Source: Shigella phage vB_SdyM_006. Taken from it: a DNA stretch of 64,000 nt. The notes under the pieces are model-generated. The model had not been told where the DNA came from. It did not search any database and saw only the letters and a list, made by a program, of their open reading frames with translations. Both the position numbers and the translations under genes were made by a program. The stretch lies in sequence record MK295204; one strand, written 5' to 3'. Below, one piece after another: positions 1 through 64,000 of this stretch; the stretch's first letter is position 1, and every line of letters begins with the position of its first letter.

Positions 1-580
1 CAGCCATCAGTAACTTCATGTTATTCATGTTGATAACAAATTTAAATGTTTCTGAAGATTCCCATTCACCTACTTCGATGGAAAATAAAACTTTTTCTAA
101 ACTAGAATCCACAGCTTTATTATAACCGTTAATCACAATTTTATTGTCTAATGATTCAATAGCAATAGTATCAGCACCAACAGCACGAGTCATTTTAGTG
201 ATTTGCTGGAGATCTTCAGCTTTTAATTCAAAAATAACGTCAGCAACAGGAAAACCAATCGGATTTTTCGGAACAACAATCGTACTTAAATCTGCTGTAG
301 CAAAAAATACTTCAGTTCGATCATTTTTAATGACAGCCACACGTTCGCGTTCATTATGGGTAATTGTCGCATCTTCACCAACAAGACTCAAAATAGATAA
401 AAATCCAGGTAAATCATAAATAGGCATTTCTGAATCGATTTCATCAGCAATAGTTGCATCAGCATAAATTGTCTTGTTAATAGCTCGGGTCATGATAAAA
501 TTGCCTGGTTTTAAAACAATACCAGGATTAATAGAACTAAAGTTTTTAAGAACAGTTAAAGTGTCTTTACTAAATTTCAT
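1..580 (-). CDS. 45: Sliding clamp gp45, N-terminal part (C-terminus lies beyond window start)
   Basis: Minus-strand translation from ATG near 580 reads MKFSKDTLTVLKNFSSINPGIVLKPGNFIMTRA..., closely matching T4 gp45 N-terminus; synteny 47-46-45.2-rpbA-45. Confidence 0.85.
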   Translation of the reverse strand, partial: MKFSKDTLTVLKNFSSINPGIVLKPGNFIMTRAINKTIYADATIADEIDSEMPIYDLPGFLSILSLVGEDATITHNERERVAVIKNDRTEVFFATADLSTIVVPKNPIGFPVADVIFELKAEDLQQITKMTRAVGADTIAIESLDNKIVINGYNKAVDSSLEKVLFSIEVGEWESSETFKFVINMNNMKLLMA

Positions 581-589
581 TATATTACC

Positions 590-916
590 TTATTTCAAAT
601 TTTTAATTACTATTGAGGCTGCTTTTAATAATACATCAGAAGTATCGATTTGATATTTCTCTTCAAGAATATCAGTTCCTGGAATTAACTTTGCGCCGTT
701 AGCAATGGCTGTTGTTTTATAATCTTTTAACCATTGAACATATTCTTTAGATACTTTTGAATCAAGGTCTTTATATAAAGAAAACCGTTGTTCTTTTGGT
801 AAAGAGAGGAATTTTGTTTTATGTTTTTCCGGTAATTGTGATACCCATGCTTGACGAATTGCATTTTTAAAATCTTTATCTTTGAGTTTAGTTTCTTTAA
901 TCATATACATCCTCAA
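590..916 (-). CDS. rpbA: RNA polymerase-binding protein RpbA-like (by position)
   Basis: 108-aa ORF between 45 and 46 as in T4; assignment by synteny only. Confidence 0.5.
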   Translation of the reverse strand: MRMYMIKETKLKDKDFKNAIRQAWVSQLPEKHKTKFLSLPKEQRFSLYKDLDSKVSKEYVQWLKDYKTTAIANGAKLIPGTDILEEKYQIDTSDVLLKAASIVIKNLK

Positions 917-1079
917 CAGTCCAGTAATTGTGTCTGTTATTCATAATTTTAGGAAGTTCGTCTCCGAACTTCTCTTCAAGTTGTTGTTTTGTAACCAGTA
1001 TTATATCATCTGAGTATCTATTGCAAAGATAATATTTTTTTATTTCTGGATAAGTTTCTAAATCTGTAAATAATCTCAT
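897..1079 (-). CDS. Small hypothetical protein (45.2 position)
   Basis: 60-aa ORF between 46 and rpbA, overlapping start/stop with neighbours. Confidence 0.4.
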   Translation of the reverse strand: MRLFTDLETYPEIKKYYLCNRYSDDIILVTKQQLEEKFGDELPKIMNNRHNYWTVEDVYD

Positions 1080-2761
1080 TGTTCTTCTTTAACTGTAAAT
1101 CGGCCAACTTTATTCATTATAATATGTCTATCATAATCTTGTGGATTATGGTCACTATGAGAAATAATAAACACGTTATGATCTTCCATTGAATTAAGAA
1201 TTGACATGATTCCTTTAGAAGCCTCAGAATCCATACTACCATCAAAAACTTCATCTAAAAACAACGTTTTTATATTAACACCAGATATCATCGATGCAAT
1301 ATCATGCCATGTAAATAAAATTGCCGAATCAATTCTTGCCTTTTCACCTTCACTAAACGAAAAATAAGAAAATGTTTCTCGTCCACGAGAATTAATAGTT
1401 TCTACAAATTCTTCGTTTAAAGTGACTTGATAATCAGCACCTAATTTAGATAAATGTTTATTCAGTTGTTTATTAAACAAAGGAATATATTTAGAAATTA
1501 TGGCGCCTTTAATACCAGAATCTTTTAACATCTCTGTTAAAATACCTCTATGATATTTTTCCATAACCATATCGGTTTTAAGTTTAACAATTTTATCAAG
1601 ATCTTTTAGTAAAGCTTCGATTTTATCTGTGTTATCGATTTTTTCTTTTGATGCTTGCTCTATTGCTGAATTTAATTTATCAACATTGCTTGACGCCTTT
1701 AATATTGATTCTGTAATAGACCGGATTTCCATGTTCAGTTCAGAAACTTTTCGTTCTTGCTGTCTAAACATATCAAGTTTGTGTTCAACGTCTTTAGACA
1801 TATCAGAAAGCTTATTTAAGGCATTATCACACTTAGTAATAGATTCTTTAATGACTGGGACTTTAGACGTTCCTTGAAGTTCCTGCATACATGTAGGACA
1901 TGCACCACCTTTATCATATAATGATACAACTCGTGTGTAATTATCCTTTTCAGCCTTGACTTTAGAAATAGCTTGAACAATTTTAGTCATAGATAATTGT
2001 GGATTATCGCCTAAAACTATTTCTGATAATTGTTTTTGCAATTCTTCTATTTTAGCTTTACCTTCTTGTATTTCAGAAAGTTGTTTATCTTTTAATTCTT
2101 GGTACCGTTCAATATTAGCAGAAGACATTTTTTCTTGAGATTCTGCAAATTCTTTTTGGACCTTTAATTGGGCATCAATAGAATCTTTTTTAGTATCAAC
2201 AATAGCAAGCTTTTGATTTAATTCTCTGATGTAAGTTTTATTAAGTTTATCCATCACCCCTAATGTGTTTACATTTAAAAGGTCTTCTACTAACCTACGT
2301 CTTTCCGGGGTCTTTTGTTGCATAAAAGGAATAAAGCCTGCAGTACCAAGGACAATTGTATTTTTAAACGTTTCCATATTCATTCCAATCATTTGTTCAA
2401 ACTTTTCTTGGAAATCTTTTACAGAAGCATCTTCGTCTAAAGGTTGTCCATTAACTTGGATTTCAAATACAGTTGGCTTTTGTCCTCGTTTAACATAATA
2501 TTCATCAGAGCCGTATTTAAACCACAAGTCAACTAATAATTCTTTTTTATTAAATGTGTTAACTAATAAACCCTTTTTAATAGGTCTAAATGGTTTTCCG
2601 AATAATGCAAAACATACTGCTTCTAGCATAGTACTTTTACCAGCACCATTTTTACCTGTAATAAGTGTTTTATGGTGTTGGTCTAATGAAATATCAATAG
2701 GAGATTGTCCTACTGATAATATGTTTTTGTATTTTACTCTAATTAATTTAAATTCTTTCAT
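1076..2761 (-). CDS. 46: Recombination endonuclease subunit gp46 (SbcC/Rad50-like ATPase)
   Basis: 561 aa; N-terminal Walker A GKNGAGKST, long coiled-coil middle, C-terminal signature/D-loop region; adjacent to gp47. Confidence 0.9.
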   Translation of the reverse strand: MKEFKLIRVKYKNILSVGQSPIDISLDQHHKTLITGKNGAGKSTMLEAVCFALFGKPFRPIKKGLLVNTFNKKELLVDLWFKYGSDEYYVKRGQKPTVFEIQVNGQPLDEDASVKDFQEKFEQMIGMNMETFKNTIVLGTAGFIPFMQQKTPERRRLVEDLLNVNTLGVMDKLNKTYIRELNQKLAIVDTKKDSIDAQLKVQKEFAESQEKMSSANIERYQELKDKQLSEIQEGKAKIEELQKQLSEIVLGDNPQLSMTKIVQAISKVKAEKDNYTRVVSLYDKGGACPTCMQELQGTSKVPVIKESITKCDNALNKLSDMSKDVEHKLDMFRQQERKVSELNMEIRSITESILKASSNVDKLNSAIEQASKEKIDNTDKIEALLKDLDKIVKLKTDMVMEKYHRGILTEMLKDSGIKGAIISKYIPLFNKQLNKHLSKLGADYQVTLNEEFVETINSRGRETFSYFSFSEGEKARIDSAILFTWHDIASMISGVNIKTLFLDEVFDGSMDSEASKGIMSILNSMEDHNVFIISHSDHNPQDYDRHIIMNKVGRFTVKEEQ

Positions 2762-3810
2762 TATGAGTTAACCGATTCAACATGTAGGCTTAAGGCATAT
2801 TTAAATAATATTTCTTTTTCGTCTTCAGACAAGCCTTCTAATGCATTGATATATTCTCGAATGATAGTTTCTAAACTTTCAACAACAATATCATCAGAGT
2901 CATCAACTTCAGGTCCATCTGTAGCTACTTTAGAAACAACCTTTAATGAATGGACTACGGATTCTAATTTAGATTCAAATTCTGTAAATTTATCATCCAT
3001 TTTATTAACAATAACACGAACAGCGATATCTTTATAATCTTCAGGGTTAATATCTGAAGGATATTGAACACGTTGGTGCCACATTGTTTTATTTTGAACA
3101 AACTCTACACTAGAATCTTTAGGGTTAAATATCCATACACCTCTAGGGTCATCCTCATCGCCAGCAGTAATTGAATATGGAGTTCCAATATATAATACAT
3201 TACCAGCTTCAGAAATCGTATGGAAGTGGCCTGAATAGACTTTATCATATTTTTTAAGAAAGTCTGGTTCTAGTCCATGGGATTTCATTCCTTTATAAAA
3301 ATAAAATCCGTTTAATTCCCAATGTCCAATACATATTTTAGCATTAGACTTTTTAATATGGTCTAAAATCTCTTTAGTGTTTTCATCGCACATCCAAGGA
3401 ATTAAATCAATTAATGTTCCTTCTATTTCGACTGTTGTTGGTTTATCATAAATTGTTATATTATCATGTTTTGATAATAATTCCGAAACCGAGTTAGGAT
3501 GGATTTTATTTTTGAAATGTAAATCATGATTACCAATAATAACATGCAAGTTAATACCAGCTTCTTTAAGTAAATCCACATTTTCTCTACTAAATTCCAT
3601 TGTGACATGTGTAATGGCTTTACGTACATCGAACCAATCACCAAATTGAATAACTTCTGTGATTTTGTTTTGTTTACAAATTTCGATAATTTGTTTTATT
3701 GAATCTCTTTGGATATTTTGAATCCAAGGGTCGTCTTTAGCGACCCCATAATGTAAATCACCTACAAATAAAATCATCATAATATCCTTGTCAATTAAAA
3801 TTGATACCAC
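2761..3810 (-). CDS. 47: Recombination endonuclease subunit gp47 (SbcD/Mre11-like phosphoesterase)
   Basis: Calcineurin-like phosphoesterase motifs (GDLHYG, GDWFD, GNHD); true start probably internal Met (MILFVGDLHYG, near 3777). Confidence 0.9.
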   Translation of the reverse strand: MVSILIDKDIMMILFVGDLHYGVAKDDPWIQNIQRDSIKQIIEICKQNKITEVIQFGDWFDVRKAITHVTMEFSRENVDLLKEAGINLHVIIGNHDLHFKNKIHPNSVSELLSKHDNITIYDKPTTVEIEGTLIDLIPWMCDENTKEILDHIKKSNAKICIGHWELNGFYFYKGMKSHGLEPDFLKKYDKVYSGHFHTISEAGNVLYIGTPYSITAGDEDDPRGVWIFNPKDSSVEFVQNKTMWHQRVQYPSDINPEDYKDIAVRVIVNKMDDKFTEFESKLESVVHSLKVVSKVATDGPEVDDSDDIVVESLETIIREYINALEGLSEDEKEILFKYALSLHVESVNS

Positions 3811-3995
3811 TTTTTAATTCGTGCATTATCAGCAATAACTTCTTCTTTACCAGAGAAATTATAAGGAACCTGTGTAGATATCATCTTTGCACTTTTTTTA
3901 TTAAGCTTTACAAAATAATCATTGCCAAATTCAAATAAAGAATCAGGCTTAAGTTTTTTAAATGTCGTCTTTAGTATCATTTTTAGCATCTTCAA
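3795..3995 (-). CDS. Hypothetical protein
   Basis: 66-aa ORF in early-gene orientation between 55 and 47. Confidence 0.4.
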   Translation of the reverse strand: MKMLKMILKTTFKKLKPDSLFEFGNDYFVKLNKKSAKMISTQVPYNFSGKEEVIADNARIKKWYQF

Positions 3996-4308
3996 TTATT
4001 TTAAATAAGGCTTTTCTTGATGTTTCATAACAATAGTCAAGAACTGCTTTATCTGTTGATTGTTTATAAATTTTACGAAGTTTACCTAAAGCATAAACAA
4101 ATTGTTCTTTATTACCTTTAAGTAAAGAATCTTCATAAAGTCCTTTTAAACGTTTAATTTCTCGTCGTTCTTTACGAAGAATAACGTCGGCCCGTTTTTT
4201 AGCTTCTTCAAAAAGTTTTTCTTCATAGTCTTTAACTTCAGGGTCTAATTGAGATAAAGAATCAATTTTTATTTCTTGATTAGTCATTATATTTCCATTC
4301 AAAATCAA
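3958..4308 (-). CDS. Hypothetical protein
   Basis: 116-aa charged/helical ORF; no recognised motif. Confidence 0.45.
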   Translation of the reverse strand: MILNGNIMTNQEIKIDSLSQLDPEVKDYEEKLFEEAKKRADVILRKERREIKRLKGLYEDSLLKGNKEQFVYALGKLRKIYKQSTDKAVLDYCYETSRKALFKIIEDAKNDTKDDI

Positions 4309-4483
4309 AATAAATATTAAAATCCTCTATAGTATAGAAATAAGAAAACTCTCCCTGTTCAACAGAGATTGTCTCATCATATACATTAGTCGGATCAATT
4401 AAAACTGGTATATTGTACTTCTCTTTTAATAGAAGCTTAATAAGATATGGTAATGCATTTATATCGTTATATTCTTCAATCAT
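4280..4483 (-). CDS. Hypothetical protein (start trimmed to internal Met)
   Basis: ORF track gives 4280-4588, overlapping gp55 by 113 nt; internal Met gives a short overlap typical of this genome. Confidence 0.35.
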
Positions 4484-5027
4484 CGGGGTTAGATTGAGTT
4501 TCTGCTTTAAGTAATTCATAAAAATCATCCAATGTCGGTCCTGTATCATCAGCCTTTTTTGACCCGCTAGATTTAACAGAACTTTCATAAGAGTTTAATT
4601 TATCATATATGTCTTGTATAAACGTTTCGTCTGCAATTTGAGATAAATCTGTATCAAATTCATCATAAACGTTATGGACAAAGTAGCTATATTTTATTGC
4701 CATTTCTTTTCGTTCTTTTTTAATACGCTGAACAAATGCATTAAAACAAGCCTTAGTGATGTAAGCATGTGGATTATTATATTTCTTCTCATCAAAGCCA
4801 TATAAACCTTTTATAGTAGCTTCAATACCGTCCCAATACATTTCTTGTTTCCAATCAGGTGTATATCCAGAAAAGTTATAACGATAGGAAAGGCCTTCAG
4901 CTATAAGCATAATAGCGCGTCCAATAGAATCAGGGATTTTTACCTGATAACCAGCATCATAACAGTCTTGTTTCCACTTACAAATTTCTTTATATAATTC
5001 TTTATTGTTAATATAATTATTCATCAA
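4476..5027 (-). CDS. 55: Late-transcription sigma factor gp55
   Basis: 183 aa (T4 gp55 is 185 aa); sequence resembles T4 gp55; T4-like position. Confidence 0.85.
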
Positions 5028-5040
5028 GAACCTCCAAGTT

Positions 5041-5235
5041 AATTATATACAAAAATAATATTTTGCATTTGCAATCAAGGAGCTGCGCTCCTTGATATTT
5101 TTATTATTTTATTAAGTTCTTTATATATTATATATAACTATTAAGTAATAAATTAGTAACTCTAGTAAATTAATTTATTAAAAGTCTAGTATATTCTATA
5201 TAACTATTAAGTAATAAATTAATAACTCTATGTTA
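5041..5235. repeat. Intergenic repeat module copy A: GC-clamp stem-loop (GGAGC-TGC-GCTCC) plus two copies of an AT-rich promoter-like unit
   Basis: Core unit tatataactattaagtaataaatta occurs twice here and twice at 40474-40664; the stem-loop plus T-run is shared by both loci. Confidence 0.7.
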
Positions 5236-6657
5236 CTATTTTCTGGTATGTTCTATCCAGTCTTTTACTATTTTTTGATCTTCTATATTATCAGGGTCTA
5301 ATTTTCTACCTAGTTTTCTTAGAAGATACATATAACGATATTTTTCTTTAGTAGTCATTTCGTATTGTTTTTGAAATGATAATCGCTTTCTTGTTTGTTT
5401 TGCTTTAGGAACTTCTAACATGTAATCAGTACAGATAGTAGCATTTTTAAAATACTTATCTTTTATATACTTTGCTAATCTCATATCAGGAACAAATAAA
5501 TTAACTTTTTTATTGCTTTTATTGACCCGGATATTAGTTCTTGCACATAATTGAAAAGCCGGTTCAAGATATTTTGATACTATATAAGCGTTAACTAATT
5601 CATCTTCTTCTAACCCTGCTGATATAGCAAGTTCTTTTAGTATAGGAATTTGCCATGGTAATGGGTTAAAGCTAAACATGACTACAACGTTCCTATAATC
5701 CGTATAGGAGTTTAATCCATGTGGGTTATATGGAACTTCAAGTCCTTTATTAAAACGCGCCCTGTATGAATTCCTGGTGTATATAAATGGCTCATCTCCA
5801 ATTAACCCGTCAAGAATATTTTTGATTCTGGAATAATTGGTTAAACCATCAATTTCTTTATCAGCATTATGTTTAGACCAAGAATTTTCAAACATAACGT
5901 TTATTTGGATTCTTGAAGTATTAGAATATTCTTTAAATACGAGTTTATCTTCTAGAGGTGATTTAACAAAATCCCATTTGTTAAAATATTTTAGAATTTT
6001 ACCAGTAAAAGTGTCTTCTATATTTGCTGCAGAAATAGTTACTTTATCAAAAACTTCCCAATCTTTACTAGACACGTCATTAATAAAATAGCATGTTGCG
6101 CCAGATTCCGTTTTAGATATTTTTGTTGGAATACCTTGTAATAAAGCTTTGTATAAAGGGAGTAAACTCACACAGATATCATCTAATTGGTTAATACCCT
6201 GTAATGCAAGTTCTTCTATTTCTTCTTTATATTTTTCATCTAAAATAAGATCTGATAATCCATCACTTATAGGAAGACAATATTTAAGGATTTCTTCTAA
6301 ATTATGAGAAAACGTAAATTTATTAAATGACACTAATTCTGGGACTTCATCAATATATAGACTAAATCCTTTGAACTTACTAAAATCCGTAATTGATAAC
6401 AATGCAGAATGAGTTATAAACAAAACATCTGCTTGTGTTTCTTCAATAGCTTTATTAACAGACTTTGAGCCAAGTTTATTGTCAGAATCAATTAATACCC
6501 CTTGTCCGCCCAACGAGCAAAAATAATCAAAGGATTGCTTAGACAAAAGCCTCGATATCGAGGCTATAATTGATTTTTCTTTTTTATTGACAATATTTTC
6601 TACAATGGCTTTAGTCTTTCCAGCAGCTGGAATTGCTTTTAAGACTTCAATTTTCAT
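5236..6657 (-). CDS. P-loop NTPase of unknown function
   Basis: 473 aa; Walker A-like AIPAAGKTKA near N-terminus and Walker B-like LYIDEV about 90 aa later; large C-terminal region with no recognised motif. Confidence 0.6.
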   Translation of the reverse strand: MKIEVLKAIPAAGKTKAIVENIVNKKEKSIIASISRLLSKQSFDYFCSLGGQGVLIDSDNKLGSKSVNKAIEETQADVLFITHSALLSITDFSKFKGFSLYIDEVPELVSFNKFTFSHNLEEILKYCLPISDGLSDLILDEKYKEEIEELALQGINQLDDICVSLLPLYKALLQGIPTKISKTESGATCYFINDVSSKDWEVFDKVTISAANIEDTFTGKILKYFNKWDFVKSPLEDKLVFKEYSNTSRIQINVMFENSWSKHNADKEIDGLTNYSRIKNILDGLIGDEPFIYTRNSYRARFNKGLEVPYNPHGLNSYTDYRNVVVMFSFNPLPWQIPILKELAISAGLEEDELVNAYIVSKYLEPAFQLCARTNIRVNKSNKKVNLFVPDMRLAKYIKDKYFKNATICTDYMLEVPKAKQTRKRLSFQKQYEMTTKEKYRYMYLLRKLGRKLDPDNIEDQKIVKDWIEHTRK

Positions 6658-6974
6658 TATTTAAATCCATTTGCACGTAATTTTTTATATTTACGAATAC
6701 CTTTTGTAGTAATTTCTGTAGGACCTTGGATATTAGGCTCGACACCAAATGCCTGAATACCAAAGTTATTTAGAATAGACTCTACCATAATTTCTCTAAT
6801 ACCTGTTTTAGAAATTTGGTGATGGTCTTTGTTAAGAGAGGAATGAAGCTTTTGTTCATGTATATCTAAAAATCTTGGAGTTACAATTTTATCTTCACTT
6901 AATAATTCTTCAGCGATAGGAAAAATATAATTTTTAATTTCATTGCGAAGTAACTTACTCATAATCATCTCCAA
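6657..6974 (-). CDS. Hypothetical protein
   Basis: 105-aa ORF translationally coupled to neighbours. Confidence 0.45.
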   Translation of the reverse strand: MEMIMSKLLRNEIKNYIFPIAEELLSEDKIVTPRFLDIHEQKLHSSLNKDHHQISKTGIREIMVESILNNFGIQAFGVEPNIQGPTEITTKGIRKYKKLRANGFK

Positions 6975-7233
6975 TATATTTTTTTAATCCAGATAAACCA
7001 CCAACTGATTTATCATTAATGAATATTTGTGGGTATATAATACTAAGGTTTTGTTTATTAAGCATTTTTGCTAGAGAAATAATTGTTTCTCTGTGATAAT
7101 CAAATCCTTCTGGTGTATTATATAGAACCGGGATAAAAGTGTACTCTAATTTATGTTCTTCACATAATCTAACAGCTTCTTTACATGAATAACAACGACC
7201 AACTTCTTCAGGAATGCCATAAATTATTATCAT
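6955..7233 (-). CDS. nrdH: Glutaredoxin-like protein (NrdH-type)
   Basis: 92 aa with CYSC active-site motif near N-terminus and glutaredoxin-fold pattern; adjacent to nrdG/nrdD. Confidence 0.75.
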   Translation of the reverse strand: MIIIYGIPEEVGRCYSCKEAVRLCEEHKLEYTFIPVLYNTPEGFDYHRETIISLAKMLNKQNLSIIYPQIFINDKSVGGLSGLKKYIGDDYE

Positions 7234-7466
7234 AAAAATTTAGTAAGGCCAACATTCATATAAAATCTATGTTTGATATTAGGACCTTTAACTTCAATTG
7301 CCATTTTGTCATAAATTATCCAAATATACTGATAATCTACATCAGAAGGGAGATTGAACATATTATTGTCTTCTAATTTAGCATTTAAAAATTTAATGCT
7401 TAAAAAGCCTAATCCAAAGTCACATTCTTCCCAACTTCGGATTCCTAGTTGTTCTTCAATTGTCAT
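7230..7466 (-). CDS. Hypothetical protein, paralog of the 7468-7710 ORF
   Basis: 78 aa; shares N-terminal G-I-x-S-W-E motif with the adjacent ORF. Confidence 0.45.
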   Translation of the reverse strand: MTIEEQLGIRSWEECDFGLGFLSIKFLNAKLEDNNMFNLPSDVDYQYIWIIYDKMAIEVKGPNIKHRFYMNVGLTKFL

Positions 7467-7467
7467 A

Positions 7468-7710
7468 TTATTCTCTTTCTAAAATAAATTTTTTAATATT
7501 GTAATCTATACCATCAGATTCTTCAACGTCTTTAACATTGAAGCCATCGCCATAATAAGTTATAGAATAATAATTAGGCAAATTTTCTGGTTTAGGAGGC
7601 AATCCAAATATGTTATTTTCTTTTAGGACAACACCACAAAAACATTCTTGTTCTCTATCAAACCAATCAGATTCCCAGCTTTCAATACCATAAGCATCAT
7701 CTAAAATCAT
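7468..7710 (-). CDS. Hypothetical protein, paralog of the 7230-7466 ORF
   Basis: 80 aa; YGIESWESDWF motif. Confidence 0.45.
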   Translation of the reverse strand: MILDDAYGIESWESDWFDREQECFCGVVLKENNIFGLPPKPENLPNYYSITYYGDGFNVKDVEESDGIDYNIKKFILERE

Positions 7711-7718
7711 AATAACCC

Positions 7719-8195
7719 CTAGTTATAGTTAACCCATTTATTATTAATTTTTCTATACATTTTTTGATTATCTGAACCACGATAAGGCTTATCAGTTGGT
7801 TTAGTATAGTCATACTTTCCATCTATAATAACATCAACATACTCTAAAAGCTCTAAGGCTTCTTCTGGGATATCATTAAATTCATATCCGGTCCAAAGCC
7901 ATACATCTTTCCCTGTTTGTTCTTTAACTTTTTTACAGATATCAATAACGGATTTAATGTTAGAACGATACAAAGGGTCGCCGCCTGTGATTGTTAAACC
8001 TTTAATATATGATTTATTAACCATAGAGATTAAATCGTCTAGAGTTGATTCTGTGAACTCCTGTCCATTACGCTGGTTCCAAGTAGACTTGTTATAGCAT
8101 TGTTCACATTTATGAGAACATCCAGTAACAAAAAGGACCGTTCTAAATCCTTCGCCGTTTAAAGAATCACATGGGACAAGTGATGCATAATTCAT
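7719..8195 (-). CDS. nrdG: Anaerobic ribonucleotide reductase activating protein NrdG (radical SAM)
   Basis: GCSHKCEQCYNKSTW cluster typical of NrdG; start trimmed to MNYASLVPCDS so the 8216-8230 hairpin lies upstream. Confidence 0.85.
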   Translation of the reverse strand: MNYASLVPCDSLNGEGFRTVLFVTGCSHKCEQCYNKSTWNQRNGQEFTESTLDDLISMVNKSYIKGLTITGGDPLYRSNIKSVIDICKKVKEQTGKDVWLWTGYEFNDIPEEALELLEYVDVIIDGKYDYTKPTDKPYRGSDNQKMYRKINNKWVNYN

Positions 8196-8210
8196 TTTAT
8201 TCTCCATACC

Positions 8211-8232
8211 AAAAAGGACCCGAAGGTCCTTA
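8211..8232 (-). terminator. GC-clamp tetraloop hairpin (GGACC-CGAA-GGTCC) followed by U-run on minus strand
   Basis: Read directly; sits between the 8234-8566 ORF and nrdG. Confidence 0.45.
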
Positions 8233-8233
8233 A

Positions 8234-8566
8234 TTAACAATAAGCGTAGCATTCATTAGATTTTTTCTTATATACAGAATCACTATTTGTCCAGTCAACA
8301 TCTTCGGGGTCAAAATAACATTCTGCATCTTCATATGAACTTTCTAATCTAAGAGCTTTATGGGCAATTAGACGTTTGTCAGAACGAGATATTTTAGCTT
8401 GAACATTTTTAACTTCGGAAGAGATTCCTTTCCAACGTTTAGGTTTATCAGAGTGAAAAATATTATTTGATACTTCTGTTTGACAGATATTACCACGTGG
8501 TTTTCTTGAAGTAACATCATAATAACCATTATTTTTAACAGTTTTTCTTCTAATAGTTTTACCCAT
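8234..8566 (-). CDS. Hypothetical basic protein
   Basis: 110 aa, lysine/arginine-rich N-terminus; inserted between nrdD and nrdG. Confidence 0.45.
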   Translation of the reverse strand: MGKTIRRKTVKNNGYYDVTSRKPRGNICQTEVSNNIFHSDKPKRWKGISSEVKNVQAKISRSDKRLIAHKALRLESSYEDAECYFDPEDVDWTNSDSVYKKKSNECYAYC

Positions 8567-8575
8567 ATTAATTCC

Positions 8576-8839
8576 TTATGCTAAATGTCTACTCAAATGC
8601 GAAAACCCATTATCTTCTAACTTTTTAATATTTCTTTCTAAAGAATCTTTGTCGTATACAAAATACCCATCATCGGCTTTTATAATAGTACTTTGGCCAG
8701 TTTCAGGGTCTCTTGCAATAGCCAAACCAATATGATGAAGGACTGTTGTATTAATAAAATACAAAAGACCTAAATCCGACATATCATTCCAGTCTAATTC
8801 TGGTTTTTCTGGAATAATATTAATTCCTCTTTGTTGCAT
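8576..8839 (-). CDS. Hypothetical protein
   Basis: 87-aa ORF between nrdD and nrdG. Confidence 0.45.
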   Translation of the reverse strand: MQQRGINIIPEKPELDWNDMSDLGLLYFINTTVLHHIGLAIARDPETGQSTIIKADDGYFVYDKDSLERNIKKLEDNGFSHLSRHLA

Positions 8840-8849
8840 ATATTAATCC

Positions 8850-9041
8850 TTAAAACAATTGGATTCGTTCTTCTAAAATATTTTCATATTCTATCATAGT
8901 GTTTAATTGAACTGTTAATAAAGCTTGTTCTTTTTCACTTAAAGAGTTAAACATGTCGGTCGTTCTAAAAGATGATAATTTATAAATTTTATCACTTAAT
9001 TCGGTCTTTTCATCAATTACTCGTTGTTGATGTGGTTGCAT
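8850..9041 (-). CDS. Hypothetical protein
   Basis: 63-aa ORF immediately after nrdD. Confidence 0.4.
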   Translation of the reverse strand: MQPHQQRVIDEKTELSDKIYKLSSFRTTDMFNSLSEKEQALLTVQLNTMIEYENILEERIQLF

Positions 9042-9084
9042 ATATTAATCCTTTATCAAATCCAGTGGCAGGATGCCATGGTAA

Positions 9085-10956
9085 TTAGTCTAATTTATCA
9101 TTTAATATTGGTTTAGCAATATGTTTTGTTCTATGGATAACTTCTTTTTGTTTACCTTCGTTAAACCCACGAGAAGCAGGATTTCCAAGATATCCACAGG
9201 TACGACGGACAACAGACATTTTCTTTACATCCATTTCACCACATTTTGGACATTTAAACCCATTTTCTGTAGGAATAAATTCTCCATGGAATTCACATGT
9301 AAAGCATTGGTCAACAGGAGTATTTGTTCCAAAATAATCTAGATTTTCTACAGCATAATCCCAGACCTGTTCTAATGCATCAAGATTATCCTTCATATTA
9401 GGGAGCTCAACATAAGAAATATGACCACCAGATGCAATACGGTGATAATCCTTTTCAAATTCAATTTTCTCAAATGGATTAACTTTACGTTCAACATCAA
9501 GATGGAAACTATTTGTGTACCAACCTTTATCTGTAATTCCTTTAACAGAACCAAATTCTGCTTTATCTAATTTGCAGAATCTGTGACATAAACTTTCTGC
9601 GGGAGTAGAATAAAGACTAAATGCATATCCAGTTTCTTCTTTCCATTTAGAAAGATAATAATTTATTTCTTTAAGAATATGTTTACCAAATTCTTGGGCT
9701 TCTTTATTATCAAATGGTTCATCATTAAAAATCAGTTTTAATGTTTCGTGTAAACCAATATATCCTAGCGAAATAGAACTTCGTCCATTTTTAAATAATG
9801 ATAATATTTCGTCATTAGGGTTCATACGAACACCAAAAGCGCCACCACAATATAAAATTGGAGCTACAGAAGCTTTTGCACCACGTAAAGAATCAATTCT
9901 AGTCATAAGAGCAGTATAACAGAGGCCAAGACGATCTCTCAATGATTGGATATATGATTCTTTAGATAAATTGTCACTACCTAATTCCAGGGCTATTCTA
10001 GGAAGATTTAATGTGACTACACCTAGATTATTGCGTCCATCTAAAATTTCTTTGCCATTTTCTTTATAGACACTTAAAAAAGATCTACACCCCATAGGAG
10101 AAACTGGGACCGAACTACCGGTTATTTCTTTATTAATTTTAGACGAAATAATATCTGGGTACATTCTTTTAGCTGAACATTCTAATGCTAATTTTTTAAT
10201 AAAATAATTAGGGTCTTCAGGTTTAAGATTAATTCCTTCTTCAATAAAGAAGACTAATTTAGGAAATATCGCAGTTACTTCATCTTTGCCTAAGCCTTTA
10301 ATTCTATTTTTAAGAATAGCTTCTTGGATAACTGTGCCGGCCCATGAAGTAGAAGTTCCAAAAGAAATAGTCACAAATGGCGTTTGTCCATTAGAGCTAA
10401 AAAGCGTATTTATTTCATATTCATACGCTTGGAAAGCGTCATAAACATCTTTTTCTGTCTTCTTCATAGCATAATCTTCCCAATCAGGAATACGCCATTC
10501 AAAAGCTTCATTAAGATGTTTTTGGTATGTAGCTTCTACGTAAGGCTCAAGAACAACATCAACATTTGCAAATGTTGTTCCACCATATTGATGAGAAGCA
10601 ACTTGGGCTGTGACTTGGGCCATAATTGCACAAGCTACACCAATTGATTTAGGTGTTTCTATTTCCGCGTTACCAAGCTTAAATCCATTTTCAAACATGC
10701 CTTTTAAATCAACTAAACAACAATTTGTAAAAGGCAGTGATACACTATAATCTAAGTCATGATAATGAATAATACCTTTGTCGTGTGCTTCTACGACATT
10801 AGAAGGCAATCTACTACGAGCCACGTACTTGGAAGCAATTCCGGCCAGTAAGTCACGTTGAGTAGGAAAGACACCATAGGGCTTGTTTGCATTTTCTGTA
10901 GAAAGTTCATTTGATTCACGATTACATACCTCATTAATTTGAGAAATTAAGTTCAT
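9085..10956 (-). CDS. nrdD: Anaerobic ribonucleoside-triphosphate reductase NrdD (glycyl radical enzyme)
   Basis: 623 aa; C-terminal glycyl radical motif RTCGYLG and Zn-ribbon CxxC pairs; continuous ORF with no intron interruption. Confidence 0.95.
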   Translation of the reverse strand: MNLISQINEVCNRESNELSTENANKPYGVFPTQRDLLAGIASKYVARSRLPSNVVEAHDKGIIHYHDLDYSVSLPFTNCCLVDLKGMFENGFKLGNAEIETPKSIGVACAIMAQVTAQVASHQYGGTTFANVDVVLEPYVEATYQKHLNEAFEWRIPDWEDYAMKKTEKDVYDAFQAYEYEINTLFSSNGQTPFVTISFGTSTSWAGTVIQEAILKNRIKGLGKDEVTAIFPKLVFFIEEGINLKPEDPNYFIKKLALECSAKRMYPDIISSKINKEITGSSVPVSPMGCRSFLSVYKENGKEILDGRNNLGVVTLNLPRIALELGSDNLSKESYIQSLRDRLGLCYTALMTRIDSLRGAKASVAPILYCGGAFGVRMNPNDEILSLFKNGRSSISLGYIGLHETLKLIFNDEPFDNKEAQEFGKHILKEINYYLSKWKEETGYAFSLYSTPAESLCHRFCKLDKAEFGSVKGITDKGWYTNSFHLDVERKVNPFEKIEFEKDYHRIASGGHISYVELPNMKDNLDALEQVWDYAVENLDYFGTNTPVDQCFTCEFHGEFIPTENGFKCPKCGEMDVKKMSVVRRTCGYLGNPASRGFNEGKQKEVIHRTKHIAKPILNDKLD

Positions 10957-11423
10957 TTTAAAGATTTCCTTAAAGCTTTTTTGTATCTTTTAGTTAACTC
11001 GGTTTTTGTATCTGTTTCTAGATATTCAAATCCGTGTAATACCATTTCTTCTATCATTTCTTCTTTAGACAACCGAGAAAACTCTTTAGATTTGTCTATT
11101 ATATACTGTGGATGGATAGGATTTTCACTGCTGTCTTTTTTTAAGTAAAATAAAAGGTTCTCCATCCAATTAATATATTCTACTTTAGATTTTAGTCCTG
11201 AACGATTAAATTTATGCTTCAACTGTCCTTCTGCTGCATTACATAAAGGGCATAATAATCCACGAACTCTTCCAGCTTCAGGACCAGATAACGCATGGTC
11301 ATGGTCCAAATGATTTTTTTGAACATCTTTATCTAATTCTAAACGACAAATACAACAAAGGCCCTTTTGGGCCTTATATAATTTTTCTTTTTCTTGTTTA
11401 AATGATTTTCCGGATAATAACAT
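10953..11423 (-). CDS. 49: Endonuclease VII (Holliday junction resolvase) gp49
   Basis: 156 aa, near-colinear with T4 endo VII (CCICRLELDKDVQKNHLDHDH..GLLCPLCNAAEGQ). Confidence 0.9.
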   Translation of the reverse strand: MLLSGKSFKQEKEKLYKAQKGLCCICRLELDKDVQKNHLDHDHALSGPEAGRVRGLLCPLCNAAEGQLKHKFNRSGLKSKVEYINWMENLLFYLKKDSSENPIHPQYIIDKSKEFSRLSKEEMIEEMVLHGFEYLETDTKTELTKRYKKALRKSLK

Positions 11424-11462
11424 TATAACCCCTATAATTTATCATATAGAGGTATTTATTAA

Positions 11463-11717
11463 TCACCAAACCAAATATTGTGGAGTCAGCTTTTTAGTAT
11501 ACTTAATAAGATTTCTTATTTGTTTTCTTGTAGGTTTAACATCAAAAACATTTAAAGCCACACGTTCATGTGGATATTCACCCACTTTAACTTTTAATGT
11601 CCATCCTAAAACTATATGTGGAGCCATTTTACAATAAGAAATTTGTACCTTTACCGGATTTTTAGCATCATTACTTGAATACTGTATAATTGATGGTGTA
11701 TTAATTTCATAGCTCAT
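11463..11717 (-). CDS. Hypothetical protein
   Basis: 84-aa ORF between nrdC and 49. Confidence 0.45.
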   Translation of the reverse strand: MSYEINTPSIIQYSSNDAKNPVKVQISYCKMAPHIVLGWTLKVKVGEYPHERVALNVFDVKPTRKQIRNLIKYTKKLTPQYLVW

Positions 11718-11865
11718 AGCTCATAGTTCACCTGTCTCATACCATTTTTGTTCTTGCTCATCTGTATCAAAGAAACCTTCAAGTCCAGTAGGAAGAGCAC
11801 CCGAAATTCTACTTAGAAGGCTATATAATTTTTCGTTTTGGTCTTCTAAATAAGCAATACGATCT

Positions 11866-12138
11866 TTATCGTTCATTAATATATTCCTTAAATTTATCAA
11901 ATCCACCAATAGATTTATCATCAATAAAAATCTGTGGCATTGTTAATCCAACTTCTGAGCGTCGGTTTAAACGTTGTACTAATTCATCAATAACTTGTTT
12001 ATTAAGAACAGGTCCTTCAGATTCTGAAACAGGAATAAAAGTATATTCGAGTTTTTTAACATCTGCTAATCGTTTAGCGTTAATACATGGAACACATTTA
12101 AAGTGTTTAGGGTCAAATCCGTAAATTTCTATTTTCAT
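11866..12138 (-). CDS. nrdC: Thioredoxin/glutaredoxin NrdC
   Basis: 90 aa with CVPC active site; resembles T4 NrdC. Confidence 0.8.
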   Translation of the reverse strand: MKIEIYGFDPKHFKCVPCINAKRLADVKKLEYTFIPVSESEGPVLNKQVIDELVQRLNRRSEVGLTMPQIFIDDKSIGGFDKFKEYINER

Positions 12139-12404
12139 TTAGATACTGCCATTCTTGTTAATACTGCAGGTAAAGTGAATAATGTAATACTTGGGTGGTC
12201 GACCCAATCGATTTCTTCTACTTCGCCATCATCATCTACAATAGTTTCTTTAAAGAAATCGGCTTCACGAAAATATTGACCTGCAACAGAAGAAAATTGT
12301 TCGCGATTAAGGCCATATTTAGCTAGGGTTTCATCAGAAACTTCTTCATTAGTTAAAACATCAATAGAATGAAAATATTTAGATTTTGTTCTTGTTACTT
12401 GCAT
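12135..12404 (-). CDS. Hypothetical acidic protein
   Basis: 89-aa ORF coupled to nrdC. Confidence 0.45.
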   Translation of the reverse strand: MQVTRTKSKYFHSIDVLTNEEVSDETLAKYGLNREQFSSVAGQYFREADFFKETIVDDDGEVEEIDWVDHPSITLFTLPAVLTRMAVSK

Positions 12405-12414
12405 ATAAATGACC

Positions 12415-12639
12415 TTATTTAATTAAAAAATTGACATAACGTTTACACACGGTATGGATAAAAATAAACACATTTGAAATGATAGTGAGAGTAAAAATTA
12501 ATGGCCACAACAATAAAAGTATAACAAAAGCCTGTACAGGGCTCTCGATATCCATTGTTTTTAATCTAGAATCAAATTTAAAACAAGCAGAAGCTATAAC
12601 GAAAGATACTACAATATAACTAATAATATACAATAGCAT
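12415..12639 (-). CDS. Small membrane protein
   Basis: 74 aa with two hydrophobic segments. Confidence 0.45.
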   Translation of the reverse strand: MLLYIISYIVVSFVIASACFKFDSRLKTMDIESPVQAFVILLLLWPLIFTLTIISNVFIFIHTVCKRYVNFLIK

Positions 12640-12652
12640 TTTATTTCCTCAA

Positions 12653-12832
12653 TTAAAAAGTCATTTTGCAATGTCGACATTTATATTTTAAGTCTTTATA
12701 TTGCCATGATACTAATTGCACCTGGTTTGTCCCACACCCCGGACAGTGCGGAATATTTTTAGAAGCATCTTCACGACGCTTCACCATTTCTTCTACTTTT
12801 TCCCAATTAATAATATCTTTATGAAGAACCAT
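12653..12832 (-). CDS. Small zinc-ribbon protein (below ORF-track size cut-off)
   Basis: My own translation: about 59 aa with CPGC ... CRHC; fills the gap between flanking ORFs. Confidence 0.4.
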   Translation of the reverse strand: MVLHKDIINWEKVEEMVKRREDASKNIPHCPGCGTNQVQLVSWQYKDLKYKCRHCKMTF

Positions 12833-12834
12833 TA

Positions 12835-13830
12835 TTATTCCTTAAAATTGTAGTAGCTTTTTACTTCTTGTAAATAAACATCATGGATAAACTTATTCCA
12901 AAATTCTGTATCAACCTGTTTAGGCATACCATTTTTAGCAGCAATTATTGCTTTCTTTTCAACATCATCTACAATTGCTTCTAAATTCTGTTGAACGAGT
13001 TTAAAATCGATTTTACCTTGTTTGATATCTAATATTTGTCCTGACATTTTTAATGGCATAACTAAATCGCCAGTATCATAGATTTCGGCTAATTGTACAC
13101 CTGCTCTATATGCATGGCTTAAAGCTTTCCAATCAATACCTTCATTAGCTTCTGCTTTACGAGCTCGTTCGCCATAATTTTGTTCTAGTTTAACAAGAAC
13201 TTTGTTGAATTCAGCATTAGTGAGTGTATCTTGGAATTTTCGGTCTAATAGGCTATAAAATGTTTGTTTACCCGTTTTTTCATTTTCTGTGCTTGTCCAG
13301 AATGCAACACTTGATTTAGGAAGAGCACCTTTCATATGTTCTAAACGAATTGGTGCTCCATTATCAAACACAGGACCCCAGTCATTTGAAACTTTTAACG
13401 CAGCTCTTAACGCAGCTAATCTTGAACCTTTTACACCGTATTTCGATGCCTGTTTACGAACATATCCTAAATAGGCCTTCATATTAGTTGTATAAAATCT
13501 CGAACGATTATCTCTAATAAACCGCCATACTTCTGGTAAATCAGAATGAATGACCATTTGGTCTGGTGCATGGATTAAATCAAGCGCTACGGTTTCACCA
13601 GATGCCGCTAGGTTTAAAAAGTATTTTAACGAATATAATTCATGATCAACATCATCTGAAGTGTTCTTAGATGACCCAGGATTGGTATTCATGTTAAAAT
13701 GCTCTTTAACACGACATGAAATAATACTTTTGGCATCTGGAATATAAATTTCTTTATAATCTAAATCCGATTCTGGAGTACTAGTTCCATATAAATGAGA
13801 ACCAAATAAAATTTTTGCTACAGATTTCAT
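12835..13830 (-). CDS. Pol-beta-superfamily nucleotidyltransferase-like protein
   Basis: 331 aa; N-terminal FGSHLYGTSTPESDLDY fits the GS-x(9-13)-DxD NTase motif, with a later ALDLIH acidic motif. Confidence 0.65.
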   Translation of the reverse strand: MKSVAKILFGSHLYGTSTPESDLDYKEIYIPDAKSIISCRVKEHFNMNTNPGSSKNTSDDVDHELYSLKYFLNLAASGETVALDLIHAPDQMVIHSDLPEVWRFIRDNRSRFYTTNMKAYLGYVRKQASKYGVKGSRLAALRAALKVSNDWGPVFDNGAPIRLEHMKGALPKSSVAFWTSTENEKTGKQTFYSLLDRKFQDTLTNAEFNKVLVKLEQNYGERARKAEANEGIDWKALSHAYRAGVQLAEIYDTGDLVMPLKMSGQILDIKQGKIDFKLVQQNLEAIVDDVEKKAIIAAKNGMPKQVDTEFWNKFIHDVYLQEVKSYYNFKE

Positions 13831-13832
13831 TA

Positions 13833-14306
13833 TTATTCCTGTTCTTGTAAAGAATTAATAGTATCATTATAAATTCGTTTAGCTTTTTCTTTGTCCGAAA
13901 CGTATCCAAAAAGATAATCTAAAGCTTCTTTCGAAATATCTTGATACTTCACTTTCCACTCTTTGTAGTATTCGGTCAATTGCTGGTCTTTTTTAAACAA
14001 TTCATCTAATAAAGGAATGACTTTTTTATAATGGAAAATACAGGTTCCAATAACTTCCGAAATGTATTCATCTTTAACAGGAGTGCCAGACGTAATTAAA
14101 TTATCTGTGATTTGTAAATTAAAGAACGCTGTTTTGCAATCTGATAACACTGGATTGTTAAAAGCATACAAGTCTTCACATAATTCAGTTATTCGTTTTT
14201 CTGCTTTCTTTTGTTTTGCTGACGGGTTAACAAGCCCACCGAATAATTGGATTGGAGGATATTTTGCAATATTAGAAATAAAAGTTCTTTGTAATTGTAA
14301 AGACAT
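13833..14306 (-). CDS. Hypothetical protein
   Basis: 157-aa ORF coupled to the upstream NTase gene. Confidence 0.5.
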   Translation of the reverse strand: MSLQLQRTFISNIAKYPPIQLFGGLVNPSAKQKKAEKRITELCEDLYAFNNPVLSDCKTAFFNLQITDNLITSGTPVKDEYISEVIGTCIFHYKKVIPLLDELFKKDQQLTEYYKEWKVKYQDISKEALDYLFGYVSDKEKAKRIYNDTINSLQEQE

Positions 14307-14315
14307 ACTTTATCC

Positions 14316-14534
14316 TTATAATAAAACCCATTTGCCATTGTAGTTATTATCATCATTATCTGTAGACACAATAAGATGATCACCGTCAGTCCAAAGTTTA
14401 ATTTTGTAAAGATCATCGCATATACGCCTAGCGTAGTAAATTCTGTTTTCTTCAATGCCATTAACTAAGTTATTATGGTCATCTTTATTACTAATACAGC
14501 CTAATTTAACTAATTGTGTCATTCTTTCATCCAT
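14316..14534 (-). CDS. Hypothetical protein
   Basis: 72-aa ORF. Confidence 0.4.
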   Translation of the reverse strand: MDERMTQLVKLGCISNKDDHNNLVNGIEENRIYYARRICDDLYKIKLWTDGDHLIVSTDNDDNNYNGKWVLL

Positions 14535-14752
14535 CCATACACAGAATATTTAATTTTAAAATCCATTTCTTCAGAATATGTATATGACTGTGTCATTCTA
14601 TTATACTCAACAACTATATCTTTAGCGTTTGGATTTGAAAAAATAGCTACAGGATTTAATCCCATAGCAGAATAAACAACATCACTTTTAAATTTATAAT
14701 CTAAGCCATTAACTTTGTATACTTTATTTTCTTTTAACATTGTGGTTCCCAT
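14519..14752 (-). CDS. Hypothetical protein
   Basis: 77-aa ORF. Confidence 0.4.
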   Translation of the reverse strand: MGTTMLKENKVYKVNGLDYKFKSDVVYSAMGLNPVAIFSNPNAKDIVVEYNRMTQSYTYSEEMDFKIKYSVYGWMKE

Positions 14753-15312
14753 TTTAAATTAAAGGCGTCCATTGCTGTGTTATCGGAGCTGCGAATAAGA
14801 ATTGGTTCTTTATCGTCTTCTTGTATTAATACAGTCTTATCTGTTAAATACAAAACTTTAAATTGTTTGCCTTTATTCGAAGTGATAACATCATCTTCTT
14901 TAAGTTGTACCCAAGAATAGCCTTTAGTTTCTTTTGACCAGGTCATATCGGATAAATTAATCGGATTATTATTTTTATAAACTGTCAAAATCATATTTGC
15001 AGGAATTATAATAGACCCTGAAGAAATAAACTCATATAAATTGACACCTTTAAAAGATGACATGATGTTCCCAAGAACAGCACCAGAGCTAAATTGTTTA
15101 GAAATCACGCTTATTGTATCTCTTAAAGGACTTACATAAATTACTTTGGCCTTAAGACGAAATGGAAGAGCAGTGTTTTGATATAAAGGGGCCCACATAT
15201 CTATAGGGTCTTTAATTGGCTTTTCTGATAAAATAATTTCAATTTGATCATCTTCTTTTAAATGAACCGCTGTTTTAGTTGTAGTTCCGTATTTACTTTG
15301 TAAAATAGCCAT
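14734..15312 (-). CDS. Hypothetical protein
   Basis: 192-aa ORF. Confidence 0.5.
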   Translation of the reverse strand: MAILQSKYGTTTKTAVHLKEDDQIEIILSEKPIKDPIDMWAPLYQNTALPFRLKAKVIYVSPLRDTISVISKQFSSGAVLGNIMSSFKGVNLYEFISSGSIIIPANMILTVYKNNNPINLSDMTWSKETKGYSWVQLKEDDVITSNKGKQFKVLYLTDKTVLIQEDDKEPILIRSSDNTAMDAFNLKWEPQC

Positions 15313-15482
15313 TATGCACCTTGATATACTTGTTCAATAATTAATTTAAGTTTTAATGCATCTTCTTTAGATAAAACAACAAGGTCATCATCTTGTTCAA
15401 TAATAAAATTATCGGTTTTATCTGAAATGCCTGCTTTAAAATCATCACTAATAAATTTATTTCCAATCCACATAATTTCTCC

Positions 15483-15500
15483 AAAAAAGGCCTTTCGGCC
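15483..15500 (-). terminator. Hairpin GGCC-TTTC-GGCC plus U-run on minus strand
   Basis: Read directly; just after the stop of the 15506-16228 gene. Confidence 0.45.
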
Positions 15501-15505
15501 TTGTA

Positions 15506-16228
15506 TTATTTAAATTCGATAAAGTTACAATGTTTGCCTTTAAAAGATTCATGGATTTCTTCAGTTAAAGATTTCTCACGTAATTCAATATCTTTTTTGA
15601 TATTAGTATGTTCTAAACGAGCTTTAAGTTTTCTTTGTGCAATCTTTTTAGGGATATAATCACAGAATAGCCAAACACCGCCAACAATAATGACAAACAC
15701 AAGACAACATACAACTGCAAATAGAATAGCACCTAGAATATAAGCACCGATTGTTAATCCAGTTCCAAGAGTAATACCATAATAAGTAAGAATATTAATT
15801 AATGCTGTTCCACCTAAAGAACCAAAAGCACCACATAAAGCAGCAATAAGGAATGTAAAGAACAAACTTCGACCTAATAAATTCCAGAAATACCCACAGA
15901 TGCTTTTTGGCATACTAGCTTTAGGTGTAATTAATTTAGTTAATTTATAGTGCCAAGTATCTTTTTTAATTTCAATTTTCGGTGCAACAGAAGATAATCT
16001 GATGTCAACAATATCATTACCCCAGATATGATACTCATTATCAATAACTTTAAAATCTGTATTAACAATATAGCCATTTGAAAATACAAAGATATCGTGT
16101 TTATTAGATTTAGCGAGTTCAATTAAATTATTTGCAATTATAGATGCTTCTTCTTTAGTGGCCCATTCAGAATTAATACGGTGCCATTTAGGAGTTTCGG
16201 TATTAATTAAAAGTTCAATAGTATACAT
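15506..16228 (-). CDS. Membrane protein (soluble N-domain plus two TM helices plus charged C-tail)
   Basis: 240 aa; long hydrophobic stretches LFFTFLIAALCGAFGSLGG and GAILFAVVCCLVFVIIVGGVWLF. Confidence 0.55.
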   Translation of the reverse strand: MYTIELLINTETPKWHRINSEWATKEEASIIANNLIELAKSNKHDIFVFSNGYIVNTDFKVIDNEYHIWGNDIVDIRLSSVAPKIEIKKDTWHYKLTKLITPKASMPKSICGYFWNLLGRSLFFTFLIAALCGAFGSLGGTALINILTYYGITLGTGLTIGAYILGAILFAVVCCLVFVIIVGGVWLFCDYIPKKIAQRKLKARLEHTNIKKDIELREKSLTEEIHESFKGKHCNFIEFK

Positions 16229-16446
16229 TATATTTCCTTAAAAGAGTTTAGTAAAGCTTTAAATCTACGAAGTTCATCAATATCTGCACCAGAAGTTATA
16301 ACACCACTAAATTCAAAAGCATAGTCAAATTCGTCTTTATATTTGTGTTGAATTAAAACTGTTTGACGACGATTTAACGGTCCATAATTAATAATGCGTT
16401 TTGTTCTAACAGGAACACCTTCGGTAATTTCAGTTTTTATTTCCAT
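16228..16446 (-). CDS. Hypothetical protein
   Basis: 72-aa ORF. Confidence 0.4.
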   Translation of the reverse strand: MEIKTEITEGVPVRTKRIINYGPLNRRQTVLIQHKYKDEFDYAFEFSGVITSGADIDELRRFKALLNSFKEI

Positions 16447-16708
16447 CTCGGTTCTCTAGCTCTGTCTCTGGTAAACAAGAAATGCCAGAAGAAGCGTTTT
16501 GATATGAGGCCATGACCCAACATGTCACTTTATACTCAGAATCTTTAATTTTAAAAATAGTTGGCTCATACTCAAACTTGTACCAGCCGGATTTAGATTT
16601 AAGGCTGATTGATGTTGTCTTTACATCTAAGACATCTAATGTTTTTTGTTTATCTTCGGCATAAGCACTAACAGATAAAGCAACTAACAAAGCAATTAAG
16701 TACTTCAT
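16430..16708 (-). CDS. Secreted/periplasmic small protein
   Basis: 92 aa with N-terminal signal peptide MKYLIALLVALSVSAYA. Confidence 0.5.
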   Translation of the reverse strand: MKYLIALLVALSVSAYAEDKQKTLDVLDVKTTSISLKSKSGWYKFEYEPTIFKIKDSEYKVTCWVMASYQNASSGISCLPETELENRDGNKN

Positions 16709-16915
16709 TTAAAGCCCTTTATTCTTAATAAAATGAGTATTCCATGTATTTGAATTGAATGCCCAGATTAAAATAGCAAGCCATCCAAAAACAGTCCATC
16801 CAAAAACAAAGTTAGCAATAAAAATAGAAGTCTTTGCACAATGATCTCTGTACCATGCCACAAAGAATGGTAAAAAATAAACAACAACTAAAGCTATCAG
16901 AGTTAAAAGTTCCAT
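16709..16915 (-). CDS. Small membrane protein (two TM)
   Basis: 68 aa, two hydrophobic helices. Confidence 0.45.
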   Translation of the reverse strand: MELLTLIALVVVYFLPFFVAWYRDHCAKTSIFIANFVFGWTVFGWLAILIWAFNSNTWNTHFIKNKGL

Positions 16916-17109
16916 TACTGTTCCTTTTTAATTAAACGAGATGCATAAGGAATTTCGTCATTAAATTTAATAAAACGTTCTTTTTCAATGAGAAGTCCAA
17001 GACCATAAACAACTATACCAGTTAAACCAGTATACATAACAATATACTCCATAGATTCAACAATAATTGTATCACCTATGTTAATAAGACCTAATTCTGA
17101 TAGCTTCAT
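16915..17109 (-). CDS. Small membrane protein
   Basis: 64 aa with one hydrophobic segment. Confidence 0.4.
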   Translation of the reverse strand: MKLSELGLINIGDTIIVESMEYIVMYTGLTGIVVYGLGLLIEKERFIKFNDEIPYASRLIKKEQ

Positions 17110-17110
17110 T

Positions 17111-17296
17111 TTAACCTCTATCTTTTAAAGATTGACGACGTTGGTCGTATTGATATTCTTGAACAAGACGTTCTATTTGTGACTGTGACAGAACTACACA
17201 ATCATGACCTTGGTCTAGCATATACGAACCAGATTCGGTAGATGTTACTCTTACATCTAAGTTTCTGTTTTTATTATCAACCAAATAAAAATGCAT
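17111..17296 (-). CDS. Hypothetical protein
   Basis: 61-aa ORF. Confidence 0.35.
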   Translation of the reverse strand: MHFYLVDNKNRNLDVRVTSTESGSYMLDQGHDCVVLSQSQIERLVQEYQYDQRRQSLKDRG

Positions 17297-17422
17297 TAAT
17301 CCTCCAGAAACTGCTTTTTATGTTTTTGTTTACGATTTGAATCTTGTTCACATTTCTTTTTATCTTTGTGAACTGAAGCACGATTAAAGTCGTGTTTAGC
17401 TACAAAATTATTTTGTTTCATA

Positions 17423-17686
17423 TTACCTCAACTGTGAGTCTTTAGAACCACGTCTGTTGTAATAAGATGTGGTTATAATATCATGACTTTCTTGACAAGT
17501 ACAACAATAATTACAATTTTTTATTATTTGTCTACGACGTTCAGGGATCTCTTCACCACAATCAAGACAGTATATATCATTATTTGAAGAAGAATTGAGC
17601 AGGCTTAACCTGGCCCACTCAATAGCATCTTTTATGATAGCTTCTTTAGTTGCAAAACTATCATCTGAAGGACCCCATCCGTTCAT
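17423..17686 (-). CDS. TraR/DksA-family C4 zinc-finger protein
   Basis: 87 aa; CLDCGEEIPERRRQIIKNCNYCCTC matches the CxxC-x17-CxxC DksA/TraR finger. Confidence 0.55.
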   Translation of the reverse strand: MNGWGPSDDSFATKEAIIKDAIEWARLSLLNSSSNNDIYCLDCGEEIPERRRQIIKNCNYCCTCQESHDIITTSYYNRRGSKDSQLR

Positions 17687-18001
17687 TTAAGCACCTATAA
17701 AAACCATCATTGCAGCAATAAGAACATTTTCATGAGAAGCCGATAAATCAAAAGTAAATGTAGTAGGGCCTACATGTTTAAGATTTTTATACGCAGCTGG
17801 GTTAAGATGTTCTTCAAAATTAATAGAAATATTGTGTTTGCTCATAATAGGTAAAGCTTGTTCAACGTTAAAACACGGATTAAAAATAATCCAAGAATCA
17901 CGAAGACGGATTTCAAAATTGTGCTTAAAGCAAACCACTTCCAGGCCTAATTTTTCTGCTACTTTTTTATTAAGATAAAATACATTTTCTGCACTAATCA
18001 T
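17687..18001 (-). CDS. Hypothetical protein
   Basis: 104-aa ORF. Confidence 0.45.
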   Translation of the reverse strand: MISAENVFYLNKKVAEKLGLEVVCFKHNFEIRLRDSWIIFNPCFNVEQALPIMSKHNISINFEEHLNPAAYKNLKHVGPTTFTFDLSASHENVLIAAMMVFIGA

Positions 18002-18570
18002 TTCTGCACCATAAAATTGTAAATAAATCGATAAACATCATCAGGGTTTTTCTGTTCCCAGATATCTAATTTTGGCTCATGGGAGACAATCTTCTGATAA
18101 TGATTGTGCACATTTAAATGATTTTGATGAAGCCAATTAACAAATGCTTGGCCAATTCGCTGAGTACCCTTATCAGCTTCTTTATCCCAATACATGTACC
18201 AATCATGCATGTCACAGTAATTTAAAAGTTTAGGGATGTCTTTTTGAAGAGAATCAATAAATTTTTGTTTTTCATGCGCAGATAATGCTTCGTAATCATC
18301 AAGAGTCATTGTGGGCTCACATTTTGTATTGCTGAATTTTAAAGCATCTACATACATATTAAAGGCTTTAACATTTTTATTTCCATTAAAACCTAAATCA
18401 TCAATGCAGACGGTTTTGACTTGTAGGTTATTAGTCAGAACAGAAATACTTCTGTTAGATGGATTCCAATGACTAACAACTTCATATTCAATAACATTTT
18501 TATTTTGGCCTGAAACACCAACATAAAACTTTTTACCGATATTTAAATCAGTCAGTTTAATACTAGACAT
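17998..18570 (-). CDS. Hypothetical protein (N-terminus resembles the 19228-19839 ORF)
   Basis: 190 aa; N-terminal K-L-x-DL-x-G-x-x-FYVG motif shared with the 19228-19839 product. Confidence 0.5.
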   Translation of the reverse strand: MSSIKLTDLNIGKKFYVGVSGQNKNVIEYEVVSHWNPSNRSISVLTNNLQVKTVCIDDLGFNGNKNVKAFNMYVDALKFSNTKCEPTMTLDDYEALSAHEKQKFIDSLQKDIPKLLNYCDMHDWYMYWDKEADKGTQRIGQAFVNWLHQNHLNVHNHYQKIVSHEPKLDIWEQKNPDDVYRFIYNFMVQK

Positions 18571-18803
18571 AAATCACCGTTTAAAGTTTTTAGAATGATA
18601 AGATTTATCTTGAGCAACTGGTAAGTCAAGAACGTCAGAAATACCAATTTTAGCTGGGCGAGCTGTCAGCCTATCTTGGACATCAACTTTCTTTTCAAAC
18701 TGACCAGCTAACAGGTAATATAAACGATCATTAGACATAATTCTCTCCATTTGTTTTAATGAGGCTATACTATTACAAAATATAGCCTTTGTACACTTAT
18801 TTT

Positions 18804-19226
18804 TTAGATTTTTTCAAAACCTGATTCGTCGCAATCATTTTCATCATAAAACACGGTGTACCCAAGTTTTATCATAGCTTGTAGAGTAGCATTCATGATA
18901 TCAATATTTTCTTCAGAATGGTTCATATTTAAATAAACATAAGCAGAATCACCTGTATGCTCTTTATACTCGTCTTCATTAATTGTCACAACAAAAATAG
19001 ATTTTGGTGATTTGTTTCGTGTAAAATACAGTCGAAAGCACTCTAAATTGTAAGCAATAAGTTCACAAATGGAATTAGTTTTATTTCTCACATTTAAAGA
19101 TTCAAATGAATCTTTAAAAATAGATGAATTTAATTCTTTAGATTCTAAATTGATGCAATCAATAATATCGTTTACTGCTTTGATTTTATCATCACAAAGA
19201 ATCAAAGCTCTAGAACACATTCCCAT
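18804..19226 (-). CDS. Hypothetical protein
   Basis: 140-aa ORF. Confidence 0.5.
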   Translation of the reverse strand: MGMCSRALILCDDKIKAVNDIIDCINLESKELNSSIFKDSFESLNVRNKTNSICELIAYNLECFRLYFTRNKSPKSIFVVTINEDEYKEHTGDSAYVYLNMNHSEENIDIMNATLQAMIKLGYTVFYDENDCDESGFEKI

Positions 19227-19227
19227 T

Positions 19228-19839
19228 TTATTGTCCCTCTACTTTTTTAGTCATGGAATCAAAAACTAAACCAACACTTTCATTCAAAACAGATTTTAAA
19301 GAATTAAACATCTGTCCATCATTCATATGACTCAACCGATCATAAGCGACCCAACCTGCATCATTAGTAAATGTACCCCATTCAGATTCAAAAAATGCAC
19401 GAACTTTCTCGATTTCTTCTTTAGTTGGCACTTTTAATCCAACAAAAGTGTCTTCTAATTTTTGTTCCAAGTTACGAGACGTTTCTCTGTATACTGCTTC
19501 TAAAGAACCAATAAGAATTGACGGATCACGAGTATACGCTAAAGCTTCTTCATAAGTATAAAATGAAAAGTGATTATTGTAACGAGAACGATCAGGATTA
19601 GGCATAATGATGTTCATATCTTGTAAAGAACGCTTAACAATTTGGTCTGGGTCATAAGGCGATTTACAATCTACCCACCAGGCCCATGCCTCAGTATATC
19701 TGAATTTTTCATTGTATGGCAAAGAAACAACGGTCAATTTAACTGCATTATTAATATTAGAACCACTAATAGTTTGACCATACCCAACATAAAAAGTAAA
19801 TCCAGGAACAAGGTCTTCAAACTTAACATTCTTAATCAT
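19228..19839 (-). CDS. Hypothetical protein (N-terminus resembles the 17998-18570 ORF)
   Basis: 203 aa; FTFYVGYGQ N-terminal motif. Confidence 0.5.
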   Translation of the reverse strand: MIKNVKFEDLVPGFTFYVGYGQTISGSNINNAVKLTVVSLPYNEKFRYTEAWAWWVDCKSPYDPDQIVKRSLQDMNIIMPNPDRSRYNNHFSFYTYEEALAYTRDPSILIGSLEAVYRETSRNLEQKLEDTFVGLKVPTKEEIEKVRAFFESEWGTFTNDAGWVAYDRLSHMNDGQMFNSLKSVLNESVGLVFDSMTKKVEGQ

Positions 19840-19868
19840 GATAATTCTCCTTTGATTTGATAAAGCTT

Positions 19869-19897
19869 ATAATATCATAGACCAAGGCAAAGTAAAC
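19869..19897 (-). promoter_or_regulatory. T4-type early promoter (minus strand): -35 GTTTAC, 17-nt spacer, -10 TATTAT, A-rich upstream
   Basis: Minus-strand reading GTTTACtttgccttggtctatgaTATTAT, about 30 nt upstream of the 19839 start codon and just after a terminator hairpin. Confidence 0.5.
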
Positions 19898-19914
19898 AAT
19901 TATTTTCATTTAAA

Positions 19915-19940
19915 ACCAAAAAAGGAACCTTTTGGTTCCT
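19915..19940 (-). terminator. Hairpin GGAACC-AAAA-GGTTCC followed by U6 on minus strand
   Basis: Read directly; after the stop of the 19940-20314 gene. Confidence 0.5.
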
Positions 19941-20314
19941 TATGATAACGATAACAAATACTTAGTCTTTTTACAAAGTGTCATAATTTCATCTAATGCA
20001 GATTGTCCTGCACTACAAGTCGAGTCGTAGATTTCTTCTCCTAAAGAAATTATTTTATCTAATATTTCTGTAGATGATTCTATTTTTGTTGGGAAATTTC
20101 TAGTGTAAGCACCACCACTCCCTAGATATATCTCAACAAATGTGTCTATTAATTCTGGCATATCTTCATAGAAATCTTCATATACTTTATGATGCGCATA
20201 GCTTTTTGTTTCGAAGTGATATGAGTGCATGTAAGAAGAACTTATTAAACATAATCCAATAAATTCACTATGCCTTGTAGACTTGGGTTTTACAAACGTA
20301 GAAAAATCATTCAT
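19940..20314 (-). CDS. Hypothetical protein
   Basis: 124-aa ORF. Confidence 0.5.
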   Translation of the reverse strand: MNDFSTFVKPKSTRHSEFIGLCLISSSYMHSYHFETKSYAHHKVYEDFYEDMPELIDTFVEIYLGSGGAYTRNFPTKIESSTEILDKIISLGEEIYDSTCSAGQSALDEIMTLCKKTKYLLSLS

Positions 20315-20609
20315 CGTGTACTAATTCCTTTTTAAGATTGTATACGTATTCTTGTGCTGCTGTTTTGCCATCTTCACTACATTTGTTATTTTGACAGTTT
20401 GTTTCTTCCCATTTGGTTCTAATGAAAGCATAAAACTGCTCAGATTCTTCTTTAGAAGGTTCTTTCAATTTACTGTACACAGACATGGCACCTTCAGCGT
20501 ATACATTAAAATATTTATCGTCTGATGCATACGCGCTAGAAAACCCAATGCATAGTGTTAAAACACATGCAATTATGCCAGGTGAAAAGTAATTTTTGAA
20601 CTCGGCCAT
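20307..20609 (-). CDS. Secreted/periplasmic small protein
   Basis: 100 aa; hydrophobic N-terminal segment ending AYASD (signal-peptide-like). Confidence 0.45.
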   Translation of the reverse strand: MAEFKNYFSPGIIACVLTLCIGFSSAYASDDKYFNVYAEGAMSVYSKLKEPSKEESEQFYAFIRTKWEETNCQNNKCSEDGKTAAQEYVYNLKKELVHDE

Positions 20610-20636
20610 AAGGCCTCCATTATTCTAGTAAATCAT

Positions 20637-20849
20637 TTAATGACTTATAATCTTAAATTTATAAATCATCTTGACTTCAGAGAAATAGTTGAGTAGCTTT
20701 TTATACTGCAAATAATCAGCATGACTTTGGGTTTTATCAAACTCAAGCTCTGCCATTTTTAAACACGGCTTAAATTCTCTTATATGAATACCTAGTTCTA
20801 ATGCTGACATATTTCTTAAAGTTTTTTTAGAAAGCATATCAATAGTCAT
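20637..20849 (-). CDS. Hypothetical protein
   Basis: 70-aa ORF after tk. Confidence 0.4.
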   Translation of the reverse strand: MTIDMLSKKTLRNMSALELGIHIREFKPCLKMAELEFDKTQSHADYLQYKKLLNYFSEVKMIYKFKIISH

Positions 20850-20870
20850 AAAATCTCCAGTCAGTTTATA

Positions 20871-21437
20871 TTATTTATTAAATTCAAAATAATGCTTACG
20901 ACAAAATGATTTGTACTTATCATCACCTCCTATTTCAATTGTGTCTCCTTCTTTAACTGCTTTTCCTGAAGGGCTACACTTTGCTGTATGGGTTGCTTTT
21001 CTTCCACACCAACAAACTGCTTTTAGTTCTTCTAATTTATCAGCCCAGGCTAATAAAGCAGCTGAGCCTTCAAACAATTCACCTTTAAAATCAGTTTTTA
21101 ACCCAAAGCACATAACTGGGATCTGATGATTGTCGACAATTTTTGTCAATTGAAGAACCTGAGCCTTTGTTAAAAATTGACATTCATCAATAAGAATAGC
21201 TGCATTGTTTGTACCAATACTTAAATAAAGATTATACAAATCAGTTTCTTTAGAAAATAAAATACACTGTTCTTTTATCCCAACCCTACTAGAAATAACA
21301 CCTTTATCACGAGTATCAATATCGGGTTTAAGAAGTAAACAACTCATTTTTTGCTCTTTATAATTATTATTAACGGATAACAATTTTAAAGATTTACCAG
21401 CTGCCATAGAACCATATACAAAATACAATTGAGCCAT
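20871..21437 (-). CDS. tk: Thymidine kinase
   Basis: P-loop YGSMAAGKS and C-terminal Zn cluster CWCGRKA...CRKH; start trimmed to MAQLYFVYGSM by alignment to the T4 Tk N-terminus. Confidence 0.9.
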   Translation of the reverse strand: MAQLYFVYGSMAAGKSLKLLSVNNNYKEQKMSCLLLKPDIDTRDKGVISSRVGIKEQCILFSKETDLYNLYLSIGTNNAAILIDECQFLTKAQVLQLTKIVDNHQIPVMCFGLKTDFKGELFEGSAALLAWADKLEELKAVCWCGRKATHTAKCSPSGKAVKEGDTIEIGGDDKYKSFCRKHYFEFNK

Positions 21438-21438
21438 A

Positions 21439-21651
21439 TTATTCCTTAATCCATTTAACCCAAAGAACACATTCTGCTTCTTTAGGTTTACCTGTTTTTG
21501 TTTTATAAGTATATACTACTTTGTGTTCTAAAAATTTAATAGGGTCTGTTAAGCCTACCCATGTCTTAGTTTCTCTAATAGATTCATGATGACTCAGAGA
21601 AATAAGGCGTCCTTCTTTTTCCATTTTAAATGGATGCGGTAAATGTGTCAT
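21439..21651 (-). CDS. Hypothetical protein
   Basis: 70-aa ORF immediately upstream of tk. Confidence 0.45.
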   Translation of the reverse strand: MTHLPHPFKMEKEGRLISLSHHESIRETKTWVGLTDPIKFLEHKVVYTYKTKTGKPKEAECVLWVKWIKE

Positions 21652-21767
21652 TCAAATGTACCTCTAAAAGCAAAAAATATACAAATAGCCAAAACTGGAA
21701 AAAGAATAACAGAAACTAAGGTATTAATAAACAATTCGCTAAGTAAAAATTCCATATTTGTTCCAAA

Positions 21768-22208
21768 TTATTTTAATTCTTTAAATCTCATTTTATCATG
21801 ACCATCTATTCGATAAGTCCCGTATTGTCCAACATTATCCACTATATTAACAACAATTTCACCATTGCAAACTCTAAATAGTCTAGCAAGTTTAGTCACT
21901 TCATACTTATTGATAATAAACTGGGGACCAAGAATGTCCCCATGAACTGCTCGATTACACCCAGAAACAAAAAATTTACCATTAGGAATAGATATAGAAT
22001 CAGAATGGTCAATTAAAGAATAAAATGTTGCTCCAAAGACACGTTTTTTAGGTTGCCAAACAATTTCTATATTTGACTTTTTGAGACCTGCATTTTCTAT
22101 CAAAGACCCAGATATTCCGTATAATTTAGGATTTACATATCCTGGGACTTCATACCATGAGAAAGTGCAAGAACTAAAAAATATAAGACATGCTAATAAG
22201 TATTTCAT
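21768..22208 (-). CDS. Secreted protein/lipoprotein of unknown function
   Basis: 146 aa; signal peptide MKYLLACLIFFSSC. Confidence 0.5.
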   Translation of the reverse strand: MKYLLACLIFFSSCTFSWYEVPGYVNPKLYGISGSLIENAGLKKSNIEIVWQPKKRVFGATFYSLIDHSDSISIPNGKFFVSGCNRAVHGDILGPQFIINKYEVTKLARLFRVCNGEIVVNIVDNVGQYGTYRIDGHDKMRFKELK

Positions 22209-22519
22209 TGATTTATCCCTGCAATGTATTTGTCCATTAATGCTCCTCTATATGTTTCACATATTTCGCTATTAGGCGCCTTTTCGCATAAAGAAGATAG
22301 TGAATTTGCTTTATTTTTTAAAGCAGATATTTTGTACTCCGCATCTTTTTTTGATTGTAAAAATCCTTCATGAAAAGAAGTGCTCAATTCAACAGATAAA
22401 ATATTGATACATTCTATATCATCACCACAAAAGTATTTTGCTACATCTATAGATTCTGACATATTATTAGATGCAATCACCGGAAATGTTACTAAAAATA
22501 ACAATAAAAGTTTTTTCAT
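22205..22519 (-). CDS. Secreted cysteine-containing small protein
   Basis: 104 aa; signal peptide MKKLLLLFLVTFPVIAS. Confidence 0.5.
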   Translation of the reverse strand: MKKLLLLFLVTFPVIASNNMSESIDVAKYFCGDDIECINILSVELSTSFHEGFLQSKKDAEYKISALKNKANSLSSLCEKAPNSEICETYRGALMDKYIAGINQ

Positions 22520-22522
22520 AAC

Positions 22523-23083
22523 TTACTCCATTGTGTTTCCTACAATAGAATTAGATTTAAGATATTCTGCAATTGTTCGAACTTCATAAGAATATGTTTG
22601 TCCAGGTTTATATTTCCAATTATAGCCGGCATTGTAGCTTGCCAAAGCTTTATTGATATCTCCTTTATGGACTTTTAACCAACTTTTAAGTTCTACATGG
22701 CTCCAATATGCAGAATTTCCTCTATCTAATAGTTCTTTAATTATATCAGAATCTGGCTTAGGAGTTCCGGCTAATTTAAGACGGTTCCTAACAGTTTTAA
22801 TATAATTTTGGAACATACCATAAGCATGGTGGTTTTTCCGGTAAACTACCAAATTTGGGTTCTCGTACCCAGAACTTTCTTTAAATGCTATAGCAGCAAA
22901 TATATACCCAAGATGCTCTTCATCTTTTTCAAAGTCTCTTGGTTCTCCGTTTTTGTTAAATTGTTGTCCAAAATGGTATGCATAATTTAGATTATCATAT
23001 TGTTCGTATGATAAATTATTAGGCAAATAAACTGCACTACAAGAAACCGAGACAAATAATAAAGCGATTAATAAATATTTCAA
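22523..23083 (-). CDS. Secreted lytic transglycosylase-like protein (SLT domain)
   Basis: 186 aa; signal peptide, then E-S ... GMFQ ... SYNAG motifs resembling the SLT catalytic signature. Confidence 0.6.
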   Translation of the reverse strand: MKYLLIALLFVSVSCSAVYLPNNLSYEQYDNLNYAYHFGQQFNKNGEPRDFEKDEEHLGYIFAAIAFKESSGYENPNLVVYRKNHHAYGMFQNYIKTVRNRLKLAGTPKPDSDIIKELLDRGNSAYWSHVELKSWLKVHKGDINKALASYNAGYNWKYKPGQTYSYEVRTIAEYLKSNSIVGNTME

Positions 23084-23499
23084 AATTTAATTACCTTTGT
23101 TGAAATTTTAGATGATAAACGTGTTGGATTAACTATAGCCATACGACATGTTAATCCATATGTTCCCTGTGTTCCTTCAGATGAAGTGAATCCAATCCAT
23201 AGTTTCCCATCTGTAATTTCTAACCTAGTAGGTCTATATTCGATATTAGGGTCTGGATTTTCTATAGGCATATCAGGCAATTTACAGTAGTCTAAAATAG
23301 ATTCCTTTGCCTGATATAATTTATTTAATAGACTAAAAATATCACTTAACGGAATTCCACGTTCTAAAGTCCTGTCAATAATATGACTTTGGAATTTAAT
23401 ATGGAACCCAGCGTTTTCTTGATTTAATTTTGAGTTAATTTCTGAGAAAGCATCAGCGAACTTCCTACGTGCTTTGGCTCGTTCTACATGAATGTTCAT
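23080..23499 (-). CDS. regB: Endoribonuclease RegB
   Basis: 139 aa; YRPTRLEITDGKLWIGFT ... CRMAIVNPTRL matches T4 RegB. Confidence 0.85.
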   Translation of the reverse strand: MNIHVERAKARRKFADAFSEINSKLNQENAGFHIKFQSHIIDRTLERGIPLSDIFSLLNKLYQAKESILDYCKLPDMPIENPDPNIEYRPTRLEITDGKLWIGFTSSEGTQGTYGLTCRMAIVNPTRLSSKISTKVIKF

Positions 23500-23897
23500 T
23501 AAATAGTCTCCAATTTTTTACCATAAAACTTATACCAATCAGGTTTTTGAGCGATTTTTTCATCTAATCTTGATTTAGATAAAGATATATCGTCTTCAGA
23601 CGGTGTATAATCATTATACCATTCTTTAGGAAAAATGAAATCAATTTTTTCAAAAGAAATGTTAAAGCCACGTTTTTTACATTCTTGGACTATCTGTTGT
23701 TGGCGAATTTCTAAAAATTTGAGTTTGTTATAAAAGAATTTGACATGACCTGTACCAAGGACGTAGTTGGCAGGAATTTTGACTGGTTTACCAAAAGCTT
23801 TTAAAGCCAAAGTAAACACACGTGGAAGTTCGCGATATTCAGCGATGAGATGTTGATCGGTAAGAAGTGCTGGGTCTAAAAGATTAATACGTGTCAT
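23499..23897 (-). CDS. denV: Endonuclease V (pyrimidine-dimer DNA glycosylase) DenV
   Basis: 132 aa; MTRINL..DQHL.AEYRELPRVF ... RLDEKIAQ.P.WYK.YGK near-colinear with T4 endo V. Confidence 0.9.
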   Translation of the reverse strand: MTRINLLDPALLTDQHLIAEYRELPRVFTLALKAFGKPVKIPANYVLGTGHVKFFYNKLKFLEIRQQQIVQECKKRGFNISFEKIDFIFPKEWYNDYTPSEDDISLSKSRLDEKIAQKPDWYKFYGKKLETI

Positions 23898-23949
23898 ATA
23901 TCCTCCATTAATTTAAGAATATACTAACACGTATTTTTATTAAAGTAAA

Positions 23950-24318
23950 CTAAATTGTATCAGTAAATGTTCTGTTAATTACATCTTCTTTCTGTTCATC
24001 AGTTAAAGAATTAAATCTAACAGCGTATCCAGAAACTCGGATAGTTAACTGTGGGTATTTTTCTGGATTTTCTCTTGCGTCTAATAACATTTCTTTGTTC
24101 AATACATTAACATTTAGATGCTGGCCACCTTCGATTCGTGGAGCAAATTCTAAAGCTAAATCTTTTTGAGTAGAATTACCAAATGAAGTCATTGGAACAA
24201 CTTCATCTTCTTTAAAATATTTTGATGCTAAAATTCTACAATTATTTGTTTCTGTATCTACTAAAAAGATTGTTCCATAAAAAGGACCAGAAACAAGTTG
24301 TCTTGCTTGAATTGACAT
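23950..24318 (-). CDS. Autonomous glycyl radical cofactor (GrcA/YfiD-like)
   Basis: 122 aa; [11 protein letters not shown] ... [31 protein letters not shown] closely matches E. coli GrcA including the RVSGY glycyl-radical motif. Confidence 0.85.
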
Positions 24319-24484
24319 TATTTTACCTCGTACATGTATGGATTAGTATCGTTAATATCTTTAACAAATCCATAGAATTTTTTATTGACATATAATGCAA
24401 TAGCATTTTTATGTTGGACCCATGCTAAATTATATAACTTATCAGAATTACCAAACGCACCTTTAGCTTCATTTAAAATCATAA

Positions 24485-24973
24485 TCAACACCCAATAAAA
24501 TATATAATAGGATAATAGCCAGTAAAAGCTATTGTACTTGTTAAAGCATCAATAAAATCAAAAGTGTTAAGTCCCATAGGTTCTTCAATAATAAAAATTG
24601 GAGAATTTAAACAACGGCCTCTAAAACGATTATGCCAACTTGGATTGGATAATGCTCTTCTGGAAGCTTTAATAAACTCTACACTTTTAATAGGTTTAAT
24701 GCCTGTCTTTTCAACATGGCCATTATATTTTAGTTTTGTGTCTAAAGCAGTATGCCCGATAATAAAAATATCTCTATGTGGATTTCTTAGTTTTTGTTCT
24801 AAAGCAAATTCTGATATTTGAGTAGATTTGTAAGTTTGACGTCCAAAATCAAGTTTGCATTGACGATATTCATAAACTACACTAAATATTGAACGTGTTA
24901 CCGTCCTCATTTTATTAGTATCATTTGCTTCACATTTATCTAAAAATTGTGTCATTAAATCATAGTAGTTCAT
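24485..24973 (-). CDS. Hypothetical protein
   Basis: 162-aa ORF; no recognised motif. Confidence 0.5.
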   Translation of the reverse strand: MNYYDLMTQFLDKCEANDTNKMRTVTRSIFSVVYEYRQCKLDFGRQTYKSTQISEFALEQKLRNPHRDIFIIGHTALDTKLKYNGHVEKTGIKPIKSVEFIKASRRALSNPSWHNRFRGRCLNSPIFIIEEPMGLNTFDFIDALTSTIAFTGYYPIIYFIGC

Positions 24974-25164
24974 TTGTTTCTCCTAATGGCCTTACTAGAT
25001 GAAATAGTAAGGCGTAGTGATAATTTAAGTTAAAATAGCCTTTTCTAATATTTCTGCTTTGGTCCAAGTAATGCCAAAACATTCCATTGGCGTTTTATCG
25101 TTAGTAAATAAATTGTTTACTAGTTGTTTGCACTCAATTTCTATGAGTTTTAAATCGGTTTCTG

Positions 25165-25347
25165 TCATAGATTTACTTCTTTAATTACAATTTTTTCGCT
25201 ATACCCAGGATAATCACATTTAATATAACTATCTTGGGATAATTTACTTTCAAACATCCAATCTTCTAATTGTTGTTCACCAGAACATGACATAAAGGCC
25301 ATAAACGATTCGGCTAAATGGTCATCAATCTCTATAGTAATTTGCAT
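25165..25347 (-). CDS. Hypothetical acidic small protein
   Basis: 60-aa ORF coupled to the M15 peptidase gene. Confidence 0.35.
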   Translation of the reverse strand: MQITIEIDDHLAESFMAFMSCSGEQQLEDWMFESKLSQDSYIKCDYPGYSEKIVIKEVNL

Positions 25348-25348
25348 A

Positions 25349-25720
25349 TTATCTCTTTAATTGGAAATGAGGACCATCTTTAAATGTTTTCCAATCACCA
25401 CCCCATTCTATAGCAATACCAAGTTCATTTGCTGCTTGTTTCATTGCTTTGGCAACGAGTTCAAATTTAGACCAATCTTGCCATGGGATAGCTTTATTAA
25501 CTAATGGTCCTAAGTCTACGGCTTCACCTGTCAAATGATAAGAATTCATAGTTTTAGAAACGCCTTTTCGGACATTTTCTTTTTGCTGTTCTACCGAACG
25601 TAGGCCTTCAATAACCATAAAATCTATCTCGGTTATTTGAATTGCTCGCTCTACAACTTTAACAAGCTCAGGTTTAACGCCTTTTAATCTATCTTTTGAT
25701 CTTTGTGATAATACGTACAT
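25349..25720 (-). CDS. M15-family L-alanyl-D-glutamate peptidase (T5-type endolysin)
   Basis: 123 aa; VKPEL.KV..RA...DF.V.EG.R ... SxHLTGEAVD ... WGGDW ... DGPHFQL aligns with the T5 endolysin / M15 zinc-peptidase signature. Confidence 0.75.
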   Translation of the reverse strand: MYVLSQRSKDRLKGVKPELVKVVERAIQITEIDFMVIEGLRSVEQQKENVRKGVSKTMNSYHLTGEAVDLGPLVNKAIPWQDWSKFELVAKAMKQAANELGIAIEWGGDWKTFKDGPHFQLKR

Positions 25721-25759
25721 AAGTTTCTCCTTTGTTTGCTTATGTACGTATTTATTAAA

Positions 25760-26209
25760 TTAGAAATCCTTATATCCTGGTGATAATTCACTAAGCATGT
25801 CTAAAAAGTGTTTAGAATCTGCAGCTAGCTCATCTTTGTTAACAGCCAATAGAATTGGTTCATTAAGTAGATTATACTTTTTAACCATTGCTTTAAAATA
25901 TGCTAAAAGATGATTATCAGTTTTTACTGATACATGGATATCGTCATCATAAGAATCAAACCCGTCATCATAAGTAGTATATCCATAAATGGTAAATACA
26001 ACATTTTTTAATTCTTCTAAAGGATTTTCTACATCAGGGAAATGCTTAGTTAATAAAGGTTTTAGACTTTCGCCATAAGAAGCAAGCACTTTATCTGTTA
26101 GTTCTAAAGTAATCTCACATTCAACCATGTCGTGTTTAATTCGTCCACCTTCTTCAAAATCACCAACTTCAGCAATTAAATCAAATAGTTCTTTATCGTT
26201 AATAATCAT
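25760..26209 (-). CDS. Hypothetical highly acidic protein
   Basis: 149 aa, roughly a quarter Asp/Glu. Confidence 0.5.
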   Translation of the reverse strand: MIINDKELFDLIAEVGDFEEGGRIKHDMVECEITLELTDKVLASYGESLKPLLTKHFPDVENPLEELKNVVFTIYGYTTYDDGFDSYDDDIHVSVKTDNHLLAYFKAMVKKYNLLNEPILLAVNKDELAADSKHFLDMLSELSPGYKDF

Positions 26210-26450
26210 TTTGTTTCCTTAAAATAGATGTACCATAATTAATATAATAAACATCATCTTTGTCTAAGCAACAGGTTCCAATAAAAATCTTATGGGTACA
26301 AGATTGCAATGAAGCTAATGCTTCTTTAAATGTTATTGCATTAACTACAGCAAGTTCATTTGTTAAGATGGTATGATTGCCTACATAAGCAAAATCATAT
26401 TCACTATTATTGATGACCCTAATAATAGTTGTTGGATGTATTTCGGTCAT
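26199..26450 (-). CDS. Hypothetical protein
   Basis: 83-aa ORF. Confidence 0.4.
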   Translation of the reverse strand: MTEIHPTTIIRVINNSEYDFAYVGNHTILTNELAVVNAITFKEALASLQSCTHKIFIGTCCLDKDDVYYINYGTSILRKQNDY

Positions 26451-26740
26451 TGAATTTTATCCTTAAACCGTTCTTGTGTCCATTCGTCAAGTCGTATAAT
26501 AAAGTCGTTATCAGTAGGGCCTATATATTTTTCTACTGCTAAAATATGAAGTTCTACTACAGAAGACGTATCATTATAAACAGCTTGGGCCAATTCTTCT
26601 AGAGACCCTTTAAATGCTCTAGAATAACATTGACCTAAAACACCTGAACTAATAAAAACTGGCTCAGTTTGTCGTTTTACAGATAAATTAGGATAAAAAT
26701 ATTTTACAAGATTAATAAACTCTTCAGTTAAGTCTGTCAT
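26447..26740 (-). CDS. Hypothetical protein
   Basis: 97-aa ORF coupled to nudE. Confidence 0.45.
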   Translation of the reverse strand: MTDLTEEFINLVKYFYPNLSVKRQTEPVFISSGVLGQCYSRAFKGSLEELAQAVYNDTSSVVELHILAVEKYIGPTDNDFIIRLDEWTQERFKDKIQ

Positions 26741-27147
26741 AAATCTAGTACCTTAATTAACAATTTAGCCTGGGATTTTGAGCAATATTTAGAGATATCA
26801 TTCAAATCAACCCATTTAAATTGGTCGTTTTCTGGGAATGTTTTACCATATTTAGTATACATACTAGTACATACACAGGTCTCAGCATCAGGAAAGTGTT
26901 CACTATCATATAAAAACAAATGCATGTTTTTGCCTTTATAATAAAAGTGTTCGCCCAAATCAATTAGTTCTTCAGGGTCTTTAACATCAAAATTTGTTTC
27001 TTCTTTAACTTCTCTTAAAGCGGCTTCTAATGCTGTTTCACCTTCATCAATATGGCCTTTAGGAATACCCCAATAAGGAGTATTTGTTGCATGGCATAAA
27101 AGGATTTGTTCGTTTTTTATAAAAATAATTCCAGATGAGATTTCCAT
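26737..27147 (-). CDS. nudE: Nudix hydrolase (NudE/e.1-like)
   Basis: 136 aa; Nudix box GHIDEGETALEAALREVKEETN. Confidence 0.85.
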   Translation of the reverse strand: MEISSGIIFIKNEQILLCHATNTPYWGIPKGHIDEGETALEAALREVKEETNFDVKDPEELIDLGEHFYYKGKNMHLFLYDSEHFPDAETCVCTSMYTKYGKTFPENDQFKWVDLNDISKYCSKSQAKLLIKVLDL

Positions 27148-27155
27148 TTTTATCC

Positions 27156-27377
27156 TTAATATTCAGCGTTATATAATCGAGACATAAGGTCTCTTAACAT
27201 TTTTGCTTCTTCATTAGATAGACTTAATGATTCGCGATAATTAATGTCACTTGGGATATCTGAATTATTTTTTAAAGTGTCAAATAAAACATCCATGCCA
27301 TGTTCTGTAAATTCTACATCCTCACAGAACAAATAATGATCACTAGATTCGCTAGTGATATGAAAAGCTATATACAT
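27156..27377 (-). CDS. Hypothetical acidic protein
   Basis: 73-aa ORF. Confidence 0.4.
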   Translation of the reverse strand: MYIAFHITSESSDHYLFCEDVEFTEHGMDVLFDTLKNNSDIPSDINYRESLSLSNEEAKMLRDLMSRLYNAEY

Positions 27378-27637
27378 TTTATATCCTCTATAATTGAAAG
27401 AGTGTAATTAAGACTATATTTAAATTGTGTGGATTCACTCCATGAGACATCTCCTCGATATCCATACATAGTATCATAAACTATAAGAACACGGTCAGCA
27501 CCATTATCTAATAAAAAGCCATAATAAATTGTAAATTGACGGTCTTTAACACTATTATAGATATAGCAGTCTTTATATCCTAAAGTGGTTTTTATTTTTA
27601 AGGTGCTTCCAATTTCAATTACTAAATTAGGGTTCAT
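27368..27637 (-). CDS. Hypothetical protein
   Basis: 89-aa ORF. Confidence 0.4.
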   Translation of the reverse strand: MNPNLVIEIGSTLKIKTTLGYKDCYIYNSVKDRQFTIYYGFLLDNGADRVLIVYDTMYGYRGDVSWSESTQFKYSLNYTLSIIEDIKCI

Positions 27638-27897
27638 TTTCTTTTGGCCTTTATATAATCGTTTATATTTTCTATGCGTTCTAATTCTTTTTCTTTTTTA
27701 ATAGACCTGTAATTAAACACATATTTTATGCCTTCATAAATGAAAATCATAATAGGTATAACTACCATTACAGAACTACATAGTAAAAATATTTGTCCTT
27801 TATTAAAATCTTCTGATAAAGTCTCGTCAATTAGTCCGGATATTAAAACTGCTATGCATGACCACATAAGCCAGATTACTAAAATTGTCTCAACCAT
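27634..27897 (-). CDS. Small membrane protein (two TM)
   Basis: 87 aa, two hydrophobic helices plus a charged tail. Confidence 0.45.
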   Translation of the reverse strand: MVETILVIWLMWSCIAVLISGLIDETLSEDFNKGQIFLLCSSVMVVIPIMIFIYEGIKYVFNYRSIKKEKELERIENINDYIKAKRK

Positions 27898-28163
27898 TAT
27901 AAATGTCCTCGCTTAGAGTTAATGTATGTCTCGACTTCTCTTTTTGTACGGTCAAAAGCTTCTTTTTGCTCATATACTTCTTGAGATTTTTTATATTGCT
28001 TATTAGCATTGATTTCTTTATAATTAGCAGCATATACGTAAATATAAAAGGCCCAGACCATAGGACAAATCATGGATGTAAATTTAGTATAAAACGGTTT
28101 GTTTACAATAGGATATAAACACCAAAAGAAGAACGTAAATATAATATAATTAGCCCAAATCAT
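27897..28163 (-). CDS. Small membrane protein (two TM)
   Basis: 88 aa, aromatic-rich hydrophobic helices. Confidence 0.45.
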   Translation of the reverse strand: MIWANYIIFTFFFWCLYPIVNKPFYTKFTSMICPMVWAFYIYVYAANYKEINANKQYKKSQEVYEQKEAFDRTKREVETYINSKRGHL

Positions 28164-28639
28164 TTTGTGTCTCCTTTAATTTCATCAAGAAAGTCAAAAT
28201 AAGCGTTAGGATAAAACAATAGAATAAATGGTGTCATTGCTAGCCCAATAGAATACAATATCATACTCAATAAATCTGTAGAATAATGTATAAAGAAAGG
28301 CCAAACTATTAAAATATACATCATTATCATAAAAATAGTGTTCATCATATAAATATTGGACAATTTATGCGGTACACTGTAATACCCGTTTTGGTATCTA
28401 TTGTTATTATTACTTAATGAAATTACAATATCACCTACCGTCTCTTTATCGAAACCTAAATTTATTGTTTCAAACATGACAAAGAGTCCTAAAACTATAC
28501 AACTTATTAAAAATAATAATGAATATGCAAACCCTGCTCCTGTGTTTGCCCACATATCAAATGAGAACAATGTATTTCCAGATAACACAAGTAAAAATAT
28601 AAAGACAACTTTGTTGATTTGAGATAATAAATAATTCAT
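28160..28639 (-). CDS. Polytopic membrane protein (about four TM)
   Basis: 159 aa with four hydrophobic segments. Confidence 0.5.
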   Translation of the reverse strand: MNYLLSQINKVVFIFLLVLSGNTLFSFDMWANTGAGFAYSLLFLISCIVLGLFVMFETINLGFDKETVGDIVISLSNNNNRYQNGYYSVPHKLSNIYMMNTIFMIMMYILIVWPFFIHYSTDLLSMILYSIGLAMTPFILLFYPNAYFDFLDEIKGDTK

Positions 28640-29127
28640 AATTTTTTCCTACATTGCATAATATATTCTTCAAGAAAAGTTAATTTATTTTCCAGAACGT
28701 CTAAATATTCTTTTTCAAAATTAAAAACAAATTCAATAAGGTCAACATTAGTATTAAAGCATTTTCTATAAGATTCAAAAGATGAAAAATAATGTGCATT
28801 ATCTACGCCAACAAAAAAAGTAATGGCTATATCATCCTTTTTAAAACCAAATAACACATTTGATGATTTTAATGTATCTTCAATTTGGTCAAACTGTATA
28901 ATTGTTTTATTTTTGTCGTCTTTATAAGAAGTAGAATAACACCATATGGATTTAAATGGGTACACTATATCATTTAAAGAACAGTGATTCAACAAGATAT
29001 TTTTTATAGCATTAGCTTTAGCTTCAGGCATATTAAATAGTGGAATCACATAAGAAGTATCGCTTAGTTTTGAATATTTAGAAATAGGGTCTACTAATCT
29101 TAGTACTTCATTAAGCCATTGTTGCAT
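28636..29127 (-). CDS. Hypothetical protein
   Basis: 163-aa ORF. Confidence 0.5.
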   Translation of the reverse strand: MQQWLNEVLRLVDPISKYSKLSDTSYVIPLFNMPEAKANAIKNILLNHCSLNDIVYPFKSIWCYSTSYKDDKNKTIIQFDQIEDTLKSSNVLFGFKKDDIAITFFVGVDNAHYFSSFESYRKCFNTNVDLIEFVFNFEKEYLDVLENKLTFLEEYIMQCRKKL

Positions 29128-29177
29128 TATAACCTCCTAGTAAAATGGGCCTTTCGGCCCATTAATCAGTTTACTGA

Positions 29178-29774
29178 TTATTTGTTAAAAGTATCAACAT
29201 ATAATTCGAGTTCAGACATATTAACCGAAACATTAGAGCTTTCTGTAAATGTGTCAACTTCTGTAATAATAGTATCAACATCTACTAATACATGGTCTGT
29301 AGAAGCCATTACATCTTCAGGTAATTTGATACCTAATGCATCAGTTTCTTTGTTCAATTTAATAACTTCTAAATTAGCTTTAATTTCTTCTAATTTATCA
29401 GCAAGTTCAACAACTTTTTCTGCGATCGTAATAATAGATTTTTTACGATTTTCAACTTCGGTTTCTAAAGCTTCACCCAATTTTTTATATTGCAAAGCAG
29501 CGATAAAATATGCTTTTGGCACGGCTTGTTCTTTGCTTTTTAAGAGACGAATATGGTCTTCTTTTAGTTTACTGTTTTTAAAGTGGTCTTGAGCCTTGGC
29601 TTTTAAGTGCTCAATGCTTTGAGTTGCAGTAATTTCAGCATGACGTAAACTGTCAATTTTATTGATGATTAACGTCGCAGCTTGGGTATAACGTTCTTCA
29701 GCAGATAAATTGCTTTTGAAGAAAGAAGTTAATTTAGTAGATACGAAGTTTTTAGCAGTTTTTAATAAGCTCAT
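29178..29774 (-). CDS. Coiled-coil protein
   Basis: 198 aa, heptad-rich helical N-terminal two-thirds and acidic C-terminus; the plus-strand 29119-29592 ORF is its low-complexity antisense. Confidence 0.5.
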   Translation of the reverse strand: MSLLKTAKNFVSTKLTSFFKSNLSAEERYTQAATLIINKIDSLRHAEITATQSIEHLKAKAQDHFKNSKLKEDHIRLLKSKEQAVPKAYFIAALQYKKLGEALETEVENRKKSIITIAEKVVELADKLEEIKANLEVIKLNKETDALGIKLPEDVMASTDHVLVDVDTIITEVDTFTESSNVSVNMSELELYVDTFNK

Positions 29775-30025
29775 TTTATTTCCTTACATGTATTAGTTTC
29801 AAAATCAACAATAATATTTTTACGTTCAATGCCAAGATTAATTAATTTAGAAATACATTGACCTTGGATTTTTTGGTCTTCTAAACCTTTAGAAACACTT
29901 TTAGATAATGCACTCCATGAAAAACAAATAACTATTAAAATAACACATCCAATTAAATATTTCATGATATACTCCATTTGTTTTGATGTGTCTATAGTAT
30001 TATAGATTTTTTGTGTTGTAAACAT
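29771..30025 (-). CDS. Small secreted protein
   Basis: 84 aa; internal Met followed by signal-peptide-like MKYLIGCVILIVICFSWSALS. Confidence 0.4.
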   Translation of the reverse strand: MFTTQKIYNTIDTSKQMEYIMKYLIGCVILIVICFSWSALSKSVSKGLEDQKIQGQCISKLINLGIERKNIIVDFETNTCKEIK

Positions 30026-30031
30026 TTATTT

Positions 30032-30487
30032 TTAATTTTTTGAAATTAATTTTCGACATTGGTTTATGTATGCTTTGCGCTGGTTGTCCTCTAATTTTTC
30101 TAGATACGCAGCTTTTTGATCTTTAAAATTAACTAATCTTTCACTTATCTTATTAAATGTATCAGATTTAAGATAAAATACAGATCTTTTAGATTTAAAT
30201 TCAAAATAAGCTATAACAGTTCTTGACACATTTTCTCCTGGCTTCACTTGTGTCCTAGTACTTAATGGAAAATTCAAGTACATTGCAGCTGTGTATTCAG
30301 CCAAGAAGAAAGTCACTTTATCGACGTTATATAAGAGCCAGGACAATATATCATCTTCATTGATATATCTAAATTCAGATTCAATTAAAAGCCTATACCG
30401 AAGATCTGAGACTTGACATTTGCCAGCTTCATAAGAAGGCTCAAAACTTTCTGTGATGACAGAAAGTTCATCTAAATTATAATTCAT
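30032..30487 (-). CDS. Paralog family member 3 of 3
   Basis: 151 aa; shares the Y-x-A-x-Y-L-NFPL core, F-Y-L-x-x-D and a C-terminal Y-I-x-x-C-R-K/N-x-I motif with the two upstream ORFs. Confidence 0.5.
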   Translation of the reverse strand: MNYNLDELSVITESFEPSYEAGKCQVSDLRYRLLIESEFRYINEDDILSWLLYNVDKVTFFLAEYTAAMYLNFPLSTRTQVKPGENVSRTVIAYFEFKSKRSVFYLKSDTFNKISERLVNFKDQKAAYLEKLEDNQRKAYINQCRKLISKN

Positions 30488-30950
30488 TTAGAGATTCCTT
30501 TATTTTATTTCTACATGATTCAATATAAGCTAAACGTTCAGAAGTTTTGATGGCTTCAATAAATTTGGTTCTTTTATTTTTAAAATCGTCAAACTCAGAA
30601 TATACACTATTGAAAAAATCAGCATCTAAATATACTACGTATTTTTTGTCGTCAAGCATAAATTCAGCTATAACCATACTAGTATATTTTGGGGCTTTTG
30701 AGCCAAGATATATTTTATTTAAACCTTTTAATGGAAAATTCCCGTATGTAGCATACTCGTAGTCAGCGCAATAAAATCTAACAGAACTTACATTATGGTA
30801 CATCCAATTGACAAAGTACTTAGTATACTGTTTATTTTTTCTACGTAAATCAGCAACTAAATATCCTGCTTCTTCTTCATCAAATAATGCAATAAAGTCA
30901 AAATTATTTTTCATGGGTATGACCTTTAATTTTACGACGACATTTTTCAA
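30477..30950 (-). CDS. Paralog family member 2 of 3
   Basis: 157 aa; same motifs (NFPL, YVVYLDAD, YIESCRNKIK). Confidence 0.5.
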   Translation of the reverse strand: MKNVVVKLKVIPMKNNFDFIALFDEEEAGYLVADLRRKNKQYTKYFVNWMYHNVSSVRFYCADYEYATYGNFPLKGLNKIYLGSKAPKYTSMVIAEFMLDDKKYVVYLDADFFNSVYSEFDDFKNKRTKFIEAIKTSERLAYIESCRNKIKESLNEL

Positions 30951-31374
30951 TATAGAAGTCTAATTCATTGGTATACTTAGAATTTACATAAATTTGTTTA
31001 TTTTTACTAAAACCTGAAATACCTTTTAAAACACCTTTGGCTTGATTATAGTCTATAAAGAACACATGTTCTTTATTATCGTACATAAATCTTAAAGCAA
31101 AAGTATCTTTATAGATATTAGATTCTTTTGTAACGATAGAATTAGTAGATTTATCAAGTGGCAAATTACATGCAAGAGCACAAGTATACTCACACTCATA
31201 TAATGTCACATAATTTGTATTAGTATACAAAAAATCTAGAATCTCATCAGAGGTCCAAGCTTTCTCAATATCATTTCCTAGAACACGTAGTTTCCAAAAA
31301 GTGGATTGACGTATATCAGCCCAGATAACATTATTATCTTTGCCTGCTTCAGGTCCTTTAAAAATATCAATCAT
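30904..31374 (-). CDS. Paralog family member 1 of 3
   Basis: 156 aa; same family (CNLPL, VFFIDYN, YIEKCRRKIK). Confidence 0.5.
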   Translation of the reverse strand: MIDIFKGPEAGKDNNVIWADIRQSTFWKLRVLGNDIEKAWTSDEILDFLYTNTNYVTLYECEYTCALACNLPLDKSTNSIVTKESNIYKDTFALRFMYDNKEHVFFIDYNQAKGVLKGISGFSKNKQIYVNSKYTNELDFYIEKCRRKIKGHTHEK

Positions 31375-31664
31375 TATATCCTCTCACAAAAAGCCCAATT
31401 AGCATGATAAACTGAAGCGCCTTTAGTATCATTCATGCACACTAAGTCTACAGGAGACACCACTCTATATAAAACAGGTTCTCCACCTAATGAACGCGCA
31501 GCTCTTCCGGCATAAATTTTAGCCAAACCTAAATCTTCAGTAAAGAAAACTCGGTCTAAATTTTTCTTACGTCCTTTTTCAGAAATAGTCTCAGTTGTTT
31601 CTGGTGGAAGTAACATATGTTCAATACCACATACAGAAGAAGAACCATGATAAAAAGTTTTCAT
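31374..31664 (-). CDS. Possible Arr/Tpt1-like mini ADP-ribosyltransferase
   Basis: 96 aa; N-terminal FYHGSS and downstream R-V-F-F-T ... YRVV-P resemble the rifampin ADP-ribosyltransferase (Arr) core as I remember it; not verified. Confidence 0.4.
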   Translation of the reverse strand: MKTFYHGSSSVCGIEHMLLPPETTETISEKGRKKNLDRVFFTEDLGLAKIYAGRAARSLGGEPVLYRVVSPVDLVCMNDTKGASVYHANWAFCERI

Positions 31665-31732
31665 TATAGACTCCGTTTTTAAATTATGTAGCTATTATAC
31701 ACACAATTTTTAATTTGTACATACTATAAACG

Positions 31733-31754
31733 AAAAAAGGAACCAAAAGGTTCC
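31733..31754 (-). terminator. Hairpin GGAACC-UUUU-GGUUCC plus U6 on minus strand
   Basis: Read directly; after the stop of the 31762-32178 ORF. Confidence 0.45.
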
Positions 31755-31761
31755 TTTAATT

Positions 31762-32178
31762 TTAGATACATCCACCACAAGAACTATGTCGCCAATCTTC
31801 TTCGTTAATATGTGGATAAAGAGCATATAAGATTTTTTCGATATCTTTAAATCCATGTCTTTTTAAAGACGAAACTAATGAGTTAGTATCGTGTTTCAAC
31901 ATTAATTGGACCCAACTTTCTGGACTTAACCCTGCTGTATAAGAATCCCATTCTTCAGACCAATTATCGTCAAAACGCCAGGTGTCATAAGATTTACGTG
32001 TATCAAATTCTTCATTACCTAAACCAGTTAGGCTAATTCCATCGATACTAATATTCCATTGTCCAAAGCATAGCGTTGGATAAGACCCAGTCCACTCTAC
32101 AAAAATTTTCATGTAATTCCTTATAAACATACCACAATTGCAGTTAAAAATATAAAAACCATAACAGGAACATACCAA
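31762..32178 (-). CDS. Hypothetical cysteine-rich protein
   Basis: 138-aa ORF (real start may be the internal MKIFVEW); Trp/acidic-rich with C-terminal SSCGGCI. Confidence 0.4.
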   Translation of the reverse strand: MVCSCYGFYIFNCNCGMFIRNYMKIFVEWTGSYPTLCFGQWNISIDGISLTGLGNEEFDTRKSYDTWRFDDNWSEEWDSYTAGLSPESWVQLMLKHDTNSLVSSLKRHGFKDIEKILYALYPHINEEDWRHSSCGGCI

Positions 32179-32230
32179 ATGGTTTTTATAGCATCATTAG
32201 GTTTTTCTGAGTCAAACATGATAATCTCGA

Positions 32231-32584
32231 TTAATAATAAATAGTATTCCCAACATAAATTTTGTTTGGATTTGTAATATTATTTAAAATTTGTAAATAT
32301 TCAACAGACACGCCAAGGTTCATAGCAATTTCGCTCAGTGTGTCATTAAATCGTACTGTATATGAAAATAAATTTGAATCACGATTAATTGACGCAGTTA
32401 AAAAATCAACAGAATTCAGAACTTCAAAAGTCATCGCTTTGTCGTTGCCACTATTAAAGCCAATACCACGCTTAAGAATAGAAACGATAGTTGTACCTTC
32501 ACCTGTTTCAGAAGCACCGATGATGTTACGTGTATCAACCATAAAACGTGATAAATCATCTGCAGAAGTTAAAATAATTTTCAT
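32231..32584 (-). CDS. LysM-domain protein
   Basis: 117 aa; C-terminal YTVRFNDTLSEIAMNLGVSVEYLQILNNITNPNKIYVGNTIYY fits the LysM consensus. Confidence 0.55.
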   Translation of the reverse strand: MKIILTSADDLSRFMVDTRNIIGASETGEGTTIVSILKRGIGFNSGNDKAMTFEVLNSVDFLTASINRDSNLFSYTVRFNDTLSEIAMNLGVSVEYLQILNNITNPNKIYVGNTIYY

Positions 32585-32593
32585 AGTATTTCC

Positions 32594-32986
32594 TTACCAA
32601 GAATAAGCAAAACCTGCACCAAGAGTAGAATTAGATTTGTTATCAAATGCACCAGACATTTTTAATGTTACATTTGTGTTTTCTGGATGAGCACCAAAAG
32701 CGACAGCTACAGCTGAACCAGATTTATAACCACCAACACCTAAGCCTAAAGAAATGGTTTTAGAAAAATCTAATGGAACATTATTCATAGCAGAAGCAGA
32801 AGCAAATCCAGCTTTTACTTGGTCCATTTTTCCGTCAACATCTTTAATATATCTATTCCAGGATTCATTTACAGTTCCTTCGTGAAAAGTATGATTAAGA
32901 TTTGGACTAATCCAATTATTATCTGATGCAATTGAACCAGAACTCAAAACTAATAATGAAGCCATAAAAATAAATTTTAAATTCAT
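32594..32986 (-). CDS. Small outer-membrane protein with YadA-like (trimeric autotransporter) C-terminal anchor
   Basis: 130 aa; signal peptide MNLKFIFMASLLVLSSGSIA, then GLGVGGYKSGSAVAVAFG ... NVTLKMSGAF ... GAGFAYSW ending in a C-terminal aromatic, resembling the YadA anchor beta-strand pattern. Confidence 0.55.
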   Translation of the reverse strand: MNLKFIFMASLLVLSSGSIASDNNWISPNLNHTFHEGTVNESWNRYIKDVDGKMDQVKAGFASASAMNNVPLDFSKTISLGLGVGGYKSGSAVAVAFGAHPENTNVTLKMSGAFDNKSNSTLGAGFAYSW

Positions 32987-33127
32987 AATTTTTTCCTTGT
33001 TTGTTTAAAGTAGAAACACTATATCATAGATTATATAAAAGCTAAATTTCTTTTATTTTAAAAACAAAAAAGGTCCAACATTTCTGTGGACCTTAAAAGC
33101 AACTTCTTTTATTATTTATTTTAAATT

Positions 33128-33204
33128 TGGTACACCTACGGGAATTCGAATCCCGGTTACACGCTCGAAAGGCGTGGGTCCTAGACCACTAGACGATAGG
33201 TGCA
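33128..33204 (-). tRNA. tRNA-Glu (anticodon UUC)
   Basis: Manual fold: acceptor GCACCUA/UAGGUGU, anticodon stem CACGC with loop CUUUCGA, T-loop UUCGAAU, encoded CCA. Confidence 0.7.
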
Positions 33205-33210
33205 TTAAAA

Positions 33211-33302
33211 TGGAGGAGAGTATGGGATTCGAACCCATGGAACAGCGTAACTGTCCAACGGTTTTCAAGACCGTCTCAATAATCCATCTCTGACAACTCT
33301 CC
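33211..33302 (-). tRNA. tRNA-Ser (anticodon UGA), class II
   Basis: Perfect acceptor GGAGAGU/ACUCUCC, anticodon loop CUUGAAA, long variable arm, T-loop UUCGAAU, CCA. Confidence 0.8.
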
Positions 33303-33309
33303 AATATAA

Positions 33310-33627
33310 TTAAAACAGTAGACTATAAACAGTACCTTTACAATCTATAGGTTGTGTTTTTGAATATTCTTTAAATAGATTTAAATAACCAATTTCTTCA
33401 GGTTCCCATTGTCCTTCTAAACCATAACATGAACAATGTGAGCCGTTAACTTCCCAAAATATATCATTACTATCTTTGAAGATTACAGTAGCATACCCAG
33501 AATAATCTTCATAATCGTAATATGCTAAAATGATTTCTTTGTCATTAAGTGAATCCATAGGGATTTGGAATTCATGACAGATGTCTTCTTTTGAAGTAAA
33601 CAGTTCCATAAACACATTAGTTTTCAT
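33310..33627 (-). CDS. Hypothetical protein between tRNA genes
   Basis: ORF track gives 33310-33720, but the N-terminal part overlaps tRNA-Asp; trimmed to internal Met (about 105 aa). Confidence 0.4.
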   Translation of the reverse strand: MKTNVFMELFTSKEDICHEFQIPMDSLNDKEIILAYYDYEDYSGYATVIFKDSNDIFWEVNGSHCSCYGLEGQWEPEEIGYLNLFKEYSKTQPIDCKGTVYSLLF

Positions 33628-33650
33628 ATCAATATCCTCAAAATTAATTT

Positions 33651-33726
33651 TGGCGGTCTTACCGAGAATCGAACTCGGTGCTGTTCCGTGACAGGGAACT
33701 ATGTTAACCAGGTACACCATAAGACC
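33651..33726 (-). tRNA. tRNA-Asp (anticodon GUC)
   Basis: Acceptor GGUCUUA/UAAGACC, anticodon stem GUUCC with loop CUGUCAC, T-loop UUCGAUU, CCA. Confidence 0.8.
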
Positions 33727-33756
33727 TTAAAAATGTACCCATCCGGCTTTCCAGTC

Positions 33757-33857
33757 TGGTGAAGGGTTGTCACCTCTAGTTTAAACCTGCTAGTCAAGTA
33801 ATAATTGCATATCGTCCAATTATCAAAACCGTCTAGGTTATATTACACCACTTCCTA
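33757..33857 (-). ncRNA. Possible small stable RNA in the tRNA cluster (not foldable as a canonical tRNA)
   Basis: About 100 nt between tRNA-Asp and tRNA-Gly, begins with tgg (CCA-like 3' end on minus) and contains local hairpins; T4 carries small stable RNAs in the equivalent position. Confidence 0.2.
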
Positions 33858-33919
33858 GAATACCGTCTAAGCGGACTTGATCGACGTAGATTACACCATA
33901 TACGTCTGATTGTGGAATT

Positions 33920-33993
33920 TGGAGCGATCTACGGGTATCGAACCCGTATCTTCTGGGTGGAAACCAGAAATAATAGCCATTATACTAAGATCG
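33920..33993 (-). tRNA. tRNA-Gly (anticodon UCC)
   Basis: Perfect acceptor GCGAUCU/AGAUCGC, anticodon stem UCUGG with loop UUUCCAC, T-loop UUCGAUA, CCA. Confidence 0.8.
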
Positions 33994-34615
33994 CATATTT
34001 ATTAATAAATCTTCTTGCTTGGGTATGACTTAATCCTATATGTTTAGCAAATTTATTTAAGTTACCTCTTATTGAAATATCAAATGATTTTAATATTTCT
34101 AATCTATAATTAATTTCGTCTTTTGACAATGTAGAGGCATTATTAATAGAAATTTTGTTTTTAGATATATCCGAATGTCTCTTATTTTTAAAACCAAACG
34201 AATTTTTCTTTTTGCTAAAATCATATAATCCGAGTCTAAGTCTTTTCTTAAATGTATTAACTTGTTTACTTATAGTTAATTTAGATTTTGGCAATGAATT
34301 TATATAATCCCAACCACCTTCACCACCAACTTTTAAATTATATGTATTTTTGCTTTTAACAAATTTTTCTGTAACTATTTTGGCTTCATGTATAAACATG
34401 TCATACTTATTTTTATGAAATTTTAAAATAGTTTTTTCAAAATTTTCTTTGCCATATTTTTCTATGGCTTTTTTCAAAATCTTACCTGAACCAAAATATC
34501 CATCTTCTAAATCTTTGGTTTTATGAACACCTATATAAATTTTATTATTTATTTTATTTTTAATTTTGTATGTATAATAAAACATTATAGCCTTATTTAT
34601 CTTTTGGTACTCCAT
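33980..34615 (-). CDS. GIY-YIG homing endonuclease (seg-like) inside the tRNA cluster
   Basis: 211 aa; N-terminal YTYKIKNKINNKIYIGVHKT ... GYFGSG is a GIY-YIG motif; lysine-rich C-terminal DNA-binding region. Confidence 0.75.
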   Translation of the reverse strand: MEYQKINKAIMFYYTYKIKNKINNKIYIGVHKTKDLEDGYFGSGKILKKAIEKYGKENFEKTILKFHKNKYDMFIHEAKIVTEKFVKSKNTYNLKVGGEGGWDYINSLPKSKLTISKQVNTFKKRLRLGLYDFSKKKNSFGFKNKRHSDISKNKISINNASTLSKDEINYRLEILKSFDISIRGNLNKFAKHIGLSHTQARRFINKYAILV

Positions 34616-34779
34616 TCTTTATTAGTTGCTTTATTAACAGCAGTAGAATAAGAATTTTTAATATCTTCTGTAACAGAATAGCCAGTTAACATAGTAGAAA
34701 TTAAAATAACATATCCAAGCATTAATAAAATACAAGATAAAAATCCTGCAATAATAAGAATTGTACCTAAAGTAGTCAT
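34597..34779 (-). CDS. Small membrane protein (trimmed from the 34597-34890 ORF, which overlaps a tRNA)
   Basis: Internal Met yields about 60 aa with one long hydrophobic helix. Confidence 0.35.
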   Translation of the reverse strand: MTTLGTILIIAGFLSCILLMLGYVILISTMLTGYSVTEDIKNSYSTAVNKATNKEWSTKR

Positions 34780-34798
34780 ATTGTTCTCACAAATTATT

Positions 34799-34875
34799 TG
34801 GTGACCCACCATGGAATCGAACCATGCTCCAACGCTTATGAGGCGTTCGCTTTCAACCAGTAAGCTAGAGGGCCT
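34799..34875 (-). tRNA. tRNA with anticodon CAU (Met or Ile2-type)
   Basis: Anticodon stem AACGC/GCGUU with loop CUCAUAA, T-arm CAUGG-UUCGAUU-CCAUG, CCA; acceptor has one mismatch. Confidence 0.65.
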
Positions 34876-34882
34876 TGCAATT

Positions 34883-34966
34883 GGTGGCACCGGGTAGACT
34901 CGAACTACCGAAGGCCGAAGCCTGGAGATTTACAGTCTCCTGTCATTGCCGCTAGACTACGATGCC
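34883..34966 (-). tRNA. tRNA-Tyr (anticodon GUA), class II
   Basis: Anticodon stem GGAGA/UCUCC with loop CUGUAAA, long variable arm, acceptor GGCAUCG/CGGUGCC, CCA. Confidence 0.7.
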
Positions 34967-35011
34967 TTTTCTTATCAATAACGACTAAAAATAATCGTTA
35001 TTAATCAGAAT

Positions 35012-35088
35012 TGGTACACACTACTGGATTCGAACCAGTGACCTACGGTTTAGAAGACCGTTGCTCTATCCATCTGAGCTAAGCATGC
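35012..35088 (-). tRNA. tRNA-Arg (anticodon UCU)
   Basis: Anticodon stem ACGGU/ACCGU with loop CUUCUAA, T-loop UUCGAAU, CCA; acceptor stem has three G-U pairs. Confidence 0.6.
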
Positions 35089-35089
35089 A

Positions 35090-35380
35090 TTATAAGTACT
35101 GTTTAATCAGTTCTTCGTTATTTTTAAAAAGAATAAAAATATTATCACGAACTTCAGTATCTGAGATATGCCATTTCATAGCATCAATTAAAATGTCTTT
35201 TGGGATCATATTATATAAATTATTTAGTAAAGCAATATTATTTATATCAATATCAACTTCAAATAATTCAAAAATACAACACGAAATAGAATCATAAAAA
35301 TCTTTAATGTCTATTTCATACTTAGACAAATTATTTATAAATTCTGTTTTAGCTTGTTCTGGATTATGTGCTTTAAACAT
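35090..35380 (-). CDS. Hypothetical protein
   Basis: 96-aa ORF between tRNA-Arg and tRNA-Trp. Confidence 0.45.
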   Translation of the reverse strand: MFKAHNPEQAKTEFINNLSKYEIDIKDFYDSISCCIFELFEVDIDINNIALLNNLYNMIPKDILIDAMKWHISDTEVRDNIFILFKNNEELIKQYL

Positions 35381-35402
35381 TTTTATTCCTATTATTCTAA
35401 AA

Positions 35403-35477
35403 TGGCAGGCTCTGTAGGAATCGAACCCACGTCTTCGGATTTGGAATCCGGTATTCTACCGACTGAACTAAGAACCT
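35403..35477 (-). tRNA. tRNA-Trp (anticodon CCA)
   Basis: Anticodon loop UUCCAAA, D-arm UAGUUCAGUCGGUAGAAU, T-loop UUCGAUU, CCA. Confidence 0.7.
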
Positions 35478-35478
35478 T

Positions 35479-35562
35479 TGGCGGGCAGTGTAGGATTCGA
35501 ACCTACGTCGTCAAATGACACGGATTAACAGTCCGCTGCTTAATCCACTCAGCCAACTACCC
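35479..35562 (-). tRNA. tRNA-Asn-like (anticodon GUU) with an unusually long variable arm
   Basis: Anticodon arm CGGACUGUUAAUCCG is nearly identical to E. coli tRNA-Asn, but the variable region is about 13 nt (GUCAUUUGACGAC), giving 84 nt. Confidence 0.55.
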
Positions 35563-35859
35563 AATAATTTTTGCATCTTCTGAATAACTAGAAATACTAC
35601 CCCATTCTGAAGTATTAAATGAAACTTTATTTCCGTTTTTGAACTCTATAACTATATTTATATTGTCAACAGAAATCTCATTATCAGATGATTCTCTTTC
35701 TGAGGTTTTTAAATATGTATCCATAGTTTCAATAGTCACTTCTTCTGTTTGAAGAAGAGGTGAATAGTACTCAGCTAAATAAACTTTATTTACAATATCA
35801 CCAAAAATAGTTTTAGCAATATCAGTTAATTTAGTTGTTTCTTTTAATAAATGTTTCAT
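35557..35859 (-). CDS. Hypothetical protein (start trimmed to internal Met)
   Basis: ORF track gives 35557-35898; about 100 aa from MKHLLKETT. Confidence 0.4.
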   Translation of the reverse strand: MKHLLKETTKLTDIAKTIFGDIVNKVYLAEYYSPLLQTEEVTIETMDTYLKTSERESSDNEISVDNINIVIEFKNGNKVSFNTSEWGSISSYSEDAKIIG

Positions 35860-35922
35860 AATATGTCCTTCACATGGAGTAGAAATTAATAATAACACAA
35901 ATAATATGAAAGCATTTCTGTT

Positions 35923-36276
35923 TTAATATTTGTGTTTTGTTTTTCTAACTAATGTAACCTGAAAAGGTGTTTCCATACAATATGTATGGACAACAGAATC
36001 TTTGTCACGATTATGATAATATGGATAATAAGCTACACGATAACCTTCACGCGTAAATCCTAATAGAACGCCAACACTTAGTCCTTTACCGCCACCTATA
36101 GATGAGTAAGAGACAATATCACCAGGACTAATATGATTACCGATCATATCGTGTTTAGGTGTCCCTTGCGTCAACTTGTGGTGCATTTCGTATAGTTCAG
36201 GGTCTGTCTTTAAAATTTCAGAAAAACCTAATTGGTTCTCTGCCTTAAACAGAGAAAAAGCTTCTTGAATTGTCAT
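35923..36276 (-). CDS. Hypothetical protein
   Basis: About 117 aa; the ORF-track start is a GTG one codon upstream. Confidence 0.45.
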   Translation of the reverse strand: MTIQEAFSLFKAENQLGFSEILKTDPELYEMHHKLTQGTPKHDMIGNHISPGDIVSYSSIGGGKGLSVGVLLGFTREGYRVAYYPYYHNRDKDSVVHTYCMETPFQVTLVRKTKHKY

Positions 36277-36416
36277 CACCAGCCCTCGTCTTCGCGTTCT
36301 TGATAATTATAATAAGTATCACGTTCTTCGCCGTTAGATTCTTTTTTGGATTGATTTTCAAAAAAACGTTGTAGTTCTCTTGCTTCTCGGATTTCTTTTT
36401 CTGTCATAGTATATCC

Positions 36417-36791
36417 TTACTCTATCTCTTTATGATCGCCCACTTTATATTTTTCTAAAGCTTCATCTTTAGATTTAGCTTCAATTTCGTATAAAATAGG
36501 AGTGTACCATTCGCCACAAAAAACCGAATCGTTTGAGTCTATTAAATCAGCATGTTTATCAATATACTCTTTGATATCGTCTGGGCTATCTAAAAATTCT
36601 AGACACTCTTCTTCGTATCCAACCAATTCAATAAAATGTTCTAATACTGCAATATAGTATTTTTTATTAAGGTGACTAGTATTTAATCTAAATACTCTTC
36701 CTGTTGGAGGAACAACAGGTCGTATTTCCATAAGACCTTTATCAATCATTTCTTTAATGATTGGAAGATCTTGGATTTCTGGCCGTTGCAT
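36417..36791 (-). CDS. Hypothetical protein
   Basis: 124-aa ORF. Confidence 0.5.
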   Translation of the reverse strand: MQRPEIQDLPIIKEMIDKGLMEIRPVVPPTGRVFRLNTSHLNKKYYIAVLEHFIELVGYEEECLEFLDSPDDIKEYIDKHADLIDSNDSVFCGEWYTPILYEIEAKSKDEALEKYKVGDHKEIE

Positions 36792-36809
36792 AATATTCCT
36801 TAAATTTAA

Positions 36810-37097
36810 TCACGAAATTGATTTTACAAAATTCGGAAAAAGATTTTTAATAATAAAAATATGGATTATTGCAGAAATACCTGCACCCATAATTAGCACT
36901 ACAAATCCTAAAATAAGCCCAGCCATCATAGCATATTGCATATCTTCAGGAACACTCATAGCCCGTTCGTATTCAGAAAAGAATTTCTTTTGGACTAACC
37001 AATCATAAATAAACCAAAAATATAACCCGCATGAGCTTCCTACTAAAGTCAGCCAATAAATAAACCCAACAAAATTTTTAGTGCTCTCATTTTTCAT
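36810..37097 (-). CDS. Membrane protein (two TM)
   Basis: 95 aa with two hydrophobic helices. Confidence 0.45.
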   Translation of the reverse strand: MKNESTKNFVGFIYWLTLVGSSCGLYFWFIYDWLVQKKFFSEYERAMSVPEDMQYAMMAGLILGFVVLIMGAGISAIIHIFIIKNLFPNFVKSIS

Positions 37098-37129
37098 AAT
37101 CTATTTCTCACAATTTTTGTTAACGAAAC

Positions 37130-37342
37130 TTAATAACCAAGTTCTTCAATAAAACCATCTAAGGACCAATTGTATTTCATTTCTGATTTACTGTAAACAA
37201 ATATTTTAGAGTTTTCAATTTTATCATAATCTTCTGGATTAACGTTGTTTGATAATGGGCACACTAATTTTAAGCATTCAATATTAGATGCAAATCCAAC
37301 AAATAAAAAATCAAGGTCTTTTAAAGAATAGATTTTAATCAT
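37130..37342 (-). CDS. Hypothetical protein
   Basis: 70-aa ORF. Confidence 0.4.
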   Translation of the reverse strand: MIKIYSLKDLDFLFVGFASNIECLKLVCPLSNNVNPEDYDKIENSKIFVYSKSEMKYNWSLDGFIEELGY

Positions 37343-37774
37343 TTAACTAATCTGCTTCAAAGGTTGAGTGATAATAGGTTTATCAACAAAATACACTTTC
37401 ATTTCATCGAAAACACGAATAAAATCATAATCATATTGTACAGGCTCACCAAGAATAGTTTGTAAAGCTTTTAATAAATTACTACTTGGAAAATATTTGT
37501 CTACAAATTCTTGAGAAATTTTTGATTCTGAAAGTAATTTATCTAAATTTGTTCTAATACCATCTTCAATGTCATAAAAATCTTCATTACAAAGATCTTC
37601 GCCACCATGATAACTTGGCTTAAAGATCATAAGAACATTTGAGAACATAGTCACTTCTTCTAGAGTGAGGCCATCAAAATACTGGGTAGAAAAATCATCT
37701 GCGTCATTTTCCCAAGTAGTAACAGAAATTAAATATCCTGATTTAACATTTAAGCCATTAATTAATTCTTTCAT
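37343..37774 (-). CDS. Hypothetical acidic protein
   Basis: 143-aa ORF. Confidence 0.5.
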   Translation of the reverse strand: MKELINGLNVKSGYLISVTTWENDADDFSTQYFDGLTLEEVTMFSNVLMIFKPSYHGGEDLCNEDFYDIEDGIRTNLDKLLSESKISQEFVDKYFPSSNLLKALQTILGEPVQYDYDFIRVFDEMKVYFVDKPIITQPLKQIS

Positions 37775-37846
37775 TTTATATACCGTGTTGTTTAAAAGAA
37801 TTTAATCATATACAAGAATATTTTTATGCGATTAAAAACCAAAAAA

Positions 37847-37865
37847 GAGACCGAAGTCTCTTTTT
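37847..37865 (-). terminator. Hairpin GAGAC-CGAA-GUCUC flanked by A/T runs (terminator-like in both orientations)
   Basis: Read directly; between the 37883-38161 and 37343-37774 ORFs. Confidence 0.4.
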
Positions 37866-37882
37866 AATTAGTTAGTATGGTT

Positions 37883-38161
37883 TTATAAAGTGCTCTTTAA
37901 AGCCTTTTCTATATCTTTTGAATTAAGATTAACTTCTGTTTTGGCCACTATAGCTTTAGAAATATTAAATTTCTTAAATTTTGAAGAATTTAAAATAGTT
38001 TTTAAATCTTTAGCTTCTATGACATCTACAACGTCATTTTCGTTTTTACTTCCAATAATTACAGCACGATAGCCTTCAATTTCATCATATTTAGAAAATC
38101 TATATTGGAATTCTACACTAAAATCTTTAGATTCATTCAAAAATTCATCAAATGTTTTCAT
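37883..38161 (-). CDS. Internal-protein-like (capsid-targeted) protein
   Basis: 92 aa; N-terminus MKTFDEFLNE matches the T4 internal-protein capsid-targeting sequence MKTYQEFIAE. Confidence 0.55.
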   Translation of the reverse strand: MKTFDEFLNESKDFSVEFQYRFSKYDEIEGYRAVIIGSKNENDVVDVIEAKDLKTILNSSKFKKFNISKAIVAKTEVNLNSKDIEKALKSTL

Positions 38162-38222
38162 TTTTAATCTCTGGTGTTTAAATTTATAAGTATTATATCA
38201 CAATTTTTATGATTGTAAACTG

Positions 38223-38495
38223 TTATTTTAAATATTGGACCATTTTATCTACCATATCATCATCTCTGACATTAAACAAATAATCTACTTCTTTGCTATT
38301 TTTCAGTATTTGCCATTCACCTGCACGATGTCGAACAAAAGTATATGCTCCTGATTTGAATGAATCACTACTAATTTTTTTGACATGTTTTATCTTAAGG
38401 CCTTCAACCTCGGCCCATGCCACAATTTGTTGGGCTGGGGTTAATCCATAATTTTTACGCTTAACTTCTGTTATGAATTCATTAAATGTTTTCAT
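38223..38495 (-). CDS. Internal-protein-like (capsid-targeted) protein, IPI position next to 57B
   Basis: 90 aa; N-terminus MKTFNEFITE matches the capsid-targeting sequence; same position as T4 ipI. Confidence 0.6.
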   Translation of the reverse strand: MKTFNEFITEVKRKNYGLTPAQQIVAWAEVEGLKIKHVKKISSDSFKSGAYTFVRHRAGEWQILKNSKEVDYLFNVRDDDMVDKMVQYLK

Positions 38496-38555
38496 TTTTC
38501 AATTATTCCTCTTTAGTGGTTTAAACATACTATCGTCTTAAATTACGTATGTAAA

Positions 38556-39232
<677 letters not shown>

Positions 39233-39252
<20 letters not shown>

Positions 39253-39892
39253 GTTTTACCTTTTTTTGAAAAATTTCTAAAGAATCATTATTTTCAATAA
39301 CAATATCACCTTCTAAAATAGGGAGGTCTTGTTCAGTGATATGGTCATCATTTGTAATTGTATTTTTTTTAATATGGATAATTTTACCTTTATTGTTTCG
39401 AACAGTATCAATTTCATGTACTTGTCGACAATCAGTAATAATAACAACATGACTTCTAGGGATTAATTTATCAATGTAATTGAAAACCATATCTACCCAG
39501 TACATTTTATCCATGCTTACAACAATATCAGTTCCAAGGGTCTGTAGGAACTTTCGAATTGTAAATTCATTATTATTTATAATAGGGATTTCTGGTATAT
39601 CACCTTTAAGACCATGACTTTTTAAATATCGAATACAGCGAATCATATAATCTTCGAATTGTTCTTGTGTCATATTTAATTTATATTCGCGATCAATGCC
39701 ATGTCCGTCAAAGTCATCATAGGTCAATTCAAACCCATTATAGTTTTGCCAATTTATAGACAAAGTGAATTTTAGATAATCGGCAAAAGCCATAGTGTGT
39801 GAAGTAATATTATTTTCTTCACAAATATCTTCAATAAATTTAGCACATGTATCTTTTCCGGAACGTTTTTTACCGGTCAAACCAATAATCAT
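39233..39892 (-). CDS. 1: Deoxynucleoside monophosphate kinase gp1
   Basis: 219 aa; P-loop GLTGKKRSGKDT and overall resemblance to T4 gp1. Confidence 0.85.
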
Positions 39893-39894
39893 AA

Positions 39895-40473
39895 TTACCT
39901 CATAGAAGGATGTAAGTTTCTACCTATTGAAATAGCGGAGTCTTGAATAGACGGACGAGATACTATAATTTTATTATTTTTCTCTATTTCGAAATATTTA
40001 AAGTTAAATACAACAGTCATATAAACCGCTGGGTCACCTTCGTTATCATAACCATATTCTATATCAGATATAGAAGAAGGCCAAGCGCCATAATAGTTAA
40101 ATGATATTAAGGATTCTTTTTTATCATTATCTAATATATGTAATATCAGTCCTTCAGGTTGTCCAGATGGGTCCCAGGCGGTATTATTATGGGTGATATA
40201 GTTATTAATTGATAACATCCATTTGTATATCTCTACGTAAGAGAGGAGTTCCTCGTCTAATAAAACTTTAGCTACTAATTCTCCATGTTCAAGTGTAGAA
40301 CCTGGTAAATTAGATCTACCAAGTCCTTTTGTTCCTAAAGGAACTTCAGTAATAGGTATTCTAACATCAGGAAGTGTAAAGCTTTGGACATTTAATGTAA
40401 ACGCTTCAGTTAATTTACTATCTGGTATATCAATTCTAAAATTTGTAGAATTTGTTTGATTAAAAAAACTCAT
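39895..40473 (-). CDS. 3: Tail completion / tube terminator protein gp3
   Basis: 192 aa; assigned by synteny (1-3-2-4). Confidence 0.65.
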   Translation of the reverse strand: MSFFNQTNSTNFRIDIPDSKLTEAFTLNVQSFTLPDVRIPITEVPLGTKGLGRSNLPGSTLEHGELVAKVLLDEELLSYVEIYKWMLSINNYITHNNTAWDPSGQPEGLILHILDNDKKESLISFNYYGAWPSSISDIEYGYDNEGDPAVYMTVVFNFKYFEIEKNNKIIVSRPSIQDSAISIGRNLHPSMR

Positions 40474-40664
40474 ATTAGTTTCCTTGTTTTATTAATTTAT
40501 TAAAAGTATAGTATATTCTATATAACTATTAAGTAATAAATTAATAACTATATGTTACTATTTCTAAAGAAATCTGGAGCTGCGCTCCAGAATTTTTATT
40601 ATTTTATTAAGTTCTTTATATATTATATATAACTATTAAGTAATAAATTAATAACTGTACGTTA
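40474..40664. repeat. Intergenic repeat module copy B: promoter-like unit, stem-loop (GGAGC-TGC-GCTCC) plus T-run, second promoter-like unit
   Basis: Same building blocks as 5041-5235 but in a different order. Confidence 0.7.
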
Positions 40665-41483
40665 TTATCTTTTCCAAACTTTAGAAGCTGCAAATCTTGA
40701 ACCTTGAGACATAAATTGCTGAGTAGGCATAAAAATAATATTAGACCAATCTTGTGGTTTAACTTCTATTATAGGGCCTTTAATATGTCCAGGTAAATAA
40801 GCTTTTATCATCTGATCAGAACCATGCATTCCTCTAACACTACTCCAATTAATTTTTAATTTAGTTTTAGAAGAAATGTTACTTGTAGAAGAAAATCTTT
40901 TTAATAGTTCTTCTAAAAATGCTTGTCTGGCTTTAGGTGGTATATAATGAAGATTTAATCCATATAATAATTGATTTCCGTTTCCAGCAGTTTTAGCACC
41001 TAAGAAAATGATCAATGGAAACTTATCCCAATACGGGAGAGTATCTTTATTTTTGGCATCATAAACATAAGTATAAATTTTACCGATTTCTGGTACTTTA
41101 GTTGTTTTTGTTCTTACACCAGTTTTTATAGTTTCTTTAAACCATTTTATAGATTTATTATTAACAGCTGCGCCTTCATTTCTTATTTTTTTCTTTAAAG
41201 TACTTCTAAAGTCATTTACAATTGCAAGTTCACGTTCTCTACGTGATAATTTATGTTTAGATTTACCTTTAATAGCTTCGACTTCTAATGCTTCTTTTAT
41301 TTTATCAGAATACCGACTCATTGCTGATGTGAATGTGCTATATTTTATTCCTTTATATTCAGCAAACTTTTTAGAAGACACAGTTCTTCTAACTTTAGCA
41401 AATTCAACACCTAATTTAATCCAATCTTGTGCTGTTTTAGGTAAAGACATTTCTTCTTCAATTTCAAATATCATCCTTTCCAC
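40665..41483 (-). CDS. 2: DNA end-protector protein gp2
   Basis: 272 aa (T4 gp2 is 274 aa); synteny. Confidence 0.7.
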   Translation of the reverse strand: MERMIFEIEEEMSLPKTAQDWIKLGVEFAKVRRTVSSKKFAEYKGIKYSTFTSAMSRYSDKIKEALEVEAIKGKSKHKLSRRERELAIVNDFRSTLKKKIRNEGAAVNNKSIKWFKETIKTGVRTKTTKVPEIGKIYTYVYDAKNKDTLPYWDKFPLIIFLGAKTAGNGNQLLYGLNLHYIPPKARQAFLEELLKRFSSTSNISSKTKLKINWSSVRGMHGSDQMIKAYLPGHIKGPIIEVKPQDWSNIIFMPTQQFMSQGSRFAASKVWKR

Positions 41484-41920
41484 CCCATGGTCTTTAAAGA
41501 CCTTTCTGTCACTATTTTAAATTTGATATTCATTTTATCCGCTAATTTTTGGGCCGCTTTCCATTTATCACTATTAACCTGGAATGTGTATATTTCTTCC
41601 ATAAATCTTTTTTTAGCCTTAACAGTAATATTAGCAGGTGGTCTAGGTTGTTGGGTTTCTTTAAATGGTTTTACTTCAAATAGAAATTCTTGTCCACTTT
41701 TGAATTTAGCCCAAAAATCCATAAAATATCTTCTTTTTTTGCCATCTGCATTACTAAAGTATGGAATTACGACTTCTTCAGAATTCCACCTAATACAATC
41801 TGGGTTATTATCAAGCCACTTCATAAAAAAGTGTTCCCAAGATGACCTATATGTAATTTTTCTCCAATCACCTTTATATTTGTCTTTATGAACTGGCAAG
41901 TATTTTCCTTTATAAGCCAT
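41471..41920 (-). CDS. 4: Head completion protein gp4
   Basis: 149 aa (T4 gp4 is 150 aa); divergent from gene 53 as in T4. Confidence 0.7.
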   Translation of the reverse strand: MAYKGKYLPVHKDKYKGDWRKITYRSSWEHFFMKWLDNNPDCIRWNSEEVVIPYFSNADGKKRRYFMDFWAKFKSGQEFLFEVKPFKETQQPRPPANITVKAKKRFMEEIYTFQVNSDKWKAAQKLADKMNIKFKIVTERSLKTMGWKG

Positions 41921-41933
41921 AAGTCCACTCCTT

Positions 41934-41941
41934 TATAAATA
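41934..41941 (+). promoter_or_regulatory. Late promoter TATAAATA for gene 53
   Basis: Exact TATAAATA about 30 nt upstream of the gene 53 ATG. Confidence 0.6.
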
Positions 41942-41951
41942 CATATAATAA

Positions 41952-41959
41952 TATTTATA
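41952..41959 (-). promoter_or_regulatory. Late promoter TATAAATA (minus strand) for gene 4
   Basis: Plus-strand tatttata is TATAAATA on minus, about 30 nt upstream of the gene 4 start. Confidence 0.5.
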
Positions 41960-41971
41960 ATAGGGGGTTTT

Positions 41972-42523
41972 ATGATTTTTTCCTTTTTTGATCCTGTAGA
42001 ATATAGAGGAAAACTAACAACCAATATATTCAGAAACTATAAAGTTTATATAAAAAGAGTTTTATCTAATTATAAACTTAAAACATACTATATTTCTGGC
42101 TCACCGAGACCAGAAGAACTTGCTAATGCATTATATGGTAATCCACAACTATATTGGGTCTTATTAATGATCAATGACAATTATGACCCATTCCATGGCT
42201 GGATTAAAGGACAAGAAGCCTCATATCAGAGCGCTATACAACGCTATGAGAACGCAGGAGGACAACAAGTACTATACCATATAGATAATAATGGTGAACG
42301 TTATTATAACCTAGTAGAAGATCCTGATAACCCAGGCCTTTGGTACGATAAAGGCGATAAAGATATGGAACACTTGCAATATAATGGGCCTTTAGCTGCT
42401 ATAGATATTCTTGAAGATTCAATTCTTAAAAACGAAGAACGACGAGAAATAAAAATAATTGACCCTAAAGAAATTCAATCTTTTATTAGTGCAATTATTA
42501 GAGAGATGGAAAAAACACTATGA
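41972..42523 (+). CDS. 53: Baseplate wedge protein gp53
   Basis: 183 aa; MIFSFFDPVEY ... YYISGSPRPEELANALYGNPQLYWVLLMINDNYDP near-colinear with T4 gp53. Confidence 0.85.
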   Translation: MIFSFFDPVEYRGKLTTNIFRNYKVYIKRVLSNYKLKTYYISGSPRPEELANALYGNPQLYWVLLMINDNYDPFHGWIKGQEASYQSAIQRYENAGGQQVLYHIDNNGERYYNLVEDPDNPGLWYDKGDKDMEHLQYNGPLAAIDILEDSILKNEERREIKIIDPKEIQSFISAIIREMEKTL

Positions 42524-44250
42524 ATATCCAAAATTCTTATATCCAACCATTTTTTGGTGTTGTTGAAGATCGAATGGACCCTAAGAAATTAGGACGTGTC
42601 AGAGTTAGAATATATGGAGATCACCCTTTTTCTAAAACTAAAGGTGACGTGGCTGGTTTAGAAACTGAAGATTTATTATGGTTCCAAGTATTATTACCAG
42701 CAACATCTGCTACTGAATCCGGTGTTGGTAATTCTCCAACTGGTATATTAGAAGGCTCTTCAGTTTTTGGCCTATATTTAGACAAATATAAAACTTCAGG
42801 AATTGTTTTAGGGACTTGGGCTGGGATAAGAACAGAAATGCCTAACTACACAGAAGGTTTTTCCGACCCAAATCAACAGTACCCTACTAAACTTGGGAAT
42901 GATTTAAATGATTTATCTCTAGGTGGAAGAATAGGTAAAGAATCTATTGTTAACGTAATTCAAAATGATAATAGAGAAACTGCACCGAACCCATCAAATA
43001 TACCTGCAGGCGAAGAACCTGAAAATAACAGCCCAGAATTGACAATAGAAAAAATGTTACAACGTGACGAAGGCTTACGTTTACGTTGGTACCCAGATAA
43101 TGGATATGCATCTATTGGTATAGGACATTTAATTAAAGCCCAGAAAACATCAGACCCAGATTTAATTAATAAATGGATTTCAGAACTTGTCGGAAGAAAA
43201 GTAACAAACGGAACCATAACAATGGATGAATGTATGTCCATTTTTAAATCTGATATTAAAAAAGTTAAAGATGGAATAGTTAAGCACCCTACTATTGGTC
43301 CGATCTACAAAAAATGTAATGCTTCTAGGAAAATGGCTTTAGAGAACATGGCATATCAAATGGGACTAGGTGGATTAGCTAAATTTAAAAAAACTTTGAG
43401 ATACATGGAAGAAGAAAAATGGGAAGACGCTTATATAAATCTCCAACAATCACTTTGGTTTAGACAAACTAAAGGACGAGCATCAAGGGTTTCTTTGATT
43501 ATTCGTAATGGTAATTTAGAATCATACGGCGAAAAGACCCCTAGTGCCGCTAGGGCGTTCTCTTTACAAAAGAATATAAACATAGAACCTGAAGATCCTT
43601 TTGTCCCTAGCGACTCTAGGGTTATGTTTGAAGAACCTAAAACAGATTATAATAGCCAATACCCATATAATAAAACCTTTGGAACAGAATCAGGTATGAT
43701 TCAAGAATTTGACGATACACCTGGTGCCGAACGTTATAGACTAACACATACTTCAGGAACATACCAAGAAATTTCTCCAGATGGAAGAAATGTACAAAAA
43801 ATAATTGGGGACAATTATAAAATAGTCCAACAAGACGACCATATATTAGTCCAAGGCGATGTTAAACTTGTTATTGGCGGTAATTCTAATGTTTACATTA
43901 TGGGGTCATTAAACCAAACAATTGATGGAAGTATAAATCAAACTGTTAGAGGAAATGTTGTTCAACATGTAGAAGGTAATGTTAAAGCGACAATAGACCA
44001 AACGGCCGATATTCTTGTTAAAGAAGAAGCTATGATAACAGTTGAAAAAGATTTAACAGTTAATGCAAATCAAAATGCGGAAATTAATGTTAAAGAAAAA
44101 GCCACGGTTAATGCAGAAAATATTTCTGTTAACGCAGAGAAGACTATGAAGTTTAAAGCTGAAGATGTTGATTTTAGTGCAGTTAAAACATTTTCTGTTG
44201 ATTCTGGTGTTCTTACTAAAATTACAGGTGCTAATGTACAGGTGGGATAA
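42520..44250 (+). CDS. 5: Baseplate hub / cell-puncturing device with lysozyme domain gp5
   Basis: 576 aa; N-terminal OB domain (FFGVVEDRMDPKKLGRVRVRIYG), lysozyme domain (LQRDEGLRLRWYPDNGYASIGIGHLI) and C-terminal beta-helix repeats. Confidence 0.9.
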   Translation: MNIQNSYIQPFFGVVEDRMDPKKLGRVRVRIYGDHPFSKTKGDVAGLETEDLLWFQVLLPATSATESGVGNSPTGILEGSSVFGLYLDKYKTSGIVLGTWAGIRTEMPNYTEGFSDPNQQYPTKLGNDLNDLSLGGRIGKESIVNVIQNDNRETAPNPSNIPAGEEPENNSPELTIEKMLQRDEGLRLRWYPDNGYASIGIGHLIKAQKTSDPDLINKWISELVGRKVTNGTITMDECMSIFKSDIKKVKDGIVKHPTIGPIYKKCNASRKMALENMAYQMGLGGLAKFKKTLRYMEEEKWEDAYINLQQSLWFRQTKGRASRVSLIIRNGNLESYGEKTPSAARAFSLQKNINIEPEDPFVPSDSRVMFEEPKTDYNSQYPYNKTFGTESGMIQEFDDTPGAERYRLTHTSGTYQEISPDGRNVQKIIGDNYKIVQQDDHILVQGDVKLVIGGNSNVYIMGSLNQTIDGSINQTVRGNVVQHVEGNVKATIDQTADILVKEEAMITVEKDLTVNANQNAEINVKEKATVNAENISVNAEKTMKFKAEDVDFSAVKTFSVDSGVLTKITGANVQVG

Positions 44251-46313
44251 TGAATTATTACGATAAAATAGATGAAGTTGTCTCAAACTTCGCCCATCCA
44301 TGTGAAGGTGAAGTGCCAGATGGGTTCTATAGACGTGTTAAGTGGGAACTGTATAATCCATCAAAAGAAAATAAAGGCCCAGGAAATGGCGAAGAGTGGG
44401 ACACAGAGATAATTAAAATAGGGACTAGATTATACGATCAAAACCCTTTTGGGCATAAATCTGAAGAATTTCCAGAACCGCCAGTAGAAGGTGAAGGAGA
44501 AAAATGTAAATTCTGGTCTAAAAAAATAGGTGTTTGTTTTACAACTCAAAAAGAATTATCTGATTATGTAGAATCTATTGGGTCCAAACTTTTACCTGGT
44601 AATGATTGGTATGGTGCGGATTTATCAAAATCACATTTATTTAAAACAGCAAATGAATATAACATGTATCGTATAGAAAATGCCGGCGGGACTTGGACTA
44701 AATTAGGTCCTTCTATAGATAAACGAACTATGTTAATGGTTGATAAAGATTATAATATTTTAATTAATTATGATGGGGTTGAAGGGTCTAGGTCTGCTTA
44801 CTTAAAACACTATGAAGATAAACCTTGTACTTATGTTGGTATTCGCTTAAATCTTGATATTGATTTAAGTGTCCCGGGTATACCAGAATCAGAACCACCT
44901 ACAATAGGAAGTTTACCACCAGAATTACCAGCATTAATATTTGCTGCTAGAAGTTTACCCGCAATAGGTTGTATTCCATTTAAGGCTAAATTTCCTTATA
45001 ATGGGTTATCACAAGCAATAGTTGAAGCATGGAATGAATCAAGGCGTTCATTTAAATTAATGTGGGCCAATATTCCAGGACTACCTGAAGGTGAAGGTTC
45101 AATTTGGAGTACAATGTATTCTGGCGTGTCTATTGCTATGGAAGAACTTGGTAATGCGGCTTTAAGTATGTGCCAATACGTGCAACAAATGGCATGGAAC
45201 GCATTTAAAGAAATTATTTCGCAGGCTCTTAATATAGTTGGTGCTGGTTGGGATTTATTAAAATCATTTATCCCTAAAGTTACTATTCTTGGAATAACTT
45301 TTGATATTGAAGATATTTGTACTTCTGGTGATGGTTTACAAAAATTAAAAGATGCTTTTTCTAATTTTGATACAGAAAAAATAATAGAAAGTATATATGC
45401 ATTTATTGGAAGTGCTTACGAATATTCTGTAGAATATGTAAAAGTATTTTCTCGTGACTTAATAGATGCGTTAACAGATTTATATGATTATTTGTGGTAT
45501 GTGTTGATGACAGCAGGTGTTGCTTTATGTAAGACCCTTGTTAATTTAGCAGAAATCTGGTCTATCCCACCATGGATTCCAAACCCTTTATGGAATGTAG
45601 TTATTGCTGTAAAAGAGTTAATGAAACAAATAGAACCTTTAGATATGATTCTTAAAGGTGGATTTCCTGGTTTTACGGCATCAGATTTGTATTATATGGT
45701 TGAACGAGAAGTTAAAAAAGTTATAGACGAAACTTATGCAAAAATAGAATCATTTAAAAACCAAGCCATAGCTTTATGGGAACAAGTAAAAGAAGCTAAA
45801 GATAATTGGCAGCGAGAATCAATAGGATTTAAACAATATCTTAAAGGCATGTATGGTGCTGTAACTGAAGAGCTCACAAAACAAAAAGAAGCCTTAGTTA
45901 AACAGGCTAAAGATATATACGAATCATTATTGGCAAAATATGAAGCATTAAATATAAATATAGATACACTCAAAGCTTCTGTTTCTAATGTCTTAGAACT
46001 TGCATTAAATGAATTAAGACAGCTTCCTTTAGTGGCTCAAATAGAACAACTTTTATCATTAATAGGTTCATCTCTAGATGAAATGATAACAACTATTAAA
46101 AATGGTATAACTGGCGCACAAACGTTATACAAAAATTTTACAGATGGAAGCAGATCATTAAAAGATATATGTAAGTACATATTCAGCCAAATATCTACAT
46201 TATCATTGAGTAAAGTAACACAATGGATTAATAAATTATTGAGCATATTTGGATTAGAAATAAAGTTTCCTGAACTAGAATTGTGTATACCATACGTAAA
46301 ATACGAGGAATAA
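44250..46313 (+). CDS. Large protein of unknown function between gene 5 and gene 6
   Basis: 687-aa uninterrupted ORF, start overlaps gp5 stop (TAATG); cysteine-containing N-terminal region, hydrophobic central segments, coiled-coil C-terminus; no PAAR-like motif seen. Confidence 0.7.
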   Translation: MNYYDKIDEVVSNFAHPCEGEVPDGFYRRVKWELYNPSKENKGPGNGEEWDTEIIKIGTRLYDQNPFGHKSEEFPEPPVEGEGEKCKFWSKKIGVCFTTQKELSDYVESIGSKLLPGNDWYGADLSKSHLFKTANEYNMYRIENAGGTWTKLGPSIDKRTMLMVDKDYNILINYDGVEGSRSAYLKHYEDKPCTYVGIRLNLDIDLSVPGIPESEPPTIGSLPPELPALIFAARSLPAIGCIPFKAKFPYNGLSQAIVEAWNESRRSFKLMWANIPGLPEGEGSIWSTMYSGVSIAMEELGNAALSMCQYVQQMAWNAFKEIISQALNIVGAGWDLLKSFIPKVTILGITFDIEDICTSGDGLQKLKDAFSNFDTEKIIESIYAFIGSAYEYSVEYVKVFSRDLIDALTDLYDYLWYVLMTAGVALCKTLVNLAEIWSIPPWIPNPLWNVVIAVKELMKQIEPLDMILKGGFPGFTASDLYYMVEREVKKVIDETYAKIESFKNQAIALWEQVKEAKDNWQRESIGFKQYLKGMYGAVTEELTKQKEALVKQAKDIYESLLAKYEALNINIDTLKASVSNVLELALNELRQLPLVAQIEQLLSLIGSSLDEMITTIKNGITGAQTLYKNFTDGSRSLKDICKYIFSQISTLSLSKVTQWINKLLSIFGLEIKFPELELCIPYVKYEE

Positions 46314-46314
46314 A

Positions 46315-48234
46315 ATGGATTTAATTAAGAAACAAATAAACAGTATTCCTGAAGTATACACTTCAGCTACTTTTGACGAAATAAAAAATGATTGGATTAA
46401 CTGGTTAAGAGGGCAAGATGAATTTAAAGACTATGATTTTAAAGGTTCTAGATTAAATGTTCTTTTAGATTTATTATCTTATAATGTCCTTTATATCCAA
46501 CAATTTAGTAATTCTGCTTTATATGAATCGTTTATAAGAACAGCTTCTTTAAGGTCTTCAGTTGTTCAGGCTGCACAAGACATGGGATATTTTCCATCTT
46601 CTATGACTGCCGCTGAATGTTCTATAATGTTAGAATGTACGCATAAATTAAAACCACAAAGTATTAAAATCCCAAGAGGTACTAAATTTTTAGCTTCATC
46701 TAAAGATGGCCCAACTCAGCCTTATAACTTTGTGGTAAAAGAAGACGTTAACGTTGTAAAAAGTAAAGACGACAAATATTACCCTATAATTAACTTAGTC
46801 CAAGGGCGTGTTGTTAGAACTGAATTAGAATACGACCCAAATCAACAGATTTTGATTCGTGATAAATTTATGGATAGACACACAGTTAGGGTTATGGTTA
46901 ATGGTGTTAAATGGGAAGACTGGACAGAAAAATCAATTGTTAATATCTCCGGAACAAGCCATGTGTTTTATATGAGAGAAACAATTGACGAATACACCGA
47001 ACTATTTTTTGGTGAAGGCCAAGCAGATTATTCTATTGTTGATGGAAGTTTACAAAGTAATTATATTGGTGGGTTAAAACCTGTTGCTGGAAGTAATATT
47101 GTAATTGAATATATTAGAACAGATGGCGGCAAAGCTAATGGGTCTATTAACTTTAGCTATGCTGATACATTGCAATACGTTTCTGTTGTTAATATAATAG
47201 AAAATTATGATGAAACAGAAGATTATATTGGCGCTTTTGGTGGCGGTGATCCTGAAGATATCGAAAGAATTCGTGAACTTGGCCCTATAAAACGAGAATC
47301 TCAACGCCGTTGTGTAACAGCAACAGATTATGAGTCATTCGTTTCAGAAAGATTTGGGCCTATTGTCCAGGCTGTTCAATGTTTTACAGATAGAGATAAA
47401 CCTGGTTATGCATTTATTGCTATAAAGCCAAAAGAAGGTTTAAGATTATCATCTGTGCAAAGAGAAGATATTCAGAATTACCTTAAAGAATACAATATTT
47501 CTACCATAACACCTAGTATTATGTCTCCTAATTATATGTTCTTAAAACATAAAGTTAAAGTTACATATTCTATGAACAAACTTTCTGAATCTGAGCAATG
47601 GTTAAAAGGTAAAATCATTGACCAAATTGACACATATTATAAAGATGAAGTAGAAATATTTAACAAAAGTTTTCATAAATCTAAAATGTTAACTTATGTT
47701 GATGATGCTGATATTTCTATATTAGGTTCTTCTGCCGAAATAACAATGGTTAGAGAACTAGAAAATTTCTTTAAAACTCCTATGTCTGGTGTAAAATATA
47801 ATAATAAAATATTACCACGTGGTCTTATTAGTAATGTATTTGAATACACAGTTAATGATGAGCTATCGTATGGTGTTAGATTAGCTTCAACTGAGCCTAA
47901 AGGCGATTTAAAAGAAGGTAAAATTGTTATAGGTCCATTTAGACAAGGAGATATTAAAATAAGTCCTTATTTGGGAACTGATTTTGAAAAATTAAAAACA
48001 ACAGATACAAGAAATAGTTATTTTGTTGTTGGTAAAATAATCCATGAAGAGGATTATATCTATTGGGACCTTGGACAATTAAATGTGACAAGTGATAAAT
48101 TTTTAGTCCCGAGTATAGAATTATACGGAACTCCAGGAGATTCTAATATCTTTACAAAAGATGGGTCATTAATTGTATTTGAAAATAATTTAAGACCCGA
48201 ATACACAGAAATTATTATGGAGCCTATAGCTTAA
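46315..48234 (+). CDS. 6: Baseplate wedge protein gp6
   Basis: 639 aa (T4 gp6 is 660 aa); synteny. Confidence 0.8.
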   Translation: MDLIKKQINSIPEVYTSATFDEIKNDWINWLRGQDEFKDYDFKGSRLNVLLDLLSYNVLYIQQFSNSALYESFIRTASLRSSVVQAAQDMGYFPSSMTAAECSIMLECTHKLKPQSIKIPRGTKFLASSKDGPTQPYNFVVKEDVNVVKSKDDKYYPIINLVQGRVVRTELEYDPNQQILIRDKFMDRHTVRVMVNGVKWEDWTEKSIVNISGTSHVFYMRETIDEYTELFFGEGQADYSIVDGSLQSNYIGGLKPVAGSNIVIEYIRTDGGKANGSINFSYADTLQYVSVVNIIENYDETEDYIGAFGGGDPEDIERIRELGPIKRESQRRCVTATDYESFVSERFGPIVQAVQCFTDRDKPGYAFIAIKPKEGLRLSSVQREDIQNYLKEYNISTITPSIMSPNYMFLKHKVKVTYSMNKLSESEQWLKGKIIDQIDTYYKDEVEIFNKSFHKSKMLTYVDDADISILGSSAEITMVRELENFFKTPMSGVKYNNKILPRGLISNVFEYTVNDELSYGVRLASTEPKGDLKEGKIVIGPFRQGDIKISPYLGTDFEKLKTTDTRNSYFVVGKIIHEEDYIYWDLGQLNVTSDKFLVPSIELYGTPGDSNIFTKDGSLIVFENNLRPEYTEIIMEPIA

Positions 48235-51200
48235 TGAAAGCACCTAAAGTTACTAGTCTAAGAATAATAAAATTATCAGCAAACCAGGTTCATGTTAAAT
48301 GGGACCCAGTAGGAAGTAATTTTTATTATTTTGTCGAACTAGCAGAAACAAGAAATAACGGAACTCAGGTTCCGTTAGACAAATTACAATGGCAAAGCCT
48401 GAATTATAGCTCAGATAATGACCGATTTATTAGTATTGGAATAACTCCTAATACCCATTATATGATTAGAGTTTCAGTAAGGGCTAAAGGGTTTGAACAA
48501 TCTGACTGGGCTTATACAGAAGAATTTTTAACATTTAAAACTAATGCGTATTCTTTTGATCATATGAAGGAGTTTACACTATCTGAGAAATTTATTAGTG
48601 AAAAGTTTATTAATAACAACGTGAATTATGTGAATTTTAATACAGATCAGTTATTGGCTTCATTGATGTCTGAAGATTTCCAGTTTACAGCAAAATATAG
48701 CGATGTGTCTCAGGTTTCTAATAAAATTTTAAAAGAAGCTAATTTCCATGAAATACAAGGAACACCTGAAGGCATAACAAGGGTATGTTCTGATATAAAC
48801 CGGGTTATGCCTGCTGAAATGGATGGCGTTTTATATCTGTTTGAGAGATTCCAAAATGTTGTTAAGGTGTCTAATGATAAAGGCCAAACATGGAAGTATT
48901 ATAAAGCTTTAGATGACCGTGTAGGCAATCCAGTTTCTAAGACATGTATTTACCAATCAGATACAACATCGTACGTACTAGGATATGATAGAGTGTTTTA
49001 TGGACGTAGAAGTTCTGATGTTAGATGGTCTGATGACCAACACAGATTCTCAGAAACTGATTTAACATTTGCTAAAATCGGTGATACTTTAAATTTAGGA
49101 TTTGATGTTGAAGTATTCGGAACATTATCGTTTTTGCCTGGTAACGTAACAAGGTTTGCAGAAGCTATTGCAGCAAGCAATGGTTTTTTATACATCGCAG
49201 GTAAAAACAATCTTAGATTTTTAGATTTACAAAATGCTAAAGTTGATATGGACGAAGGGTCTATATCATACGGTAAAAAAATGTTTGATGAGAAAACCAT
49301 TAAAATAACAAGTAATGAAAATATTGTTGTTAAAAAGATGGATATCCTTAATGGCGAATTATATGTTTTGGTGACAGGCGAAGTTAAAAAATATTTTGAT
49401 GACCCTACTAATCCTAAAAATGTTATAGATTCTAAAGACAAAGGTGTCTACAAATTAGTTGATGGTTCATTTGTTAGAGTTTTTGGCAATAATAAAGAAG
49501 AACTTAGAAAAATAGAACATGAATATACTAATATGTCTACAGATGGTAAAGAACTCTTTATTAGTTATGCCAATTTTAAATACACTGAATACACTAAAGA
49601 CGATAATCTAGAAAATGGTATAAAGTATATAAAAACTGAAAGTGGATTATCTGATAAACACTATCATATGGGTTCTATTAGAACATCTGACGGCGATAAT
49701 TGGAAAGCATATTATATGAGTTATTATGCAGAACCTTGGTTTACATGGATGAATAGAACTAAAACCAGGGTGTGGATTAATAATGATAATAGACCTGTTG
49801 TTATATACCCATCAAAAACATACACAAAAATAATCGATACCGTTGGTCCAACAGGTGAAGACCGGGTTGTCAAAGAAGTTTGGGATAAAGGCCATGGCAC
49901 ATTTTATTGCAAGAATGTATTCTTTGAAGGGTTTAAACAATATTCTGGTGGGGTTTTAATTCATAAAAGTTCTGGCGAAATAGTTGGTTATTATGAATAC
50001 AATTATCGTGTTCGTGATAACGCTCAGATTATATGGATACCTAAACTTATTTGTCTAGAAGCAACTTTGCAAAATCAAGTTCACCCAGAAATATGGGAAC
50101 CAAAACATAATGAAGGTGAAAAAGACCCAGATTTAAGGCCTTTATTAAACACAATGATTCCAGATAGTTATCTATTACAAAATAGTAATTTTGAAAAATT
50201 CTGTGAGTATTATCTCCAATTTTTATCAGATGGTAAAAATACACATTACAATAAATTACTAAATTTAATACGTAATAAGTACCCAAGAGAAACTGATTCT
50301 GTTGAATACTTGTGGTCTGAAATAAATAAGCGAAACATTTATTTAGACAAAGAAAAAAGAGATCAAGTTATTAGATTTTTTGAATCAAGAAAATCAGACT
50401 TCTATAGTACAAAAGGGACTGAGGCAAGTTATAAATTCCTGTTTAAATTATTATATAATGAAGACGTTGAAATAGAAATAGAATCTAATTCTGGGTTAGA
50501 ATACGACATCGTTGTTTATTCCGATAATATTAACGAAGACATAGTTGGAAGAACAATATACACCCCAACTGGTCGATGTAATGTTACATATATCGAAAGA
50601 GAATACTCTGAAGGTAAATTACAATGGCGTATGACGATTCATAATATGATAGGACGCTTTTTGGTTGGCCAGAATGTTTTAGGCGAACGTAGTGATTTTA
50701 AAGGTCAAATAATCCAAGGTATAAAAGGAAAGGAAATATTATCTAATAAAGAAGACCTAGCTAATAGATCAAGAAGCTATTATGTTATGAAAATAAAATC
50801 TAAACTACCAACTTCTAGATATTCTTCTGATGTTTTGAGATTTGTTCATCCTGTTGGATTTGGATTTATTGGAATAACTCTATTAACAATGTTTATTAAT
50901 TCTGGGTTATCATTAAAACATTCTGAAACTATAATTAATAAATTAATAACATATAGATATGATTCTGGATATCCTTTAGTTTGGCCTGATAGAGTAGCAA
51001 TATTAAAAAATGATATCATAGAGCGAGACCCTGTAACAGGTGATGCATTATATACTTTGCATCCTAAAGCTGGTGAAGATTTTGATATCCCGGATGATTA
51101 TGATAAAAATGAAGGATTCATTGGTCCAGAAAAACCGTATACAAATATGGCTGAGTATTTAAAAAATGTTCCTCCTTCTAAAAGGAGAAATCATTATAGT

Positions 51201-51341
51201 CCTTTATTTGACCAATCTGGATTAACTTATTCTATATTCAGAGATATGACTACGTTGCTTATTCAAAGAGATAAATATAGATATAAAGATAATATTAATA
51301 ATCCAAGAGACCCTGAAAATCCTACACAGGAGAAAGTATAA
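48234..51341 (+). CDS. 7: Baseplate wedge protein gp7
   Basis: 1035 aa (T4 gp7 is 1032 aa); synteny. Confidence 0.85.
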   Translation: MKAPKVTSLRIIKLSANQVHVKWDPVGSNFYYFVELAETRNNGTQVPLDKLQWQSLNYSSDNDRFISIGITPNTHYMIRVSVRAKGFEQSDWAYTEEFLTFKTNAYSFDHMKEFTLSEKFISEKFINNNVNYVNFNTDQLLASLMSEDFQFTAKYSDVSQVSNKILKEANFHEIQGTPEGITRVCSDINRVMPAEMDGVLYLFERFQNVVKVSNDKGQTWKYYKALDDRVGNPVSKTCIYQSDTTSYVLGYDRVFYGRRSSDVRWSDDQHRFSETDLTFAKIGDTLNLGFDVEVFGTLSFLPGNVTRFAEAIAASNGFLYIAGKNNLRFLDLQNAKVDMDEGSISYGKKMFDEKTIKITSNENIVVKKMDILNGELYVLVTGEVKKYFDDPTNPKNVIDSKDKGVYKLVDGSFVRVFGNNKEELRKIEHEYTNMSTDGKELFISYANFKYTEYTKDDNLENGIKYIKTESGLSDKHYHMGSIRTSDGDNWKAYYMSYYAEPWFTWMNRTKTRVWINNDNRPVVIYPSKTYTKIIDTVGPTGEDRVVKEVWDKGHGTFYCKNVFFEGFKQYSGGVLIHKSSGEIVGYYEYNYRVRDNAQIIWIPKLICLEATLQNQVHPEIWEPKHNEGEKDPDLRPLLNTMIPDSYLLQNSNFEKFCEYYLQFLSDGKNTHYNKLLNLIRNKYPRETDSVEYLWSEINKRNIYLDKEKRDQVIRFFESRKSDFYSTKGTEASYKFLFKLLYNEDVEIEIESNSGLEYDIVVYSDNINEDIVGRTIYTPTGRCNVTYIEREYSEGKLQWRMTIHNMIGRFLVGQNVLGERSDFKGQIIQGIKGKEILSNKEDLANRSRSYYVMKIKSKLPTSRYSSDVLRFVHPVGFGFIGITLLTMFINSGLSLKHSETIINKLITYRYDSGYPLVWPDRVAILKNDIIERDPVTGDALYTLHPKAGEDFDIPDDYDKNEGFIGPEKPYTNMAEYLKNVPPSKRRNHYSPLFDQSGLTYSIFRDMTTLLIQRDKYRYKDNINNPRDPENPTQEKV

Positions 51342-52348
51342 TGGATTCAGTAGAATTATATAGATCGGTTGTTACATCAAAGTTTAGAACCGGTAAATTA
51401 TTAAGTTTTTATGATGCAATAGGTGATTCAGAGGCCAAAACTACAATTTATGTTGGTTTTGGCCGACAGGAACCTTGGGCTGATAACGAAAAAGATATTG
51501 GATTCGCTCCACCTTATCCAATAGATGATGTATCAGGTGTTTCTGATATGTGGACACATATGATAGGTTTAATGAAGGTTGATAAAAGTTTAGTTGACGC
51601 TTTAATTCCTAGACGTGATTGGGGAGATTCAAGATATCCTAACCCAAGAACATTTAATATTGGTGATATTGTAGTTACAAATAGTGCGCCATATAATCAG
51701 ACTGATATAGGCGATGGGTGGAAAGTTTACCGAGTTATTGATATCCCAAAAACTGGTGTGTGTTCGATAAGCAATATTAAAGATAAAGAAGAATGCATTA
51801 AATTAGGTGGAACTTGGACACCATCTTACGAATCTGTGTTTCCACCAAAAGGACGTGGTGATGCTGAAAAAGGTGGATTAGTGGATATGGAAGATGGATA
51901 TCTATGGGAATATCTTTATACTATTCCACCTGATGTATCTATTAATAGATGTACAAACGAATATATTGTTGTTCCAACTCCAGATGAATTAGGACAAGAC
52001 CTAGAGCGCTGGGGATATGAAGACAATTTATCGTGGCAACAAAACGATAATAATCTTGTTTACAGACTTAAAGTTGTCACATTACGTTTTAGAGCGTTTA
52101 TGGATTCTGTATATTTTCCAGAAGCTTCATGGCCAGGGAATAATGGGTTCAGACAAATATGTGTTGTTATTAATCCATTAGAAAAGAAACAATTTCCAAA
52201 TGATAAAAATGTTAAAGCAACTAAAAACTATTATCGAGTATCTCAAGTAGAACGACACTCAGGTGAAATGATTTATTTAGAAAACAGGCCTCCTATAACA
52301 AGGTCAATAGATCAAACAGAACTTATTGATTTAGTTTTCAGTTTTTAA
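51341..52348 (+). CDS. 8: Baseplate wedge protein gp8
   Basis: 335 aa (T4 gp8 is 334 aa); synteny. Confidence 0.85.
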   Translation: MDSVELYRSVVTSKFRTGKLLSFYDAIGDSEAKTTIYVGFGRQEPWADNEKDIGFAPPYPIDDVSGVSDMWTHMIGLMKVDKSLVDALIPRRDWGDSRYPNPRTFNIGDIVVTNSAPYNQTDIGDGWKVYRVIDIPKTGVCSISNIKDKEECIKLGGTWTPSYESVFPPKGRGDAEKGGLVDMEDGYLWEYLYTIPPDVSINRCTNEYIVVPTPDELGQDLERWGYEDNLSWQQNDNNLVYRLKVVTLRFRAFMDSVYFPEASWPGNNGFRQICVVINPLEKKQFPNDKNVKATKNYYRVSQVERHSGEMIYLENRPPITRSIDQTELIDLVFSF

Positions 52349-52352
52349 ATTA

Positions 52353-52374
52353 GGAGACTTCGGTCTCCTTTTTT
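52353..52374 (+). terminator. Rho-independent terminator: GGAGAC-UUCG-GUCUCC plus U6
   Basis: Read directly, immediately after the gp8 stop and before the gene 9 late promoter. Confidence 0.6.
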
Positions 52375-52375
52375 G

Positions 52376-52383
52376 TATAAATA
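52376..52383 (+). promoter_or_regulatory. Late promoter TATAAATA for gene 9
   Basis: Exact TATAAATA about 24 nt upstream of the gene 9 ATG. Confidence 0.6.
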
Positions 52384-52406
52384 AGGATATATAACGAGGA
52401 CTCAAT

Positions 52407-53258
52407 ATGCAAGAATTCAAAACACTTATTGACACCGGTATTAAAGGAAATTCTTCAACTGGGGATATTTTATACGACGGTGGCGAAAAACTAAATATCA
52501 ATATGAACAATATCTATAATACTTTTGGTGATTATAGATTATTTGATGAAACACTTCAAGGCCAAGGAAAACAGAAACTTCATGCCACTGGGTATTACCA
52601 AAAACATACAAGAATGTATTATTTAGATACTCCTGAAGGCATAGAAATGGGTTCACTTCATGATGTTGATACAAGTTCAGGTAAATTAGATATTAAACTT
52701 CCAGCTGCTAAATTGGGCGAAGGAATTGTCATTATCAATAGTAATGGGTCTTTAAGTAAAGACACCCCTGTAATATTATCTGCTTTTGGTTCTGATACTA
52801 TTTTAGGTCATGGTGCAAGATTATCACTTGAAATGCCTAAAACAAAAACTACACTATGGTGCACACGTCAAGACCAAGGTATTGGTGTATGGGAATACAG
52901 AATAGAATCTATGTTTGGCAATCATCAACTTGCTGTAGATTCTGACTTATTACTAGATACATCCGAAAAAACCATAGAACTTGGAAACGTTGACCACTAC
53001 AATACAATAAAACTACTTCTACATGGTGTATCTCAAAACCAAAAGTCGTTTAAAAGCTCAGAAATGTTGATATCTATTTTACATTCTTCAGGCGAAGTTT
53101 ATAAAACAGAATACGCAGTTTTAAAAAATAATGGAGATTTGTTTTCAATAGATTTTGTTATAGATTCTGGAATTTTAAAGGCTAAAGTAAAATCATTATC
53201 AGGAAACGTAGCTTTTTCTATTAAATCTATTGGAACTATTAAGGTAGGAGCCGTATGA
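52407..53258 (+). CDS. 9: Baseplate protein gp9 (long tail fibre socket)
   Basis: 283 aa (T4 gp9 is 288 aa); synteny. Confidence 0.8.
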   Translation: MQEFKTLIDTGIKGNSSTGDILYDGGEKLNINMNNIYNTFGDYRLFDETLQGQGKQKLHATGYYQKHTRMYYLDTPEGIEMGSLHDVDTSSGKLDIKLPAAKLGEGIVIINSNGSLSKDTPVILSAFGSDTILGHGARLSLEMPKTKTTLWCTRQDQGIGVWEYRIESMFGNHQLAVDSDLLLDTSEKTIELGNVDHYNTIKLLLHGVSQNQKSFKSSEMLISILHSSGEVYKTEYAVLKNNGDLFSIDFVIDSGILKAKVKSLSGNVAFSIKSIGTIKVGAV

Positions 53259-54991
53259 TACAAGTAATTAATATTGGTAATACTGTCGATGACGGGACTG
53301 GCGACTATTTACGTAAAGGTGGCCAAAAAACAAACGCAAACTTTAAAGAAATATATCATGAATTAGGCGATGATAAAATCCTACATTCTGCCGGAGCATG
53401 GAAAACATTTACTGCCAAATCTGGTGCTTTAACACCGTCTTTTGGACAATCTTTGGCTCTAAATACATTAGAAGGCCCAATAAACATAACTTTACCTAAA
53501 GGAACTGCATCTGATTATAATAAAGTTATTAGAATTAGAGATGTGTGGAATTCTTGGGAAAAGTCTCCTGTTAACGTGATTGCATCTAAAGGCGATACAA
53601 TAAAAGGTTCTTCGGGTTCTAAGAAATTTGACAAGAACTTAATGGACTTAGAATTAGTATATTGTGCTCCTGGGCGTTGGGAATATGTAGAAAATAAACG
53701 TGTTGATAGATTAACAAATCCTAATATGTCAACTGTTATTAAAAGAAGTATTATTGCTAAGCAAGGTCAAAAAGATTTTTTAGATATTTTCAATGGCAAT
53801 TTATATAATACACGTAATTTTGATGTTTATCGTCGTGGTAACATTTTGTACTATGGTGATAATTCATTTGATAAAGCAAATGCTGATTACGGATCTCCAG
53901 ACGGAGCTTCTAATATTAAAGCACTTGATGGCAAAAATGTTAGATTAAAAGATGCGTGTGAAGCAGGTGACGTAATTACTTTTATTTCGTTTTTAGACGG
54001 AATTGATTCCTGGAAAAGTTCTTATAATAGAAAAATTGTGGCTTTAGTTGATAAGGCTTTAAGTTCAGAAAAAACAATCCCAGGTCGATTAATATCGGTC
54101 GATTTTACAAAATGGCCACTTGAGATATCAATGAATGATTTTGGGTTCTTTGACGGTGAATCTGCGAATCCATATGCATTAGAAGTTCTTGTGAATGGTG
54201 TTCAGTATACTCAATTAAACGATGCAAACACTGCGACAATGACCGGTGATTATGAATTTAAAATGGTTAACGGTAAAATAGAATCTATTGTCTTCCATAC
54301 AAGATTGGCTCATAATGATAATATTGTTCTACGCTGGTTCAATAATGACATAGGAACAACTCTTCCTATTGAAGAAATAACAGCTATAACAGACCAAATG
54401 TACGTTGCTTCAGAAACTGTAAGGGTTTCAAATAGAATAGCGTATACTGATACTGATAATCCTTCTCAGAAAACTAAAATTTCTATTGATGACGATGGCG
54501 ATTATAAAGTAAATAATGTGTCTAAAATGTTTGACTTATTTTATCCTATTGGGACAATTTATGAAAATGCTCATAATGCAGCGAATCCGGCTACATATAT
54601 GGGTATAGGAACATGGGTAAGATATGCAGAAGGTATGACAACGGTTGGTTGGAACTCTGATTCAAATGATAAAAATTTCCATTATAATAATTCGGATTTA
54701 AATGCCCAAGGTATTCCATCTAAAACAGCTGGTGGTAAAGTTGGTAAAGCATTTATTGCTTTAGAAAAAGCAAATCTTCCTGGAACCGAAACTAATGAAG
54801 AAGTTCTTATTAAAGACAAGAATGGGACTATTATTATTGGTGGGTGTCAATTTGACCCTGATGATGAAGGTCCTGGATATGATAAGTATAGAGAAGATAA
54901 AGCAACAATTGGGGTTAAATCAGATTATGGACGAGAATTTAGTTTAATTCAACCGTCTATTACTACGTATAAATGGATAAGGGTAGCATAA
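53255..54991 (+). CDS. 10: Baseplate wedge protein gp10
   Basis: 578 aa (T4 gp10 is 602 aa); synteny. Confidence 0.8.
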   Translation: MIQVINIGNTVDDGTGDYLRKGGQKTNANFKEIYHELGDDKILHSAGAWKTFTAKSGALTPSFGQSLALNTLEGPINITLPKGTASDYNKVIRIRDVWNSWEKSPVNVIASKGDTIKGSSGSKKFDKNLMDLELVYCAPGRWEYVENKRVDRLTNPNMSTVIKRSIIAKQGQKDFLDIFNGNLYNTRNFDVYRRGNILYYGDNSFDKANADYGSPDGASNIKALDGKNVRLKDACEAGDVITFISFLDGIDSWKSSYNRKIVALVDKALSSEKTIPGRLISVDFTKWPLEISMNDFGFFDGESANPYALEVLVNGVQYTQLNDANTATMTGDYEFKMVNGKIESIVFHTRLAHNDNIVLRWFNNDIGTTLPIEEITAITDQMYVASETVRVSNRIAYTDTDNPSQKTKISIDDDGDYKVNNVSKMFDLFYPIGTIYENAHNAANPATYMGIGTWVRYAEGMTTVGWNSDSNDKNFHYNNSDLNAQGIPSKTAGGKVGKAFIALEKANLPGTETNEEVLIKDKNGTIIIGGCQFDPDDEGPGYDKYREDKATIGVKSDYGREFSLIQPSITTYKWIRVA

Positions 54992-55611
54992 TGAAGAACA
55001 ATAACGTATCACATTCGTCTCCTAATTCTAGTGAAATATATTATGAAGTTCATAATGATACATTAGCAGGTAATAGGGTTCCACTAGGAACCCAAGATAC
55101 AAGACAGTCAAGTTTAAACACATACCAACCTAATGTGCAGGCTGCTATAGACGATCTTAAGGGATCGTTTTTACCTTTAAACACATTAATCTATAACTCT
55201 GATGGAGAAAACCCACAGGGAGCTTCTCAAGTGGATTTTATAGATTTTAGTGGGACCGTTGAAGGAACTGGACCTACTATTGTCCAAGTTTTTGGCCTGC
55301 CCGTAACAGTTAATGGTGGTGATACCGCATCTGAAGTTACAGCAGCGTTCGAAAAACTTGCACAAGACTTGGTTTCTAAAAATCAGTATTTTTCTTTTGT
55401 ACAAAAAGAAACTGAGACTAGACTGACAATCAAATATATCGATTATAGAGACCATGATGCTATAAATATGTATAGTAATGGTATTAATGTATCAACAGAA
55501 CTTCAATCTCCAGCTAAATATGGATATGGGACTTGGGTTAAATTAGGTGTTAAAAATGAAACCTTAGGAGATACAGAATTACCAGTCCATATATTCAAAA
55601 GGATAGCATGA
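54973..55611 (+). CDS. 11: Baseplate wedge protein gp11 (short-tail-fibre attachment)
   Basis: 212 aa; VFGLPV ... GYGTW motifs shared with T4 gp11; an alternative start at 54991 overlaps the gp10 stop. Confidence 0.85.
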   Translation: MDKGSIMKNNNVSHSSPNSSEIYYEVHNDTLAGNRVPLGTQDTRQSSLNTYQPNVQAAIDDLKGSFLPLNTLIYNSDGENPQGASQVDFIDFSGTVEGTGPTIVQVFGLPVTVNGGDTASEVTAAFEKLAQDLVSKNQYFSFVQKETETRLTIKYIDYRDHDAINMYSNGINVSTELQSPAKYGYGTWVKLGVKNETLGDTELPVHIFKRIA

Positions 55612-56954
55612 TGCAAAATACATATAAACATATAAGTGACAGTTCGTCTTTTGTCACTTTTAATCCAGCCAATACACAGTGGGACCAATCTATTAAAGAT
55701 GTCCAGACTGCTTTATCAAAAATTGGTTCATGGGCTATGATAGGTAAAGGATTACCTATCTCAACAGAAACATTAAACGGGATAATTAGAACTGCAACTC
55801 GTGATGAAGTTCTAAAAGGTTTAGGTTCAGGAGCGGTGACACCTAAATATTTAGAAGAACGTCTAGCTCATCCTCAAGCAACAGAATCCGTTTTAGGATT
55901 AACTAAATATGCTAATAATTCTGAAACACTAGCTGGGTCCATTAATAATAAGGCTGTTGTTCCTACTGGATTAAAACATACATTAGATTCTAGAACTTCT
56001 ACTGAAGGAAGAACTGGGTTAATTAAGATATCTTCTTTAGCCGCAGCGGCACAAGGTATTGATGACACAACGGCTATGACTCCTAAAAAAGTCAAACATG
56101 CTATAAACCAATTATCCCCGTCTTATGGTGTTGCAACAGAAAAAAATAGTGGGACCGTTAATATTGCGTCTATAGGGCAAGTTGCCCAAGGTCAAGCACA
56201 TGACGGTATTGCAGTTTCTCCTAAAGGTTTTATTTCAACTAGGGCCACAGAAACACAAGTTGGTACAACTAAAATAGCTAATGTTGCTCAAACTAAAGCC
56301 ATGACTGATGGGACTGTTGTTATTTCCCCTAAAAATTTGGCTCAACTTAAAGCATCAGATTCTGAATTTGGATTAGTTAAAACCACAACAACTATAGGCA
56401 ATTCTGGTGCCAATCTTGCACTAAGTCCTATGGCTCCAGTTGTCCCTAATACAAGAACCGTAAACAATAAGCCTTTAACAGGCAATATTGTTTTAAGCGC
56501 TGATGACGTAGGTGCATACTCTAAATCACAAGTATGGACTAAAACAGAATCCGATGCAAGGTATATGCCTAAAACAGATATTCCAAAACAGTCATTTTAT
56601 ACTTATTTTGATGCATGGGATTTAGGTGGTAAATATCCGATTGGGCGTGGCGGTTATTGGGCAGATATAGGCCAAACTAGATTACCATTTGGTGAATATA
56701 CACGACTACAATTTAATCTGACATTAAAAAATACATCAGATCTTAGACCGTTTGTGTTAAGAATATGGCAAAATGGAACATTAATAAAAGAACATTCTAG
56801 ATTTATAGGTTACCCAAACAATTATGATTTTACAGATAGATTATTAATTAATGGCAAATTTAAAGCTGGGGATATTATTAGGGCAGAAGCCACAGCCAAT
56901 GGTGGTCCTAATTACAGATATAATTTAAGTACATGGTACCTATTATTCACATAA
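55608..56954 (+). CDS. 12: Short tail fibre protein gp12 with divergent C-terminal domain
   Basis: 448 aa; N-terminus MMQNTYKHISD ... KISSL ... DDTTAMTP matches T4 gp12; C-terminal 130 aa or so do not resemble the T4 receptor-binding tip. Confidence 0.85.
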   Translation: MMQNTYKHISDSSSFVTFNPANTQWDQSIKDVQTALSKIGSWAMIGKGLPISTETLNGIIRTATRDEVLKGLGSGAVTPKYLEERLAHPQATESVLGLTKYANNSETLAGSINNKAVVPTGLKHTLDSRTSTEGRTGLIKISSLAAAAQGIDDTTAMTPKKVKHAINQLSPSYGVATEKNSGTVNIASIGQVAQGQAHDGIAVSPKGFISTRATETQVGTTKIANVAQTKAMTDGTVVISPKNLAQLKASDSEFGLVKTTTTIGNSGANLALSPMAPVVPNTRTVNNKPLTGNIVLSADDVGAYSKSQVWTKTESDARYMPKTDIPKQSFYTYFDAWDLGGKYPIGRGGYWADIGQTRLPFGEYTRLQFNLTLKNTSDLRPFVLRIWQNGTLIKEHSRFIGYPNNYDFTDRLLINGKFKAGDIIRAEATANGGPNYRYNLSTWYLLFT

Positions 56955-56963
56955 GGAAATATA

Positions 56964-58700
56964 ATGGATAAAATAGAATTACTTCCACTGCCATTTGTTG
57001 ATGGCCCAATTAAAGACCAAACACAGATAGAATGGATTTTAAATAAAAAAGAATGTTTAACCGGAGCATCTAAATACGGTAAATCGGACGGGGTCCTTAA
57101 TAGGGTCCCAGCACAATTATATGAAAATATCAAAACGCTTGAAGAAAATGACTCATTATTACATGGGCAAGTAAATGAATTGATTGATTCTGTAGATACT
57201 ATTAATGAATCATTAGAAATTGGTAACAATAAAGATTTAATAAAAACAATTATTGAAACCAAAGAACGAGCTGATATATTTGAAAGCGTTATACAAAGCA
57301 ATTCTGATGACATTTTTAGCTTAGACGAAGATATTGTAGATCTGAAGGGAGAAGTTGGTATTCATAATCCTATTGATACTGTAAAAAGAACACTTCGTGA
57401 TGACACATTATGGATTAAACGTGAAATGGGTTCTTATCCAGGCCAAGACATTAATGGACAGTCTTCTCAAGAATCTTTAGGAAGCGGTATGAAAAGACGT
57501 ATTATCGATACTGCAACACAAACAGTTGATAATACTAAAAGAATATCTGCGTTAGAAAAAACATGGAGCGATTCTGATGTTGGTAGTTTAACTATTGAAG
57601 TTGGTAAATTAAGAACTGAACTTGGTAATTCTTCTGATCAAGAATATTTGTCTGTATATAAACGACTTTCTGTTATTGAAGATAACGTAGATAAAGGTAG
57701 TGAAGTCATTAGTGATATTATGACTAAAATAGGTTCTGGTAACATTTCTGAAGCTGTTAATGAAAATAGTTCAGAAATAACTAAACTTAATGAGGAAGTT
57801 CTAGGCACGTCTGGAGTAAAAACTAGAGTATCACGTATAGAAACTAAAATTGGAAATGACACTACACCGTTTACTATTCTTTATGATATAAGTAAAAACA
57901 CAGAAGGATTAAAAGATTTAAATACGACAGTCGGTGCTGACACAAGTTCAGGTCTTCGTGGACAAGTTGCATGGATTCAAACACAAGTTGGCCTTGGAGA
58001 CGAACCACCTGCTCCAGGAACGGTTTTGTCTAAAATAGACTTGTTAACAAATAGCACTAATGAACTTAGTATAGATGTCCAAAATCTCCAATCTGAAGTA
58101 GGTAATAATAAAACTGGTATTAAGGGAACCGTTATTCAATTAGTTAAGGCTATTGAAGGAACTGATCCTGAAGGCACAACGGTTAAAGAAATAGGAATTC
58201 AAAAAGCTACTGAAGATATGTATGAAGTTTATGACAAAGGCATGCCTTTACCTCCAGAAGATGGTAAAGCTTATATATGCCGTTATAAAACTTGGTATGC
58301 TATTCCTACTTCTCTTGGTGTGTTTACAGCAAATTATAATAAAACTGTTGAAGAAGGTCTTAATGATGTTGCAATAACTGATACAGTGATAACTAAGCTA
58401 TGTGAACTCACTGATGGCAAAATCTCTATATTTGATACAGGATATTATGAGATAGATTTTGAATCACTTATCCCTAAAGAGTTTTCCGAAAGAAAAATTA
58501 AATTTAGTTTATTTAAAAATGAAGAAGCTTTTTTTGAAACAAGCGATTTAATTTCTACTAATAATTCTAATGTGTTTAAAGAATCAACTATAGTAGAAAT
58601 AGCGGAAAACGATAATATTTCTATTAAAGTAGAATCACTTGATTCAGATTTTTCTGAAATAACGTTTGGAATTAAAATACAAGTAAAACCACTTATATAA
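56964..58700 (+). CDS. wac: Fibritin (whisker antigen control, Wac) with extra C-terminal domain
   Basis: 578 aa; N-terminus LPLPFVDGP ... matches T4 fibritin; coiled-coil body; foldon-like motif PEDGKAYICRYKTWYAIP followed by about 125 extra residues. Confidence 0.85.
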   Translation: MDKIELLPLPFVDGPIKDQTQIEWILNKKECLTGASKYGKSDGVLNRVPAQLYENIKTLEENDSLLHGQVNELIDSVDTINESLEIGNNKDLIKTIIETKERADIFESVIQSNSDDIFSLDEDIVDLKGEVGIHNPIDTVKRTLRDDTLWIKREMGSYPGQDINGQSSQESLGSGMKRRIIDTATQTVDNTKRISALEKTWSDSDVGSLTIEVGKLRTELGNSSDQEYLSVYKRLSVIEDNVDKGSEVISDIMTKIGSGNISEAVNENSSEITKLNEEVLGTSGVKTRVSRIETKIGNDTTPFTILYDISKNTEGLKDLNTTVGADTSSGLRGQVAWIQTQVGLGDEPPAPGTVLSKIDLLTNSTNELSIDVQNLQSEVGNNKTGIKGTVIQLVKAIEGTDPEGTTVKEIGIQKATEDMYEVYDKGMPLPPEDGKAYICRYKTWYAIPTSLGVFTANYNKTVEEGLNDVAITDTVITKLCELTDGKISIFDTGYYEIDFESLIPKEFSERKIKFSLFKNEEAFFETSDLISTNNSNVFKESTIVEIAENDNISIKVESLDSDFSEITFGIKIQVKPLI

Positions 58701-58705
58701 TTTAA

Positions 58706-58727
58706 GGACCTTCGGGTCCTTTTTTTG
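58706..58727 (+). terminator. Rho-independent terminator: GGACC-UUCG-GGUCC plus U7
   Basis: Read directly, immediately after the wac stop. Confidence 0.6.
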
Positions 58728-58736
58728 GAGTAAATT

Positions 58737-59663
58737 ATGGCTGGATATAACGCATATAATCCTAAAGAATTAAAAGATGTTATCTTAAGACGTTTAGGAG
58801 CACCAATTATTAACGTAGAAGTAACAGAAGATCAAATCTATGACTGTATTCAAAGGGCTTTAGAACTATACGGAGAATACCACTTTGATGGGCTTAATAA
58901 AACATACCAAACATTTTACGTTGGAGAAGACGAAACCTATACAAAAGGAGTTTTTGATTTACACCCATCGGTTTTTGCTGTTACACAAATAGTTCGAACT
59001 AATGTTGGTTCTATAACATCAATGGATGGCAATGCAACTTATCCCTGGTTTACAGATTTTTTAATGGGTATGGCTGGCATAAATGGTGGGATGGGTTCTT
59101 CTTGTAATAAATTTTATGGTCCTAATGCCTTTGGAGCAGACCTTGGATATTTTACACAGTTAATGCAATACAGAAGTATGATGCAAGACATGTTATCTCC
59201 ACTTCCAGATTATTGGCAAAACTCTGATACAAACCAATTAAAAGTCATGGGTAATTTTAAACCAGGCGATATTATTATATGTGAAGTTTATGTTAAATCG
59301 TATATCGATGTTCCTGATAATATGGGTGCAACATCTGGGTACGCTTGGGCTGGCGGTTGTGAAGATGAAGGAAGTGCTTCGGATATATATGATAATCCAT
59401 ATAAGAAGTTGACAGGATATACTGCTGGCGACGATTCACAAGTCCATCAAGGTTCATATAACAATAGATGGGTCAAAGATTATTCGACAACATTAGTTAA
59501 AGAATTAAATGGACAAATCTTAGCTAAACATCAAGGCATGCAATTAGCTGGTGGTGTTACCGTTGATGGTATTCGTTTAATAGAAGAAGCTAGAGAAGAA
59601 AAAAGACTTCTAAGAGAAGAACTAGAATTATTAGACGGGCCAGTTGGAATACTAATAGGATAA
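58737..59663 (+). CDS. 13: Neck protein gp13
   Basis: 308 aa (T4 gp13 is 309 aa); synteny. Confidence 0.8.
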
Positions 59664-59666
59664 ATT

Positions 59667-60410
59667 ATGTATGATAGTAGCTTATTTGCAAAATTAGAAA
59701 ATGATTCTGGTTATCATAAAACAAATGAGAGTCAGATACTGAACCCTTATGTCAATTTTATGAAGCACGGAAACACACAAGAATTAGCTGATGTTTTAGT
59801 TCAAGAAACAATACAAATGAGAGGTTTAGAATTATATTATATTCCTAGAGAATACGCTAATTTAGACCTTTTATTTGGAGAAGATCCAAATTCTAAATTT
59901 ACTAAAGCTTGGAAATTTGCAGCATATTTAGATTCATATGAAGGGTATTCCGGTGACAACTCTTTTATTTCGTCTTTTGGGTATCAAGTTAATGACCAAG
60001 TTAAATTCATTATAAATCCATCTTTGTTCAAGCATCAAGTTAATGGTAAAGAACCTATTGAAGGCGATTTAATTTATTTTCCTATGGACAATTCATTATT
60101 CGAAATAAATTGGGTCGAACCGTATACACCGTTTTATCAAGTTGGAAAAAATGCACAACGCCAAATCGTAGCAGAGAAATTCATTTATTCTGGTGAAGAA
60201 CTGAATCCTGAATTACAAAGAAATGAAGGAATAGAAATAGATGAGTTTAGTGTTTTAGACTTAGAACCAGTTAAAAACTTAGATGGCTTAGCTGACATTA
60301 CATCAGACGAATACTCAGAAGTTAAGCAGATTAATAGTGAAGCCAAAGAATTCGTTCAACCATATTATGTTGGGACTGGGCGAGGAACGCCGTTTGATGA
60401 CTTTGAATAA
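59667..60410 (+). CDS. 14: Neck protein gp14
   Basis: 247 aa (T4 gp14 is 256 aa); synteny. Confidence 0.8.
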
Positions 60411-60495
60411 ATAAGTATATAAACAAATTAAATGATGGGGGTGGGTTATTTTTGGACACTGGTACAATAGCTCGTTAAGAAGGTACATAGTATTA

Positions 60496-61281
60496 ATGGG
60501 AGATTTATTCTCTCATGTTTCTGTTGCCAGGATACGAGATGATAAAATAAAATATATAAGAGTTCCTATTACATATAAATCTAAAGAAAGATTTGTTCAA
60601 GTATTAAATAAATATACAAACCCTTCTAGTCAAGAAAATATTGCTAAAGTCGAAACAGTTTTACCACGAATGAATTTAAACCTTGTTGATATGATGTATA
60701 ATTCTGGGTATAAAACTTCTCAAGCTAATAGAACCATGTCTAGAGAAAATGGGTTAAGAACATATTCTCAATACGCGCCAACGGCTTTTAAGATGATATT
60801 TGAATTAGGAATATACACTAGAAATCAGGACGATATGTTTCAAATTGTTGAGCAGATTCTTCCTTATTTCCAGCCACATTTTAATACAACAATTACAGAA
60901 ATGCATACAAATCCTATTAAAAAATTTGATAGAGATATAAGAATAGCGTTCCAAAGTGTTGCTATTGATGAAACACCAGATGGTGATGTTAATACAAGAA
61001 GACATATAGAATGGTCTATTATGTTTGAAGTTAATGGATGGATTTATCCACCTGTTGCTGACATTAAAGGCGAAATTAAAACAGTATATGTTAATTTCTT
61101 TAATGAGAAAGTAGAACTTACTCCTGAAGGAGAATTTGAAGAATTCGAAGAATTTGAATCAGTAGATCACCAGGTAGTCCCAGATGACGTTCAGGAAGCG
61201 GATTGGGATGGAGAAAGTGTTACTACATATTCTAGAAATAAGCCTATTCCTGTTGATCCTGATAAGCCTAAACCGAGGTAA
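60496..61281 (+). CDS. 15: Tail sheath stabiliser / tail terminator gp15
   Basis: 261 aa (T4 gp15 is 272 aa); synteny. Confidence 0.8.
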
Positions 61282-61283
61282 TT

Positions 61284-63534
<2,251 letters not shown>

Positions 63535-63564
63535 TAAATACTATAAACAAATGAGGATAAATCA

Positions 63565-64000
63565 ATGGCATCGACATTACTTTCACCTGGAGTTGAATCT
63601 AGGGAAACTAGCGTACAATCTACGATTGTCAGAAACGCTACAGGAAGAGCGGCTCTTGCAGGTAAATTTGCATGGGGTCCAGCGTTCCAAGTTGTACAAA
63701 TTACAAATGAAGTAGAATTAGTTGACACTTTTGGTGGCCCTAATAATGATACAGCAGATTATTTTATTAGTGCTATGAACTTTTTACAGTACGGTAATGA
63801 TTTACGTGTTGTAAGGGCTGTTGACACAAAAAATGCTAAAAATGCTTCACCATTATTTGGACAAATTAAATCTAAAATCGTTTCAGGTGGTTCTAACTAC
63901 ACTGTAGGCGATAAAGTTGTTGTAAAATACAATAATAAAACTATTGAAGAAGACGGTATTGTTACACAAGTTGCTAGTGATACTAAAAAAATTGAGAAGA
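63565..64000 (+). CDS. 18: Tail sheath protein gp18, N-terminal part (continues beyond window end)
   Basis: My translation MASTLLSPGVESRETSVQSTIVRNATGRAALAGKFAWGPAFQ ... AMNFLQYGNDLRVVRAVD matches the T4 gp18 N-terminus; GAGGA RBS upstream. Confidence 0.9.
   Translation, partial: MASTLLSPGVESRETSVQSTIVRNATGRAALAGKFAWGPAFQVVQITNEVELVDTFGGPNNDTADYFISAMNFLQYGNDLRVVRAVDTKNAKNASPLFGQIKSKIVSGGSNYTVGDKVVVKYNNKTIEEDGIVTQVASDTKKIEK

Follow-up and report, generated by a model that had tools for sequence, protein, structure and literature searches.

The 191-nt stretch at positions 40474-40664 of the window, by which we mean the whole 64-kb piece of DNA that was analyzed, is the entire non-coding spacer between the stop codon of gene 2 and the ATG of gene 3. 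A 4-kb query around this spacer aligns over its full length with Proteus phage phiP4-3 (Straboviridae, Bragavirus) at 95.9% identity, and the same query matches the other Bragavirus genomes SJ_PmiM, PM2, and Pm5461 at 86-87% identity; judged from these alignments, the window comes from a T4-like phage of the Bragavirus type. From 589 to 41920, essentially all genes of the window lie on the minus strand, where the order around the spacer is gene 4 (head completion), gene 2, the spacer, gene 3, gene 1, 57A, and 57B. Divergent late promoters with the motif TATAAATA are located at 41921-41971, and the same canonical late motif precedes genes 4, 53, and 36. The spacer is occupied by a composite repeat cassette (copy B), which has a sister cassette (copy A) ahead of gene 55. 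The features of both loci are as follows:

40665-41483, minus strand: gene 2 (DNA end protector), the late gene upstream of the spacer, matching phrog_429 with E 1.7e-74
40592-40664, minus strand: upstream unit of copy B, TATAAT type, made up of an 8-nt flank, core, hexamer, and A-rich tail
40626-40656, minus strand: core of the upstream unit, 31 nt, invariant
40622-40627, minus strand: hexamer TATAAT of the upstream unit
40596-40609: R-arm of the upstream unit, TAATAAAATAATAA, inside the A-rich tail
40573-40591: hairpin of copy B, a perfect palindrome, TCTGGAGC-GCA-GCTCCAGA
40566-40572: sense-strand T-run TTTCTTT by the copy B hairpin, the antisense side being also T-rich
40486-40565, minus strand: downstream unit of copy B, TAGAAT type, with the flank AGAAATAGTAACATAT at its start
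40519-40549, minus strand: core of the downstream unit
40534-40547: L-arm of the downstream unit, TTATTAATTTATTA, inside the core
40515-40520, minus strand: hexamer TAGAAT of the downstream unit
40489-40502: R-arm of the downstream unit, TAATAAATTAATAA, the exact complement of the L-arm, in the tail
40474-40485, minus strand: gene 3 Shine-Dalgarno region, AAGGAAAC, with the spacer up to the ATG
40408-40487: interval of a mosaic breakpoint between the window and phiP4-3, divergence being about 9% on its left and 0.6% in the adjoining 1 kb on its right
39895-40473, minus strand: gene 3 (tail completion/sheath stabilizer)
39233-39892, minus strand: gene 1 (dNMP kinase), matching phrog_139 with E 2e-51
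5028-5235, minus strand: sister cassette, copy A, flanked by a 473-aa ORF and by gene 55, which encodes the late sigma factor
5197-5227 and 5131-5161, minus strand: cores of the first and second units of copy A
5075-5095: hairpin of copy A, TCAAGGAGC-GCA-GCTCCTTGA

A repeat search of the window returned one family, with four 93-nt copies at 5097-5189, 5163-5255, 40485-40577, and 40592-40684. The hairpin center GGAGCGCAGCTCC is matched twice against 0.08 expected. The 31-nt core, which reads AGTTATTAATTTATTACTTAATAGTTATATA on the minus strand, has four matches at one mismatch or fewer against 0.00 expected from 100 shuffles, so the similarity between the two loci goes far beyond that of generic AT-rich sequence. 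Each cassette consists of two AT-rich units of about 66 nt and one GC hairpin. Read on the transcribed strand, copy B leads from the gene 2 stop codon over 8 nt, which is the distance from the stop codon to the first core, to the TATAAT unit, its A-rich tail, the hairpin, TTTCTTT, the TAGAAT unit, and finally the Shine-Dalgarno sequence and ATG of gene 3. The downstream unit lies 47 nt ahead of this ATG, and AAGGAAAC-N6-ATG comes directly after it. Copy A leads from the stop codon of the 473-aa ORF to a TAGAAT unit, a TATAAT unit, the hairpin, about 47 nt of further sequence, and the start of gene 55. Thus, the original prediction that copy B holds the building blocks of copy A, reordered as unit, hairpin, unit, is correct for both loci. 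The 473-aa ORF gave only a sub-threshold DEAD-helicase match and no PDB relative, and so is uninformative about a link to the cassette beside it. A 26-aa ORF on the plus strand across the copy B hairpin (40552-40632) was considered as a small protein and rejected, as it is broken by indels in cassettes of the Pm5461 type.

The two unit types, TATAAT and TAGAAT, are equal in length and are distinguished solely by hexamer position 3 and by the 8-nt block that comes immediately after. Within each unit there is an inverted repeat, whose L-arm (TTATTAATTTATTA) is part of the core and whose R-arm (TAATAAATTAATAA) is part of the tail, 31 nt apart. Pairing between the arms is exact over 12-14 bp in units of the window type and amounts to 13/14 or 15/16 in the others, while an inverted repeat of at least 12 bp arises in 0.2% of shuffles.

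Exact-pattern scans of IMG/VR located four cassette loci with two units each in both the phiP4-3 and the Pm5461 genome. Named by their flanking ORFs, S1 lies between gene 2 and gene 3 (copy B in the window), S2 between the 473-aa ORF and gene 55 (copy A), S3 between gene 25 and uvsY, and S4 between gene 35 and gene 36; five phages have the same genes on either side of these sites. Every Bragavirus site is intergenic, has two units and one hairpin, and is oriented as the local genes are. The core begins 8 nt past the upstream stop codon at all sites except phiP4-3 S3, where a 49-nt tandem duplication intervenes. Two block orders exist: S1 and S3 are arranged as unit-hairpin-unit, with the hairpin 23 nt ahead of the second unit, and S2 and S4 as unit-unit-hairpin, with the hairpin after both units. 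Outside Bragavirus, a diverged version occurs solely in Gualtarvirus phages of Providencia and Morganella, at S1 and S2, with the hexamers TATAAA and TAGAAA and a core that is truncated or shorter by 8 nt. Scans of IMG/VR for the core, both exact and degenerate, matched no genomes beyond phiP4-3 and Pm5461. Another 8 metagenome and 3 bacterial-genome matches to the core were rejected as chance hits in AT-rich DNA, having neither the extended core nor the hairpin, and therefore do not point to a host or prophage origin of the element. The repeat is absent from the descriptions in the Pm5461 and Morganella MP1 genome papers, and literature searches by genus and phage names gave nothing relevant on it.

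The cassette combines an invariant part with a part that varies while keeping its structure. Across 26 units from five phages, in which the genes neighboring the cassettes are about 86% identical, the 31-nt core is invariant except for one T-to-C change, which the window and phiP4-3 share in their second tandem unit. With the hexamer placed at -12 to -7, the invariant block extends from -41 to -7, the hexamer itself is polymorphic only at its third position (T/G), and the 8-nt block that differs between unit types lies around +1. The hairpin stems, on the other hand, vary by site and genus (CTGGAGC, CAAGGAGC, CTGGGAGC, and CTGGGGAG) and yet pair perfectly: all 88 of 88 cells are paired, both sides have changed in 6/8 pairs, and 0/500 shuffles do equally well. 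The loops vary as well, and at two sites those of Pm5461 are the reverse complements of those of phiP4-3 (GCA/TGC and GAA/TTC). In copy B, the hairpin folds with a z of -4 and is terminator-like on both strands, in a region that has 5 such hairpins against 0.6 expected. The Pm5461 record lists the S2 and S4 hairpins as rho-independent terminators. A good U-run is present on the sense strand at S1, S3, and S4 and absent at S2, and the antisense side is T-rich at every site. Taken as sequence features, these properties make the hairpin look like a structure-conserved, bidirectional terminator-like element.

Comparison of the cassettes between phages shows how their parts differ. At S1, the window and phiP4-3 have a TATAAT unit, hairpin, and TAGAAT unit, and SJ_PmiM, PM2, and Pm5461 have a TAGAAT unit with 12 extra nt, hairpin, and TAGAAT unit. 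The 12 extra nt represent the leader of gene 3 in decayed form, of which an intact copy, ACTAAGGAAACTAT, is found within the Pm5461 S3 cassette; similarly, AGAAATAGTAACATAT, which flanks the downstream unit at S1, looks like the final codons of the 473-aa ORF at S2 together with their stop (AGAAAATAGTAACATAG). A 99-100% identical unit-hairpin-unit cassette is present in SJ_PmiM at another locus, 25/uvsY. This phage is itself a mosaic, with an S3 that is 100% identical to phiP4-3 S3 and an S1 that is 98% identical to Pm5461 S1. In phiP4-3, S1 is 95% identical to S3 of the same genome, compared with 82% identity to S1 of Pm5461; the cassettes are more alike within a genome than between orthologous sites, the mark of concerted evolution. 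Moreover, the window differs from phiP4-3 at about every 12th nucleotide through gene 3 up to 40408, and at only six positions in 40409-41413, which places a breakpoint in 40408-40487. Mosaicism is frequent in this region, so that the coincidence of the breakpoint with the cassette edge is suggestive and no proof. It was originally proposed that the two copies differ by modular recombination, and the swapped unit type, the cassette at another locus, the higher identity of paralogues than of orthologues, the copied gene fragments, and the edge breakpoint all support blocks shuffled by recombination rather than simply duplicated.

What the units do is less readily read from their sequence. Early promoters of this phage have the form GTTTAC (or GTGTAC/ATGTAC)-N17/18-TA[TG][AT]AT, often just past a terminator hairpin, and ordinary cassettes of hairpin and GTTTAC promoter are present at 19840-19939, 31665-31761, 38162-38222, and 38496-38555. 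The unit hexamers TATAAT and TAGAAT fit the early -10 set TA[TG][AT]AT. For the -35, the best candidate in the unit is TTAATT at an 18-nt spacer (3/6), with no TG extension, and GTTTAC is not found at the right distance; where it occurs in the 5' flank of a unit, it is 32 nt from the hexamer. The promoter score of the unit, about 4 bits, lies at the 98.5th percentile of all window positions. Among seven canonical early promoters scored, six reach 5.5-9.8 bits and the weakest, at 18796, has 4.15 bits. With a -10-like hexamer only, a 3/6 -35, and this score, the label of an early-type promoter that the cassette had been given is not established. The phage also encodes MotA and AsiA and has MotA-type sites of the T4 consensus (TGCTTtA) elsewhere. 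In T4 middle promoters, the MotA box (a/t)(a/t)(a/t)TGCTT(t/c)A stands 11-13 nt ahead of TAnnnT; this box is absent from the unit, which reads TAATTTATTA at -35 to -26, without GCTT. The late promoter motif TATAAATA is likewise absent from the unit, the nearest sequences being TATATATA (7/8) and TATATAGA and TATAAAGA (6/8). A canonical early, MotA-dependent middle, or late promoter was thus rejected for the unit, which matches none of the three classes, and the motif search of the Pm5461 annotators called no promoters at the units. Resemblances of the unit to the RegA RNA operator (AAUUGUUAUGUAA against AAUAGUUAUAUA), of CTATACT in the TAGAAT-type unit to a sigma-S -10, and of the unit to H-NS or IHF sites are, we assume, forking-path coincidences in AT-rich DNA.

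Several properties of the units bear on promoter function in either direction. On the favorable side, their orientation follows transcription, the invariant block covers -41 to -7, the hexamer varies at its least important position, the divergent block falls at the expected start, and at S1 a Shine-Dalgarno sequence and ATG come 47 nt after the unit. On the unfavorable side, the TATAAA and TAGAAA hexamers of Gualtarvirus are poor for sigma-70, a simple promoter leaves the invariance of the whole spacer and the internal 14-bp inverted repeat unexplained, and both units are upstream of the hairpin at the 55 and 35/36 sites. On the sequence, promoter activity is the most likely function of the unit, and it would be non-canonical and independent of a -35 element.

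The position of copy B within a late-gene operon had been called an unusual place for an early-type promoter cassette, which overstates the case, since gene 1 is a pre-replicative dNMP kinase gene starting 2 nt past gene 3, and T4 has a promoter upstream of it. Gene 1 is a probable beneficiary of any promoter in the gene 2/gene 3 spacer. The T4 promoter is of the MotA type (aATGCTTCA-N11-TATAAT) and occupies the 49-nt gap that separates gene 3 from gene 1, and therefore a pre-late promoter is to be expected ahead of gene 1 here as well. The gene 2/gene 3 spacer is the only non-coding DNA available for it, but this argument is not airtight. A MotA-box-like sequence, AAAGCTTTA-N13-TAGAAT, is kept inside gene 3 in both genera and could serve gene 1 in place of the spacer, which weakens the case for a promoter of gene 1 in the spacer, although the codons in which this sequence falls are themselves conserved. 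Elsewhere, S3 is followed by GGTTATAATGAATC, in which the T4 uvsY promoter region (GGTATAATGAATC) is recognizable, gene 36 is preceded by its own TATAAATA past the S4 hairpin, and gene 55 of the Providencia phages has TGATATAAT (TGnTATAAT-like) past the hairpin. Hence, at three of the four sites (55, uvsY, and 36), a promoter belonging to the downstream gene itself seems to follow the cassette, which at S2-S4 looks like an add-on rather than the promoter of the downstream gene.

Our preferred reading, to which we give a probability of roughly 0.45, is that the spacer is a lineage-specific, composite terminator/promoter cassette similar to the PeSL cassettes of T4-like phages. The GC hairpin between an A-tract and a T-tract would be an intrinsic terminator or attenuator for transcription from either side, and the two 66-nt AT-rich units, whose core ends in a near-consensus -10 (TATAAT or TAGAAT), would each act as a promoter. 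A promoter of this kind, without a -35, would probably rely on upstream AT-rich contacts or a bound factor, and it may be insensitive to AsiA. At S1, the hairpin would attenuate late transcripts coming from genes 4 and 2, and the downstream unit would start transcripts over gene 3 and the coupled dNMP kinase gene. The cassettes would be held near-identical by ectopic gene conversion and exchange between phages, each cassette serving as a recombination junction. We infer the promoter activity of the units, its timing, and actual termination from these features.

PeSLs consist of a stem-loop, a promoter, and a Shine-Dalgarno sequence with ATG, and they mediate shuffling in the T4-like phage pairs RB49/phi1, PST/T4, and nt-1/KVP40 (PMC2839356; PMC4122927). 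Their promoter is of the sigma-70 early type, TTGACA or TTTACW followed by TAYWAT at a spacing of about 17 nt; they occur in many copies in hyperplastic regions, beside ORFans and indels that separate close relatives, can form mini-circles, and have promoter and terminator activities demonstrated by experiment (PMC2839356; PMC4122927). The cassettes resemble PeSLs in that a small intergenic stem-loop and an AT-rich promoter-type module, followed by a Shine-Dalgarno sequence and ATG, are repeated in the genome and form a homology patch at mosaic junctions. The stem-loop is upstream of the promoter-type unit at S1 and 25/uvsY, whereas at 55 and 35/36 the hairpin comes last. The Shine-Dalgarno sequence and start codon stand at the 3' end at S1, whereas the other three sites have intervening sequence that includes what looks like the downstream gene's own promoter. 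As in PeSLs, the element is a site of recombination and shuffling (unit swap, indels, the copy at another locus, 95% against 82% identity, and the 40408-40487 breakpoint). In contrast to PeSLs, the repeat units have no recognizable early promoter with -35 and -10, and the family occupies four loci at junctions of conserved core genes rather than many in hyperplastic ORFan regions. Moreover, gene content does not differ at the cassette sites, the shuffling being confined to the inside of the cassette, which combines two units with one hairpin in either of two circularly permuted orders, an invariant 31-nt core, and an internal 14-bp inverted repeat. The family is also distinct from the ordinary PeSL-type cassettes of the same phage, in which a hairpin is joined to a GTTTAC promoter, as at 19840-19939. 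Hence, the cassette family is most likely a variant of PeSL cassettes and not wholly new.

The apparent dispensability of the cassette for the downstream gene at three of the four sites also agrees with another, unlikely reading, which overlaps with a promoter function: the cassettes may be replication-initiation elements of the T4 oriF/oriG type, in which a promoter and an AT-rich unwinding element provide an R-loop primer, the GC palindrome is a boundary or cruciform, and the selected function is DNA replication rather than expression of the neighbors. T4 R-loop origins need just a promoter and a DNA unwinding element (DUE) of about 100 bp, and oriE, oriF, and oriG are close to places where the transcribed strand switches (PMC3016281). 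Here, S1 is 1.4 kb and S3 about 1 kb from such a switch, and the 25/uvsY junction is the place of T4 oriF. Duplex instability is extreme: when the 64-kb window is ranked in 60-bp stretches, the four units come out as the least stable of all, more than 4 SD from the mean, and the two cassettes rank first and second at the 100- and 150-bp scales. Yet AT-richness and instability are equally expected of strong phage promoters and of terminators flanked by A and T. The sites are also evenly spaced; in phiP4-3 (167.8 kb), they lie at 9.9, 47.9, 93.1, and 128.7 kb, 36-49 kb apart, which is more even than 99.6% of random placements (P ~0.0035, and 0.011 in Pm5461), although this is a post hoc test on four points and Gualtarvirus has the element at two sites only. 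The loops that are flipped between phages suggest that the hairpin forms in DNA. Against an origin function, T4 origins share no common motif, with oriA and oriC located elsewhere (PMC3016281). A one-to-one match of the four sites with T4 origins was rejected, as only uvsY and oriF coincide; T4 oriA is near soc, oriC near rI.-1, and oriE near repEA (PMC3016281). The likeness to T4 oriF (uvsY) and oriG (34) lies in a promoter-type element of about 100 bp followed by AT-rich, easily unwound DNA, in several copies genome-wide. The T4 elements, in contrast, are MotA-box promoters without a shared sequence, the cassette has no MotA box, and at S3 the remnant of a T4-like uvsY promoter is found past the cassette. 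A broader form, in which the four cassettes are origins or another genome-wide signal at the DNA level, seems quite unlikely to us; each would then hold a factor-bound 31-nt site and a -10-like element that fires into the genome's least stable DNA, about a quarter-genome apart and homogenized by gene conversion.

The shuffling could also belong to a repeat that does nothing for the phage. On this account, which we hold unlikely as well, only the hairpin is useful, as a terminator, and the units are a selfish or neutral, MITE-like repeat that was spread to a few junctions by the very active homologous and illegitimate recombination of the phage and homogenized by gene conversion. The inverted arms of 12-16 bp at the ends of each unit, the restriction to two related genera with four sites in one and two in the other, the pieces of flanking genes carried along, the 49-nt tandem duplication scar, and the circularly permuted block order with concerted evolution are consistent with this, and the PeSL mini-circles are a precedent. 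However, an identical core in 26 units at about 14% divergence is hard to square with neutrality, given that even one orthologous pair would be expected to match with a probability of 0.86^31, or about 0.01. In addition, orientation always matches local transcription, the composition of two units plus one hairpin is constant across Bragavirus sites, neither target-site duplications nor a transposase are present, and identical repeats 36-49 kb apart should be costly in a recombination-proficient genome unless selected. The Correia elements of Neisseria and other bacterial palindromic repeats and MITEs are short, multi-copy sequences with terminal inverted repeats that lie just after genes and can supply a promoter or terminator. 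Compared with elements of the Correia type, the cassettes are far fewer, have no target-site duplication, and are fixed in orientation relative to transcription, and their spread is explained by homologous recombination in a lytic phage, not by transposition.

That the element works as RNA, either as an A-rich RNA of about 50 nt that starts in the unit and ends at the hairpin or as a structured 3'-UTR or processing signal of late polycistronic mRNAs, built from the stem-loops of the units and the GC hairpin, is very unlikely: a unit does lie at a fixed distance ahead of every hairpin with an A-rich stretch between, folding beats shuffles (z -3.5 for the whole spacer and -3.6 for a single unit), and the cassette always starts 8 nt past a stop codon (phiP4-3 S3 apart), but an Rfam search (E<=1) over 39500-41500 matched no known RNA family, the putative short RNA is poorly conserved across phage groups (12-nt indels, different +1 blocks), the hairpin at the gene 55 site has no sense-strand U-run, the unit stems are AU-only with one mismatch in most copies, and the invariance of the units leaves no covariation.

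The reading of the spacer as a PeSL-like cassette has implications for how these phages evolve. Part of the diversification of T4-like phages is ascribed to small promoter/terminator cassettes serving as portable homology patches. The cassette family extends this process to the junctions of conserved core genes, where its footprints are the circularly permuted order, the copied gene ends, the flipped loops, the concerted evolution, and the mosaic breakpoint. In addition, its unusually constrained 31-nt core fits none of the three known promoter classes of the phage. If the units are promoters, they would represent a fourth, -35-independent promoter type in a phage that encodes MotA and AsiA. 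If the cassettes are origins, they would be the first origins of a T4-type phage with a common recognizable sequence, and origin recognition would become directly testable. Moreover, as near-identical repeats of 160-200 bp, the cassettes are likely hotspots for rearrangement and for recombination among co-infecting therapeutic Proteus phages.

At the gene 2/gene 3 cassette, a promoter-like site also lies on the antisense strand, at window 40484-40512 (+), where TTGTTT-N17-TATAGT scores 6.7 bits, in the 99.7th percentile of our promoter scoring, and its -35 hexamer derives from the SD region of gene 3 read as its complement. Because this match is directed at the strong antisense terminator of the cassette hairpin, a short antisense RNA could be made here, and at the gene 2/gene 3 site only. 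The cassette has a further sharp mosaic junction some 1.5 kb away: within window 38556-39100, 57B is 96% identical to SJ_PmiM and 70-76% identical to phiP4-3, and in the next 200 nt this pattern flips.

At the 25/uvsY junction, another cassette site, phiP4-3 (locus L009, genome positions 47404-49633) carries a 49-nt tandem duplication at about 1550-1650 of the oriented locus, in which the end of gene 25 (20 nt) is fused to the first 29 nt of the cassette unit at ACTTAA/AAGTT. It looks like a scar of slipped or illegitimate recombination, and it is absent from SJ_PmiM. In T4, the region of the uvsY middle promoter and the replication origin oriF (locus L032, 1329-1404) reads AATGCTTCA-N13-TATAATGAATC, a remnant of which is recognisable as GGTTATAATGAATC directly upstream of uvsY in the cassette of the SJ_PmiM/phiP4-3 type, while the Pm5461 counterpart reads GTATATAATG. 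In these junction loci (L002, L009 and L007), the remnant is placed downstream of the inserted cassette.

A lookalike of the MotA-type middle promoter, AAAGCTTTA-N13-TAGAAT, is found 90 nt into gene 3, at about window 40357-40384 (-), and is kept in each of the five Bragavirus genomes as well as in PSTRCR_127, a Providencia phage. Gene 1 may have its real middle promoter here; alternatively, coding constraint may by itself account for the conservation. The window contains a further good candidate of this class at 35234, TATTGCTTTA-N12-TATAAT, which lies in the tRNA cluster, the first of the following features:

33128-35562, minus (early) strand: cluster of nine tRNA genes (Glu, Ser, Asp, Gly, Met, Tyr, Arg, Trp, Asn)
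5236-6657, minus strand: 473-aa ORF adjoining copy A, the sister cassette, with a Walker-A-like motif
19840-19939 and 31665-31761: ordinary PeSL-type (promoter-early stem-loop) cassettes, each a terminator hairpin, then GTTTAC/ATGTAC-N17-TATTAT/TATAAT, then SD/ATG
8211-8233 and 58702-58724, opposite strands: recurring GC hairpin pair
37838-37860 and 52354-52376, opposite strands: recurring GC hairpin pair

The 473-aa ORF, which is upstream of gene 55 in both repeat-carrying genera, belongs to PHROG 2467 (annotated as unknown function); its only Pfam match is a sub-threshold one to DEAD-box helicase, and no relative was found in the PDB.

The hairpins of the two PeSL-type cassettes share the stem GGAACC/GGTTCC and differ in their loops (AAAA versus TTTT), which gives one more case of a loop flipped between paralogues. 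An 83-nt direct repeat (window 18736-18818 and 29963-30045, 71% identical) makes up a second and looser family of regulatory repeats; it spans two early promoter, leader and start-codon regions of the form GT[GT]TAC-N18-TA[GC]TAT ... GGAG ... ATG. Moreover, since the GC hairpins GGACCCGAAGGTCC and GAGACTTCGGTCTC, with UUCG/GAAG-type loops, are each found again on the opposite strand tens of kb away, terminator hairpins appear to be re-used around the genome.

Follow-up and report, generated by a model that had tools for sequence, protein, structure and literature searches.

Two predicted T4-type late promoters interleaved between the divergent genes 4 and 53 of Shigella phage vB_SdyM_006

The short region between the divergent genes 4 and 53 of Shigella phage vB_SdyM_006 (sequence record MK295204) very probably contains two gp55-dependent late promoters of the T4 type, which would share one 51-bp control region. 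The DNA analyzed is a single stretch of 64,000 nucleotides, here termed the window, and it belongs to a T4-like phage of the genus Bragavirus (Proteus phage relatives). The promoter pair is ordinary and already known in kind, as it is annotated at the orthologous site of the congener Pm5461. Its two boxes are interleaved, and this layout has been kept very widely among T4-like phages.

The gene order of the window matches the T4 map between gene 46 and approximately gene 15. A simple gene call gives a long block of minus-strand genes that ends at 41920 and a series of plus-strand virion genes that begins at 41972. The gap between them (41921–41971) is the sole strand switch that separates long gene blocks within the 64-kb window. 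It is 51 bp long and 76% A+T (24% G+C), and it is flanked by open reading frames that match the PHROG families of gp4 and gp53, in agreement with the preliminary description, which had placed a 51-bp divergent 4/53 region here. Gene 4 is the first gene of a leftward late unit (4-2), and gene 53 is the first gene of a rightward unit (53-5 and onward). The next open reading frames outward encode, according to their PHROGs, the DNA end protector (gp2) and the baseplate hub/lysozyme (gp5), respectively.

Read along the plus strand, the gap has the order AAGTCCACTCCTT-TATAAATA-CATATAATAA-TATTTATA-ATAGGGGGTTTT. The late-promoter box TATAAATA is found exactly at 41934–41941 on the plus strand, and its reverse complement at 41952–41959 places the same box on the minus strand; both sets of coordinates had been given earlier and are exact to the base. 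The distance between box and start codon, previously put at about 30 nt, measures 30 nt for gene 53 and 31 nt for gene 4. All eight bases of both boxes are non-coding, and each box sits closely upstream of, and correctly oriented toward, a gene orthologous to a T4 late gene. The interval between the boxes (41942–41951, CATATAATAA; 10 bp) is 90% A+T and forms the downstream segment for both promoters. The features of the junction, together with the gene for the late sigma factor, are listed in Table 1.

Table 1. Features of the gene 4/gene 53 junction and the late sigma factor gene, in window coordinates
Feature	Position	Strand	Basis or remark
Gene 55 homologue, late sigma factor	4476–5024	−	PHROG 234, E 1.5e-62
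Gene 4 homologue, head completion/head closure, 149 aa	41471–41920	−	PHROG 218, E 5e-61; 64% identical to T4 gp4
Gene 4 start-codon complement CAT	41918–41920	− (gene)	ORF list
Shine-Dalgarno GGAG, gene 4	41928–41931	−	Sequence
Gene 53 putative late-promoter box TATAAATA	41934–41941	+	Predicted positions −13 to −6; numbering of PMC1524935
Predicted start, gene 4	41946 (A on − strand)	−	Inferred from box at −13 to −6 (PMC1524935)
Predicted start, gene 53	A41947	+	Inferred from box at −13 to −6 (PMC1524935)
Gene 4 putative late-promoter box TATAAATA	41952–41959	−	Exact consensus match
Shine-Dalgarno GGGGG, gene 53	41963–41967	+	Sequence; invariant in Bragavirus relatives
Gene 53 homologue, baseplate wedge subunit, 183 aa	41972–42523	+	PHROG 232, E 1.5e-66

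In T4, a late promoter lacks a −35 element and consists only of TATAAATA at positions −13 to −6 and the A+T-rich stretch next to it (PMC1524935, PMC2988020). The A+T-rich segment downstream of the box melts when the promoter opens (PMC2988020), and within the bubble, which extends from −12 to +2, gp55 reads the non-template strand (PMC7892883). The gp55 homologue encoded in the window is 63% identical to T4 gp55 over 174 aa. The window does not extend to the genes for gp33, gp45, and the clamp loader, for which the nearest relative serves as the proxy genome: phiP4-3, with 97.5% identity in a comparison of 2 kb (41000–43000). Its annotation includes a sliding clamp (phiP43_222), both subunits of a clamp loader (223/224), and a late promoter transcription accessory protein (gp33, phiP43_022). 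The box pair indicates that Bragavirus phages use the T4 late-transcription code unchanged.

According to this code, host RNA polymerase core would act late in infection with the phage sigma factor gp55 and the co-activator gp33, tethered to the gp45 sliding clamp, and would open the DNA at TATAAATA. From the plus-strand box, transcription would start at about 41947 and proceed rightward into gene 53, gene 5, and the baseplate genes. From the minus-strand box, it would start at about 41946 and proceed leftward into gene 4 and gene 2. The predicted leaders are 25 nt long for gene 53, with the GGGGG site, and 26 nt long for gene 4, with the GGAG site, and both are predicted to be unstructured. 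The start positions follow the consensus rule and could be off by 1–2 nt, which would change whether the two transcripts abut or overlap. A search of the literature for mapped RNA 5′ ends at the 4/53 junction of T4 yielded no such paper.

The layout of the pair had been described as back-to-back, and in this respect the description needs correction. In the classes that Beck and Warren are said to have drawn up in 1988, strict back-to-back promoters have non-overlapping polymerase sites, with each element on the side of its own gene. At the 4/53 junction, the gene 53 box lies on the gene 4 side and the gene 4 box lies on the gene 53 side, so that neither element is on the side of its own gene and the two promoters are interleaved and overlapping. 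The order on the plus strand is the gene 53 box, the predicted gene 4 start, the predicted gene 53 start, and the gene 4 box. Each box occupies predicted positions +6 to +13 of the other transcript, and the predicted starts (41946 and 41947) are adjacent base pairs. If the bubbles extend from −12 to +2 (PMC7892883), they would occupy 41935–41948 and 41945–41958 and overlap by 4 bp. Because the predicted open complexes are interleaved and overlap, two polymerases would be mutually exclusive on one DNA molecule. Moreover, activation by the T4 clamp needs a nick in the non-transcribed strand (PMC2988020, PMC7892883), and this rule, carried over from T4 biochemistry, would assign oppositely oriented clamps to the two promoters.

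The spacer between the boxes sets how the two transcripts would meet. Under the box-to-start rule, the 10-bp spacer of the window places the predicted starts next to each other and yields transcripts without gap or overlap, while the 7-bp spacer of T4 and RB69 leaves a 3-bp gap between them. A spacer of more than 11 bp would make the 5′ ends overlap, as for many marine relatives.

Within Bragavirus, the 41000–43000 stretch is 87–90% identical to SJ_PmiM, PM2, and Pm5461, and both boxes are invariant in five genomes. About 10 bases between each box and its start codon vary, and the spacer carries a 1-bp indel (10 vs 9 bp), with 9 bp in three other Proteus phages. At the T4 junction, the sequence reads CAT-N11-TATAAATA-N7-TATTTATA-N13-ATG, in a gap of 47 bp, and the T4 starts would be expected close to 77362 (+) and 77358 (−) on the AF158101 numbering. 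RB69 has the same box pair with a 7-bp spacer in a gap of 61 bp. Among closer relatives in IMG/VR, the arrangement TATAAATA-N(2-15)-TATTTATA is found in 20 of 21, and the single exception has extra DNA inserted upstream of gene 4. The same layout, with common variants at −13, is found in Salmonella phage S16, an Acinetobacter phage, an RB49-like phage, and cyanophage S-PM2.

A wider survey covered 98 distinct gp4 loci reached through gp4 alignment. A crossed pair was defined as a plus-strand TAAATA followed within 30 bp by a minus-strand TAAATA, in the 90 nt upstream of gp4; this fixed interval was used for classing because the start calls of the upstream gene are imprecise in many marine contigs and give over-long intergenic values. 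The crossed core pair is present in 72 of the 98 loci, and the back-to-back order in 5. Shuffled sequences give 0.3% for each order, and the coding control gives 0 of 98. The crossed layout, in which each box falls inside the initially transcribed region of the other promoter, holds from T4 to marine T4-like phages, with spacers among the surveyed relatives of 0–23 bp. The pair is widely conserved but not universal: at the RB43 junction, one recognizable box can be found by eye, of the CTAAATA type and pointing to gene 53, and the list of Nolan et al. 2006 has no predicted promoter there.

Several relatives differ in the immediate neighborhood of gene 4. In one locus (L022), extra coding DNA upstream of gene 4 accounts for the lack of a promoter pair next to the gene. 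The pair is also absent directly upstream of gene 4 in Klebsiella phage KP182; in this phage the gene 4 match is split in two pieces, and the annotation beneath it is that of an HNH homing endonuclease. In marine contigs such as L049, L051, L066, and L090 (about 1490–1503 in locus coordinates), the leftward late box overlaps the gp4 start codon in the sequence TATTTATG, which is the reverse complement of CATAAATA. The rightward box CTAAATA lies 16–23 bp upstream in these contigs, so that the 5′ ends of the two transcripts would be complementary to each other. In KVP40-like Vibrio phages and Aeromonas phages (L027, L029, L035, L040, and L041), gp4 is divergent from gp48, the baseplate tail tube cap, and not from gp53. 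The junction of these five loci contains two CTAAATA boxes that are truly back-to-back, with short leaders of about 12–15 nt.

Comparison with known systems identifies the 4/53 box pair as the orthologue of the gene 4/gene 53 late-promoter pair of T4. The two junctions share their flanking genes, the exact 8-bp consensus on both strands, the interleaved order, and similar leader lengths; they differ in the spacer (7 bp in T4 vs 10 bp in the window), and their flanks and spacers are unalignable. In Pm5461 (vB_PmiM_Pm5461, KP890823), regulatory features at 71480–71487 (+) and 71497–71504 (−) are the orthologous sites, with identical 8-mers and the same genes, although the spacer is one base shorter and the sequence between boxes and start codons is different. 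According to the GenBank record, the Pm5461 promoters were “discovered using MEME with manual verification” (method in PMC4923195), which is a computational approach. For RB69, Additional file 5 of Nolan et al. 2006 lists the predicted late promoters Pl:80613 (+) and Pl:80684 (−), and these were verified to bracket the exact boxes of the RB69 4/53 junction as an overlapping divergent pair. RB69 differs from the window in its gap of 61 bp, in the TTG start of gene 53, and in a gene 53 leader that is about 12 nt longer. The earlier Pm5461 and RB69 entries for the 4/53 pair are in-silico predictions.

The lists of Nolan et al. 2006 hold further overlapping divergent pairs, likewise predicted in silico, for example at 144977/145030 in RB49 and 122785/122835 in Aeh1, and the architecture therefore recurs. 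KVP40-like Vibrio phages and some Aeromonas phages share with the window a divergent late-promoter pair upstream of gp4, but there the neighbor is gp48 rather than gp53, the box is CTAAATA, the boxes point apart, and the leaders are about 12–15 nt. The preliminary description had assigned one late-promoter box to each gene, and this assignment is supported by conservation from T4 to marine T4-like phages, by the gp55 homologue, and by the earlier in-silico annotations.

The box itself is not enriched in this DNA. TATAAATA has 10 matches in the window compared to 18.1 ± 4.2 in dinucleotide shuffles, and a search for window-wide enrichment against these shuffles gave none. Since the 8-mer is under-represented, the argument rests on placement and conservation. 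Non-coding DNA makes up 6.7% of the window and holds only 3 of the 10 matches, 2 of them at the 4/53 junction. Coding DNA contains 7 matches where about 23 are expected from base composition, an approximately 3-fold depletion that is consistent with the pattern expected if stray late promoters are selected against.

Two boxes might nevertheless meet by coincidence in A+T-rich spacer DNA, particularly where the window as a whole is 31% G+C, the gap has even less, and the 8-mer lacks window-wide enrichment. When these 51 bp are shuffled, however, both boxes appear together in only 0.047% of the mononucleotide and 0.4% of the dinucleotide versions, which retain the base composition of the boxes themselves; the composition of all non-coding DNA taken together predicts about 0.009 boxes for each strand of a 51-bp stretch. 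The pair is moreover kept in the 72 of 98 loci noted above, many times the frequency in shuffles, and given the conservation data a chance origin is effectively refuted. It is also highly improbable that the inverted repeat serves as the site of a dimeric regulator, or as a cruciform or hairpin, instead of as promoters. The gap does contain a perfect 9-bp inverted repeat, TTATAAATA-N10-TATTTATAA, and the single-stranded DNA folds at −5.2 kcal/mol (z = −1.85). Yet this fold is weak, with A-T pairs only, and 10 of 200 shuffles fold as well. The range of spacers among relatives fits poorly with the fixed geometry of a dimer, and the arms never co-vary but always equal the genome-wide late-promoter consensus. 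The symmetry arises because two units of box and Shine-Dalgarno sequence are mirrored. A structured DNA or RNA element was accordingly rejected: the inverted repeat is just the two boxes, the DNA hairpin is weak, and the leaders are predicted to be unstructured.

Equally improbable are promoters of the sigma-70 type (early) or of the MotA type (middle) in place of late promoters. A TTTATA-18-TATAAT match at 41932–41961 on the plus strand agrees at 10 of 12 positions, and a perfect TATAAT lies in the spacer at 41944–41949. For the longer match, however, the transcript would begin about 4 nt upstream of the ATG, past the Shine-Dalgarno sequence, and the TATAAT in the spacer has no TTGACA-like hexamer 17 bp upstream when the sequence is read by eye. 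The region contains 5 sigma-70 matches compared to 6.7 ± 1.9 in shuffles, and reading by eye reveals no sequence in it that resembles a MotA box. Neither class of promoter agrees well with a spacer whose sequence is not conserved in T4 or RB69, or with genes 4 and 53 being virion genes. Both were rejected as candidates: sigma-70 matches are no commoner than in shuffles, and a transcript from the longer match would lack the ribosome-binding site.

Somewhat less remote, although still improbable, is the reading in which only one box is active, its partner being a passenger of the palindromic layout or occluded, with the partner's gene expressed by read-through. The predicted open complexes overlap and would hence compete, RB43 appears to have retained a single box, the one directed at gene 53, and the T4 late sites that have been listed are not all proven active (PMC2988020); in the review of Geiduschek and Kassavetis, this applies to activity in vivo among 50 such sites. 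Both boxes, however, stay exact in nearly all relatives, very distant ones included, despite changes in spacer and flanks. Each of the two genes also heads its late unit, and no other consensus box on the same strand lies nearby. Two active late promoters therefore constitute the favored reading of the junction.

Whether the interleaving of these two late promoters has a function of its own is a separate matter. The residual novelty of the pair lies in how very widely its interleaved and mutually exclusive layout is conserved, and this layout may or may not matter for regulation. The geometry could be a selected regulatory device that acts as a switch, beyond compact packing, but this is rather unlikely. 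Because the open complexes would exclude each other and need clamps of opposite orientation, the direction in which each DNA copy is replicated or nicked would decide how such a switch divides polymerase between the head-completion and the baseplate units. One of the phages with gp48 as neighbor (L041) fits a true back-to-back pair into 52 bp, with leaders of 13–15 nt, and interleaving is thus not forced by the length of the gap. The promoter pair is of value mainly for correct annotation, since it shows where the leftward (4, 2) and rightward (53, 5, baseplate) late units begin. The 4/53 junction is also well suited, as a natural example, to asking what part clamp orientation and promoter competition play in dividing late transcription between the strands.

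Other features of the window bear on late transcription elsewhere. The 191-bp non-coding gap between the gp2 and gp3 homologues (40474–40664) was scanned and contains no perfect late box; the nearest sequence is TAGAAATA at 40559–40566 (−), 85 nt upstream of gene 3. A third non-coding perfect TATAAATA is found at 52376–52383 (+), 23 nt upstream of the gp9 homologue (52407–53258, baseplate wedge tail fiber connector). The box, immediately preceded by a T-run (ggtctccttttttg) where the gp8 homologue ends, probably represents a further late promoter and possibly adjoins a terminator. A perfect box at 39574–39581 (−) lies inside the dNMP kinase gene (gene 1 homologue, 39233–39892), 321 nt upstream of the homologue of the tail-fiber chaperone gene 57A (38992–39252), and is a possible internal late promoter.

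Three perfect copies of TATAAATA, all on the minus strand, are found at 35239–35246, 35332–35339, and 35655–35662, within 430 bp inside a tRNA cluster. The cluster comprises nine tRNA genes on the minus strand (33128–35562). Two of these boxes lie inside a small open reading frame of unknown function (35090–35380), about 150–245 nt upstream of tRNA-Arg/Tyr/Met, and one lies 93 nt upstream of tRNA-Asn/Trp. These boxes may be late promoters for tRNA sub-clusters. The same cluster contains a homing-endonuclease-like open reading frame at 33980–34615 (−) (PHROG 314, E 2.7e-44), whose 3′ end overlaps the predicted tRNA-Gly. Finally, AATAAATA, a common late-box variant with A at −13, is non-coding at 11453–11460 (−), 25749–25756 (−), and 60406–60413 (+), and these sites are candidate variant late promoters. 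Two of the copies lie 28–29 nt upstream of the start codons of small minus-strand genes in the early region, and one lies just after the stop of a gene that ends at 60410.

Follow-up and report, generated by a model that had tools for sequence, protein, structure and literature searches.

A 687-residue protein encoded between gp5 and gp6 of a Bragavirus phage as a putative non-PAAR spike-tip protein

It was assumed that nearly every contractile tail or type VI secretion system (T6SS) is capped by a PAAR cone or by an apex domain fused to the spike. In T4, the interval between gp5 and gp6 carries 5.1, segC, 5.3 and the PAAR gene 5.4, in line with the original prediction on this DNA. What, then, occupies the spike tip of a phage in which a single 687-aa ORF, hereafter X, lies between gp5 and gp6? 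Within the 64,000-nt stretch of DNA analysed here (the window), X is present at the predicted place and shows the predicted TAATG coupling to gp5. The features of the locus are as follows.

41934..41941, plus strand: T4-type late promoter box TATAAATA, found by pattern search, 30 nt 5′ of gp53
41972..42523, plus strand: gp53, baseplate wedge protein (Pfam Phage_gp53, E = 2.3e-67)
42520..44250, plus strand: gp5, central spike with OB domain, lysozyme and triple-stranded beta-helix (Pfam Gp5_OB, 4.4e-46, Phage_lysozyme and Gp5_trimer_C; PHROG 430)
44240..44252, plus strand: Shine-Dalgarno sequence and TAATG stop/start overlap leading from gp5 to X, read directly in the sequence
44250..46313, plus strand: X, ATG start, putative non-PAAR spike-tip protein and ortholog of RB43 orf205w
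46315..48234, plus strand: gp6, baseplate wedge protein (five Pfam gp6 domains, E down to 8.5e-43)

The genes of this late operon run in the order 53-5-X-6-7-8. The gp5 stop codon TAA (44248-44250) overlaps the ATG of X (44250-52), which is preceded by the Shine-Dalgarno sequence AGGTGGG at 44240-44246, and 2 nt separate the stop of X from the start of gp6. The box at 41934 is the likely start of the 53-5-X-6-7-8 transcript; this assignment is by position only, the late promoter motif not being enriched in the window (10 seen versus 18 expected in the pattern search).

X is not a chance ORF, because it has 54 full-length homologs, each with at least 42% identity, and an exact PHROG family (phrog_5296, E = 0, 1-685 of 685 covered). 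It has no Pfam family assignment. Full-length homologs occur in 215 phage records, from phages of Klebsiella, Enterobacter, Cronobacter, Proteus and E. coli, and always lie between gp5 and gp6. This interval was compared across T4-like genomes: the order gp5-X-gp6 is common to phiP4-3 (Bragavirus, the nearest relative of the window phage), Bp7, KP15 and RB43, with X directly 3′ of gp5 at a distance of -1 to 4 nt. Two metagenomic members with ∼30% identity likewise lie 4-6 nt 3′ of gp5, one of them followed by gp25 rather than gp6. A profile search of 1.84 billion representatives recovered the X family as eight full-length clusters plus fragments only, the other matches being coiled-coil noise. 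BLASTP aligned X with RB43 orf205w end to end (42% identity, 687/690 aa, E = 0), and by this sequence relationship X is the Bragavirus ortholog of orf205w; the Dhakavirus and Gaprivervirus versions are closer, at 59% identity. Clear homology to a known T4-like protein common at the locus had been named beforehand as something that would count against the prediction, and this is partly the case. The 215 T4-like records, together with a role already proposed for one member, lower the novelty of the reading and do not contradict it.

No PAAR-like ORF had been noticed near X, and this observation was confirmed in the window and extended to the whole phiP4-3 and Bp7 genomes. With T4 gp5.4 as tblastn query, no match was obtained within the 64-kb window or in the complete phiP4-3 genome, and a gp5.4-family HMM found nothing among six-frame phiP4-3 ORFs (best E 1.7). 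Pfam PAAR_motif matched 0/173 small phiP4-3 ORFs, a search in which lone DUF4280/DUF4150 matches may have gone unseen; in the same library the positive control, T4 gp5.4, matched PAAR_motif at 9.4e-10. No gp5.4 ortholog was found in the complete Bp7 genome either (the T4 control of these searches scored 8.9e-57), and X itself gave no PAAR_motif match even at E up to 1. A PAAR protein hidden within X or elsewhere was sought with negative outcome by Pfam on X, by tblastn and HMM searches (window, phiP4-3, Bp7) and by Pfam on the 173 small ORFs. Gene 5.4 is also reported absent from RB43, RB16 and Lw1 (PMC12407873). A PAAR gene is missing in the three lineages examined. Conversely, gp5.4 is present in 1422 other phage records, and of 60 of these records taken as a spread sample not one comes from an X-bearing genus; X and gp5.4 are complementary, or mutually exclusive, among the genomes examined. 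A sum in which carriers of gp5.4 and of X would together make up all carriers of gp6 was discarded as unclean, gp6-like proteins occurring in other myovirus families (2389 records). The family of X is linked to gp5 and occurs in some of the T4-like phages of enterobacteria, with gene 5.4 absent from the genomes checked.

The link to gp5 concerns the end of the spike.

44005..44247, plus strand: last 81 residues of gp5, 'X-type' beta-helix tip and presumed X docking platform (tblastn, 215 phage records)

The organism and host breakdown of the 215 records with this tip is that of X; the match of the two 215-record sets is inferred from equal totals and breakdowns, not from accession lists. In X-bearing phages the gp5 beta-helix is a distinct, slightly longer variant, its last 85 residues sharing 26-31% identity with T4 and the remainder of gp5 50-63%. 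In Bp7, the N-terminal part of gp5 (63%) and gp6 (70%) are closest to T4, while for the last 85 residues of gp5 (55%) and for X (59%) the window is the closest match. Tip and X are therefore inherited as a unit, and the beta-helix tip with X behaves as a single cassette. An assembly chaperone, too, would be expected to be linked to the gp5 tip.

We modelled full-length X as a monomer with AlphaFold2 (pLDDT 87, pTM 0.79). The model contains strands and helices to about residue 270 and helices from 296 to 666, and can be divided as follows.

44250..44864, plus strand: residues 1-205, predicted autonomous alpha/beta N-terminal domain without structural relative
44964..44990, plus strand: residues 239-247, long beta-strand with C241 (strand in full model; C241/C679 co-loss)
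44997..46259, plus strand: residues about 250-670, predicted all-helical domain with long hairpins
45555..45593, plus strand: residues 436-448, IWSIPPWIPNPLW, near-invariant Trp/Pro turn ending the moderately hydrophobic helix 400-437
46272..46301, plus strand: residues 675-684, C-terminal beta-strand with C679, predicted to return to the N-terminal part (model; C241/C679 co-loss)

Modelled helices at 477-531, 540-577 and 633-666 bear out the long heptad-like C-terminal part of the original prediction. Its 'strongly hydrophobic' central stretches, in contrast, were overstated: the best 19-residue Kyte-Doolittle window scores 1.56 (residues 224-244) and the central stretch 413-437 scores 1.55, both just below the classical transmembrane threshold of 1.6, and the central stretch is modelled as a buried helix of the helical bundle. 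Sequence analysis found neither a signal peptide nor a clear membrane segment in X. The predicted fold has no three-beta-hairpin cone as in PAAR proteins, and the model points to a protein without any PAAR-like fold. A membrane activity, as suggested in the original prediction, is speculative, its basis being moderate hydrophobicity and generic helical-hairpin similarity. The N-terminal domain was compared with T4 gp5.1 by hhalign, and homology was rejected (probability 0.2%).

Conservation is uneven along the chain. W437, P440, P441, P444, N445 and P446 are invariant across 42 sequences, and P441, N445 and P446 also in the 30%-identical members; conservation is lowest in the hairpin 481-620. 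All members keep C18 and C193, while three lineages have lost both C241 and C679, so two separate Cys pairs are more likely than one four-ligand site, and a Cys4 metal site is disfavoured. A 3-His-1-Cys metal site is absent, X having four His only, none of them invariant. Strand 239-247 becomes disordered when X is modelled without its C-terminus, and in the full model it probably pairs with the C-terminal strand.

A position for such a protein in the virion has been suggested for RB43: its orf205w is proposed to form a spike tip that is unique and not of the PAAR type (Mattenberger, Leiman, Belin et al., bioRxiv 2025, PMC12407873). In a 17.7 Å cryo-EM map with C6 symmetry imposed, the RB43 baseplate equals that of T4 except that the spike tip bears a larger body, which can accommodate an orf205w model; the authors word the assignment as 'possibly', basing it on the extra density and the lack of gene 5.4 (PMC12407873). 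Like X, orf205w lies between gp5 and gp6 in a phage without 5.4 and with the same variant of the gp5 C-terminus, and has an N-terminal alpha/beta part followed by helices. The two differ in length (690 versus 687 aa) and in genus, Pseudotevenvirus (E. coli) versus Bragavirus (Proteus), and in the kind of data at hand: a density map for RB43, sequence and model alone for X of the window. Overall, the original prediction was borne out in part; its core, a hub- or spike-associated virion protein in the PAAR place, is supported, agreeing with both the RB43 tip density and the gp5-tip linkage.

X is probably the spike-tip protein in the place of gp5.4. Made from the late 53-5-X-6 transcript by translation coupled to that of gp5, X would sit, most likely in one copy, on the trimeric gp5 beta-helix at its flat C-terminal end, taking the site held in T4 by the 97-residue PAAR protein gp5.4. 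Together with the spike it would become part of the baseplate hub, be pushed across the outer membrane when the sheath contracts and be set free in the periplasm. We infer its stoichiometry, its gp5-binding face and its action after penetration. With the spike-tip role already proposed for the RB43 copy, X of the window is a further member of a kind still unproven.

T4 gp5.4 and the T6SS PAAR proteins (PF05488; PAAR-repeat tip structure PDB 4KU0, as cited in PMC12407873) are the natural comparison. They share with X the slot between gp5 and gp6 and the proposed site, where a trimeric beta-helical spike ends bluntly. In contrast, X is seven times larger, matches them nowhere in sequence and has a predicted alpha/beta and helical fold instead of a three-hairpin cone. 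A tip whose task is to sharpen the spike is hard to square with a 76-kDa body. The preprint likens gp5.4 to gp38 on the fibre tip (PMC12407873). The T2-type gp38 adhesin resembles the proposed X in being a downstream-encoded monomer that caps a trimeric tip (gp37) and is exchanged with the upstream C-terminus, although protein and organelle are different (long tail fibre versus central spike).

X might do more at the tip than cap it. As tip-borne cargo, its amphipathic helical bundle would open once past the outer membrane, the invariant Trp/Pro turn 436-448 would engage the membrane or a periplasmic partner, and X would help to form a path for tube and DNA. We regard this elaboration as unlikely though worth entertaining; if true, T6SS tip-borne effectors or T3SS translocators would have in X a counterpart among phages, with a fold that has no known relative.

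X could instead be an assembly factor that folds or caps the variant gp5 beta-helix and is absent from the finished virion, as the T4 fibre assembly factors gp38 and gp57A illustrate. The RB43 density would then be another protein. A downstream gene co-varying with the upstream C-terminus is the classic signature of a tail-fibre chaperone, and the tip-X cassette fits it; moreover, production of a complex of orf205w with a gp5 beta-helix fragment was attempted and failed (PMC12407873). X is, however, several times larger than known fibre chaperones at 687 aa, and the RB43 virion carries the extra tip body in a genome with no other candidate tip gene (PMC12407873). X is also missing from the only virion proteome found for a related phage, Morganella phage MP1, whose list passes straight from the DNA end protector (gp141) to gp6 (gp147), but this absence carries little weight: gp5 is missing as well as the likely X ortholog, and the list is therefore incomplete. 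Our literature search found no virion proteomics of X-bearing phages; the Jiaodavirus virion proteome concerns gp5.4-type phages, and mass spectrometry of virions is absent from the papers on Slopekvirus and Pseudotevenvirus. Taking these points together, we consider an assembly factor improbable.

More doubtful still is the reading that X travels within the tube or hub and not on the tip, as an ejected 'pilot' protein or one resembling a tape measure. Three Klebsiella phage records label X 'tail length tape measure protein', and X shares long amphipathic helices with phage tape measures (PF10145 and related PHROGs): residues about 250-660 give weak PHROG matches (E 5.6e-9 to 3e-3), and two remote profile matches, P0122 and P0125, are genuine tape measures (PhageMin_Tail) whose helices resemble those of apolipoproteins. 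These matches, however, fall on low-conservation amphipathic helices only and under every Pfam cut-off. X lacks the hallmark domain, shows no similarity to the phage's own gp29 (hhalign probability 0.3%) and has another genomic position, in the spike operon, where it co-varies with the gp5 tip and not with tail length; a normal gp29 of T4 length is kept beside gp27, gp28 and gp48 in phiP4-3 and Bp7. A tape-measure identity was rejected on the lack of any Pfam tape-measure family, the gp29 comparison and the presence of gp29 itself.

That X is a late non-structural protein (for lysis timing, exclusion or host takeover) in a permissive slot, with no tie to the spike, is highly improbable: the same interval of T4 does tolerate cargo (segC and the ORFans 5.1 and 5.3) and X belongs to no assigned family, but X is kept right after gp5 down to 30% identity, is translationally coupled to it and tied to its tip variant, has no signal peptide or clear membrane segment, and complements gp5.4 in its distribution among the genomes examined.

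If X is the spike tip, a 76-kDa protein of unrelated fold, swapped as a cassette with the last turns of the spike, would mean that the membrane-attacking end is modular, and such a tip may deliver a function besides sharpness. The 'tape measure' labels of X in public records need correction. Many X-bearing phages have been characterised as therapy candidates. T4 gp5.4 is essential on hosts with altered LPS, and a role of X in penetration could bear on host range, for example on such hosts.

The original prediction had a single 687-aa ORF (hereafter X) filling the slot between gp5 and gp6 and coupled to gp5 by TAATG, and both the ORF coordinates and the sequence bear this out. Specifically, the gp5 stop codon TAA (44248-44250) overlaps the X start to give TAATG, the ribosome-binding site AGGTGGG is 4 nt 5' of that start, and a gap of 2 nt separates the X stop from the start of the next gene. 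X and a putative promoter are located as follows:

44250..46313, + strand: X, 687 aa, ATG start
41934: T4-type late promoter box TATAAATA, 30 nt 5' of gp53, found by pattern match

Pfam identified gp53, gp5 (OB domain, lysozyme and beta-helix) and gp6 as the neighbours of X; the ORFs of 1035 and 335 aa that come after gp6 are, judged by size and position, presumably gp7 and gp8. The box at 41934 is called a promoter by position only, the motif not being enriched in the window, and a second late-promoter-like TATAAATA box within X (45953-45960, +), 355 nt 5' of gp6, could be an internal gp6 promoter or a chance match of this unenriched motif. On the minus strand, a 153-aa ORF (38556-39017) was recognized as a T4 57B-type Acb1 anti-CBASS phosphodiesterase (Pfam PF23474, E 1.2e-52); its ortholog in phage phiP4-3 carries the RefSeq label 'RNA ligase'.

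The X family was not first found here, having already been described in a 2025 preprint (Mattenberger et al., 2025; PMC12407873). Phages RB43, RB16 and Lw1 have no ortholog of gene 5.4, which encodes the small PAAR protein capping the T4 gp5 beta-helix; in RB43, orf205w of about 690 residues occupies the 5.1-5.4 locus, its residues 1-220 being a mix of helices and strands and the remainder helical (PMC12407873). At 17.7 Å the reconstructed RB43 baseplate resembles that of T4, the one difference being a larger body at the tip of the spike; a complex of orf205w with a gp5 beta-helix fragment could not be made and AlphaFold confidence was low. The P2 spike was shown to reach the periplasm (PMC12407873). 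In our comparison, the protein encoded between RB43 gp5 and gp6 has 690 aa and is 42% identical to X over the full length; because of this identity and the shared slot, X is an ortholog of orf205w. It is the Bragavirus member of the family for which the preprint puts forward a putative spike-tip role.

The window is close to Proteus phage phiP4-3 (Bragavirus), with 98.4% protein identity for X and 98.6% for gp6. By tblastn, X was present in 215 of 50,697 phage records, which by first word of organism name were Klebsiella (113), Escherichia (27), Enterobacter (20), Cronobacter (18), Citrobacter (13), Proteus (7) and others (17); nearly all 215 annotate it as "hypothetical protein". Comparison of the gp5-to-gp6 interval across T4-like genomes revealed the same gp53-gp5-X-gp6 order in phages of four genera, namely phiP4-3, Bp7 (Dhakavirus), KP15 (Slopekvirus) and RB43 (Pseudotevenvirus), with gp5-X gaps of -1 to 4 nt. 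There were 54 full-length homologs at ≥ 42% identity among 5.8 billion proteins, and only eight full-length clusters in a profile search of 1.84 billion representatives; by these sequence counts the family is small and sharply bounded. Its two most divergent members (∼30% identity, from metagenomes) still begin 4-6 nt after gp5. On JGI metagenome contig Ga0620835_007198, a divergent 743-aa X starts 4 nt after a gp5 of only 389 aa (L010:219-1388) that has the OB domain and beta-helix and is devoid of the lysozyme domain. On the divergent T4-like ENA contig BOEU19-1 scaffold_330, a gp25 gene (L009:2542-2967) lies between X and gp6; in the phages examined X is directly followed by gp6, and gp25 is elsewhere in Bp7 and phiP4-3.

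In T4 the same interval holds 5.1, segC, 5.3 and the PAAR gene 5.4, in agreement with the small 5.x genes originally assigned to it. The accompanying claim that no PAAR-like ORF lies near X also held. The T4 gp5.4 query, which matches 1422 phage records, gave no match in the 64-kb window or in two complete genomes, those of phiP4-3 (tblastn, best E 3.4) and Bp7 (best E 0.47 versus 8.9e-57 for the T4 control). A gp5.4-family HMM found nothing among all six-frame phiP4-3 ORFs (best E 1.7), and Pfam PAAR_motif had no match among 173 small ORFs of phiP4-3, against 9.4e-10 for the T4 control run alongside; single matches to other PAAR-like Pfam families may not have shown in this output. Likewise, 60 gp5.4-bearing records sampled across the set included no member of an X-bearing genus. 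Bragavirus and Dhakavirus genomes are thus also without gene 5.4, as seen in phiP4-3 and Bp7. Two further observations concern phiP4-3. A small ORF of 65-200 aa has a match (E 2e-12) to Pfam YadA_anchor, the outer-membrane anchor of trimeric autotransporters, which is unexpected in a phage; four ORFs tried as its source were negative. At 20481-22387, outside the window, the annotation splits a thymidylate synthase gene in two, a homing endonuclease gene lying between the parts, as in an intron-interrupted td gene.

When the last 81 aa of the window gp5, the C-terminal end of its beta-helix, were used as tblastn query, they matched 215 records with the same organism/host breakdown as X, the sameness of both sets being inferred from equal totals and breakdowns rather than from an accession list; T4-type gp5 C-termini were unmatched. 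In the gp5 alignment, Bp7 follows T4 at 54-74% per 50-column block to about column 550, beyond which it is 10% identical to T4 versus 42% to the window.

Protein identity of Bp7 segments to T4 and to the window
gp5, all but last 85 aa: 63% to T4, 46% to window
gp5, last 85 aa: 26% to T4, 55% to window
X: absent from T4, 59% to window
gp6: 70% to T4, 60% to window

Because these identities switch together, the beta-helix end and X share one history unlike that of their flanks. They behave as a cassette, the alternative being a T4-type helix end with 5.1-5.4. Such a pattern is expected for two proteins in contact, and is also seen in fibre tips and downstream adhesins or chaperones.

An AlphaFold2 monomer model of X from a 42-sequence alignment had a mean pLDDT of 87 and a pTM of 0.79. 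Residues 1-205 form an alpha/beta domain that was also predicted alone (pLDDT about 90); the segment 205-295 depends on the remainder of the chain. From about residue 296 to 666 the model is helical and includes hairpins whose helices reach 55 residues. Strands 239-247 and 675-684, the longest two, probably pair, joining the chain ends in the model, and strand 239-247 was lost when the C-terminus was omitted. Among 42 close homologs C18, C193, C241 and C679 never vary; three divergent lineages lack both C241 and C679 and keep C18 and C193, which points to two distinct pairs (disulfides or metal ligands) rather than a single Cys4 site. Conservation is highest in 121-140, 321-340, 461-480, 641-660 and the Trp/Pro turn IWSIPPWIPNPLW at 436-448, and lowest in the long hairpin 481-620. 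A PDB sequence search with X returned noise only, and no Foldseek hit in the PDB had an E below 0.19. With neither fold nor sequence searches giving an informative match, we rejected X as a PAAR protein or known tip fold.

The hub association proposed originally is backed by the RB43 preprint (PMC12407873) and by the gp5-tip linkage. We consider it fairly likely that X takes the position of gp5.4, capping the variant gp5 beta-helix at its flat end. X would then be assembled with the spike, aided by late co-transcription and translational coupling, would be the first virion part driven through the outer membrane, and would end in the periplasm along with the spike. It is conceivable that the amphipathic helical bundle of the model and the invariant Trp/Pro turn contact a membrane or a partner, although hydropathy is moderate and fold matches are non-specific. 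The central stretches had been called strongly hydrophobic, which was overstated: the best 19-residue Kyte-Doolittle window (residues 224-244) scored 1.56 and the quoted stretch 413-437 up to 1.55, just below the usual membrane threshold of 1.6.

If X were a chaperone assembling the variant helix end and absent from the finished virion, the same tip linkage would be expected; we consider this unlikely, given the larger body at the RB43 spike tip. The Morganella MP1 virion list includes gp6, gp7 and gp29, with no protein in the interval of gp5 and the likely X ortholog; in our literature search no virion mass spectrometry came up for any other phage carrying X. It is very improbable that X is a pilot or tape-measure-like protein carried inside the tube. 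Three Klebsiella phage records (Roth41, PQ657805.1; Roth26, PQ657798.1; phi1_146007, PP889462.1) do name the X ortholog "tail length tape measure (protein)", on the basis of weak PHROG matches to the helical part (E 5.6e-9 or worse). Among the remote profile hits, the genuine tape measures have only apolipoprotein-like amphipathic helices in common with X, hhalign of X with the phage's own gp29 gave a probability of 0.3%, and gp29 is in its usual place in phiP4-3 and Bp7; we therefore rejected the tape-measure identity. The genus of the three Klebsiella phages also retains gp29. That X is an unrelated late protein is scarcely credible beside its linkage to the gp5 tip.

New here are the linkage to the gp5 tip variant across 215 records, the location of a cassette junction within the beta-helix of Bp7, the absence of gene 5.4 from Bragavirus and Dhakavirus genomes, a confident model with a domain without structural relative and the paired cysteines C241/C679, and the correction of the tape-measure annotation. 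X is unusual: its fold has no match among solved structures, and its place in the injection machine is a key one.

Follow-up and report, generated by a model that had tools for sequence, protein, structure and literature searches.

The distal end of a short tail fibre decides whether a T4-like phage locks on to the cell and thus bears on its host range. In phage T4, the fibre protein gp12 is a trimer that lies folded under the baseplate with its N-terminus attached, and it extends after a signal from the long fibres so that its C-terminal head can bind irreversibly. The window that we analysed, the whole 64,000-nucleotide stretch from Shigella phage vB_SdyM_006 (record MK295204), contains a gp12 gene whose last part (56560-56954, codons 318-448 of the reading frame plus the TAA stop) had been described from the sequence as a replaced tip aimed at a different receptor. 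The locus therefore raises the question of what has taken the place of the T4 head, where it came from, and what it is likely to bind.

Gene 12 (55608..56954, + strand) was assigned from the list of open reading frames, homology and gene order as encoding a short tail fibre protein of 448 aa. It begins with ATGATG; the first ATG (55608) yields the 448-aa product and the second (55611), used in the annotation of Proteus phage phiP4-3, one of 447 aa. The whole region is near-identical to that phage (Straboviridae, Bragavirus; host Proteus penneri), and the phiP4-3 counterpart, annotated 'short tail fibers protein', shares 99.3% identity with the window protein. The product matches PHROG 910 (E 6e-126, residues 1-327), and phmmer matched it in the PDB to the gp12 of entry 9f4b (E 3e-64) and to T4 gp12 (5iv5; E 1e-45, residues 1-274). 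It occupies the position expected in a T4-like structural module, between gene 11 and wac in the order gp9-gp10-gp11-gp12-wac-gp13-gp14 (Pfam matches GP11, Gp10_C and Fibritin_C). Gene 11 (54973..55611, + strand; PF08677 GP11, E 2e-15) encodes the baseplate wedge protein or tail pin that interfaces with gp12, and its stop overlaps the gene 12 start; downstream, wac (56964..58700, + strand; PF07921 Fibritin_C, PHROG 1056) encodes fibritin and marks the right boundary of the tip cassette discussed below. With T4 homology, PHROG 910 and gene order in agreement, we identify the product as gp12, the short tail fibre protein, of a phiP4-3-like Bragavirus, and the preliminary description was correct to call it gp12.

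The part of the protein nearest the baseplate is of the T4 type, as judged from its matches to T4 gp12 and PHROG 910 and from the repeating units of its shaft. Its N-terminal ~50 aa (55608..55757, + strand) are the most conserved segment, aligning from residue 1 to both T4 and KP1 gp12 and showing the lowest dN within gene 12 (0.023-0.031); by analogy with T4, this segment would be the attachment region for gp10/gp11 of the baseplate. The shaft that follows (55758..56441, + strand) consists of quasi-repeats, six in number and 33-46 aa long, that all finish with (V/M/I/L)(T/S/V)P(K/T/M) (aa 77-80, 117-120, 157-160, 203-206, 239-242 and 272-275), and these units also match the proximal long-fibre repeats of gp34 (PDB 9x3r, 9f4a and 5nxh). 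A single pre-tip repeat (56442..56573, + strand; aa 279-322, VPNTRTVNNKPLTGNIVLSADDVGAY...ESDARYMPK) comes next. It carries …NNKPLTGNIVLSADDVGAY…ESDARYMPK, was delimited by alignment with KP1 gp12 (residues 281-318) and with Providencia prophage fibres, and is 55-71% identical, over window positions 56442-56567, to tandem repeats in the latter. Those prophage fibres are P2-like tail fibres encoded on Providencia chromosomes (PF12571 N-terminal domain; P0023-P0050), in which two or three tandem copies lie ~66 aa apart, and through this similarity a lytic phage of the T4 type is linked to prophages from its own family of hosts. The common part is the pre-tip repeat only, and homology between the gp12 tip and the tips of the prophage fibres was rejected.

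Beyond the shaft, the resemblance to T4 is lost. When T4 gp12 (527 aa) was compared with the window protein by BLASTP, residues 1-276 aligned to 1-282 (37% identity, E 8e-52), and past residue 276 nothing matched T4 gp12 significantly; roughly 170 aa of the window protein stand where T4 has some 245. The first ~300 aa are recognisably gp12, as had been proposed, but similarity to T4 itself stops near residue 277 rather than at 300-320. A Pfam scan of the full-length window protein (E <= 0.1) returned no domain, so that the T4 middle domain (PF09089), Collar (PF07484) and the PF14928 domain with its H-x-H zinc site were all absent, whereas the same scan applied to T4 gp12 as a control found all three (246-326, 344-400 and 433-525, the last with E 4e-65). 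The T4 H-x-H motif lies at 445-447 (H445 and H447); the window protein has neither an H-x-H nor any cysteine, its tip holds a single histidine (H396), and no histidine or cysteine is conserved among the tip homologues. The remaining points of the preliminary description concerning T4 have thus stood up well: the C-terminus is unlike the T4 tip, the metal site is missing, and the anticipated shortfall of ~80 aa proved to be 79 aa. Gene position, N-terminus, shaft repeats and a presumed role in irreversible adsorption are therefore what T4 gp12 (5iv5) and the window protein have in common, whereas in place of the former's middle domain, collar and intertwined zinc-binding head (His445/His447) the latter has a tip predicted to be a self-contained jelly roll.

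Two further gp12 entries were compared. The gp12 of RB49-type phages (Krischvirus, 466 aa) has a shaft homologous to that of the window protein, but its tip contains a Collar domain (PF07484), which the window tip lacks; a tblastn alignment that ran to residue 425 was rejected as evidence of homology across the tip, being a low-identity extension into the Collar-domain tip that is not significant alone. PDB entry 5lye, labelled 'Gp12' and considered as an alternative tip, was set aside, as it contains a fragment of a T-even gp12 (aa 85-406).

Modelling provides a likely picture of the replacement. The C-terminal tip domain (56574..56951, + strand; aa 323-448) is predicted from AF2 and Foldseek to be an eight-strand jelly roll of the TNF/C1q-like class. 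Two AF2 monomer runs, based on alignments of 6 and 22 sequences, placed the same eight beta-strands within residues 333-447, with block-mean pLDDT of ~52-91 inside the domain and with the 44 residues preceding it disordered in the monomer model. When the model was compared with the PDB by Foldseek, the top match was to the gp12 chains of 9f4b (E 1.4e-6), the pre-assembled baseplate of the Klebsiella phage KP1 variant vB_Kpn_Lilla1, followed by TNF/C1q-like trimers (the BC2L-C N-terminal lectin, C1QL2/3, Cbln1, RANKL, EDA, TWEAK, Chlamydia Pgp3, the CBD of the cyanophage A-1(L) short tail fibre and the lambda J tip). Lectins or carbohydrate-binding modules recur among these fold matches (BC2L-C, a Photorhabdus TNF-like lectin, CBMs), and a search of a viral structure library with the same model retrieved phage proteins annotated 'C1q domain containing'. 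At the sequence level, the tip has no match in the PDB (phmmer, E <= 10) or PHROGs, and a Pfam scan of the tip alone (E <= 10) gave one chance match only, to neither C1q (PF00386) nor TNF (PF00229). The tip would share its predicted fold with TNF/C1q-like jelly rolls that serve as binding heads (the BC2L-C N-terminal lectin, the C1q family, PRD1 P5, the A-1(L) CBD and the TNF-like domain of Pam3 gp24; PMC9608196), and it would likewise cap a trimeric stalk at the C-terminus, but it matches neither the C1q nor the TNF sequence profile at any E-value reported. A self-cleaving chaperone domain of the Peptidase_S74 type gave no Pfam match, and the predicted tip fold is all-beta rather than a helical bundle.

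The neighbouring fibritin may end in a similar way. In the wac product (578 aa), the alignment with T4 fibritin extends to the T4 C-terminus and covers the foldon; another ~127 aa (window 58317-58697, aa 452-578) follow, and this additional domain has sub-threshold Pfam matches to C1q (E 0.033) and BclA_C (E 0.037). A similar extension is present in RB49 fibritin, and the equivalent from phage MP1 was one of the structures that the gp12 tip model matched by fold, so that gp12 and fibritin of the window phage both seem to terminate in C1q/TNF-like heads. Paralogy between the two was considered, and a BLAST comparison of the gp12 tip with the fibritin C-terminal domain found no similarity. In MP1 itself, fibritin is annotated as two overlapping coding sequences, gp154 and gp155 (record L005, 3532-4887 and 4848-5273), the second encoding the C1q-like terminal domain only; the single 578-aa fibritin of the window aligns to both, which suggests a frameshift in MP1 that is real, programmed or a sequencing error.

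How such a tip might have been acquired is indicated by gp12 variants that part company at one motif. The junction motif ESDARYM (56547..56567, + strand; aa 314-320), placed where similarity among gp12 variants is lost, marks the left boundary of the exchangeable tip. The clearest case is a pair from Morganella phages, in which the gp12 of vB_Mm5 (473 aa) and that of the metagenomic lineage P0007 (444 aa) share 99.4% identity across residues 1-318, up to …ESDSRYMR, and have unrelated tips beyond it; in the DNA, 96% identity stops at this same codon and 97.7% identity resumes at the start of fibritin. Because the pair is near-identical up to the motif and unrelated beyond it, this comparison shows the tip family behaving as a recombination cassette joined at the conserved D-x-R-Y motif. 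Other ~440-aa variants (the KP1/Erwinia type and the P0005/6 type) likewise diverge directly past (D/E)xRY, and a further one (P0017) matches only to about residue 321 and has a different junction sequence. At least four unrelated tips are found after the same joint, besides the collar types of T4 and RB49. The proposal that the tip has been replaced relative to T4 gains support from this swappable behaviour of its relatives.

The family to which the window tip belongs is narrowly distributed and confined to gp12. A tblastn search of 50,697 phage records with the tip found matches in T4-like phages only, at 82-98% identity in the Proteus phages phiP4-3, SJ_PmiM, Pm5461 and PM2 and at 37% in the Morganella and Providencia phages MP1, Rgz1 and PSTRCR_121/127. 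A third lineage (P0007, 38% tip identity) comes from metagenomic contigs with T4-like synteny, on which the adjoining genes are 97% identical to those of vB_Mm5. The word-indexed homologue search returned nothing for the tip alone and required full-length gp12 as query, and searching 1.84 billion representative proteins with the tip by HMMER added no further genuine member; an extra match to a 2009-aa protein (P0054) was spurious, arising from a 62-aa tandem-repeat translation that hits a 20-aa stretch repeatedly. Across at least five lineages the tip is kept in frame, its dN/dS within Bragavirus is 0.06-0.20 versus 0.06-0.07 for the shaft, and its identity between Proteus and Morganella phages is 35% versus 56%. 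These substitution patterns indicate a functional tip domain under purifying selection, whose evolution is somewhat more rapid than that of the shaft. Base composition gave no hint of a recent foreign origin, with 32.5% GC in the tip and 31.4% in the window. That the odd C-terminus could be an artefact of frameshift, mis-assembly or a chimeric contig is an idea to which we give virtually no credence: it is already refuted by conservation in independent genomes, given that the same full-length protein occurs in phiP4-3, SJ_PmiM, Pm5461 and PM2, that metagenomic contigs as well as phages of Morganella and Providencia encode counterparts at 37-50% identity, and that the gene is under purifying selection.

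The solved Klebsiella fibre is the most instructive comparison. The gp12 of KP1/Lilla1 also has 448 aa, also lies between gp11 and wac, and aligns to residues 1-322 of the window protein at 39% identity, through the common ESD(A/G)RYMP joint; its C-terminal tip of ~130 aa has the same jelly-roll fold class as that predicted for the window tip. Its N-terminal 171 aa are identical in Jiaodavirus phages such as Mineola, and our literature search found no publication describing 9f4b. The window protein follows the same plan, a shaft of ~320 aa to D-x-R-Y-M-P and then a head of ~130 aa that is here a predicted jelly roll, and because 9f4b agrees in length, junction and fold class, this architecture is not unusual. 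The preliminary description had named full-length alignment to a known gp12 variant with the same tip fold as the result that would refute it, and the Klebsiella protein answers to this in part, in those three respects, but the two tips cannot be aligned by sequence. BLAST found no match between them, and neither BLAST, phmmer nor HHalign placed the window tip in the KP1-type sequence family. HHalign returned a probability of 61% with the joint included and of 1.7% without it (score 17.8; 30 column-shuffled controls reached 16.1 at most), and the conserved motifs differ, QFNL..N.SDLRP in the window tip family versus GGxNGHSWRFE in KP1-type tips. The two tips are thus of the same architecture and fold class and of different sequence families, and homology between them is not demonstrable by sequence. 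It is conceivable, though in our view doubtful, that nothing was replaced in this lineage and that the tip is orthologous to the KP1/Erwinia type, though very diverged, the jelly-roll head being ancestral for the ~440-aa gp12 and the T4 collar and zinc head derived. The low HHalign probability once the common junction motif is left out, the failure of BLAST to match the tips, their different motifs and the demonstrable swapping of non-homologous tips at the D-x-R-Y junction all speak against it.

We therefore favour, with good though not complete confidence, a model in which the window encodes a phiP4-3-like gp12 with a swapped TNF/C1q-like jelly-roll head that probably binds a surface carbohydrate. 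According to this model, trimeric gp12 would dock through its N-terminus on the gp10/gp11 baseplate periphery, as in T4, and project a fibre of six shaft repeats and one pre-tip repeat; the baseplate switch would then present the C-terminal domain to the cell for irreversible adsorption. A jelly-roll head of ~125 aa after the ESDARYM joint would replace the T4 middle, collar and zinc-head modules, and this cassette would be exchanged between phages with the D-x-R-Y joint as its left border and the end of the gene as its right. Both termini of the tip domain should lie at the shaft end, so that, by strand alternation, the loops that may face the cell are approximately 337-351, 375-381 (with the invariant SDLRP), 399-407 and 430-438 (with the invariant N.G.N). 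Like TNF-like lectins, the head would bind surface carbohydrate, probably the Proteus LPS core, through its distal-apex loops or the grooves between protomers. That the protein forms a trimer, that its head binds a receptor and what that receptor is are points of inference. The MP1 homologue gp153, which is 49% identical to the window gp12, was detected by mass spectrometry in purified virions (9 peptides, gel slice 5; PMC5384007). It was found only in the slice common to proteins of 39-45 kDa (PMC5384007), and thus there is no hint that the tip is cleaved.

What the head binds can be argued from two sides. A carbohydrate, and specifically the LPS core of Morganellaceae, would be the most likely receptor, since anchoring on the LPS core is known or assumed for fibres of the gp12 type (bioRxiv 10.64898/2026.05.12.724579) and many relatives of the predicted fold are lectins; judging from the divergence of the tip, it is plausible that this receptor differs from that of T4. 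The C-terminal domain of lambda J, which binds LamB, is among the fold matches, and the tip might by that precedent recognise an outer-membrane protein instead of LPS, but the LPS-core anchoring of gp12-type fibres and the prevalence of lectins or carbohydrate-binding modules among the matches make a protein receptor unlikely. A further view would deny the head a direct role in binding. TNF/C1q-like domains are obligate trimerisation modules, the tip has fold matches of this kind, and the adjacent fibritin likewise ends in a C1q-like domain; the jelly roll could accordingly serve mainly as a trimerisation and folding nucleus, much like the foldon or TNF-like oligomerisation domains, with receptor contact made elsewhere or by another protein. 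We consider this improbable: the C-terminal domain of T4 gp12 is the receptor binder (PF14928 is named a receptor-binding domain), comparison of Proteus with Morganella phages shows the tip to be evolving more quickly than the shaft (35% versus 56% identity), and its exchange between near-identical phages fits specificity better than scaffolding.

Returning to a carbohydrate-binding head, one more specific version of it is tentative. The tip may constitute an uncharacterised receptor-binding family directed at a surface structure common to Proteus, Morganella and Providencia, such as their distinctive LPS core; the invariant QFNL...N.SDLRP and N.G.N loops would then build, on a TNF-like scaffold, a carbohydrate site of a new kind. 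Were this true, the tip could be used as a Morganellaceae-specific probe or host-range module. Exchange of tips among phage fibres is routine and well established, and with a jelly-roll-tipped gp12 already solved (9f4b), the finding is unsurprising as biology. What is new here is modest, namely a narrowly distributed tip family with a predicted TNF/C1q-like fold, a defined joint and a natural example of a swap. The ESDARYM joint (56547-56567) and the natural exchange there nevertheless provide practical information for the design of chimeric fibres, which is relevant to phage engineering against Proteus, a cause of catheter infections, and Morganella.

Some smaller features of the surrounding sequence deserve mention. 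Two start codons in the window are ambiguous, that of gene 12 (55608-55611) and that of gene 11 (54973-54991); for the latter, the list of open reading frames gives 54973 (212 aa) and the phiP4-3 annotation corresponds to a start further downstream, directly next to the gp10 stop (206 aa). The gp10 product is intact at 578 aa in the window, phiP4-3 and SJ_PmiM, and Pm5461 gene 10 is annotated as two coding sequences (649-1875 and 1992-2384 of record L009). Across 7.3 kb, the window differs from phiP4-3 at 25 positions in total, 16 of which sit in three tiny clusters at 56483-56500 (7 in 18 nt, gp12 pre-tip repeat), 57443-57463 (5 in 21 nt, wac) and 59432-59465 (4 in 34 nt, gene 13). The first of these holds all 7 nucleotide differences from phiP4-3 in gene 12 and changes aa 295, 297 and 298. 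At several cluster positions the window agrees with SJ_PmiM or Pm5461 rather than with phiP4-3, and the clustering looks like the product of short-patch recombination or local sequencing error.

Follow-up and report, generated by a model that had tools for sequence, protein, structure and literature searches.

The wac gene of Shigella phage vB_SdyM_006 belongs to the late structural gene block of a T4-like phage, in a 64,000-nucleotide stretch of sequence record MK295204 that was analysed as a whole (the window). The genes of this block occur in the order gp10, gp11, gp12, wac, gp13, gp14, gp15, gp16, gp17. The order of open reading frames (ORFs), the annotation of Proteus phage phiP4-3 and the PHROG matches of neighbouring genes place wac between gp12, which encodes the short tail fibre, and the neck genes gp13 and gp14. 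The wac product shares 99.8% identity with the fibritin annotated in phiP4-3 (Bragavirus, Straboviridae), and matches PHROG 1056 ("fibritin neck whisker") over amino acids 1-572 (E 6e-171). The features of the locus are as follows.

55608-56954, + strand: gp12, short tail fibre, 448 amino acids; PHROG 910 covers only amino acids 1-327
56964-58700, + strand: wac, fibritin of the neck whiskers and collar; ORF of 578 amino acids plus stop codon
56964-57113, + strand: N-terminal neck-attachment domain, amino acids 1 to about 50, aligning with the N-terminus of T4 fibritin; boundary approximate
57114-58238, + strand: segmented coiled-coil shaft, amino acids about 51-425, collinear with T4 fibritin to amino acid 414 (T4 421)
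58239-58316, + strand: degenerate foldon-like segment, amino acids 426-451, GMPLPPEDGKAYICRYKTWYAIPTSL, recognised by Pfam Fibritin_C, phmmer, a foldon HMM and an AlphaFold2 hairpin
58317-58697, + strand: C-terminal knob, amino acids 452-578, predicted C1q/TNF-like jelly-roll beta-sandwich
58704-58731, + strand: terminator-like hairpin AAGGACC-TTCG-GGTCCTT (UUCG loop) with a T-run, a consensus match directly after the wac stop codon

The terminator-like hairpin ends 6 bases before the start of gp13, and the record of Proteus phage Pm5461 includes a terminator annotated at the same spot on the opposite strand. No chaperone gene lies downstream of wac: gp13 starts 37 bases past the stop codon, and only the hairpin is found between them. 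Farther along the block, the genes for the small and large terminase subunits, gp16 (61284-61763, + strand) and gp17 (61708-63534, + strand), overlap. The gp17 ORF begins with TTG at 61708, and in the phiP4-3 record the gene starts 27 bases later, which corresponds to window position 61735.

The last 120 or so amino acids of gp12 (56568-56951) have no Pfam match and may constitute a receptor-binding head of a non-T4 kind. The strand pattern of this region (FVLRIWQNGTLIKEHS ... KFKAGDIIRAEA) resembles that of the wac knob. A paralogous relationship between the two is not supported by hhalign (E 0.059, probability 0.9%).

Most of the wac product is T4-like. Amino acids 4-414 align with positions 4-421 of T4 fibritin (2bsg_A, 487 amino acids; E 3e-68, phmmer against PDB sequences), and two structures of N-terminal T4 fragments, 2ibl and 1ox3, match amino acids 5-83 (E about 1e-8). 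These alignments bear out an earlier reading, made from the sequence alone, that the N-terminus and coiled-coil body correspond to those of T4 fibritin. In T4, the N-terminal part of fibritin binds gp13, as observed by cryo-EM (PMC12929629). The T4 shaft includes an additional coiled-coil segment of about 28 residues before its foldon (T4 422-449), which the wac shaft lacks.

The foldon-like segment

Beyond the shaft, the phmmer alignment continues collinearly, with wac amino acids 418-451 on the T4 foldon (450-484). Pfam Fibritin_C (PF07921), whose last profile positions represent the foldon, matches amino acids 366-448 over profile positions 2-91 of 93 (E 8e-17; 61.6 bits versus a cut-off of 21). 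The foldon-like motif itself, PEDGKAYICRYKTWYAIP, comprises amino acids 431-448 (window positions 58254-58307). It is followed by 130 residues, or by 127 when counted from the position aligned with the last T4 foldon residue. The sequence-only reading had put this extension at about 125 residues and located it correctly. The T4 foldon is C-terminal and sufficient for trimerisation, whereas the foldon of the wac product is internal and degenerate, and precedes a knob of 127 residues.

The segment occupies the position (amino acids about 430-455) at which other fibritins have a foldon. Short fibritins (455-470 amino acids) have their only foldon there, and the JS98-like fibritins with two foldons have their first one there. 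Conserved residues of the remnant are P, P, DG, AY and W. In an AlphaFold2 model, amino acids 436-440 and 443-447 form a beta-hairpin (pLDDT about 86-88) that matches the hairpin of the T4 foldon. In the reverse direction, a profile of the family's C-terminal region matches isolated T4 foldon chains in the PDB at E values of about 1e-3 (8.5e-4 for 1rfo). Judged by these alignments and the predicted structure, the foldon-like hairpin is homologous to T4 foldon residues 457-483.

An HMM of the foldon only, built from 34 distinct canonical terminal foldons, scores the wac segment weakly, at about 8-9 bits. Such a score might imply that the match is spurious and that the protein ends in a disordered extension or, as in the scenario that the sequence-only reading regarded as its refutation, in a coiled coil that has diverged. 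However, of the 800 pieces of six-frame translation that the 64-kb window yields, the segment matches this HMM best (E 0.03, versus 0.35 for the runner-up), and it is found at the expected position, where Fibritin_C also runs through it. Moreover, long fibritins exhibit a gradient of scores, from 26 bits in Erwinia phage Cronus through 17.5 in the fibritin P0064 and 12 in RB49 to 6-8 in the Proteus and Providencia group. Also, the predicted model consists of a high-confidence hairpin and then an all-beta sandwich, with no helix. A spurious match is therefore very hard to credit.

Degeneration of the foldon is also apparent at two individual positions. Leu429 and Cys439 of the wac product stand where T4 fibritin has Glu461 and Arg471, and these positions are Leu or Ile and Cys throughout the Proteus and Providencia proteins. 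The T4 residues form the Glu5-Arg15 inter-subunit salt bridge of the foldon, on which the stability of the trimer depends. The pair of positions is kept in the fibritins of Cronus, Klebsiella phages and RB49, the last of which has an acidic residue and Arg.

With the canonical foldon HMM, relaxed scores are found wherever a knob or second foldon comes after the foldon. Foldon-like segments that precede a knob score 6-26 bits and terminal foldons 37-65 bits, although the latter values are inflated because terminal foldons were in the training set. In the JS98-like fibritins with two foldons (P0008, P0020 and P0059; 541-558 amino acids), the internal first foldon is degenerate, at 9-23 bits compared with 37-59 for the terminal one. 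Because this internal foldon shares its position with the remnant in knob-bearing fibritins, the data suggest that a foldon at about amino acids 430-455 is ancestral, with further modules appended behind it later.

Fold and relatives of the C-terminal knob

Amino acids 420-578 were modelled as a monomer with AlphaFold2 on a shallow alignment of 7 homologues (mean pLDDT 84.3, pTM 0.77). In the model, the foldon hairpin passes without a linker into an all-beta sandwich (amino acids 451-576) of about 11 strands, and no real helix occurs beyond amino acid 451. The beta-rich composition noticed in the sequence is thus matched in the predicted structure. A Foldseek search of the PDB with this model is among the searches that support a C1q/TNF jelly-roll fold. 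Structural neighbours of the knob include PRD1 P5, the receptor-binding protein (RBP) of lactococcal phage 1358 and TM4 gp23, as well as the short-fibre domain of cyanophage A-1(L) and a Photorhabdus TNF-like lectin. In BFVD, the model matches best the corresponding fibritin pieces of Morganella phage MP1 and Klebsiella phage KPV15; many collagen-like phage fibre proteins bearing C1q heads come next. In these two phages, the foldon-plus-knob is annotated as a separate small ORF (KPV15: P0066, 159 amino acids; MP1: UniProt A0A192YAF6, 141 amino acids), possibly because the gene is split or frameshifted, or through an annotation error.

Sequence profiles point in the same direction at low scores. 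The wac product reaches 14.5 bits with Pfam C1q (PF00386; curated cut-off 23.7) and 14.1 bits with BclA_C (PF18573; curated cut-off 38), each with an E value of about 0.04. BclA_C matches four of the eight family members (best E 6e-4), and matches the RB49 knob at E 3e-4. Adiponectin was retrieved when PDB sequences were searched with the family profile. A Pfam scan of the knob found no enzymatic or Ig-like signature. The knob is thus predicted with good confidence to be a C1q/TNF-like jelly roll, and is not a member of Pfam C1q at the sequence level.

C1q/TNF heads are carried on trimeric stalks by C1q, adiponectin, collagen VIII/X NC1, Bacillus BclA and PRD1 P5. The first four of these heads are obligate trimers in which both termini lie at the base, on the three-fold axis. 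By analogy, and because it is attached to a trimeric coiled coil, the wac knob likely assembles as a homotrimer around a three-fold axis. The wac stalk is an alpha-helical coiled coil and not collagen, and the sequence similarity of the knob is below Pfam thresholds.

The foldon-plus-knob layout is found in more than 200 phage records or genomes. The homologous knobs are distributed as follows.

Proteus phages: 7 records
Klebsiella and Raoultella JD18-like phages: 142 records
RB49-like Krischvirus: 58 records
a Providencia phage, and Erwinia phages Cronus, IT22 and FBB1
Serratia phage Muldoon

These relationships were established with knob-only profiles, which leave out the foldon and the common G-x-F junction. 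In hhalign comparisons, the Proteus-group knob matches the Klebsiella and Erwinia knobs (95% probability, E 4e-8), and the Proteus, Providencia, Klebsiella and Erwinia knobs match those of RB49, JSE and Muldoon (profiles of 10 and 3 sequences) with the same probability and E value. Shallower comparisons of the Proteus-group and Klebsiella-group knobs with a three-sequence RB49 alignment did not reach significance (E 0.018 and 0.086); the RB49 link became significant when Erwinia FBB1, Serratia Muldoon and JSE were added as intermediates. In hmmsearch, a knob-only profile scores RB49 at 26 bits, JSE at 20 and Muldoon at 36, and none of 1000 shuffles of each sequence reaches the real score. On the strength of these profile comparisons, the wac knob is homologous to fibritin C-terminal modules of several other T4-like lineages, including the RB49 type.

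Less sensitive searches retrieved few relatives. Run exhaustively with the single sequence against 1.84 billion representative proteins, phmmer retrieved 3 representatives, all of which are fibritins of 563-578 amino acids. This result speaks against shuffling of the module, although a single-sequence phmmer search says little about remote homologues. A word-indexed homologue search with the 153-amino acid C-terminus yielded nothing, as its index seems too coarse for a fast-diverging domain, and the family profile recovered only four fragments from a search of this kind.

Conservation of the knob was assessed by comparing the wac product with those of three other Proteus phages (Pm5461, PM2 and SJ_PmiM). 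Amino acid identity is 78-80% in the knob, about 90% in the shaft and 95-97% in the last coiled-coil segment. The dN/dS ratio of the knob is 0.08-0.12, values that are rough because dS is near saturation, and its synonymous sites have diverged about as much as those elsewhere in the gene. Strands and loops vary to an even extent (25 of 81 predicted strand positions and 13 of 47 loop positions), and the longest loop is invariant. As far as these alignments tell, the knob is real, is conserved under purifying selection and is an inherited functional part of fibritin.

The GC content is slightly lower over the last 450 bases of wac (0.29 versus about 0.33), and past exchanges of fibritin C-termini are documented (PMC3797505). 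These observations would be in keeping with a module, particular to Proteus phages, that was recently captured by horizontal transfer from a tail-fibre or other fibre gene. However, the exhaustive search found the knob in fibritins only, and homologous knobs, each preceded by this foldon remnant and a G-x-F junction, occupy the same place in the fibritins of at least five phage lineages. The ordinary synonymous divergence of the knob also speaks against a recent arrival, and such a capture is quite improbable. The sequence-only reading, which regarded the extra region as an appended distal domain, was apt in that the region is a separate folded domain at the far end of the whisker, and is at odds with these data in so far as it implied a peculiarity of this phage.

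Fibritin lengths, whose comparison that reading had proposed, differ among the kinds: short fibritins have 455-470 amino acids, two-foldon fibritins 541-558, the knob-bearing fibritins of the exhaustive search 563-578, and RB49 fibritin 589. Letarov and Krisch (2013) described eight types of variable fibritin C-termini, T4, JS98, Acj9, RB43, RB49, 44RR, Aeh1 and Ac42, each of which is tightly linked to a phage lineage (PMC3797505). RB49 fibritin occupies the same gene position as the wac product (589 versus 578 amino acids), and aligns with it end to end at 27% identity. It has a Fibritin_C match with a foldon-like motif (amino acids 368-451, reaching profile position 92 of 93), and then a module of about 135 residues with weak BclA_C/C1q similarity. 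The two knobs are nonetheless highly diverged (13% identity in hhalign), pairwise tblastn does not connect them, and the hosts are E. coli for RB49 and Proteus for the phages with the wac product.

The wac product is thus an RB49-type fibritin, consisting of a T4-like neck anchor, a coiled-coil shaft, a foldon remnant and a linkerless C1q/TNF-like domain of about 127 residues. It belongs to this already described type as a diverged member, and its layout is ordinary in a sizeable group of T4-like phages. Lineage-specific distal modules conform to the same principle elsewhere: RB43 and KP15 fibritins have Ig-like domains, those of Acinetobacter phages KARL-1 and AbTZA1 have an SGNH hydrolase, and JS98 has a second foldon. 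The folds of these modules differ from that of the wac knob, and presumably their activities do as well. The SGNH hydrolase of Acinetobacter T4-like phages is located in the same fibritin position (PMC11058221). A 2022 paper on RB49-like phages noted that their Wac has a C-terminal moiety with no relationship to the T4 one, so that these phages may retract their fibres differently (PMC9569957). The foldon remnant and the C1q/TNF-like fold seem not to have been stated in the published work consulted on the RB49 type, and a full-text literature search for fibritin with C1q or TNF-like terms returned nothing relevant. These two points are modest, useful refinements and not discoveries.

Possible roles of the knob

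For the RB49 type, published biochemistry suggests in the first place that the C-terminal domain serves trimerisation and folding. As summarised by Letarov and Krisch, T4 and JS98 fibritins alone trimerise with a foldon only, and the others, RB49 among them, need an expanded C-terminal domain (PMC3797505); the biochemistry in that summary concerns RB49, not the Proteus-type protein. The wac product likewise has an expanded C-terminal domain of about 130 amino acids directly after the shaft and foldon remnant.

On balance, the knob probably acts as a trimer that both registers the three chains and forms the distal docking surface of the whisker. C1q/TNF heads are nucleation sites that set the register of the attached trimeric stalk. 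In the wac product, three copies of the knob would pack around the fibre axis into a compact structure at the distal end of every whisker or collar fibre. The knob, rather than the weakened foldon, would nucleate the register of the three chains, and the coiled coil would then zip up from the C-terminus toward the N-terminus; the foldon would be reduced to a vestigial adaptor. Three observations together suggest such a transfer of function to the knob: the requirement for the C-terminal domain in RB49, the relaxed foldon scores and the loss of the salt-bridge residues in the Proteus lineage.

The second part of this proposal concerns the partner of the whisker. T4 fibritin governs how the long tail fibres attach and retract, and hence the infectivity of the virion. 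In T4, fibritin is arranged as twelve trimers (PMC12929629), and if the same arrangement holds, the knob would be the distal tip of six whiskers and also of six collar fibres. The knob would then be the whisker surface that touches its partner which, by analogy with T4, would be the long tail fibre near its knee. Such a contact would help fibre attachment and hold the fibres retracted, although docking on the long tail fibre is inferred purely by analogy with T4.

Alternatively, the knob might be a lectin-like accessory adhesin, with which whisker tips reversibly bind O-antigen or capsule and so draw the virion near the cell ahead of tail-fibre engagement. Where a trimeric viral fibre ends in a C1q/TNF-like knob, that knob commonly binds the receptor, as in PRD1 P5 and the 1358 RBP, and many collagen-like phage fibres have C1q heads. 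In this respect, the suggestion of a distal binding or sensing domain in the sequence-only reading is reasonable as to fold, whereas the published RB49 data favour trimerisation. Other fibritins also have modules that appear to face the environment: the Ig-like domains of RB43 fibritin, which Letarov and Krisch suggested to be adhesin-like in function (PMC3797505), and the SGNH hydrolase/esterase modules of Acinetobacter phages.

The knob has diverged roughly twice as far as the shaft (79% versus 90% amino acid identity), as might be expected of an adhesin. However, its dN/dS ratio of about 0.1, the lack of loop-focused variation and the invariant longest loop among Proteus phages are not what an adhesin would predict. 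Each knob subgroup has a different host genus, but host genus is confounded with phage phylogeny. Similarly, a k-mer study ties features associated with LPS sugars to the fibritin gene beside gp12, a signal that may reflect linkage to gp12. Also, fibritin C-terminal types are inherited vertically and track phage lineage, and are not shuffled as adhesins are (PMC3797505). An accessory adhesin is the main rival to the proposed docking role, though rather unlikely.

A broader form of this idea is more doubtful still. If the knob is a C1q/TNF-like lectin, then by analogy with such heads, the whiskers and collar of RB49-type phages could be second, head-proximal sensors of host glycans. This proposal would extend to phages of Proteus, Providencia, Klebsiella, Erwinia and Serratia, and to the Krischvirus phages of E. 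coli. The whiskers, on encountering O-antigen or capsule, would capture cells or cause the long tail fibres to be released, and the logic by which infectivity is controlled would differ from the whisker-fibre latch of T4.

Because the knob is vertically inherited and has no loop-focused variation, a conserved partner within the phage fits these sequence data better than a host receptor engaged in an arms race. The restriction of the knob to fibritins in the exhaustive phmmer search is in line with such a partner. No new kind of system emerges from the wac knob. Nevertheless, its predicted fold makes the role of non-T4 whiskers testable by simple constructs, namely the knob alone, knob deletions and knob swaps. 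The finding is also of modest practical relevance for the engineering of therapeutic T4-like phages of Proteus and Klebsiella, and the knob might provide an alternative trimerisation tag.
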